A stretch of DNA of 36,012 nucleotides, from sequence record SRR31147125_12107; one strand, written 5' to 3'. The position numbers and the translations under genes were made by a program. The notes under the pieces were generated by a model that did no database searches, was not told where the DNA came from, and worked only from the letters and a program-made list of their open reading frames with translations. The stretch's first letter is position 1; every line of letters starts with the position of its first letter. Shown here piece by piece: positions 1-36,012 of this stretch.

Positions 1-1065
1 TTCGATCCCCTTCAGAGGAAAATGCGAGTCTTAGTGTGCCACCTTCATCCTCTCTGATCTTTAATACTTCGATATCTTTAATATTGACATTTCGTTCTGA
101 TAATCCATTGGTAATTTGAGATATCATACCAGGTCTATCTTCAACAGATACTAATATATCAAAATGGGGTTTTAAAAAGCCCTTGGTATCGCTTGGAATT
201 GACAATCTATCCCGAGCTGATTTTTCAAAATATTTTTCCAGATTTTTCGCCTCAAGCATCTGTTTCACTTGAATTAGCTCATTAATGTATTGTTCAATGT
301 AGGAGACAATCATGTCTGAATTTGTTTCAAGTATATCGCTCCATATACCATAAGGGCTGGACGCAACCCTCGTCATATCACGAAATCCGCCAGCAGCCAT
401 CTTTAAAAAATGCGCACTTTCTTTTTGACGACTGGCAACTAAATTCATTAAAGCAACAGAAGCCATTTGCGGTAAATGACTTACAGCGGCTGCTATTTCA
501 TCATGCAATTCCGGTAATAACAGAAGAACCTTTGCGCCGAGTCTTTCCAACAACTCACCAAAAGACCTTCGTCTTTTTTCGCTAATAGGTCGGCTGGGAG
601 TCAGCACATAAGTCGTATTTTCAAATAAAAAAGGATCTGCTGCTTTCACACCTCGGAATTCAGACCCGGCCATTGGATGACCACCGATAAAATCACAATC
701 TGCGGGAAGATGTATATTCGCCGTTTCAATTATTTTTCTCTTTGTACTTCCAACATCGGTAATTAACGTATTTGGTTTGACATAACGCCCGATGAGTGGC
801 AAGAGTTTGATGATATCCAGAATAGGCGTGCAAATAAATATCAAATTTGCCTTTTCAACAGCCTCTTTTAGATTATCCAGGGCATATGCTTCATCCAGGA
901 ACTGTCTTTTTGACGCTTGCTTTAGCACATCCGGCGAATCCACCCCAAGAATGGTGCCTTTAAAACCTTTTCTTTTAAAGCCAGCCCCAGTGAACCACCA
1001 ATCAGTCCGATACCGACTATTAAAATATTATCATAGCTTTCATTTGTCGACATTTTCGTTTCCAT
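1..1065 (-). CDS. tyrA: Prephenate dehydrogenase with C-terminal ACT domain (3'-truncated by window edge; apparent frameshift near 975)
   Basis: Manual translation, not in the ORF track. From ATG 1065: METKMSTNESYDNILIVGIGLIGGSLGLALK (Rossmann motif). After one base is restored in an A-run near 975 the frame gives TDVGSTK, FIGGHPMAGSE, HDEIAAAVSHLPQ, GGFRDMTRVASS and the ACT motif VEDRPGMISQIT. Confidence 0.93.
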
Positions 1066-1068
1066 TCC

Positions 1069-2082
1069 TTAAATCCTTTTACCTATGGCCCAGGCTATCA
1101 TACGCAATTCTTCCATTAATCTTGAAAACTGATGAGGATAAAGAGACTGAGCACCATCAGAAAGAGCATGATCCGGATCATGGTGCACCTCAATAATCAA
1201 ACCATCCGCACCCGCGGCAACTGCAGCTCGTGCCATAGGGCTGACCTTGTCCCTGCGCCCGGTTCCATGACTTGGATCCGCGACAATGGGAAGGTGGCTC
1301 AATTTTTTGGTAACAGGAATAGCAGAAATATCTAAAGTATTGCGTGTGTAATTCTCGAATGTTCGAATGCCGCGTTCACACAAAATAACATTATAATTCC
1401 CGCCGGACATAATATACTCGGCAGCCATTAATAATTCCTCAATAGTCGCGGCCATTCCCCTTTTCAGGAGAACAGGTTTTTTAGAGGACCCTATATCCCG
1501 CAACAAGCCAAAATTTTGCATATTTCGTGCACCAATCTGCAGAATATCTACATATTCTGCTACGACATCAATTTGACTGGGTTCCATAACTTCAGAAACA
1601 GTCGCCATTTTGTATTCTTCACCTGCTGCTTTTAAAATTTTCAAACCATCCTTACCCATTCCCTGAAATGAATATGGAGAAGTGCGTGGCTTAAATGCAC
1701 CACCACGTAACACTTTGGCTCCGGAACGTTGAATCTGAGAAGCAATCGTAAAAACTTGCTCTTCATTTTCTATGGAGCAGGGACCAGCTATGACTGTGAT
1801 CTGCTCAGTCCCAAAACTTGCACCTTTTACTTCAACCACTGTATCCTCTGGATGAAATGTACGACTTGCTAATTTATAGGGATCTGTTATTCGAATGACT
1901 TCATGGACACCATCTAAAAGCTCAAATTCTCGAATATCAATATTTCGCTTATCCCCTATAGCTCCAATGATAGTACGTTGAACTCCAACTACCTTATGCA
2001 CCTGGAATCCAATACTCTCTAAACGATCAGCAACAGATTTAATCATAACTTCTGTTGCTGTTTCCTTCATTACAATGACCAC
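1069..2082 (-). CDS. aroF: DAHP synthase (type I-beta, N-terminal ACT-like regulatory domain)
   Basis: Motifs [41 protein letters not shown] and DPSHGTG. The start is probably GTG 2082 (VVIVMK) after GAAGGG, rather than 2133. Confidence 0.95.
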
Positions 2083-2108
2083 TCGATATATCCCTTCGTT
2101 TAAATATT

Positions 2109-2366
2109 TTATGACATTTGAATATTTCGACAAATTAAAATAATAGTAGAAAATATATTCCGAATATCCTCATCTGAAAGAGGACTCTTATTATTTGTAA
2201 CAAGTCTTTGTATGATTTCAATTTCTCTTTCTTTACTCAAAACAGTTAAATTGTTCCTGTTTTTCTCTTTACCAATCTGTAAAGCCAATTCCGCCCGTTG
2301 CGTAAGAAGATCAAGAATTTGTTCATCAATGCCATCTATTTTTCTTCGTAGTGCCGAAATATCCAT
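2109..2366 (-). CDS. Monofunctional AroQ-type chorismate mutase
   Basis: 85 aa with [30 protein letters not shown] and REIEII, the CM_2 pattern; it lies directly upstream of DAHP synthase. Confidence 0.9.
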
Positions 2367-2381
2367 TTTTCATCCTATAAT

Positions 2382-2416
2382 AAAAAAGCCCACTACTTAA
2401 TTTACTAGTAGTGGGC
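2382..2416 (-). terminator. Intrinsic (attenuator) terminator upstream of chorismate mutase
   Basis: Minus strand: GCCCACTACT-AGTAAATTA-AGTAGTGGGC-TTTTTT, a perfect 10-bp stem followed by U6, ending 15 nt before the ATG at 2366. Confidence 0.9.
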
Positions 2417-2466
2417 GAATTTTTCGTTCTATAATATAAGGCTTACTGCAAATTCCTCCCGCTACT
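2407..2466 (-). promoter_or_regulatory. Antiterminator hairpin of the attenuator
   Basis: AGTAGCGGG-AG-GAATTT (2466-2450) can pair with AAATTC-G-CCCACTACT (2422-2407). This overlaps the terminator 5' arm, so the two structures are mutually exclusive. Confidence 0.8.
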
Positions 2467-2526
2467 CAGGACAGCAAAAAAATAATAGTTAAAATAATAA
2501 AAATATTTCACAAAAAACTCGTTCAT
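2443..2526 (-). CDS. Phe/Tyr-rich attenuation leader peptide (27 aa, MNEFFVKYFYYFNYYFFAVLSSGRNLQ)
   Basis: Runs from ATG 2526 to TAA 2443 with GAGAG just upstream. Codons 4-17 contain 6 Phe (TTT) and 5 Tyr (TAT). It lies between the promoter and the terminator of an aromatic amino-acid operon. Confidence 0.85.
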   Translation of the reverse strand: MNEFFVKYFYYFNYYFFAVLSSGRNLQ

Positions 2527-2581
2527 TCTCTCGTCAATTATTCAAAAAGTTTTAATTATTCGTGTATTAATATATTAATAA

Positions 2582-2609
2582 AATATAGTATATTAAAGCG
2601 TACTGTCAA
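2582..2609 (-). promoter_or_regulatory. Sigma70-type promoter for leader-aroQ-aroF-tyrA
   Basis: TTGACA-16 nt-TATATT on the minus strand, about 55 nt upstream of the leader ATG. Confidence 0.65.
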
Positions 2610-2650
2610 GTCTTTTTTACTATTTTTGGTTACTTTTTTGCAATCACAAA

Positions 2651-3046
2651 TCATTCTTGTGCCTTGTAGTTGGCAGATTTATATTCTGCCTTTACGAAGG
2701 TATGGATATTTCCTCGCGGATTGAAATCTCCTTTCACCTCCATAAATCGAGGTTCAAGTACACCGACCAGGGCGTCTAATATTTCATTCACCACTTCTTC
2801 ATGAAAAATGCCGCGGTCGCGGAATTTGTTAATGAATAATTTATATGACTTTAACTCCAGGCAGTATTTATCGGGTATATATCTTATTTCAATAGTTGCA
2901 AAATCCGGATATCCGGTTCTTGGGCAAAGACATGTAAATTCAGGATTTGCAATCAATATTTCATAATCTCTGTTGGGATATTTATTATCAAATACCTCCA
3001 ATTTGGATTCAATAATTTCTTTCTGTCCCCTTTTTACTTCGTCCAC
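2651..3046 (-). CDS. queF: NADPH-dependent preQ0 reductase (short, unimodular type)
   Basis: PEFTCLCPRTGYPDFA, the QueF motif LELKSYKLF, HEEV and FNPRGNI. Confidence 0.93.
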   Translation of the reverse strand: MDEVKRGQKEIIESKLEVFDNKYPNRDYEILIANPEFTCLCPRTGYPDFATIEIRYIPDKYCLELKSYKLFINKFRDRGIFHEEVVNEILDALVGVLEPRFMEVKGDFNPRGNIHTFVKAEYKSANYKAQE

Positions 3047-3084
3047 TTTTTACCTCTTTCGTCACATTTACTTCTAATCGTCAT

Positions 3085-3770
3085 TTATTCAATATATTTA
3101 TTATACTGGATAGGATCAACGAGACCCAGTTGAGAAAATCCAGCTATTCGAATTCGACAGCTTTCACACAATCCACAGGCCAATCCATCCGATGTCGGTT
3201 CATAGCAACTCAACGTCAAAGAATAATCGACACCAAGGTCGAGACCTTTTTTGATGATATCCGCCTTGTTCATATATTGCAGAGGAGCATGAATTCTGAT
3301 TTTTTTCCTTCCACACCAGCTTTTGTGGCCAAATTAGCCATTTGCTCAAACGATTGTATATACTCCGGACGACAATCCGGATATCCACTGTAGTCAAGCG
3401 AATTGGCTCCGATAAAAATGTCATATGCCCCGATAACTTCAGCAAAAGCCAACGCATAAGACAAAAATATTGTATTCCGGGCAGGCACATAAGTAACCGG
3501 AATTGTTCCAGGCGCTGTCTCCTGATGAGGAACAGAGATATCATCTGTCAGTGCAGAGCCACCAAATTTGTCCAGATTAAGATCAAGTACCTGGTGCTGA
3601 TGTACTTTTAATTGTTTTGCAATCGCTCTGGCCGCATCCACTTCCTTCCTGGCTTTCTGACCATAAATAAAGCTGAGTGCGTAAACCTGATAGTGTTCTG
3701 ACAGGGCAATCGCCAATGTGGTTGCAGAATCCAATCCACCACTTAATAATGTAACAGCTTTTGTATCCAT
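3085..3770 (-). CDS. queC: 7-cyano-7-deazaguanine synthase (split at an A7 run, 3300-3306)
   Basis: [14 protein letters not shown] and GYPDCR in the 3270..3770 ORF; SCY and CGLCESC in the 3085..3273 ORF. One added A gives [19 protein letters not shown]. Confidence 0.93.
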
Positions 3771-3789
3771 AATAACTTTTTCAGCTGAT

Positions 3790-4164
3790 TTAATCCTGAT
3801 CTTTTGTATATTTTACCGAGAATTTATCTGTTTCAAAGACTTCTACACTTTGTATGCCAACATGATCGGGTAATTTGTCTTCCATCGTATCATAAAAGTG
3901 TCTGGCAAAATTTTCAGAAGTTGGATTCACTTTATCAAATGGTGGAACCTCGTTAACCAGCCGATGATCATATTGCTGCAGGCATTCATCAAGTAACTTT
4001 TGAATTTCCAAAAGATCGATGACCATGCCAAGTTGATCAAGTTCGTTACTATAAATGGCCACTTTAACCTTCCAATTATGCCCGTGCATTCTTTTACACG
4101 CTCCAGGATAATTGACAAGATGATGGGCTGCTGAAAATTCTGATTCAACTGTTAGTAAATACAT
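3790..4164 (-). CDS. queD: 6-carboxytetrahydropterin synthase
   Basis: [20 protein letters not shown] and NPTSENFA; adjacent to queC. Confidence 0.93.
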
Positions 4165-4173
4165 TAAAATATC

Positions 4174-5391
4174 CTAACAAAAATTTTCTTTTACTTTAAG
4201 TATTGCCTTTATTATATCATCCATGTCACTCTGCTCACCCAAAAGAATATTCTGTGTAAACCAGATACCTTCCTCTGAACATGCCTTTTCGGATTCCGGA
4301 CAATAAAAATCTGTATAATCAATTGCCAGATCTATTTGTTTCCCGCGTGGGCCAAAGGCCTTGTTTACAAAAACCGGTTGTTTATAGAGAGGCAGAGAAT
4401 ATCCCGGACTTGTAGGTATACCCTCTTTTCTTAAAGCATTAATAAAATCATTCTTGGATTTATTTCCGAAAAACTCTTTTTTATATCGAAATATATAAAG
4501 ATGACAGGAATGATTTGTAACATCAGGATCATCTCTCAATAGTTCAACACCTTCTATTCCAGCAAGATGTGTATTGAGATACGAAAAATTTTCCTGCCGA
4601 ATTTCCTTTAATTCTTCATATCTGTCAAATTGTGCTAATAAAATCGCAGATTGTAATTCCGTTATTCTTGTATTCCCGCCAAAATAAAAATGCTCATACC
4701 ACTCGCCATCTTCGCTTCGGCCACAATTATGATGCGATTGGGCCATTTTAGCTACCATCTCATCGTTGGTAACAATAATTCCACCTTCTCCGGCAGAAAT
4801 ATTTTTTGAAGATTGAAAGCTAAAACAACCGGCATCACCGATTGCTCCTACACGAGACCCTTTCCATTCTGAACCCCAGGCCTGGGCAGCATCTTCAATG
4901 ACTTTCAGGTTATATTTTTTCGCCAAAGCTAAAATAGCATCCATATTTGCCGGACGACCGGCAAAATGCACAGGCATAATCGCAGCTGTGTTGTCGTTGA
5001 TTTTTTCTTCTGCTTTTTGCACATCTATATTATATGTGTCTGGTTCAATATCGACAAATACCGGGATGCAACCACTATCAACAACAGCCGTGGCTGTTGC
5101 GATAAATGTATACGCCGGAACGATAACTTCTGTTCCCGCATCTACATCCGCCGCTTTAAGGGCGATACTTAAGGCTGTCGTACCACTATTGACACAAATG
5201 CCATATTTGGCCATTTGATACTTTGCAAACTTTTGTTCAAATTCACTGGTTTTAGTACCTTTTAATCTACCCCATTGACCACTTTTAATAACTTCCTTGA
5301 CATTATTTAATTCTTCATCTCCCCAAATTGGCCATTTGGGAAATGGTTTTGTTCGAATAGGGGAACCACCATTAATAGCCAGTTCGCTCAT
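4174..5391 (-). CDS. DegT/DnrJ/EryC1/StrS PLP-dependent sugar aminotransferase
   Basis: NSGTTAL, IEDAAQAWG and FSFQSSKNISAGEGG (PLP lysine). It has its own GGAGG (5397-5401) before ATG 5391 (MSELAINGG). It forms the C-terminal 405 aa of the 718-aa ORF. Confidence 0.88.
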   Translation of the reverse strand: MSELAINGGSPIRTKPFPKWPIWGDEELNNVKEVIKSGQWGRLKGTKTSEFEQKFAKYQMAKYGICVNSGTTALSIALKAADVDAGTEVIVPAYTFIATATAVVDSGCIPVFVDIEPDTYNIDVQKAEEKINDNTAAIMPVHFAGRPANMDAILALAKKYNLKVIEDAAQAWGSEWKGSRVGAIGDAGCFSFQSSKNISAGEGGIIVTNDEMVAKMAQSHHNCGRSEDGEWYEHFYFGGNTRITELQSAILLAQFDRYEELKEIRQENFSYLNTHLAGIEGVELLRDDPDVTNHSCHLYIFRYKKEFFGNKSKNDFINALRKEGIPTSPGYSLPLYKQPVFVNKAFGPRGKQIDLAIDYTDFYCPESEKACSEEGIWFTQNILLGEQSDMDDIIKAILKVKENFC

Positions 5392-5404
5392 AAGATCCTC
5401 CAAT

Positions 5405-6039
5405 TTAGTATTCGTCTCGAAAAATCCAAATTCTTGCAATTCATTTTTCAATAACGATGTTGTTTTGTAATGTATACCATGCATGCCCACTTTTTTCGCC
5501 CCTTCAACGTTCTCTGCAAGGTCATCGATAAACAGGCAATTTTGAGCAGAGACGTTAAATTTGTTGATGGCAGAATAATAAATGTCTTTTTCTGGTTTTA
5601 ACGAATGAGCCTCAAAAGACGTAGTTGGCTGATGGAAAATTTCAAGTATGGAATAATGTTCCATAATATAGTTATAATGAAGCTCATCTGTGTTGCTAAT
5701 AATGGATAATTGTACATTCTGCAACAACTGTTGAGCTAATTCAAGTGTTGCTTTATTAAGATCAAAAATATTGACATAAGCATCACAAAAGGTTTGATAA
5801 TCTAAATTATTCTCAAAGCGTGTACTAATCTGTTGAAAAAAAGTCCTGCTATCTAAAAAGCCTTTCTCAAATAGCAAAAGTTCATCATAACACGTGCTCA
5901 TTTGCTTTAAAAGTGCAGCCTCGCTGAGTTTTGAGATTGCGGTCAGATTTTCTACCAATTTGTCCTGATAAACATTTACAAGAACGCCACCTAAATCAAA
6001 AAAAATGATTTCAATTTTTCCTGGTTCTGTTCTCGTCAA
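5405..6039 (-). CDS. HAD-family phosphatase (YihX-like)
   Basis: IFFDLGGVL, IISNT, KP and LFIDDLAENVEGA. It forms the middle part of the 718-aa ORF; the boundaries are inferred (TTG 6039, alternative-frame TAA at 5405-5407). Confidence 0.78.
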
Positions 6040-6052
6040 AGTTTTCCCTTTT

Positions 6053-7127
6053 TCAAGCATCACTTTTTTTGCACTATGATTAGGTTCTATTGTCAGCGGG
6101 TATGGATCCAGCTCTAATTCTTTTAATTTCTCGATCAATTTCTGTTGTTCAGACTTGCCCCGTGCCACAAATTGAACACAACCATCACCCTGTGATCCTA
6201 CACCCTTGCCGCCATAATGAAGTGAAGCAATTTCCGGATTGGTTAAAACAAAATGAAGTGTTGGAGACAATAATTCTTCAGGGCAGGCAGGCGCTAAAAA
6301 ATGATCCAGAAATCTTTGAGCTTCCACCATCAGACCGCCCAGACGCTCTTCATCCCCCCTGTCAGGGCTTCACTGGCACGATAAACGATATCTTTGTTTA
6401 GCGGACCGAGATAATATCGCGCATCCTCACCCACTTTTCCACCACTTTTTGGGTAACAAGCGTTTAGATCAGCAAGAATTTTTTGTGTATTTTTACCTGC
6501 GTTCAAATCAGCAATAACAAAATAGATTGGTTTTTTTGGTGATAATTCCTGCACATCTGTCTTTTCACCATCAAAAGTCATAAAAACAGGTGTGCCTCCA
6601 TAAGCACAAGCCTGATCCATTCGACCACAGCGAGATGGGGTCAGAATCTCACCCTGGTAGGCGATTTCCATTTCACCACGTTTAGTCAGTTTTAGATCAT
6701 ATAACTGATTAAATGCCCGGGCCACGAGTACATTATTTGCGGCTGAGGAAGAAAGCCCTTTACGAATCGGTAAATCCATCTTGTAAGATTGAATTTCCAA
6801 TCCTTTAACTCTGTAATGACAAAGAGCATGATAGGCAACACCTGCCGAATAACTATAAAATCCACCTTCTTCTGCCACTTTAAGCAGAGTTTGTGGTTTC
6901 ATTTCTATTTCATGTGGCCCCAACACCTTACCGTCAGGTAATGTTGTCGTAAGAATCAATTTAGACGGGTGAGCTTTTGCTTTTGCGTATATCCCCTGAT
7001 TTGTTCCGACTATCAAACAATAGCCTTTGTGAATCGAAGCATCAATTCTTCGATAACCACCCGCCCAATCTGAATGTTCACCAAACAGACATAATCGTCC
7101 TGGTACAAACAAATCCACTTCTTCCAT
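6053..7127 (-). CDS. GHMP-family (galactokinase/mevalonate kinase-like) sugar kinase, split at a G6 run near 6357
   Basis: PGRLCLFGEHSDW, PIRKGLSSSAA and GRMDQ, then GGKGVGSQGDG in the next frame. One extra G gives GGDEERLGGLMVEAQ. Start ATG 7127 follows GGAG; the 3' end is inferred. Confidence 0.82.
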
Positions 7128-7243
7128 AGCTATTCTCCATTCAATAGTAACCCATACATACGGACATGGTACAGAGTTCTTCACCCATTTTCGCCCACTC
7201 TCTGCACATACCCTTTTAATTCAATTGCAACACAAAATTTAGA

Positions 7244-7271
7244 AGTATATAATATACAAATGATTCTTCAA
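7244..7271 (-). promoter_or_regulatory. Putative sigma70 promoter for the kinase-HAD-DegT-que unit
   Basis: TTGAAG-16 nt-TATACT on the minus strand. Confidence 0.4.
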
Positions 7272-7387
7272 GTATACAACAAGAAAAGATCAATTCACCT
7301 GTAGAGAGATTGATAAAATTTATCTCGCATGAAAATAAACGTAAAAGCAGGGTAACATTCAGGAGATCCCAAGATCTTAATGTAGAT

Positions 7388-8338
7388 CTAATCTGTACCC
7401 TGGAAAAGTGCTCCTACAGAATCCCCCATATGAATAGCATAGATAGCTTTGGCAAACAAATCACCAACAGTCAGAATTTTGATCTTTTTATACTGTTCGA
7501 GATGTTTCACAGGTAGTGTATTGGTCACAAGAATCTCTTCTATGTCTGATGATAACAAATTGGTTAACGCATCACCAGAAAAATATCCATGTGTAGTGCT
7601 GGCATAAAGTCGCTTGGCATTATGCTCTTTTAATATCTTGGCCGCTTCTATCATGGAACGGGCAGACAGGATTTCATCATCAAAAATCAGGACATCTTTA
7701 TTACGCACATCTCCAATAATATTTTCAACGATTACTTTTTCCTGATCCCCTATTCGTTGCTTATCTAAAACAACAAGAGGTAAATTCAACGCCTTGGCAA
7801 AGTCACGCGAGTTTTTGGCACTCCCAACATCCGGAGCAGCAACAACCGCATTATTCAAGTCCTTTGTTTTCATATAATTTAAAATAATTTCATTGGATAA
7901 AAGCTGATCGACCGGTATGTGAGAAAATCCCATAATTTGTGGTGAATGAAGATTCATGGTTAAAATTCGATCAGCACCAGCCGCTTGCAAAAGATCAGAA
8001 ACAAGACGTGCTGTTATGGAAATTCGCGGTTCATCTTTTTTATCTGATCTGGCGTAAAAGTAATAGGGTAATACAGCTGTTATCCGTTTTACCGACGCGT
8101 ATTTTAACGCATCTATAATAATCAAAAGTTCTATGAGATGCTCATTGACCGGCGATGAAGCCGTTTGAATAACAAAGACATCGTCATTTCGTACATTTTC
8201 TTCTATGTTTACCTTGATATTCTCATTGCTGAATTTGTGTATCCTCATCTTTCCCTGGGAAAGTCCCAGGTGAGTACATATCTCCATTGCCAGATCTGGA
8301 TTACTGTTGCCAAAAAATATTTTAAGCTCGGTTGCCAT
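7388..8338 (-). CDS. prs: Ribose-phosphate pyrophosphokinase
   Basis: FSNENIKV, PYYFYAR, LHSPQI, APDVG, IIGDV, FDDEI, THG and VTNT. Confidence 0.9.
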   Translation of the reverse strand: MATELKIFFGNSNPDLAMEICTHLGLSQGKMRIHKFSNENIKVNIEENVRNDDVFVIQTASSPVNEHLIELLIIIDALKYASVKRITAVLPYYFYARSDKKDEPRISITARLVSDLLQAAGADRILTMNLHSPQIMGFSHIPVDQLLSNEIILNYMKTKDLNNAVVAAPDVGSAKNSRDFAKALNLPLVVLDKQRIGDQEKVIVENIIGDVRNKDVLIFDDEILSARSMIEAAKILKEHNAKRLYASTTHGYFSGDALTNLLSSDIEEILVTNTLPVKHLEQYKKIKILTVGDLFAKAIYAIHMGDSVGALFQGTD

Positions 8339-8459
8339 TTGCTTACCTTTTATTTGTAGTTGTACAAATAGGATGCTCTCTTATATGTTCACCGGAAACA
8401 GCATAAAGAATTTCATATTACAATTGACGTTACAATATGAAAATATAATTTATTCCACA

Positions 8460-9218
8460 TTATTTTATATAGTCGGTTTTAAATTTTTCAAAATCCGGAA
8501 AAATGACCCTGTGCCCTACTTTTTCTATTAGTTTTTTAGCTTCAAATATGGCAGTCACCCGGGAAATTGTCTCCCGTGCTGTTCCCGCCATATTTGCAAG
8601 GTCCTGTTGCACGGGTAATTTGGGTATAATCATAGAATTCCCGCGGCAATATCCTGTTTGTTCAGCAACACGAATGAGAGTCGCTCCAATTCGTCCCACA
8701 GCATTCTTTAATGTCAAATTTTCAATCTGAGCATTTGCGATCCGAATTCTGTTAGCCAATACTTTTAATAACTCGATGGAAATCTGCGGATGTTTTTCAA
8801 TAAGAACCAGAAATTCACTCCGGGTTAATAATAAAAGCTCCGAATCATCCATGGCAACCACATTTGCTGAACGTCCTTTACCATCCAAAAGAGCGAGTTC
8901 TCCAAAAAAATCACCTGTTTTGAGTATTGTTATAATGACCTCTCTTCCCTCTTCACTGGTTCGGGTAATTTTAACAGTACCTTTCAATATAATGAACAGT
9001 ATTTGCCCGGCTTGATCCTCGACTAATATAAGATCGTCCTTTGCGTAACGCCTTTGCTCACATTGATCAGCAATCTTTTCAATCTCTTCGTTGTTCATCT
9101 TTGTAAATACCGGCACTCTTTTCATCAAACGAAGAACTTTTCCTTCTACCATTTTTACACTCTCTGCTCTGTAAAAGTCCGGATTAAAAAAGGGCTGAAA
9201 ATATTCAAAAATTTCCAA
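8460..9218 (-). CDS. Crp/Fnr-family transcriptional regulator
   Basis: cNMP-binding motifs GDFFGELALL and RSANV; HTH QQDLANMAGTARETISR. The real start may be ATG 9152. Confidence 0.92.
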   Translation of the reverse strand: MEIFEYFQPFFNPDFYRAESVKMVEGKVLRLMKRVPVFTKMNNEEIEKIADQCEQRRYAKDDLILVEDQAGQILFIILKGTVKITRTSEEGREVIITILKTGDFFGELALLDGKGRSANVVAMDDSELLLLTRSEFLVLIEKHPQISIELLKVLANRIRIANAQIENLTLKNAVGRIGATLIRVAEQTGYCRGNSMIIPKLPVQQDLANMAGTARETISRVTAIFEAKKLIEKVGHRVIFPDFEKFKTDYIK

Positions 9219-9236
9219 CCCCGCGAATTTACATAA

Positions 9237-10399
9237 TTACCTGAAATTGCTTTTGTGAAAATTCGTGCCAGATAACTCATCCAAACAACGATGATAAATA
9301 TCCTCATTTTGCTTTATCATTCGTTCCATTGTAAATTTTTTATCGACCGTTTCCCGTGCTGTCACTGCCAACCGGTCCCGCAATTCCCGATTTTTAAGGA
9401 GTGTACTCACAGCCGTTACAAGTTGCGGAACATTTTCTGGTTGCACTAAAAGTCCATTCACACCATCTTGGACAATATCCAGGATTCCATCACTTTTGCA
9501 GGAAATAACAGGTAATCCCGCTGCCATAGCTTCAATCAAAACCAGCCCAAATGCTTCCGCTCTGGATGGAAAAGTGAAAATATCCATGGCCGAAAGAAGT
9601 GCCGGAATGTCCTTTCGAAATCCGGTAAAAATTAATTTTTCCTCAAGGTTAATTTGTTTGGCGATATTATAAATCTTTTCTGCCCTGAATTCTTCACCTC
9701 GGGTTGGTTCACCAACAATGACAAAACGACTTTTCGGGAAAAGGGACGAAATTTCTTTTGCCATGTGCAGAAATTCCAAATGTCCTTTTCCTTCTTGTAA
9801 TCTACCAATTATCCCTATGAGAATATGGTTTGGCTCCAGACCCAACTCAGCCCTGATTTGTGCCCGACTGGTTTCTAAATTATTAAAAAGAGTTAAATCC
9901 AGGCCATGATGAATGATGCTCAGCCTATCCGGCGTTATAGGATGCGTTTCTAACAGATTGTCCGCGATCACCTTTGATATAGCAATAGTATGGGAAATTC
10001 GTCCATAGATAAACTTGTGGAATGGATCCTTTTTGGGCTTCTGCGTTCCAATGTGTTTTATAAATATAACGGGTATTTTACGAAAAAATGCGGCAGCAGG
10101 TGTAATCGTCCACAAATCCCTGGAATAATGGGCGTGAATGATATCAAACGAGTTCTTTTTTAATAATCTTATCAACCCCAGAGTCGCTGATATATCAAGA
10201 TACCCTTTAGGTGCAAAATGATATGTAGTTATGTTTTTACTCTTCAAATCCAGGTCCAGAGCGCTGCCATGAGCACACAAAACCTCGATAACATGACCTT
10301 TTTTTCAAGCTGTTCAGCCAATACACTAACATGCATTTCCATACCGCCCCAGGAAGCTGAAGAGCAAATCTGTAATATTTTTAATGGACGTGAAAACAT
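9237..10399 (-). CDS. Glycosyltransferase family 4 (split at an A7 run, 10299-10305)
   Basis: The N-terminus MFSRPLKILQICSSASWGGMEMH joins GHVIEVLC after one added A. C-terminal motifs GRLQEGKG and EAFGLVLIEAMAAG. Confidence 0.9.
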
Positions 10400-10481
10400 A
10401 TTATCTTTTAGGCTAAATGTAAAATATTTAAATTTGGAGGTAATACAGCAGGATACGAATATTTCGTCAAAAAAACCAGAG

Positions 10482-11066
10482 CTACGGGTGATATAGTTTA
10501 CGTGCGTAAATAAATTGTTCAACACTTGAAGGTACTAAATACCGAATACTTTTACCATCTTTGATTAATCCTCTTATCTCTGATGAAGAAATTTGTAACA
10601 GAGGCGTATTGACGATGATACAATCCTGAACCAGTTTCACATGTTCATTCAGTTCATACTGTGGCCGCTTAACAACAACAATTTTGCACAGTTCCAATAT
10701 TCTTTGAGTATGTCGCCAATTGTGAAAATCCAATACATTATCTGCACCGATTATCACGAAAAGTTCATCCCGGCTTAAACAATAGTGAGTTGATAAACTT
10801 TCCAAAGTATCAATCGTATACGAAATATCTCCCCGTTTTAATTCCAGGTCCGAGACAAAAAAATTATCATGGGTCTTTGTTGCGAGTTTCAGCATGTCAT
10901 AACGTAATTGACCATCCGTCACACGGTATGAACTTTTATGAGGAGGGATAAAACAGGGCATAAAGACAAGTTTGTCCAGATGCAGCTCTTCCTGCACTTT
11001 ATCAGCGATGATCAAATGAGCTAAATGAACAGGATCAAACGTACCGCCATAAAGACCTAATTTCAA
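10482..11066 (-). CDS. nadD: Nicotinate-nucleotide adenylyltransferase
   Basis: GGTFDPVHLAH, SYTIDT, IIGAD and ISSSEIR; GGGGAGG precedes the TTG start. Confidence 0.95.
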   Translation of the reverse strand: MKLGLYGGTFDPVHLAHLIIADKVQEELHLDKLVFMPCFIPPHKSSYRVTDGQLRYDMLKLATKTHDNFFVSDLELKRGDISYTIDTLESLSTHYCLSRDELFVIIGADNVLDFHNWRHTQRILELCKIVVVKRPQYELNEHVKLVQDCIIVNTPLLQISSSEIRGLIKDGKSIRYLVPSSVEQFIYARKLYHP

Positions 11067-11224
11067 TAATTATAACCTCCCCATAGATCAGATTTCTTTC
11101 TTTATACGCATACATGGTATAGCATCAAGGAATTTAGTACACCTGCAACATGAGTATAATCATACGGATACGCAATGAAAATGTATTATCTGTTTAGATA
11201 AACCTGACAATTCATCACGATCAA

Positions 11225-12016
11225 TTAAGGCTTGTCAGATTTGCTTAACTGGTTTGCTTCATCCTGAATTTTTTTTTGCAGATTTTCTATTTGTTCTTTG
11301 GCTTTATCTACGAGTTTATTCTGAGGATATTTTTCGATAAACGTCTTGAAGGCTTCAAGGGATTCTCTATAATTATGTAATTTACGATTACACTCTCCAA
11401 TTCCATACTGTGAATTTGCGGCATACACAGAATCATAATATTTTTCAAGGACCATATTGTAGTAAATTATAGCGGAAGTAGAAATACCCATTTTTCGATA
11501 TTGCTCTGCCGAAGCATATACTTTTCGAGCCAATTTATCCCGGGCTTCCTGCAATTTCTGTGTCACCTCTGAAACGAGAGAACTTGTATGGTAATCCTCT
11601 AAAAATTCCTGAAAATGCTGTACGGCTTTAAGCGTGTAAATCTGATCAAGTGAATACTTGGGCGACAATTTAAAATAACTCATCCCCACTTTATATTTAG
11701 AATCATCCATATACTCGGAATTAGGATAAACACGAATGAGTCGTTCATATTCACTGGCAGAAAGTATGTATTCCTTCATATAATAATGACACTCTGCAAG
11801 ATAGAACTGAGCTTTATCTGCTATCGTACTACCACTGTGACTTAGAGTGATAACACGAAACTGGGTTTTTGCATTATAATAATCCCCTTTTTCGAACATT
11901 TTTAAAGCTAAATCCATTCTTTCTTCCATGGGCAAATCAGGACGAATATTCTGAGAGCCACAAGAAATAATTAAAATAAATCCAGTTATTAAGACTAAAG
12001 TAAGTATTTTATTCAT
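11225..12016 (-). CDS. bamD: Outer-membrane assembly lipoprotein BamD
   Basis: Lipobox-like IISC, TPR repeats, YPNSEY, SPKYSLDQ and FQEFLEDY. Confidence 0.85.
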   Translation of the reverse strand: MNKILTLVLITGFILIISCGSQNIRPDLPMEERMDLALKMFEKGDYYNAKTQFRVITLSHSGSTIADKAQFYLAECHYYMKEYILSASEYERLIRVYPNSEYMDDSKYKVGMSYFKLSPKYSLDQIYTLKAVQHFQEFLEDYHTSSLVSEVTQKLQEARDKLARKVYASAEQYRKMGISTSAIIYYNMVLEKYYDSVYAANSQYGIGECNRKLHNYRESLEAFKTFIEKYPQNKLVDKAKEQIENLQKKIQDEANQLSKSDKP

Positions 12017-12057
12017 TTTCTTTCCGATTGTTATGCATTCCTTGGTTACCTGTTATT

Positions 12058-12705
12058 CTACTTGCTTCTGTATGAATAAAAAGAGTAGATAATTCCAGCG
12101 GTTATCGCTGATATAATAATGGGCTCAAACAAACTCCCAAACATCCCTGTGCTATTCTTTTTACCTATGGTAAATGAATAATTGGAATTTTCAACGAGTT
12201 TGATATCCTTTGAAGAAATAATATCTGAAAACGACTTTTCTGTTATGTTGGAGGCGACCACCTGACTATTCGCGTCAACACATTTAATTCCGAGTTCGCA
12301 TGTAATCAATCGCTCAATATTTGATCTGCTCAGCGACTTTTTGTCCCGATATTCAACCTGCAAAAGCACAGGTTCATATGTAAGATTATAAACACTCGTA
12401 GAACTATCATTCTGAGGCTTCTGGTACTGATAAAAAGCTTTAAAGCCTTTCTGTTGCGCGATATCTATTATTTGGTGCTCTATTAACCAGTTATATTCAA
12501 GTCTCTTTGTTGGCCTGTAGATAAGCGAGGCAGAATCAACCGGTTCAAATCCGGAAAGCGATTCATCAATTAATTGATAAAAAACCTCTTTAATAAGTTT
12601 GAGATTTGTTTCAGGTTCCTGTCCTGAATATAAATTCGGACAAAATCCAATAATACATAATATAAGAATTTTATTTAAAATTTTCACAAATAGTTTAAAA
12701 TCCAA
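12058..12705 (-). CDS. Hypothetical protein with hydrophobic N-terminus and C-terminal TM segment
   Basis: 215-aa ORF co-oriented with its neighbours; ends in FEPIIISAITAGIIYSFYSYRSK. Confidence 0.65.
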   Translation of the reverse strand: MDFKLFVKILNKILILCIIGFCPNLYSGQEPETNLKLIKEVFYQLIDESLSGFEPVDSASLIYRPTKRLEYNWLIEHQIIDIAQQKGFKAFYQYQKPQNDSSTSVYNLTYEPVLLQVEYRDKKSLSRSNIERLITCELGIKCVDANSQVVASNITEKSFSDIISSKDIKLVENSNYSFTIGKKNSTGMFGSLFEPIIISAITAGIIYSFYSYRSK

Positions 12706-12784
12706 ATATAAAAGTCCGGATTTTTAAATTAATAAAAGTGGGCAAATTTTGTAAAATTTTACGTATTTCAGCTCTAATAGTTCC

Positions 12785-13879
12785 TTAAATTCGGATCGTC
12801 ATGGATAAAAAATGAGAATAGTTCAATTTATTATCGACATCTTTGATTTGCAAACCATAATTTAAAAAAAATTCTCTTAAATAGATAGTATTTATCGTTT
12901 GATCGAATAAATTTCCACCCAATAAGCTCAACCCAAATGAATAAACATTATTCTTCTTTTCTTCATTAAAATAGCCGATCCGTACAGCCAGAGACGACCA
13001 TGGGGAAAACTCGGCTCCGGTATGTAATTCACTAATAACTTCTTTTTCTTCATCAGATACATTTTTAACATCAGCGCTGAAAAGCCAGCTATTCGTGGGA
13101 TTGAATGAAATACCAACATTTATAGTTTCATCAACAAATCTGTGCTGTGTAAGAAATATATCTGCAACAGAGTTATTAAAATCAAAATAAGCGATTCCAA
13201 CGGTAAGTTTTTCATCTGGCCTGATTGCAACACCATAGGAGGTTCCAAAAGATCTTTTATGTGCAGAAAGACTATCTGCAGTAACAACAAATCCGGAAAC
13301 ACCAATAGAAATTTGTTTAGCCAACTGCAATGTTGTTGAAAGAGTACTATAATTCCAGTTTAACAGACCACCTGAATTCATAACTTTTTCATTTTTGTCT
13401 GCAAATGGATTGTTTGGCAGTTGTTCCGTTAAAATAAGTACAGTTTTAAAACCAGCATTAGAATAAGAGAATGACTTTGTAAAAACGCCCAATAAATTCA
13501 ACCAGTCCCAGCCTTCAAAAGAATCATCAACGCTCAGATCATTTTTATATCTAATGGCAGAAATCGTTTCCATAGGAGTTAATAACAAAGAAAATCTACT
13601 ACTTTTGCCTGCAGAAAAAAATGCAGACAAGGCAGGATTATAAACAGCACTGATATCTTTACCTACAACAGCTGTATAAGCACCTCCAAGCCCGATAGGC
13701 CGTGTATTCAAGGAGCTAAAGACAACGTGATCATTTGTTGAGGCGTTTAAAGGTTTATTTAATAGCAGGATACATAACAGACAGCTGATAATTATGTACA
13801 GATATTTAAACGAATATTCTGTGATTTTAAATGTTGAGTTTCTTCTCATTACATCTTTTAATAGAGTTTCATTAATCAA
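12785..13879 (-). CDS. Putative outer-membrane beta-barrel protein (PorV/FadL-like)
   Basis: Signal-like segment, RPIGLGGAYTAV and YNPA motifs, alternating beta strands, and LAVRIGY. Confidence 0.6.
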   Translation of the reverse strand: MINETLLKDVMRRNSTFKITEYSFKYLYIIISCLLCILLLNKPLNASTNDHVVFSSLNTRPIGLGGAYTAVVGKDISAVYNPALSAFFSAGKSSRFSLLLTPMETISAIRYKNDLSVDDSFEGWDWLNLLGVFTKSFSYSNAGFKTVLILTEQLPNNPFADKNEKVMNSGGLLNWNYSTLSTTLQLAKQISIGVSGFVVTADSLSAHKRSFGTSYGVAIRPDEKLTVGIAYFDFNNSVADIFLTQHRFVDETINVGISFNPTNSWLFSADVKNVSDEEKEVISELHTGAEFSPWSSLAVRIGYFNEEKKNNVYSFGLSLLGGNLFDQTINTIYLREFFLNYGLQIKDVDNKLNYSHFLSMTIRI

Positions 13880-13889
13880 AAAATCTTAC

Positions 13890-15468
13890 CTAATCGTCCA
13901 TTTTAAGATCAGACAAAGCCATTCTCCGTTTATCATTTTTTAGAATAGCCAACAAAAGTGATAATATAGCTATAATGGAGAAAATTTGTGCAAAAACATC
14001 ACCATATTTGGTATAAAATGTTGTAGAATGCCGCAAGGCAATGTCGCTTACAATCGTAGCTTCCTTAAATAGTCCTGTCGTCTGGTTCACCCGACCATAT
14101 GGATCAATGAAACAAGAGATACCAGTATTCGCACAACGAGCTATTGATATTCGATTTTCAATAGAACGAAAAACAGCAATTTGGGTGTGCTGAAAAGGCG
14201 CTGATGTTTTTCCAAACCACGCATCATTTGTAATAATTGTTAAAAAATCGACACCATTACTAACAAATTTTCGAACAAAATTGGGAAAGACCGATTCAAA
14301 ACATATTGGACATGAAAAAGTATATTGCTTTTTGGGTGTACCATTATGCCTTGTCGTTTCTTTGTCACTATTTTCATTGACCGTAAAAATCGTATACTCT
14401 TTACCGCGACTAAAATCCCCAATTCCAAGAGCCATATCGTACAAAGCATGTTTCAACAAATTAAATGGGAACATATTTTTATAAGGAACTCTTTCCGAAA
14501 AGGGTACCAATTTAAATTTGGAATAATGTTGGAGACGTAAAGAGAACGGCTCAATCAACATCGCCGCGTTAAAGTAAGAATAACGATTTTCCTCCTGATA
14601 TTTAAAATCAAGCGTACCTGTTAAAATGGGAATTTGGATAGAATCCGCCAGGAATCGCAACCTGCGTAGATAGGAAGTTTCATATCGCAGATAAAATGGC
14701 ATGGCCGTTTCTGGCAATACAACTATATCCGGATTATTGGGAACAGTTTTACGGATTAAATCTTCATAGATTTTAAAATTCTTTTCCTCTTGATTTTCTT
14801 CCCATTTTTCAAAGGGATCTATATTTCCCTGTAAAAGAGCAATTCTTAAAAATTTATTTTTCGAGGTGGCATTCTTCAAAACAAGACTACCGTGAATCAG
14901 TGGGGTCAGAATCCACAGTAAAATAAGTCCTGACAGAATGACTCGCATCTTTAGATAGGGGGCCTTTTTGTAATATAGAAACAGCAGGACATTTAATGTG
15001 ACAACCCAAAAACTGACTCCATAAACAGAGGTGTATTCCGCATGCTGTATGAGTCGAATATAATAAGATTGTGAATATCCCAATAAATTCCAGGGAAAAG
15101 CAGTTTCGCCAAAAGATTGTAAATACTCAATGCTGGACCATAAAAAGGGAGAAAAAATAGGCTAATAACGAGAGACGCTGTAATAAAAATGTATGTAATA
15201 AAGCATAGATCGCCAGAAAAAAGGGCAAAATCAATAGAGCTCCGATGCAACCCGGTAACGTAACCCAACCTATCCAGAATAACGATCCAATGTCAATAAA
15301 AAGGCCTGTAACATAACCCCATCGAAAAGCTTCCTTGAGGGATTTTTCTTCCAATAAAATAAAAAAGGGGATCAGTGCCACATATGCCAAAATGCCTGTT
15401 TTAAATGGAGGCAATGACAATGCAAACAAAAGCCCTGTTAAACTTGAAAGCGCCAAATTCTTTTTCAT
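13890..15468 (-). CDS. lnt: Apolipoprotein N-acyltransferase (frame break at T-runs, 15142-15157)
   Basis: TM N-terminus, FPWNLLGYSQ, LQGNI, PETA, KLVPFSE, ICFES, TNDAWFG and ANTGIS. Restoring the T-runs gives YFFLPFLWSSIEYLQS. Confidence 0.93.
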
Positions 15469-15616
15469 TTGACGCCTGTCACAAGATGATAAAAAGAAAT
15501 TTCGAAAAAATTATATTTTTTCCACTTGCACTTTAGTATTGCAAAGTCGTTTTTACTAAACATTGACAAAAAGTCTGACTTTCCATGGAATGTAGTTGAT
15601 GATAAACGGATTCTAG

Positions 15617-16102
15617 TTATACCTGCTCATTCGAATTCTGTCGACGCAGATTACTTATCCGATCTAAAAATGACTGCAATATAAATGAAGCAGCTATTTG
15701 ATCTACTTTATGCTTATTTTTAGACGGAGATTTTCCCATCTGATGCATCGTCTTATGCGCGCTTATCGTCGTCCATCTTTCATCCCAGGCAACTGTGGGT
15801 ATTCCTGTTTTTTCGCGAAGAATATCAATAAATTCCTGTACCTCTACCCCTCGCTCACCGATAGTCCCGTTCATATTATAGGGCATCCCTACGACAATTG
15901 CAACAACGGATTTCTCACGGATGATTTCCACCAGTTCTTCCAGTACAGAATTTATCCCTTTATTCGCCAGCGTCTTTAAATTGCTGGATAGCGATTGCAT
16001 GGGATCACTGGCAGATAATCCAATTCGTTGCTGCCCATAATCTATACCCAGGATGCGGCCAACAGGATTCAAGTCTAAAAGTTCATGCCTATTCGTATTC
16101 AT
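15617..16102 (-). CDS. ruvX: YqgF/RuvX family pre-16S rRNA nuclease
   Basis: ILGIDYGQQRIGLSASD, VVGMP, WDERWTT and VDQIAASFILQ. Confidence 0.93.
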   Translation of the reverse strand: MNTNRHELLDLNPVGRILGIDYGQQRIGLSASDPMQSLSSNLKTLANKGINSVLEELVEIIREKSVVAIVVGMPYNMNGTIGERGVEVQEFIDILREKTGIPTVAWDERWTTISAHKTMHQMGKSPSKNKHKVDQIAASFILQSFLDRISNLRRQNSNEQV

Positions 16103-16139
16103 TGCAATTGCACTTTTTAAAAGGGCAAAGGATCCTTAT

Positions 16140-16475
16140 TTATTCTGCTTCGAGTTCCGAAAGTGGTTGTTTCAGGACCTCTTTTAATAATTTCCCAGCT
16201 TTGAAATGCGTCTTACGACGTGCCGGAACGTAAATTATTTCACCGGTTTTGGGATTACGTGCTTTTGGTTTTGGTTTTGTCTTTTTCACTTCAAAAACAC
16301 CAAAATCGCGAATTTCGATTCTGACTTCAGGGTCAGCTTCAGACATAAATTCTCTAAGTGATTGAAATACACCATCAACAATTTTTTCAGTGAGATATAT
16401 CTTTTCTCCAGCAATCCGTGCTGTTCGTTTTGAAACATCTTTTTTTGTTATAGTCTTTCTTCCTTCAATAGCCAT
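16140..16475 (-). CDS. HU/IHF-family DNA-binding protein
   Basis: TKKDV, IEIRDFGVF, ARNPKTGE and FKAGKLLK. Confidence 0.9.
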   Translation of the reverse strand: MAIEGRKTITKKDVSKRTARIAGEKIYLTEKIVDGVFQSLREFMSEADPEVRIEIRDFGVFEVKKTKPKPKARNPKTGEIIYVPARRKTHFKAGKLLKEVLKQPLSELEAE

Positions 16476-16642
16476 GAGCTTCTCTCCTTGCTTTTGTTGG
16501 TATTATCATAAACTCCCAAAGATACAACAATTTAAACAAAAAATCAAACAGAAAAATTGTAACAGCGTAATAAAATAGTAGGTTACTACGTTTTTTTTCG
16601 TGAATTCGGTAAAATACTTAACATTCTTGAAAAAAACGACAT

Positions 16643-18787
16643 TTATTCATTCAAACGACCTACGGAAATAACACCCCCCACTCTTCTGATCTTACTCATG
16701 ACTCTTTTCAAATGATCAAGATTGTAAACTTCCAAATTCAAGCTACAATTGACCAGCGAATTCTCCGAACTCATATTAACCCCAACAATATCACAATCAG
16801 CTGCGGCTACTGTTTCTGATATCTCGGATAACAGTTTGTTTCTCCGCTCCCCTAAAACATACAATCCTGCTAAAAACCGACTCCCATTCTCTACATCCCA
16901 GGATACATCTATAATTTTTTCCGGATCCTGCATTAAATGCTGCAGGTTTTTACACGAGTTTGTATGAATAACAATCCCACGACCCTTGGTTACGATACCT
17001 GTAATTGGCTCACCAGGCACAGGATTACAACATTTGCCGAATGAGATCATGATATTATCCATTCCTGCCACTCGAATACCACGGCTCGATTTGCGGGCTT
17101 TTTCGACAAATTTTTGAAAAACATTTTGATCGCTGGGCTCCCGCTCCTGCGAGGGAATAATTTTATTAATCAGGGCATCAATTTTGATATCCCCCCTGCC
17201 AAGGGAACCTAAAAGGTGATTTTTATCATTTAAATTAATTTTTTTCGCGATTTCATCCAGATTCAGAGTTTTTAACTTGATGGAAAACTTGCTCAAAGCA
17301 CGGATTAACATCTCTTCACCCAGGGCAACACTGTTTTCAAAACGTGAATCCCGAACAAATTTTCGTATTCTGGTCCGTGCTTTACTGGTGACAACGAATT
17401 TCAGCCAATCCTCATTTGGATTTTGATTGGCGGATGTTATAATTTCAATGGAATCACCACTTTTAAGTTGATAGGAAAGTGGCACAATCCGTCCATTTAC
17501 CTTGGCTGCCAGGCAATGCATTCCAACCGCGGTATGGACGGCAAAAGCAAAATCCACTGCTGTTGAATTAACCGGGAGTCGATAAAGATCTCCTTTTGGA
17601 GTAAAAACAAAGACCTCGTCCTGGAATAAATTTATTTTTAAATGCTCCATAAAGGAACTAGAGTCAACATCAGCTTCTTCCCAATCAAGAACCTGTCTGA
17701 GCCAGCTCATATGTTTATCAAGATCATCTTCCTTTGCCTGACCTTCTTTATATTTCCAGTGTGCCGCAATACCGTCCTCAGCAGTTCGATGCATTTTCTG
17801 AGTTCGAATCTGAATCTCGACTTTTCTGCCGTTCGGCCCGATTACTGTTGTATGTAAGGATTGATAACCATTCATTTTAGGGGTAGCGATATAATCCTTA
17901 AACCGTTCGTGGATTGGTGTATATAGCGAATGAACCGTGCCAAGTGCGTGATAACACTCTTCAATTTTATCGACTATAATTCGGATAGCTAATAAATCAT
18001 ATATTTCATCAAAGGGGACGCCTCTTTTCGTGATTTTATTAAAAATGCTATAAAAATGCTTCGGACGTCCTTCAAATTGTGCATTTATTTTATTCTCGAC
18101 CAGGGCTTTACGTATCGGCCTGGTCACTTTACGAATAATGTGTTCCCGCTCCGATCGGGTGTGGTCCACTTTACTGACAAGTTCGCGGTAGGTCTCCGGC
18201 TCTAAATATTTGAGCGATAAATCTTCCAGTTCCCATTTAATCTTTGCTAATCCAAGACGATGGGCTAGTGGAGCATACACCTCTCGCGTCTCCAATGCAA
18301 TTCTGCGACGTTTCTTTTCAGGTAAATACTCCAAAGTGCGCATATTATGCAATCGATCTGCAAATTTGATAAGAATGACACGAATATCACGAACCATGGA
18401 TAAAAGCATCTTTCGAAAATTTTCAGCCTGTCGGGCTTCAAATTCGAGTAACTTTAACTCGGATATCTTTGTAACGCCGTCTACTAGAAGCGCAATATTG
18501 CCTCCAAATTCCTCCTCGACTTTTTCGATAGTGATATCCGTATCCTCAGCAACATCATGAAGAATGCCACCAGCTACGGTTTCATAATCCAGCTTCAGGC
18601 CCGTTAATATCTTTGCAACCTCAAGAGGATGATCAAAATAGGGATCACCTGATTTTCTCAATTGATTGCCATGCGCCTGATAGCTGAATTCAAATGCCTT
18701 TCTCAATAATTCAACATCAACCGATTGATTATATCGGGCAATCCTTCTAATCAGGCCTTCTGAAACTTTGTGTGTTACTTGATCCAT
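16643..18787 (-). CDS. rel: Bifunctional (p)ppGpp synthetase/hydrolase (Rel)
   Basis: Intact HD motif (LHDVAED), ADRLHN, RFKD, GYQSLHT, EIQIRT, TGS (FTPKG), CC motif and ACT domain. Confidence 0.95.
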   Translation of the reverse strand: MDQVTHKVSEGLIRRIARYNQSVDVELLRKAFEFSYQAHGNQLRKSGDPYFDHPLEVAKILTGLKLDYETVAGGILHDVAEDTDITIEKVEEEFGGNIALLVDGVTKISELKLLEFEARQAENFRKMLLSMVRDIRVILIKFADRLHNMRTLEYLPEKKRRRIALETREVYAPLAHRLGLAKIKWELEDLSLKYLEPETYRELVSKVDHTRSEREHIIRKVTRPIRKALVENKINAQFEGRPKHFYSIFNKITKRGVPFDEIYDLLAIRIIVDKIEECYHALGTVHSLYTPIHERFKDYIATPKMNGYQSLHTTVIGPNGRKVEIQIRTQKMHRTAEDGIAAHWKYKEGQAKEDDLDKHMSWLRQVLDWEEADVDSSSFMEHLKINLFQDEVFVFTPKGDLYRLPVNSTAVDFAFAVHTAVGMHCLAAKVNGRIVPLSYQLKSGDSIEIITSANQNPNEDWLKFVVTSKARTRIRKFVRDSRFENSVALGEEMLIRALSKFSIKLKTLNLDEIAKKINLNDKNHLLGSLGRGDIKIDALINKIIPSQEREPSDQNVFQKFVEKARKSSRGIRVAGMDNIMISFGKCCNPVPGEPITGIVTKGRGIVIHTNSCKNLQHLMQDPEKIIDVSWDVENGSRFLAGLYVLGERRNKLLSEISETVAAADCDIVGVNMSSENSLVNCSLNLEVYNLDHLKRVMSKIRRVGGVISVGRLNE

Positions 18788-18822
18788 GGATTCTTACTTG
18801 GTTTCGAATACATTTATTACAT

Positions 18823-18851
18823 AAAATATAAATTTCAATTGCTTATGTCAA
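18823..18851 (-). promoter_or_regulatory. Putative sigma70 promoter of rel
   Basis: TTGACA-17 nt-TATTTT, about 35 nt upstream of ATG 18787. Confidence 0.55.
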
Positions 18852-19039
18852 GACTTCAAATTAAATTCATATATAAACCTGCACTAATTCGAAAACGTTC
18901 CTTAAAATTCAGAAACTCAAAATTTACAAAAAGTCATTCAATCAATAACTTTATTTATTCCAATATATTAAACAACCTAAAAATAAAAGTATTCCACATT
19001 AAAAGGGGATTCGTAAATTATTATGAATCGGTTATAATA

Positions 19040-20414
19040 CTAGAACAAGTCGGTTGACATGGTTGGAATATCAGGCTCAAAATCTTCCTTGTCTGCAAAC
19101 TGAACAAACTGTTTAACAAAAACGAGTTCGACTGTATCGGTAGGACCGTTTCTCTGTTTAGCCACAATGATTTCAGCAATGTTTTGTTGTTCCGGCTCCA
19201 CTTCGCCATAAAAAGCCGGACGATAAATAAACATGACCACATCCGCATCCTGTTCAATTGCACCAGATTCCCTCAAATCTGACAATAACGGCCTGCGCTC
19301 CCCCTCGGGCCTCAACAGCACGGGATAGCTGTGATAAGGATAATACAGGAATATCAAGTTCTTTTGCCAGCGCTTTTAATGACTGTGAAATCATAGAAAT
19401 TTCAATTTGCCGGCTCTCAACTCGCCCCACACCATGTATAAGCTGCAAGTAATCTATCACCAAAAGTCCGATATTATGCTCTGCCTTTAGCCTTCTGGCC
19501 TTTGACCGGACTTCCAGAATATTGATACCAGGTGTGTCATCTATAAAAATGGGGTGATCTGCTAAACGACCAACTCCCATACTTAATCTCATCCACTCAT
19601 TTTCAGGCAACCGTCCTGTACGCGCTTTATGAGAGTCCACTCTTGCCTCGGAACAAAGCATACGCATGGCTAACTGTACTGAGGACATTTCCAGGCTAAA
19701 TACTCCAACCGGGACACCGGCTCTGGCGGCATTTTGGGCTATATTCAATGCAAATGCTGTCTTTCCCATGGAAGGTCTTGCGGCCAAAATGATAAGTTCG
19801 GATTTTTGCAGCCCTGAAAGCAGCTCATCCATTGCTTTAAAACCCGTGGGAACACCGGTAATACCTCCTGAACGTCCATGATAACTTTCATACGTTTCCA
19901 TGGTCTTCATGAGAACCGGTTTTATGTGACTGAAATCCTTTTTATGCTTTCTTTCGGAAAGCTCAAATATTTTTCGTTCCGCACGGTCAACAATATCATG
20001 CGATTCTTCTGCTGCTTCATAGCAGTCTTGCTGGATCTCTGAGGAAACAGATATCATCTTTCTCAGGATCGCTTTATCCAGAACGATCTCACAATAATGT
20101 TCTATATTCGCTGCTGAGGGAATGCGCTCAACAAGCTCTGTAAGGTAATACCTGTCTCCAACCGCTGCAAGCTCATTGCTTTTTTCCAGCTCGTTGGAGA
20201 CGGTCAATACGTCAATTGGTTCATTGCGCATATACAAACTCATTGCAGCAATGTAAATCTTTCTATGAGCTTCTTTGTAAAAACATGTATCGTCTAAATA
20301 CTCAAGCGCTGTACTTGCAGCCTGGGATTCAATCATCATGGAACCCAGTACTGCTATCTCAGCCTCCAATGCCTGTGGAGGCATACGAGCTATTATATCA
20401 TCTGATTTAGCCAT
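19040..20414 (-). CDS. dnaB: Replicative DNA helicase (frame break at a G5 run near 19302)
   Basis: [27 protein letters not shown] and SQLSR, then [18 protein letters not shown] and AKQRNGP in the next frame. Confidence 0.95.
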
Positions 20415-20534
20415 TATTTACCCATGTTAACAATTAATCTTTTCCTGAATATATGAAAGCCTCTGCTTACCTGAAACTGGTGATAGCGATCTGAATGGGA
20501 CAATTAATAATGATGCCACTTTTGAAATTGATCG

Positions 20535-21233
20535 TTATCCAGCTTTTGTTTCATTATATATACGACGCAGCAGCTTTACATCTTCCCATGTATCCCGTTT
20601 ATATTGAGGATATCTGAGCAATTCTGCAGGATGATATGTTGCAATGAGTTGAGAACCTTCAAACTCGTGCACTTTTTGTCGTAAATCGCTCAGAGAAGAT
20701 TTTGTATTTAAAAGAATCTGTGCTGCTATTCTGCCCATACACAGAATAATTTTGGGTTTTATAAAATGAATTTGCTTTTTGAGGTAAGGTAAACATTGTT
20801 CCGTTTCTTCCACTTTTGGATCACGGCTGCGGGGAGTCCGGCATTTTAAAATATGACACATAAATACTTCTTGCCTGGTCAATTGGATAGAAAGGAGTAT
20901 TTTATCTAAAAGTTGTCCTGCTTCACCAGCAAAGGGTTCGCCTGCTAAATCGTCATCAGCTCTCGGGGCCTCGCCAACCAATACAATATCAGCCTGCGGA
21001 TTTCCGCCACCAAATACGAACTTGTTCCGGCTGTGCCCCAAGGCGCATCTGGTACAATCTTTAATATTGGCATAAAGCTCATCAATATTTTTTGAGCTTG
21101 TCCATTCTATTGGTTCATCTTTCTCTACGGAAACAGCAGTTTTGGACATCGAAAGAACGGGTTCATCCCCATATAAATCTATTTGTTGTTTAAGGTATTC
21201 TCCAATCTCATGTCCCAATTCCCTCATATCCAT
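20535..21233 (-). CDS. Family-4 uracil-DNA glycosylase-like Fe-S protein with atypical active-site motifs
   Basis: CxxC, KCR and a later Cys (4Fe-4S ligands), VFGGG, GEAP, PF and TYHPA. Confidence 0.85.
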   Translation of the reverse strand: MDMRELGHEIGEYLKQQIDLYGDEPVLSMSKTAVSVEKDEPIEWTSSKNIDELYANIKDCTRCALGHSRNKFVFGGGNPQADIVLVGEAPRADDDLAGEPFAGEAGQLLDKILLSIQLTRQEVFMCHILKCRTPRSRDPKVEETEQCLPYLKKQIHFIKPKIILCMGRIAAQILLNTKSSLSDLRQKVHEFEGSQLIATYHPAELLRYPQYKRDTWEDVKLLRRIYNETKAG

Positions 21234-21319
21234 TTTTATGTTTATTCCTCAGTCATTAATGAAAAAATCGGACAATAACCACATTTAAGGCATTATCATA
21301 ACATAAACTGCAAAATAAT

Positions 21320-22558
21320 TCAACTCTCGTCGATAGTCACAGGGACGGGATTCTGTTTGCTTCTTTTGGCTTTTATGTCACTTATTTTATCCAAAATCTT
21401 ATTCGCTACATCAAACTTACTCAAGAGTGGCCATTTTTCAATATGACCATCACAATCAAGGATTTGAACACGATTTGTATCCGCACCAAACGCGGCATCA
21501 TCCTCAAGTGGATTATTGATTACTATAAAATCGAGACTTTTTTTATCCAGTTTAATACGTGAATTTTCTATTTGGTTTTCTGTTTCTACTGAAAACCCCA
21601 CGTGAATTCGGCCACCTTTTGTCTTGCCGGACTCAAACAGGATATCCGGATTCATCAAAAGCTCGATGGTATTAAATTTTTTGTTTTTCTTTAATTTTTG
21701 TTTTAAAATTTCTTTCGGACGAAAATCACCAACAGCCGCAGCGCCAACAAGCACATCATTTTCCATTAAACAATCTTCTACCGCAGCAGCCATATCCCTG
21801 GCAGACCTGACTTTGACAAGTTTTACTCCTGCAAAGGCTTTTTGATCTGAAGGGCCACTCACCAAAGTGACCTGTGCCCCACGTAATCGGGCTGCCTCTG
21901 CAATGGCATATCCCATTTTTCCGGTGGATCGATTGCTTAAATATCGAACCGGATCGATGGCCTCCTCAGTGGGACCAGCTGTTACCAGGATCTTAAAATT
22001 CTGCAAATCAGTACGGCCAAACAACACGTTTTTGACCATATCAAGAATATCACTTTTGTCGGCAAGGCGCCCCCATCCTTCTTCACCACACGCCAATTCA
22101 CCGATTCCCGGTGCAACAAAATGATAACCAAAATCCAATAATTTTTTCTGATTAGCCTGGTAAATAGGATTTTTATACATATCCTTATTCATCGCCGGAC
22201 AAAATATGACTTTTTCGGTAGTCGCCATAAAGGTGGTCGTCAAGGCGTCATCTGCGATACCGTTTGCCATTTTCCCAACCAGATTCAATGTTGCCGGACA
22301 AATGATGACCACGTCCGGCCAGCGAGCCCAGTCAATATGGGCAGTTGATGAACCACCTTGTGCCGGAAAAAGGTCTGTTAATACAGGATATCCTGTTAAA
22401 GTCTCGAATGTAAGTGGACCAACAAAATGAGTGGCTGCTTTGGTCATCATGACTCTCACCTCAGCAGACATTTTTACAAATTCTCTGACCAGATCCGCGG
22501 CCTTGTAAGCAGCAATACCACCACCTACACCGATTAATATTTTCTTTTTAAAATACAT
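21320..22558 (-). CDS. coaBC: Bifunctional phosphopantothenoylcysteine decarboxylase/synthetase
   Basis: [36 protein letters not shown] and AAVGDF. The start is likely ATG 22558. Confidence 0.95.
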
Positions 22559-22589
22559 TTTATTCACCATAGAGCAGCAAAGCTCAACT

Positions 22590-22865
22590 CTACTTTTCCG
22601 GATGTTCAAGAACTAATTTACCATCCATCATTTCCTGAAGTGCAATTTCAGTTGGCTTTGGCAGCTTTAAGTATTGTTTTTCAACAAAATCCTTATTAAA
22701 ACCTTCATCATCGTAATTATTATTACTCATTTCTTCGGTTTCAGCATCCAGCATCTGTTTTTGTAGTTCATTTATCTGTCGGGCTCTTTTTGCAATTACG
22801 ACGATAGCTTCAAAAATGTTTTCAGCACGCTCATCAAATTGGTCTAAAGGCAACGTTTTAATCAT
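22590..22865 (-). CDS. rpoZ: RNA polymerase omega subunit
   Basis: NIFEAIVVIAKRARQIN and KPTEIALQE; located between gmk and coaBC. Confidence 0.88.
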   Translation of the reverse strand: MIKTLPLDQFDERAENIFEAIVVIAKRARQINELQKQMLDAETEEMSNNNYDDEGFNKDFVEKQYLKLPKPTEIALQEMMDGKLVLEHPEK

Positions 22866-22919
22866 TTAATATCCTCCAATGATACCCATTGTTAATAATA
22901 TTTTTATCAAATTCGAAAA

Positions 22920-23489
22920 CTAACTAACACACTGATTAATAATAGCTTTCACCTCATCAACAGTATCTGTAAGTTTATTATTTATAACAGTATAATCAAA
23001 TTCGTCAATATAATCCATCTCCAGGCTCACTCTTGTCAATCTTTTGGCCACCTGCTCAGGAGTCTCTGTTGACCTTCCCTTTAATCGTGTCTTTAACACA
23101 TCCATATTGGGTGGTTTTAAAAAGATAAGAATCGAATCATTTCTGAATGCCTTTTTGATGGCCAGTGCGCCTTTTACATCTATATCCATCAGTACAATTT
23201 TACCAGCTGCAAGCCACTCTTCAATTGGCTTTTTCGGGGTTCCATAATAATAATCATGAACCCTTTCATATTCAATCAATTCATGGTTTTTAATTTTTTC
23301 CTCAAAGACATTCTTTTCAACAAACCAGTAATCCTGTCCGTCCAGTTCCCCTTCTCTTCTGGCTCTTGTTGTCAAAGAAACAGAGTAAATATAAGATTTA
23401 TTCGAATCTTTTAATATGTTTTTAATAACAGTCGTTTTTCCTCCACCTGAGGGGGACGAAACAACAACCAACAGTCCTTTTGATGCCAT
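22920..23489 (-). CDS. gmk: Guanylate kinase
   Basis: SPSGGGKT, TTRARREGE, YYGT and DIDVKGA. Confidence 0.96.
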   Translation of the reverse strand: MASKGLLVVVSSPSGGGKTTVIKNILKDSNKSYIYSVSLTTRARREGELDGQDYWFVEKNVFEEKIKNHELIEYERVHDYYYGTPKKPIEEWLAAGKIVLMDIDVKGALAIKKAFRNDSILIFLKPPNMDVLKTRLKGRSTETPEQVAKRLTRVSLEMDYIDEFDYTVINNKLTDTVDEVKAIINQCVS

Positions 23490-23522
23490 TAATCTATTAC
23501 TTTTATTTTATAAAATCCGGTT

Positions 23523-24401
23523 CTATTCAATATTCTGAACTTGTTCTCTGATTCTTTCAATTTCCTCTTTCACCTCAACGACGAGATGAGAAATTGGCGA
23601 TGAATTTGCTTTTGAACCAATCGTATTTGCTTCCCGGTTCATTTCCTGCAATAAAAAGTTTAATTTTCGCCCCACCGATTCATCGGCTTCAAGCAGTTCA
23701 ACAAACAGTTTATTATGACTTTGAAAACGAACGCATTCCTCAGTAATATCTATCCTGTCAGAGAGTAAAGCCAACTCCATTTCCAGGCGACCCTCATCAA
23801 ATTGTTCATTACTGACAAGCTTGTGGACCCGTGTTCTCAATTTCTCCAGTTCTTCCTGTGGACGATTTTTCGACAGTTCCTCAATCTCATGGGAAAGGCG
23901 TTGAAGATTTGAAATACGATTCTTGAAATCCTGTTTCAAGGAATTACCTTCTTTCAAACGATAGTCATATAACTTGTCAAGTGCATCGCTGATAGCCTGT
24001 TTTGTGCACTCCCATGTTTCATCACTCACCGTATCAGAATTATCTGAAACAATGACATCCTGTAAGCCTAACAACTGTCCAATATCAAACTGGCCCTCGA
24101 CATTTAACTCATCCCTGATTTCCTGAACGATACGGGAATAAGCCGTTGCCAGAGGTTTATTGAGCTTCAGATTTTGATACTTGTCATCGCCGCCAGTCAG
24201 ACTTACCCACACATTCACCCGACCTCTGGATACTTTTTTCGTAACCATATCACGAATTTGCTGCTCATAATCTAGAAGACATTTCGGAAGCTTGGCAACC
24301 ACATCCAAAAATCGATTATTGACAGATCGAATTTCAACTGTTATCTCTAATTCACCAATTCGGTTCGTATCACGACCATATCCGGTCATGCTTAAAATCA
24401 T
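23523..24401 (-). CDS. yicC: YicC/YloC family endoribonuclease
   Basis: MILSMTGYG, SVNNRFLD, DITEE, GRKLNFLLQEMNREANTIGSK and REQVQNIE. Confidence 0.95.
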   Translation of the reverse strand: MILSMTGYGRDTNRIGELEITVEIRSVNNRFLDVVAKLPKCLLDYEQQIRDMVTKKVSRGRVNVWVSLTGGDDKYQNLKLNKPLATAYSRIVQEIRDELNVEGQFDIGQLLGLQDVIVSDNSDTVSDETWECTKQAISDALDKLYDYRLKEGNSLKQDFKNRISNLQRLSHEIEELSKNRPQEELEKLRTRVHKLVSNEQFDEGRLEMELALLSDRIDITEECVRFQSHNKLFVELLEADESVGRKLNFLLQEMNREANTIGSKANSSPISHLVVEVKEEIERIREQVQNIE

Positions 24402-24569
24402 GTAAACCTCTACTTGTAAAAAAAAATCTATTAAAATATATCTTGCTCTGGATTACTATATTCTTCTTTGTATTTCCGTCCGACATTATTATCCTGTATG
24501 TCATCGGGAATCATAAAGTGTTTGATTATCACTCATTTTCAAAATATCCATAAAAATATACAGACTACT

Positions 24570-24598
24570 ATTTTACTGATTTTTTTTGTTTTAGTCAA
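24570..24598 (-). promoter_or_regulatory. Putative sigma70 promoter of the yicC-gmk-rpoZ-coaBC unit
   Basis: TTGACT-17 nt-TAAAAT just downstream of a terminator. Confidence 0.6.
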
Positions 24599-24633
24599 AT
24601 GATTTTTCTCACACTTGTTGTGATTCGGCTTAC

Positions 24634-24670
24634 AAAAAGGGCTTCAATTAAGAGTTAATAATTGAAGCCC
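24634..24670 (-). terminator. Intrinsic terminator after the PorV-like gene
   Basis: GGGCTTCAATTA...TAATTGAAGCCC, a 12-bp stem followed by TTTTT on the minus strand. Confidence 0.85.
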
Positions 24671-24703
24671 AAAGAATTTTTATCGGTCCTTTTGCCAAAC
24701 GAC

Positions 24704-25732
24704 TCACCTTCTGGCAAATCGCCCTTCTTCGAGTTTCAATCTAATCGATACACGGTGTGTTGTATCAAGTTCATCGTGTTTCAAAAAAGCATAGTCAATG
24801 TCTAACCTGGGAAGCTTAATTCCCGCCCCAGCTGTTAATTTACCGATCGCATCTTTCCCCACTCGTAAAGCAACCACATTACGTATGTTTAATTCGCCTC
24901 CCACATGAAAATCCATGCTGACCTCGCCAAAGGACACCTGGGAAGCAAAGTCCCGTCCCTCAAACATCACATCCGCATCAGCCGCTATCAGAAAGACACT
25001 TTTCATGGAAGGTAATCCAATAGGATAAGCCAGACCTGTTTTAACCGTTGGTGATATGAGTTCCCTGCGTCCTGTATTCCATGCCAAAAGAGTTGTTGTT
25101 ACATCCTGGACATTGACACCAGTCATCAGATTCCCAACCGGATTCCACAAAGCACCAATATCGAATCCGATGCCCCAGGCGGAATCATCACCAACCCCCT
25201 TACGCACAAACTTAAAGTTAGCACCATATGAAAAGCGTGAAGAACGCTGCTTTGCATAACTGACATAAACGGCATATTCTGCGTCATTTACCGTATGATC
25301 TACAAAAGGACGGTTTGAAATGGTATTACCATTCGCGTCTGTATAACTTATATAGGGAGCCAGATCCGGTCTGGGTAATGCTGTTATCGGAATATCATCT
25401 ACAGCAAGTCGGATCACCGACAGACCCAGGCTTGATTTTTTCTGAAAAGGTAATGCAAAACCAGCATAATCATAGTTAACGATACCGCCAAAACGCCTGG
25501 CATGCATAGCTGACAGTTCAGGATAATTAATATTAGCCAGACCGGCCGGATTCCAATAACCAAAAGTAACATCACCTCCTACAGCCACATGGGCTCCCCC
25601 CATACCGAGTGCGCGCGCACCAACACCAGTGCTCATAAAATCTCCAGCATATTTTGCTATTTCAGCAGATTCGGCAAAATGCACTGAACAAAAGAAAAAT
25701 GCGACTAACAGAAATTTATTTCTCACAAACAC
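24704..25732 (-). CDS. PorV/PorQ (UPF0164)-like outer-membrane protein
   Basis: Signal peptide, GVGARALGMGGAHVAV and YWNPAGLA, GFDIG, and a C-terminal DYAF...THRVS pattern. Confidence 0.75.
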   Translation of the reverse strand: MFVRNKFLLVAFFFCSVHFAESAEIAKYAGDFMSTGVGARALGMGGAHVAVGGDVTFGYWNPAGLANINYPELSAMHARRFGGIVNYDYAGFALPFQKKSSLGLSVIRLAVDDIPITALPRPDLAPYISYTDANGNTISNRPFVDHTVNDAEYAVYVSYAKQRSSRFSYGANFKFVRKGVGDDSAWGIGFDIGALWNPVGNLMTGVNVQDVTTTLLAWNTGRRELISPTVKTGLAYPIGLPSMKSVFLIAADADVMFEGRDFASQVSFGEVSMDFHVGGELNIRNVVALRVGKDAIGKLTAGAGIKLPRLDIDYAFLKHDELDTTHRVSIRLKLEEGRFARR

Positions 25733-25781
25733 CTCTTTCCAGGTTCACCTGAGTGTTCTTGTTTTCAAATTTGCCATGGAT

Positions 25782-28405
25782 CTACAATTTGGCGTCATCT
25801 ACTAATTGCCTCAATTCCTCCAACTTGTTTAAAGCTTCAATTGGTGTAATTTGATTTGGATCTATTTTTTTCAGTTCGAGTCGTAAACTTTTTCCAATTC
25901 TCCGAACAAATTCAATTGTTGAGTGGCCGTATCCTGTACCGGATGATGTTCAGCCAATTTGGGCGTATCTGAAGAATCAAGTTCTTCTGATTCGAGATTT
26001 TTTAATATTTCTTTCGCTCTATTTATAACCTCAACAGGCAATCCAGCCAGTTTAGCCACCTGAATGCCATAACTATGGTCACATCCTCCTGGAATAATTT
26101 TCCGGAGGAAAACAATATGGTCACCCCACTCTTTGACCGCAACATTATAGTTCTTTACACGCGGTAATATTAATTCAAGTTCCGTTAATTCATGATAATG
26201 CGTGGCAAAGGCTGTTTTTGCTGCTAATTTCGGCGTATTGTGCAGGTATTCTGCCACAGACCAGGCAATAGACAATCCGTCAAAGGTGCTTGTTCCGCGT
26301 CCTATTTCATCTAATATAAGCAGACTGCGAGGTGTGGCATTATTAAGAATATTGGCAGTTTCATTCATTTCTGTTAAAAATGTACTTTCACCCGCTGCCA
26401 GGTTGTCAGAAGCTCCTACTCGGGTAAAGACACGATCAACAATACCCAGCTTTGCTGACCGGGCAGGAATAAAACTCCCCATTTGCGCCATAATAACAAT
26501 GAGACCTATCTGCCTCAAAAAAGTTGATTTTCCTGCCATATTAGGACCGGTTATTATAAGAATCTGGTCCTTTTTATTGTCCAATTTTGTATCATTTACA
26601 ATAAACTGTTCTCCAGGTGGTAACAGTTTTTCGACTACCGGGTGTCTGCCATCACCGATTTCAATTTCATCGCTTTCATTCATTTCCGGCCGGCTGTAAT
26701 CATTTTCAACCGCGATTACTGCAAAACTGAAAAGACAATCAATATAAGCTAAATTTGCGGCATTTTTTTGCAGCGCTTCTGTCTGTGCCAGAACATCCCG
26801 GCGCAGTTTGTCGAATAACTCGTATTCGAGCGACGCCATTTTCTCCTCTGCGCCCAGCACCTTTTCCTCATATTCTTTCAATTCCTGGGTAATGAATCGC
26901 TCAGCATTCACCAAGGTCTGTTTACGGGTATAATGAGTTGGCACTTTGGATATATGTGGTTTGGTGACTTCAATAAAATAACCAAACACTTTATTAAAAT
27001 TAACTTTTAAAGAAGGGATGCCTGTTTTTTCACGTTCCTGTTTTTGTAAACGTGCGATCCAGTCTTTGCCTGAATAGGCTATTTCACGTAATTCATCTAA
27101 TTCCTTATTATAACCTCGTTTTATCAGTCCACCATCTGTTATAGATAGCGGTGGATTATCAACAATGGCTGATTCAATATTGTTGGCCAGATCTGTCAGG
27201 CAGTCGAAGGCCTCGCCAATACTCTTAACCAATGATGAAGAACATGACCTTATTTGGGCTTGTACTTTAGCGACAATCTTCAAAGTTACCATAATAGAAT
27301 GAGCATCGCGCGCATTCGCACGTCCTGTTACAAATTTTGCTACGAGTCTTTCTAAATCACCGGCACCCTTTAAGGTGTCGCGTAAAAAATCACGTAATTC
27401 AGGTTTATTTACAAACTCGTCAACAGAATCATGGCGATCGGTAATAGATTTCAAATGCGTTAACGGGCTCTGCATCCACCTGACTAACATACGAGCGCCC
27501 ATGGGAGTACAGGTTGCGTCCATGACAGTTAATAAAGTACCCTGTTTATTTTCCGGAGTCATGGATTGTAATAGCTCGAGATTTCGACGAGTGGTACTGT
27601 CGATAATCATTGTTTCTGAATCTGAAAAGCGGGACATCTTGTTGATATGGATAAGTTTTTCTTTATTATTCTCTTTCAGGTAGGCCAGTATCGCACCAGC
27701 CGCAGAAATACCCGCATGAAATTCTTCAAGACCAAAACCTTTTAACGAAAGGGTACTGAAATGCTCTAACAATATTTCATAACCATAGTCATAACCAAAG
27801 GTCCATTCATCTCTTTTGGTTATGGTCACTCCATTATTATTTCCTAACTGATCCAGAATAAAATCATCTTGATCTTCGCTGATAAGTATTTCTGTTGGCT
27901 GAATAAAAGAAATAAACTCTTTTAATCCTTTTTTGGAAGACTCGGCAATCTGAAACTCACCGGTGGAAACATCGATTTTGGCAAGGCCACATTTTTGTGC
28001 CGTCATATAGACGGACACGAGATAATTATTTCGTTTTGTATCTAAAATATCATCAGAGATAGCTGTGCCCGGAGTCACGACCTGAAGCACTTTTCTTTTT
28101 ACAATCGTTTTTGCTGTTTTGGGGTCTTCAACCTGTTCACATACGGCTACACGGTAACCAGCCTTGATCATTTTGGCCAAATAGGTATCTAATGCATGGT
28201 GTGGAAACCCGGCAAGAGGGACGTCAGCGGCTTTTCCGTGCGCCCTGGACGTAAGTGTAATACCCAGAACCCGTGAGCCGAGTCTGGCATCGTCATAAAA
28301 CATTTCATAGAAATCACCCATTCGAAAAAACAGAACAGCATCTTTATGATTTGCTTTAATGGCGAGATATTGTCCCATTAAAGGTGTTGTTTTCTTTTGG
28401 CTCAT
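25782..28405 (-). CDS. mutS: DNA mismatch repair protein MutS (C-terminal frame break at an A5 run, 25889-25893)
   Basis: TPLMGQY, GDFYEMF, TGPNMAGKST, DEIGRGT and SYGIQVA. One added A restores the tail EKSLRLELKKIDPNQITPIEALNKL, ending at TAG 25782. Confidence 0.96.
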
Positions 28406-28472
28406 TTATATTTATTTCAACTCAAATAGATATATTCGGAATATTGTGATTATTTACACTCATAATTCCGAT

Positions 28473-29357
28473 TTAATTTTTAATATGTTTAAATACAGAA
28501 TTATCTGCACCCCAATTCAGTTTCGTGCGTAAAATTTCATAAAAATTACGTTTACCCGTTGAAATCCATTTTAACGAATAATCTGCTTTTTTGATATTTA
28601 TCCAGTCATTCGGTCCGATTGTGCATCGGTGGTGACCGTCAATATTAATTTGAGCTTGTGTTTGCTCTGATATCAGAGACACATTTATAACACTCTCTCC
28701 CAACAATACAATGGGACGTTCCGTTAAAGAATGCGGACAAATTGGAGTCACAATAAATGCCTGCATAGTCGGTTCTAAAAGTGGACCGCCCGCAGACAGA
28801 GAATAGGCTGTTGAGCCGGTTGGTGTCGCAATGATAACGCCATCGCTGCGAAATCGATTCAGGAAATTACCATCCACACTCACTTCAGCTGTGATCATTC
28901 TGGCAGTTCTGCCTTTATCAACCACAACATCATTGAGCGCATAGTAGGTAGACACCTGGTTATCCTTATGCACATCAACAGCCAGAACCATTCGCTCTAT
29001 TATAGAATATCGACCCTGTAAAAGTTGATGAATAGTGGTTTGCAATTCTTCCACCACAACCTCTGCCAGGAATCCAAGCGCACCCACATTAACACCGACA
29101 ATTGGAACACCGGATTTACCCACTTTATTCGCTGTGGACAAAATGGTTCCATCTCCACCAAAAGCAATGACGATCTGACATTCATAGCCAATTTTATCCA
29201 GGGGAATGACTGGAGTGTTTGTTTTCAGATCCAAAAAGTCAGTTAATTCTTCTGAATACACATAGTCCACGCCAAGCTTTTCAAGATATTTAACAAATGT
29301 TTGAATAGCTTCCCGGGCTTTTGGTTTATCAATATTTCCTGCGATGCCAAATTTCAT
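28473..29357 (-). CDS. nadK: NAD kinase
   Basis: GGDGT, GVNVGALGFL, LND and DGVIIATPTGSTAYSLSAGGP. Confidence 0.95.
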   Translation of the reverse strand: MKFGIAGNIDKPKAREAIQTFVKYLEKLGVDYVYSEELTDFLDLKTNTPVIPLDKIGYECQIVIAFGGDGTILSTANKVGKSGVPIVGVNVGALGFLAEVVVEELQTTIHQLLQGRYSIIERMVLAVDVHKDNQVSTYYALNDVVVDKGRTARMITAEVSVDGNFLNRFRSDGVIIATPTGSTAYSLSAGGPLLEPTMQAFIVTPICPHSLTERPIVLLGESVINVSLISEQTQAQINIDGHHRCTIGPNDWINIKKADYSLKWISTGKRNFYEILRTKLNWGADNSVFKHIKN

Positions 29358-29362
29358 GCAGT

Positions 29363-31300
29363 TTACCCATGTTTGTTAAATTTAAAGAGCTCTTTAAATT
29401 TATTTGTTTTCACAAGATCCTGATAAATATGTGAAGACCGAACCGCATTTAATATTCCATCCACGCTCAACCCTACCTGATCCAATAAAATTTGTCTGTT
29501 TCCCTGATCCACAAACGTGTCCGGAATACCCAATCTGACTAATTCAATATACTTTGTTCTTTTATCGGTAAAATATTCGGCCACCTCACTGCCAAATCCA
29601 CCCTTTAAAATACCTTCTTCTAAAGTGAGTACCAACTTGAATCGCGAGGCAACATCCTCTAACATTTTTGTGTCAATAGGCTTTACAAACCTGGCATTAA
29701 CAACATGCGCGCTGAGACCTTCTTCCTTTTCCATTATCTCAGCTGCTTCTTTTGCCTTGCTCACCATCGGTCCCAATGCAAGAATGGCCACATCTTTACC
29801 GTGTCGAACAACCTGACTTTGGCCCAATGGTATAAGCGAAAAGGAGTCGCTCAATGCAACACCATCACCCTGTCCTCGGGGATATCGAATCGCGACTGGC
29901 CCATCCTTGTATTCTGCCGCCGTCCAAAGCATGTGGCGAAGTTCTTCTTCATCTTTGGGAACCATAAGAACCAAATCCGGAACGGTTCGCAGATAAGCAA
30001 TATCAAATACGCCGTGGTGAGTTGGACCATCATCACCTACAACACCGGCACGATCGACAGCAAAAATAACCGGTAATTTTTGTAAAGCAACATCATGGAT
30101 AATTTGATCATAACCTCTCTGTAAAAAGCTGGAATAGACAGCGACAACAGGCCTCTGACCCTGACTTGCCAAACCAGCGGCAAAAGTAACAGCATGTTCT
30201 TCTGCAATACCAACATCAAAAAATCGCTCGGGATACTTTTCAGCAAACGAACTTAATCCGGTCCCAAGGGCCATAGCTGCTGTAATAGTTGATATTTTAT
30301 CATTTTTTTCAGCGATTTCTGTTATCGCTTTGCCAAAGACGCTGGTAAATGTTGGAATTCTTGATTTCGCCAGCACCTGACCTGTCTTTGGATTAAACTG
30401 ACCGAGTCCATGAAATTTCGGTGCATTCTCTTCTGCAGGCTTGTAACCCTTACCCTTTTTGGTAAGGACGTGTACCAACAGAGGCCCCTGCAACTCCTTT
30501 ACTTGCTTGAATAACCGAATCAATCCGGAAATATTATGCCCATCAATGGGACCCAAATATCGAAAACCAAGTTTCTCGAAAATAATTCCAGGTATAATCA
30601 TACCTTTAAGACTCTTTTGAACACGTCGGGCCACCCACCTTATTTTCGGGCCCATATGATCAAATTTTCCAGTCAGATCCCACACTTCATCTTTTAATTT
30701 GTTATAGATCGGATTAGAGATGATGGTGGTCAAATAGTTCGATATAGCGCCCACATTCGGTGAAATGGACATGCTGTTATCATTCAGGACAATAATAATA
30801 TTCTTTCCGGATGCACCGGCATTATTCAATCCCTCAAAAGACAAACCACCAGTCAAAGCACCATCACCCACGATGCCAAGAACGTGATAATCGTCCTGCG
30901 CTAAATCTCGTGCGCAGGCCATGCCAAACGCGGCAGAAATAGCCGTACTTGCATGCCCGGTTCCAAAGGCATCATAACCGCTTTCAGTCAGCTTTGGAAA
31001 CCCGCTAATGCCGCCCATTTGTCTGTTGGTTTTAAATTCTTCACGTCGACCGGTAAGAATCTTGTGCGGATAAGCCTGATGGCCAACATCCCAAACAATT
31101 TTATCCCGTGGTGTATTAAAAATATGATGCAAAACAATCGTTAATTCAACGACCCCTAAGGATGGTGCCAGATGGCCACCAGTATCACAAACTGTGTTGA
31201 TGATGTAATCTCGCAACTCGCGCGCAAGTTGGGCAAGACTGGGTATATCTAAATCTTTTAAATCGTCCGGCGATTCTATGTGAGATAATATATCTTTCAT
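29363..31300 (-). CDS. dxs: 1-deoxy-D-xylulose-5-phosphate synthase
   Basis: GGHLAPSLG, WDVGHQ, GDGALTGG, NDN, DVGIAEEH and DGPTHHG. Confidence 0.97.
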   Translation of the reverse strand: MKDILSHIESPDDLKDLDIPSLAQLARELRDYIINTVCDTGGHLAPSLGVVELTIVLHHIFNTPRDKIVWDVGHQAYPHKILTGRREEFKTNRQMGGISGFPKLTESGYDAFGTGHASTAISAAFGMACARDLAQDDYHVLGIVGDGALTGGLSFEGLNNAGASGKNIIIVLNDNSMSISPNVGAISNYLTTIISNPIYNKLKDEVWDLTGKFDHMGPKIRWVARRVQKSLKGMIIPGIIFEKLGFRYLGPIDGHNISGLIRLFKQVKELQGPLLVHVLTKKGKGYKPAEENAPKFHGLGQFNPKTGQVLAKSRIPTFTSVFGKAITEIAEKNDKISTITAAMALGTGLSSFAEKYPERFFDVGIAEEHAVTFAAGLASQGQRPVVAVYSSFLQRGYDQIIHDVALQKLPVIFAVDRAGVVGDDGPTHHGVFDIAYLRTVPDLVLMVPKDEEELRHMLWTAAEYKDGPVAIRYPRGQGDGVALSDSFSLIPLGQSQVVRHGKDVAILALGPMVSKAKEAAEIMEKEEGLSAHVVNARFVKPIDTKMLEDVASRFKLVLTLEEGILKGGFGSEVAEYFTDKRTKYIELVRLGIPDTFVDQGNRQILLDQVGLSVDGILNAVRSSHIYQDLVKTNKFKELFKFNKHG

Positions 31301-31468
31301 ACGAAATTCATTTGATCCCAGTTATATTAATAATTCCTGCTGATAAATTTTGGCTTTAATGAAATACACTTTGTAAAAGCATAAAATCTAATCTTCAAAA
31401 TCAATTCAATAACAAAATAAATCCTTTTAAAAAATCCGGTGAAATTTGTCTTGAATATAACTGAGCTT

Positions 31469-31690
31469 TTATTGGTCATCCCTATCTGATAGTTTGAAAC
31501 TTTTATTTTCTTTTGTCAAAATTTGTATCTTTGTTTCAGCCTGATCGAGTTTTTCAGAACAAAGTTTGGCTAGTTCACTGCCTTCTTCAAAAAGCGTAAT
31601 GGATTCTTCCAGGCTTTTTGAGCCACTTTCGAGCATATCAGCTATCTCTTCTAGCCTTTTCATAGCTGTTTCAAATTTTTGCTCCTTCAT
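31469..31690 (-). CDS. xseB: Exodeoxyribonuclease VII small subunit
   Basis: FETAMKRLEEI and LEESITLFEEG; overlaps the end of xseA. Confidence 0.92.
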   Translation of the reverse strand: MKEQKFETAMKRLEEIADMLESGSKSLEESITLFEEGSELAKLCSEKLDQAETKIQILTKENKSFKLSDRDDQ

Positions 31691-32987
31691 GACACCTCGT
31701 CGCTATTTTGTTTTTTTGCAATAGTCCCTTCATGGACGCCTCTTTATCAACGGCTAACACGTTAACTTTGATCCCACCACGGTAAAAATGAACACGGATA
31801 TGCTCATTTTCCGATAAATCAGTTACTTTTTGAATAATGTGCTTTCCCTCCTGATCCAAACACAAACAATAGCCCCTTTTAAGTATCGACTCCGGATTCA
31901 GGGAAGATATTTGCCGTTGCAGCTGTTCAAACTGATTTTTATCCGATTGCAAACGATGTTTTAGAAATAAGGAATAGAGTCGCCTTATTTCATCGATTCT
32001 TTGCCGATATTGCGATACCAAATCCATGGGTCTTTTAAATCCATAACCAGAGCGAATGTATTCCAGTTTTTCCCGGTTAGTTGATATCCATTGTAATATA
32101 GTAGAATAAATCCTGTTTTGCAGAAAAGAAATCTGTGCTAACACATCTTGCTTGTGTGGTACGACCAACTCAGCAGCGGCTGACGGTGTCGGAGCCCGGA
32201 GGTCTGCGACAAAATCACTGATGGTAAAATCAATTTCATGCCCGACTGCGGAAATAATAGGGATTTTGGACTGAAAAATCGCTCTCGCAACAGCCTCCTC
32301 ATTAAACGCCCATAAATCCTCCAAAGAACCACCACCCCTGCCAACGATTAACACGTCTACCTGACCGAATTCATTCATTTCATCAATAGCATTGGCTATA
32401 TCATTAGCAGCACCTTCACCCTGAACAAGTGCCGGCCTCAAAACGATTTGTATGGATGGAAATCGTCTTGTTAGCACATCGATCATATCTTCAACAGCTG
32501 CACCGGTTGGCGACGTGACCAGGCCTATTCGTTGAGGATATTCAGGTAAAGGCTTTTTAAACTGCTCATCAAAAAGGCCCTCATCGCGCAGATCTGCTTT
32601 GAGCTTTTCAAATGCTCGCTGTAATTCCCCTATCCCGGCCGGCACCATCTTTACAACATCAATTTGATAACTTCCACGTTTTTCATAAACGCGGATATTA
32701 CCAAAAACATGCACCTTCATACCGTTTTGAGGTGTAAAATAGAGAGATGAATTCCTGCTACGCCACATGACAGAGGAGAGTTGTGCATTTTCATCTTTTA
32801 ACGTGAAATACATGTGGCCGGAACTATGATGAACGAAATTGGAAATTTCCCCCTCCACCCAGATCGATGGAATGCTTGTTTCAAGAAGAATCTTGATTTC
32901 GTTTGTTAACTCAGCAACGGAATAAACCATATCCCTGCTGTTATATTCATCTGCAATAGTCATCAAGGTGTTATTATAATCACTCAT
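31671..32987 (-). CDS. xseA: Exodeoxyribonuclease VII large subunit
   Basis: GEISNF, SGHMYF, TSPTGAA, RGGGSLEDLWAFN, GHEID and PTPSAAAE. Confidence 0.96.
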   Translation of the reverse strand: MSDYNNTLMTIADEYNSRDMVYSVAELTNEIKILLETSIPSIWVEGEISNFVHHSSGHMYFTLKDENAQLSSVMWRSRNSSLYFTPQNGMKVHVFGNIRVYEKRGSYQIDVVKMVPAGIGELQRAFEKLKADLRDEGLFDEQFKKPLPEYPQRIGLVTSPTGAAVEDMIDVLTRRFPSIQIVLRPALVQGEGAANDIANAIDEMNEFGQVDVLIVGRGGGSLEDLWAFNEEAVARAIFQSKIPIISAVGHEIDFTISDFVADLRAPTPSAAAELVVPHKQDVLAQISFLQNRIYSTILQWISTNREKLEYIRSGYGFKRPMDLVSQYRQRIDEIRRLYSLFLKHRLQSDKNQFEQLQRQISSLNPESILKRGYCLCLDQEGKHIIQKVTDLSENEHIRVHFYRGGIKVNVLAVDKEASMKGLLQKNKIATRCHEGAKI

Positions 32988-33072
32988 CTATGGAAGGACA
33001 ACTGTGGGTGTTTGAAAAATCAAATAATCGAACTTTAGAGGGCCAAGAAAACAGTCTTAGCCCTGCAAAATC

Positions 33073-33167
33073 CTACTTGATCTTCTTTTTGTGTCTATTT
33101 TTACGCAATCTTTTTTTCGTTTATGCGTTGCGATCTTGTGTCTTTTTCTTTTTTTACCACTTGGCAC
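33073..33167 (-). CDS. Small ribosomal protein bS22 (AURKAIP1/COX24/mS38-like), with an apparent 1-nt deletion in an A7 run
   Basis: GGAGG then GTG 33167: MPSGKKRKRHKIATHKRKK. One added A at 33111-33117 continues RLRKNRHKKKIK to TAG 33073. Not in the ORF track. Confidence 0.85.
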
Positions 33168-33208
33168 TGGAAACACCTCCATTTAAATGTCTAATCGTTT
33201 TTTTTAAT

Positions 33209-33508
33209 TTATTCTAAAATATCTTCTTTTACTTCTTCGTTGACGTATTTTTTTAGATCTTTTGATGGTCGAAACACAGCCGCAAAATGTTCAGGTACTT
33301 CAATGGGCTCCTTGGAGATGGGATTTCGGGCAATCCGGGCTTTACGTTTAACCCTTTTAAAATTGCCAAAACCGCGCAGTTCAACTCGATCGCCATTCCT
33401 CAAAGCATAGCTGACTGTAGCAAAAAGGCCATCGATAACTGCCTGAGTTTCAACCTTTGTTAAACCGGTTCCTTCAGAAATAACATCTACAATATCTGCT
33501 TTTGTCAT
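33209..33508 (-). CDS. HU-family DNA-binding protein
   Basis: MTKADIV, VELRGFGNF, ARNP and FRPSKDLK; GGAGG precedes ATG 33508. Confidence 0.93.
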   Translation of the reverse strand: MTKADIVDVISEGTGLTKVETQAVIDGLFATVSYALRNGDRVELRGFGNFKRVKRKARIARNPISKEPIEVPEHFAAVFRPSKDLKKYVNEEVKEDILE

Positions 33509-33828
33509 GCTTACCTCCTGTTTCACATTGTGGAGGGCAAAGTTTGTCTCACTTTGACATATTAGAATGTAACGACATTGTGCACAAAAAATCTATCACG
33601 TGCCATAAACCGAATTTCTTTGATTATCCGGCTTAGGTTATGACACTTTACATAAGAATCGAATGCAGCATAATTTCATTCAATTCTTTCTTTACCTAAT
33701 TCCTTCATAACAAAGCAGCAGGAATTTTTCTTATTAATAACTGAAAGCAGACTCGTCTTATTTCAAATAAAGACAATAACTTCTTTCGGAAGATTGTTTT
33801 ATTAAGAACGAATTAGGCTTTAGAATAT

Positions 33829-33857
33829 ATTATAGTTAAATTTTGCTAAAAACGCAA
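33829..33857 (-). promoter_or_regulatory. Putative sigma70 promoter upstream of HU-bS22
   Basis: TTGCGT-17 nt-TATAAT. Confidence 0.6.
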
Positions 33858-33933
33858 GACAAAAATATTTTTAATAAAGGTTTAGCAACATAGAAACATT
33901 TACGTGCTCATTTATCGTAACGAAACAATCTTT

Positions 33934-35184
33934 TTAACCTACCTTTGCCAGGTCTTGATAAATTCCATAAAGTTTATTTGAAACCGACTCGATACTAAAT
34001 TCCCGGGCTTTTTTTCTGTTCGTTGCGGAAATGTGGTCGGACAACCCTTTTGTTTTTAGAATATGTAGAATATCTTTTGCCAGCAAAGTGACGTCTCCTG
34101 GTTCTATTAAAAAACCATTCTCTTTCTGAACAATAACATCCGGAATCCCACCTACTGTCGTGGAAACAACAGGCAGGCCGGCTGCCAAAGCTTCTAAAAT
34201 AGATATGGGCAAACCTTCAGCATAGGAGGGTAAAACAAAACACCAGGATTTTTGCAAAAGCGTTACCTTCTCCTCACCAGCTACCGGGCCGACAAAATGT
34301 GTACATTCAGACAATAACAACTCTATTGCTCTTTTTTTCGCCTGTTCTATTTCACCGGGACCGGCAATAATGGCTTTAAAATCACATCCTGATTTTTTGA
34401 TTATGGAAAGCGCCTGTAGCAGATCATAAACACCTTTTCTTTTGCCGATTTCGCCCATAAATAGAATCATCGGTATGTCAGATCGAGCTGCTTTTTTTCC
34501 ATTATAAAGTCTCGTATTAATGCCATTTTCCACGATCCGCACTTTGGATTTATCCAGCAAAGAATCGAAATATCTTTTCCAATAAGAAGATAGAACAATG
34601 ATTCTATCACATCTGCCCAGATAATATGTAATTATTTTTTTTACAAAGACATGACTCTGTTCAATAAAATCACGAAACTTTGCCCCATGAATATGACAAA
34701 TCACTTTTTTGCCGACAATTTTTGCCACACTTATATAAGCCATTTTTTCCCAAAAGGACGTATAAGAGGCCGTATGGATATGAACAATCTTGACATCTTT
34801 ATTCAACGCAAAAATATATTTAATAAAATAAGCTAAAGAGTAAGAATAACTCTTTATGGACACAAAAGGATTGCGCTTAAAGGATCCGGCATATCCGGTT
34901 TTTGCCTCAAAGTGACTATTCTTTTTCACCCCCGGCTTTGATATATTTAACAAAACGAGATGGCATCTGTCTGCCAGATCCGATAACATTAAATCGCCAA
35001 TAAAGGTTTCCATACCACCCACTTGTGGCGGAGCCGGCCCCACCATCAGAATGGCAGGTTTGATGAACGTGTGTGTATCAGCAAGTTTTCTTTTTTCCAA
35101 GACTGATCCTGTTATCACATCGTATTTTAATAGATGACATGTATAAAAATGAAATCCCATGCCATATAATGTAACATTTTTCAT
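33934..35184 (-). CDS. Glycosyltransferase family 4
   Basis: GPAPPQVGGM, HIHG, KRKGV and PSYAEGLPISILEALAAGLP. The true start is probably downstream of 35184 (for example TTG near 35100). Confidence 0.9.
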   Translation of the reverse strand: MKNVTLYGMGFHFYTCHLLKYDVITGSVLEKRKLADTHTFIKPAILMVGPAPPQVGGMETFIGDLMLSDLADRCHLVLLNISKPGVKKNSHFEAKTGYAGSFKRNPFVSIKSYSYSLAYFIKYIFALNKDVKIVHIHTASYTSFWEKMAYISVAKIVGKKVICHIHGAKFRDFIEQSHVFVKKIITYYLGRCDRIIVLSSYWKRYFDSLLDKSKVRIVENGINTRLYNGKKAARSDIPMILFMGEIGKRKGVYDLLQALSIIKKSGCDFKAIIAGPGEIEQAKKRAIELLLSECTHFVGPVAGEEKVTLLQKSWCFVLPSYAEGLPISILEALAAGLPVVSTTVGGIPDVIVQKENGFLIEPGDVTLLAKDILHILKTKGLSDHISATNRKKAREFSIESVSNKLYGIYQDLAKVG

Positions 35185-35838
35185 TACATAATACTAGGAA
35201 AAATAGTCACATCTGCGGATGGCAGAAGTATGAAGCAAACTTCTTTTTCCATAATAGCTTATTTCTATTTTTTTAACCTAATAGCAAAATAACGCCCCAC
35301 TCTTTTTAACCTATTACCTTATTTTCTAATTTCAACTAAAGCATGACAATATTCTCATATTCATTTTTGACGCCTGAACGTCCTGAATATGAATATTCAA
35401 ATTTTATAGTCAATTTTCAGGTCGAATAAGGTAACAAGGTTTGGGGAAAAGGTTGCGGTTCATGCTTTTAAATGGCTCTATTTTGATTAACTACAAATCG
35501 AATAAATTTTCTTAAATATATTCATTCAATTAATTTTTCAAAAGCCTAATGCCCTATCATAAGTGACCGGAATAGAAAAAGACTCTGTTCCGGCAGGGAA
35601 AATACTTAAATTTTTTTCAAAATCTCCCGGACCTATCGGCTGTTTCGGCCCACTAATGATCGGATTATGACATTGATAGATATTGTTCGCTCTACCCGAA
35701 CAACATATCAGATATTGTCATTTTTTCAAATTACTTGTTTATCGCAATTAATTTTCGAACGAGCTTTTCAGCTTCTTTCTCCCACTCTTTACAAATATCC
35801 GGATTCCGAACACGGATACTGACGTGTCCAAAGAGCCA

Positions 35839-36012
35839 CTATTTACTAAATCGACTCATCTCATTCAAGATAAAATTCGGATAGAGTACGTCGTGAACTT
35901 TTTCCACAACGATATCTTCCGGCAAATGAAAGGAAGCTTTAAGACGGATATCTTTTGATGAAGCGCCTATCCGTACTTGGTAATCGCCCTTGTCTGCCAC
36001 CCACGCATCTAT
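35839..36012 (-). CDS. C-terminal Fn3-like domain of a GH3 beta-glycosidase (5'-truncated by window edge)
   Basis: Manual translation: IDAWVADKGDYQVRIGASSKDIRLKASFHL...RFSK-stop. W...G.Y...GASS.DIRL is typical of GH3 C-termini. Confidence 0.75.
   Translation of the reverse strand: MDAWVADKGDYQVRIGASSKDIRLKASFHLPEDIVVEKVHDVLYPNFILNEMSRFSK

Follow-up and report, generated by a model that had tools for sequence, protein, structure and literature searches.

A leader-peptide RNA element with mixed phenylalanine and tyrosine codons precedes the chorismate mutase-DAHP synthase-tyrA operon in relatives of candidate division KSB1 and is probably a transcription attenuator

The E. coli pheL-pheA and trpL-trpEDCBA attenuators, which we take to be the Rfam families Phe_leader and Trp_leader, combine a short translated leader carrying clustered end-product codons with mutually exclusive antiterminator and terminator helices, and their leader stop codon is placed such that a terminating ribosome blocks the antiterminator. 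Each of them reads one amino acid, in a three-helix scheme that includes a 1:2 protector/pause hairpin. Vitreschak and co-workers are said to have described attenuators across taxa in 2004. For C. glutamicum aroR, a leader with a Phe-Tyr-Phe trio ahead of the aroF operon, ribosome stalling and transcription attenuation have been described (Neshat et al. 2014 as cited in PMC11802643; Mentz et al. 2013, PMC4046766); in the summary given by the review, aroR responds to Phe limitation and Tyr availability is without effect (PMC11802643). The uORFC-13-1 motif of Acholeplasma is, in its published outline, a predicted upstream ORF that has at least one Phe codon and is directly followed by an intrinsic terminator, the motif lying upstream of aroF (Brewer et al. 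2021, PMC8632094).

We analyzed a stretch of DNA of 36,012 nucleotides (sequence record SRR31147125_12107; hereafter the window), for which the original prediction had proposed an attenuator with a mixed Phe/Tyr leader controlling genes for chorismate mutase (CM), DAHP synthase (aroF) and prephenate dehydrogenase (tyrA). All elements of the proposed attenuator are found on the minus strand where they had been placed, and are listed together with the controlled genes in Table 1. Ferredoxin-like and ACT domains, as present in the DAHP synthase and prephenate dehydrogenase of this operon, mediate Tyr/Phe feedback in related enzymes. The locus has the leader, the exclusive helices and the stop-codon placement of pheL and trpL in common with these systems, and differs from them in that its family in KSB1, described below, would sense two or three amino acids, judged from its codons, and has no supported 1:2 helix. 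Compared by description, it resembles aroR in having a mixed Phe/Tyr leader ahead of a DAHP synthase operon; it differs from aroR, as far as that leader is described, in holding 11 aromatic codons within 14 rather than one Phe-Tyr-Phe trio and in belonging to a phylum other than that of the actinobacterium, and, in the loci searched, its RNA module was confined to KSB1 relatives. On the published outline of uORFC-13-1, the likeness lies in an upstream ORF and a terminator before aroF, and the difference in lineage. The original prediction expected the known range of the mechanism to be extended; this holds for the phylum, which is new, but not for the mixed Phe/Tyr leader before aroF, which was already known from the account of aroR. 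A literature search that included aromatic amino acid attenuation returned no published account of attenuation in KSB1.

Table 1. Elements of the proposed attenuator and neighboring genes in the window.
Feature	Position	Strand	Details
queF	ends 2651	minus	precedes promoter
Sigma-70-type promoter	2582..2609	minus	-35 TTGACA 2609-2604, 16-nt spacer, -10 TATATT 2587-2582
Leader ORF MNEFFVKYFYYFNYYFFAVLSSGRNLQ	2443..2526	minus	27 codons + UAA stop
Sensor codons 4-17	2476..2517	minus	6 Phe + 5 Tyr
Antiterminator 5' arm AGUAGCGGGAGGAAUUU	2450..2466	minus	leader codons 21-26
Antiterminator 3' arm AAAUUCGCCCACUACU	2407..2422	minus	contains entire terminator 5' arm
Intrinsic terminator	2382..2416	minus	10-bp stem 2416-2407/2397-2388, 9-nt loop, U6 2387-2382
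Chorismate mutase type II, 85 aa, first controlled gene	2109..2366	minus	PF01817, 1.9e-21
DAHP synthase (type I-beta), N-terminal ferredoxin-like domain	1069..2133	minus	PF00793, PF18152; NF006421, 507.6 bits; start codon uncertain
Prephenate dehydrogenase (tyrA), C-terminal ACT domain	2..943	minus	PF02153, PF20463, PF01842; runs off window

Two other regions of the window contain interrupted genes. An apolipoprotein N-acyltransferase is split on the minus strand at 13890-15468 (LNT_N at 15468-15127, CN_hydrolase at 15083-13890), and QueC at 3770-3270 covers no more than positions 1-150 of the 210-position profile and is overlapped by an ORF at 3544-3200; frameshifts or assembly errors may account for both.

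The promoter of the original prediction is present, matches the consensus at 11 of 12 positions and was the top site in a promoter scan of positions 1800 to 3200. The leader ORF translates exactly as claimed, with Phe at codons 4, 5, 9, 12, 16 and 17 and Tyr at codons 8, 10, 11, 14 and 15, such that end-product codons are clustered in a short ORF between the promoter and the first structural gene. Its ATG lacks a clear Shine-Dalgarno core; the chorismate mutase gene carries AGGA 8 nt 5' of its own ATG. Between leader and first gene lies an intrinsic terminator, which can be read directly from the letters: GCCCACUACU pairs with AGUAGUGGGC in a perfect stem followed by the U-run, with a folding energy of -17.5 kcal/mol. 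This hairpin was missed by the consensus terminator scanner, whose loops are limited to 3-8 nt. The window has a single occurrence of the pattern CCCAC-N6-30-GTGGGYTTTT, which is absent from all of 100 shuffles.

The antiterminator uses the 5' arm of the terminator, and its own 5' arm is covered by the footprint of a ribosome that has reached the stop codon. With the RNA masked under a ribosome halfway along the Phe/Tyr run, the pairing between the two antiterminator arms was recovered, exactly as proposed, as the minimum-energy fold of the nascent RNA (-14.9 kcal/mol). Equilibrium folding with ribosome masks was rejected as a means of distinguishing a stalled from a terminating ribosome, as the terminator was favored at almost every ribosome position (median probability approximately 0.98), and nascent-RNA folds were used in its place. 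Given that the terminator wins at equilibrium, antitermination must be kinetic, with the antiterminator forming before the 3' arm of the terminator is transcribed.

The closest DAHP synthase in named genomes is encoded by a metagenome-assembled genome labeled 'candidate division KSB1' (75% identity), and a search of 167 genomes in the phylum of that genome gave matches of up to 79% identity. KSB1 presumably belongs to the FCB group, and the earlier guess of an FCB-type lineage fits these nearest relatives. Of the 30 closest KSB1 loci, 29 have a Phe/Tyr-rich ATG ORF of 18-32 codons just 5' of the gene for chorismate mutase. In the closest relative, the leader is followed by nine genes (CM, aroF, tyrA, aroA, aroE, aroC, aroK, aroB and aroQ) and the upstream neighbor is divergent, indicating that the hairpin is the terminator of the leader and not the end of another gene. 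To the 30 best loci we added 60 further loci of lower identity, leaving out two genomes flagged as unpublished, and scored as leader any ATG ORF of 8-45 codons with at least five Phe/Tyr in 10 residues. Among the resulting 90 loci, such an ORF was found in 56 on the sense strand versus 9 on the antisense strand, in agreement with the original prediction, and the CCCAC...GTGGG motif with its T-run in 51 versus 0. Leader ORF and terminator motif were adjacent in 46 of the 90 loci and both were missing from 30, while eight further loci scored as carrying the ORF only have terminators with a changed core, such as CCCGC...GCGGG. A TTGAC[AT]-16/17-TA[TA]ATT promoter recurs 5' of the leader ATG in the relatives at a similar distance; a promoter score of at least 10/12 was reached by 19 of 49 family members on the sense strand versus 5 of 49 on the antisense strand, and in the 19 relatives concerned the end of the -10 hexamer is separated from the leader ATG by 18-55 nt. 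The arrangement is beyond chance and recurs in relatives.

We also considered the CCCAC/GUGGG hairpin as a general terminator of these genomes and rejected this possibility, since five genomes held 0-4 matches each. Of the eight matches, those away from the aroF sites included two behind tRNA genes, one behind an ordinary coding region and another at a His leader.

The 49 leaders of the family (window included) comprise 1279 residues, of which 201 are Phe, 213 Tyr and 10 Trp. Phe and Tyr together make up 32% of the residues in frame versus 12% and 16% in the other two frames, at least two Phe plus at least two Tyr are found in 47 of the 49 leaders, and the Phe/Tyr-rich ORF is retained in GC-rich relatives too. 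Carrying both amino acids is thus a family trait rather than a by-product of AT-rich DNA. The conserved tail of the peptide (Ser-Gly-Arg and similar) corresponds to the translated G[C/U]GGGAGG arm. A Shine-Dalgarno core precedes the leader ATG in just 11 of the 49 members, whereas the chorismate mutase genes of the family do have a Shine-Dalgarno sequence. A conserved Shine-Dalgarno-like GGGAGG is located in the antiterminator arm (window 2451-2460; columns 35-40 of alignment A2), inside the leader ORF and a few codons before its stop.

Conservation of the two helices was evaluated on a structure-blind MAFFT alignment of 47 sequences, two members with a stop far from the motif being left out. 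In the terminator, 91% of the cells were paired (slid controls, 51% at most). Its closing pair is compensatory (GC 26, AU 16, GU 5), as is another pair (UA 32, AU 5, CG 5, UG 2), and its five core (inner) pairs are invariant. In the antiterminator core, 75% of the cells were paired (slid controls, 62% at most), with compensatory changes at five pairs that are clearest at three of them (for example AU 24, GU 8, GC 5, UA 4) and with a conserved G[C/U]GGGAGG box in the 5' arm. For each helix the covariation score was reached by 0 of 500 shuffles, a control that ignores sequence relatedness. Stem covariation in relatives, which the original prediction had named as a check, is thus seen in both helices. 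The position of the stop codon is conserved as well: it always lies in or beside the antiterminator 5' arm, and the segment with which the terminator 5' arm pairs extends to 3-20 nt upstream of the leader stop in 26 of the 28 nascent-RNA folds. When approximately 640 windows were compared, the best duplex partner fell between -30 and +5 nt from the stop in 37 of 49 loci; by our own arithmetic, random placement would give approximately 3 of 49.

These data bear on the possibility that the locus merely combines a chance ORF in AT-rich DNA with a constitutive leaky terminator and is not regulated. The window is indeed AT-rich, T-rich sequence readily gives Phe codons, and the antiterminator of the window by itself is modestly better than shuffles, 11 of 100 of which reach it. 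However, an accidental ORF is at odds with the retention of the leader in GC-rich relatives, with its excess on the sense strand of the 90 loci, with the frame specificity of its Phe and Tyr codons, with covariation in both helices, and with the absence of the element where the genes sit behind trpA (see below). This explanation is already disfavored and we consider it scarcely credible.

The third helix of the E. coli scheme did not find such support. The original prediction had drawn a weak, G-U-rich 1:2 hairpin as a further possibility. It can be drawn, yet across 48 family members the antiterminator arm pairs with upstream leader RNA no better than shuffles do (0.75 versus 0.73; -9.3 versus -9.3 kcal/mol), and no protector/pause helix between the sensor codons and this arm was recognized among them. 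The switch thus appears to be a two-helix design without a protector (1:2) helix. With no conserved 1:2 helix, the untranslated default state and the synchrony of transcription and translation of the classical model are left unaccounted for.

From the 47-sequence alignment we built a covariance model, R1 (KSB1 aromatic attenuator RNA), of a family defined by the G[C/U]GGGAGG box at the 3' end of the leader, the CCCAC...GUGGG terminator and the U-run in fixed order and spacing. The window, whose sequence is part of the training alignment, matches R1 with 72.3 bits and belongs to the family. R1 matched 13 of 15 held-out KSB1 candidates and did not match any of 10 leaderless stretches. A set of 159 loci taken from metagenomes and other lineages gave no match at E <0.1; one metagenome contig reached E = 0.4. 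At E <=0.01, 87 of 151 genomes of the phylum match, many of them through training sequences. Nine genomes (G125, G132, G056, G137, G128, G130, G135, G136 and G049) match R1 two or three times, on different contigs, and further operons in these genomes may carry the module. Searches with Rfam leader families (Phe_leader, Trp_leader, His_leader and others) and the T-box gave no match in the window at the gathering score; at loose thresholds the window gave only matches at chance level, the best being the PyrG leader with 31.4 bits against a cut-off of 65. Nothing in Rfam matched twenty leaderless relatives.

Similar arrangements were encountered outside the family. A Phascolarctobacterium metagenome-assembled genome (L077, 2219-2430) has an unrelated Phe/Tyr-rich mini-ORF and a terminator directly before aroF, and two metagenome contigs (L145, 1277-1381; L140, 1260-1391) have unrelated Phe/Tyr-rich mini-ORFs in the same place; none of the three matches R1. 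Within KSB1, a 19-codon leader with five His and a CCCAC...GUGGG terminator (L259; G081:C131, minus strand, approximately 1497-1700; R1 28.7 bits) precedes a gene whose product, judged by eye only, starts like ATP phosphoribosyltransferase (HisG). KSB1 genomes thus seem to use a look-alike attenuator for histidine.

Loci devoid of both leader and motif differ from the others in genomic context: trpA lies directly upstream on the same strand in 21 of these 30 loci versus 0 of the 60 others. In 14 such genomes, picked from the whole-genome match table, an R1 match precedes aroF on the same strand at a distance of 2.7-7.7 kb. All 14 distant modules keep the arm and the terminator of the CM-proximal ones, and each of the 14 leaders holds 2-4 Trp codons beside Tyr and Phe. 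By hand count, the distant leaders have 42 Trp, 54 Tyr and 24 Phe among 429 residues, as compared with the 10 Trp of the entire CM-proximal set. The gene following the distant leader encodes TrpE (anthranilate synthase component I) in 3 of 3 cases tested, and in 10 KSB1 genomes (L291-L300, approximately 250-430 in each locus) Trp/Tyr/Phe leaders with the shared switch precede trpE, heading trp...trpA-CM-aroF supraoperons. The presence of Trp codons in leaders where trp genes join the operon indicates that sensor codons follow the genes controlled and that the switch is kept. This tracking of operon content is the strongest indirect evidence that the identity of the codons is read. At one locus with a Trp-containing leader (L305; G045:C2, 470-2898), a SerK/SbnI-like ORF (weak NCBIfam match, below cut-off) and a TrpB-like PLP enzyme (NF009057, 745.9 bits) are located between leader and aroF; the two may constitute an O-phosphoserine-dependent TrpB2 pair under aromatic attenuation.

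Codon tracking also helps to weigh the question of which amino acids are sensed. Only Phe codons might stall the ribosome effectively, Tyr codons being tolerated filler, as UAU and UAC are one base away from UUU and UUC. A precedent would be the Phe-Tyr-Phe leader of aroR, which, on the summary in the review, reacts when Phe is limiting but is indifferent to the supply of Tyr; the Tyr codons of the KSB1 leader may by analogy not act as sensors (PMC11802643). Against a sensor of this kind, Tyr is as frequent as Phe in the family leaders and nearly all of them hold at least two of each, some leaders are dominated by Tyr (for example 8 Tyr with 1-2 Phe), tyrA is part of the operon, and Trp codons appear just where trp genes join it, which argues for selection on codon identity. 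We therefore regard sensing of Phe alone as improbable, and favor a leader in which both Phe and Tyr codons would be read.

A different control principle is conceivable as well, in which a protein or ligand acts on the terminator in the manner of TRAP, PyrR or a riboswitch, with the mini-ORF incidental and the CCCAC/GUGGG core plus GGGAGG box serving as binding site. The invariance of the five core terminator pairs, unusual for a plain terminator, and the scarcity of Shine-Dalgarno sequences at the leader would suit such a model. Yet slow evolution is to be expected anyway for a core with two pairing partners, the arms are separated by a region of variable sequence and length that has no aptamer-like conserved core, and no Rfam family is matched at the gathering score. 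Moreover, the ORF retains its ATG, frame, aromatic codons and stop position, and its mix of codons varies with the genes in the operon, something not expected from a model of protein binding. Control by a protein or ligand is, in our estimation, very unlikely.

Together, these data make it very probable that the element is a ribosome-mediated leader-peptide transcription attenuator of CM-aroF-tyrA. The central claim of the original prediction, a terminator/antiterminator switch governed by the ribosome through a leader of mixed Phe/Tyr content, is backed by the conserved leader, promoter, helices and stop position and by the tracking of operon content by the codons. From these sequence features we infer leader translation, stalling, conditional termination and sensing of both Phe and Tyr. 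Transcription would begin at the promoter, with the 27-codon leader translated behind the polymerase. With charged tRNA-Phe and tRNA-Tyr plentiful, the ribosome would reach the stop and cover codons 21-26, i.e. the antiterminator 5' arm; GCCCACUACU would then pair with its downstream partner, and the terminator with its U6 would release the transcript before chorismate mutase. If either tRNA is scarce, the ribosome would stall within codons 4-17, at least three codons upstream of the arm, leaving the arm free to pair with the terminator 5' arm once this is made, and the polymerase would continue into CM-aroF-tyrA. In this scheme the transcript would be terminated only with a ribosome on the stop codon; if the leader is not translated, read-through is probable.

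A broader reading, which we put forward tentatively and hold to be rather doubtful, is that one conserved two-helix module without protector serves several operons in KSB1 and that its sensor codons are re-programmed upon operon rearrangement, with Phe and Tyr before CM-aroF-tyrA, Trp, Tyr and Phe before trpE...trpA-CM-aroF, and a His look-alike before hisG. The invariant CCCAC/GUGGG core and the in-leader GGGAGG would then reflect an added constraint, for instance holding the terminating ribosome on the arm and thereby offsetting the missing 1:2 helix.

The mechanism is the ordinary textbook one of E. coli trpL and pheL, found here in a new family from a new, little-studied phylum, and the understanding of attenuation itself is unchanged by the finding. 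What is gained is a regulatory annotation for the aromatic amino acid operon of an uncultured phylum and, with R1, an RNA family that is ready for covariance-model searches and absent from Rfam. The occurrence of one switch with Phe/Tyr or Trp/Tyr/Phe codons, depending on the genes controlled, supports codon-level programming of attenuators without bench work.
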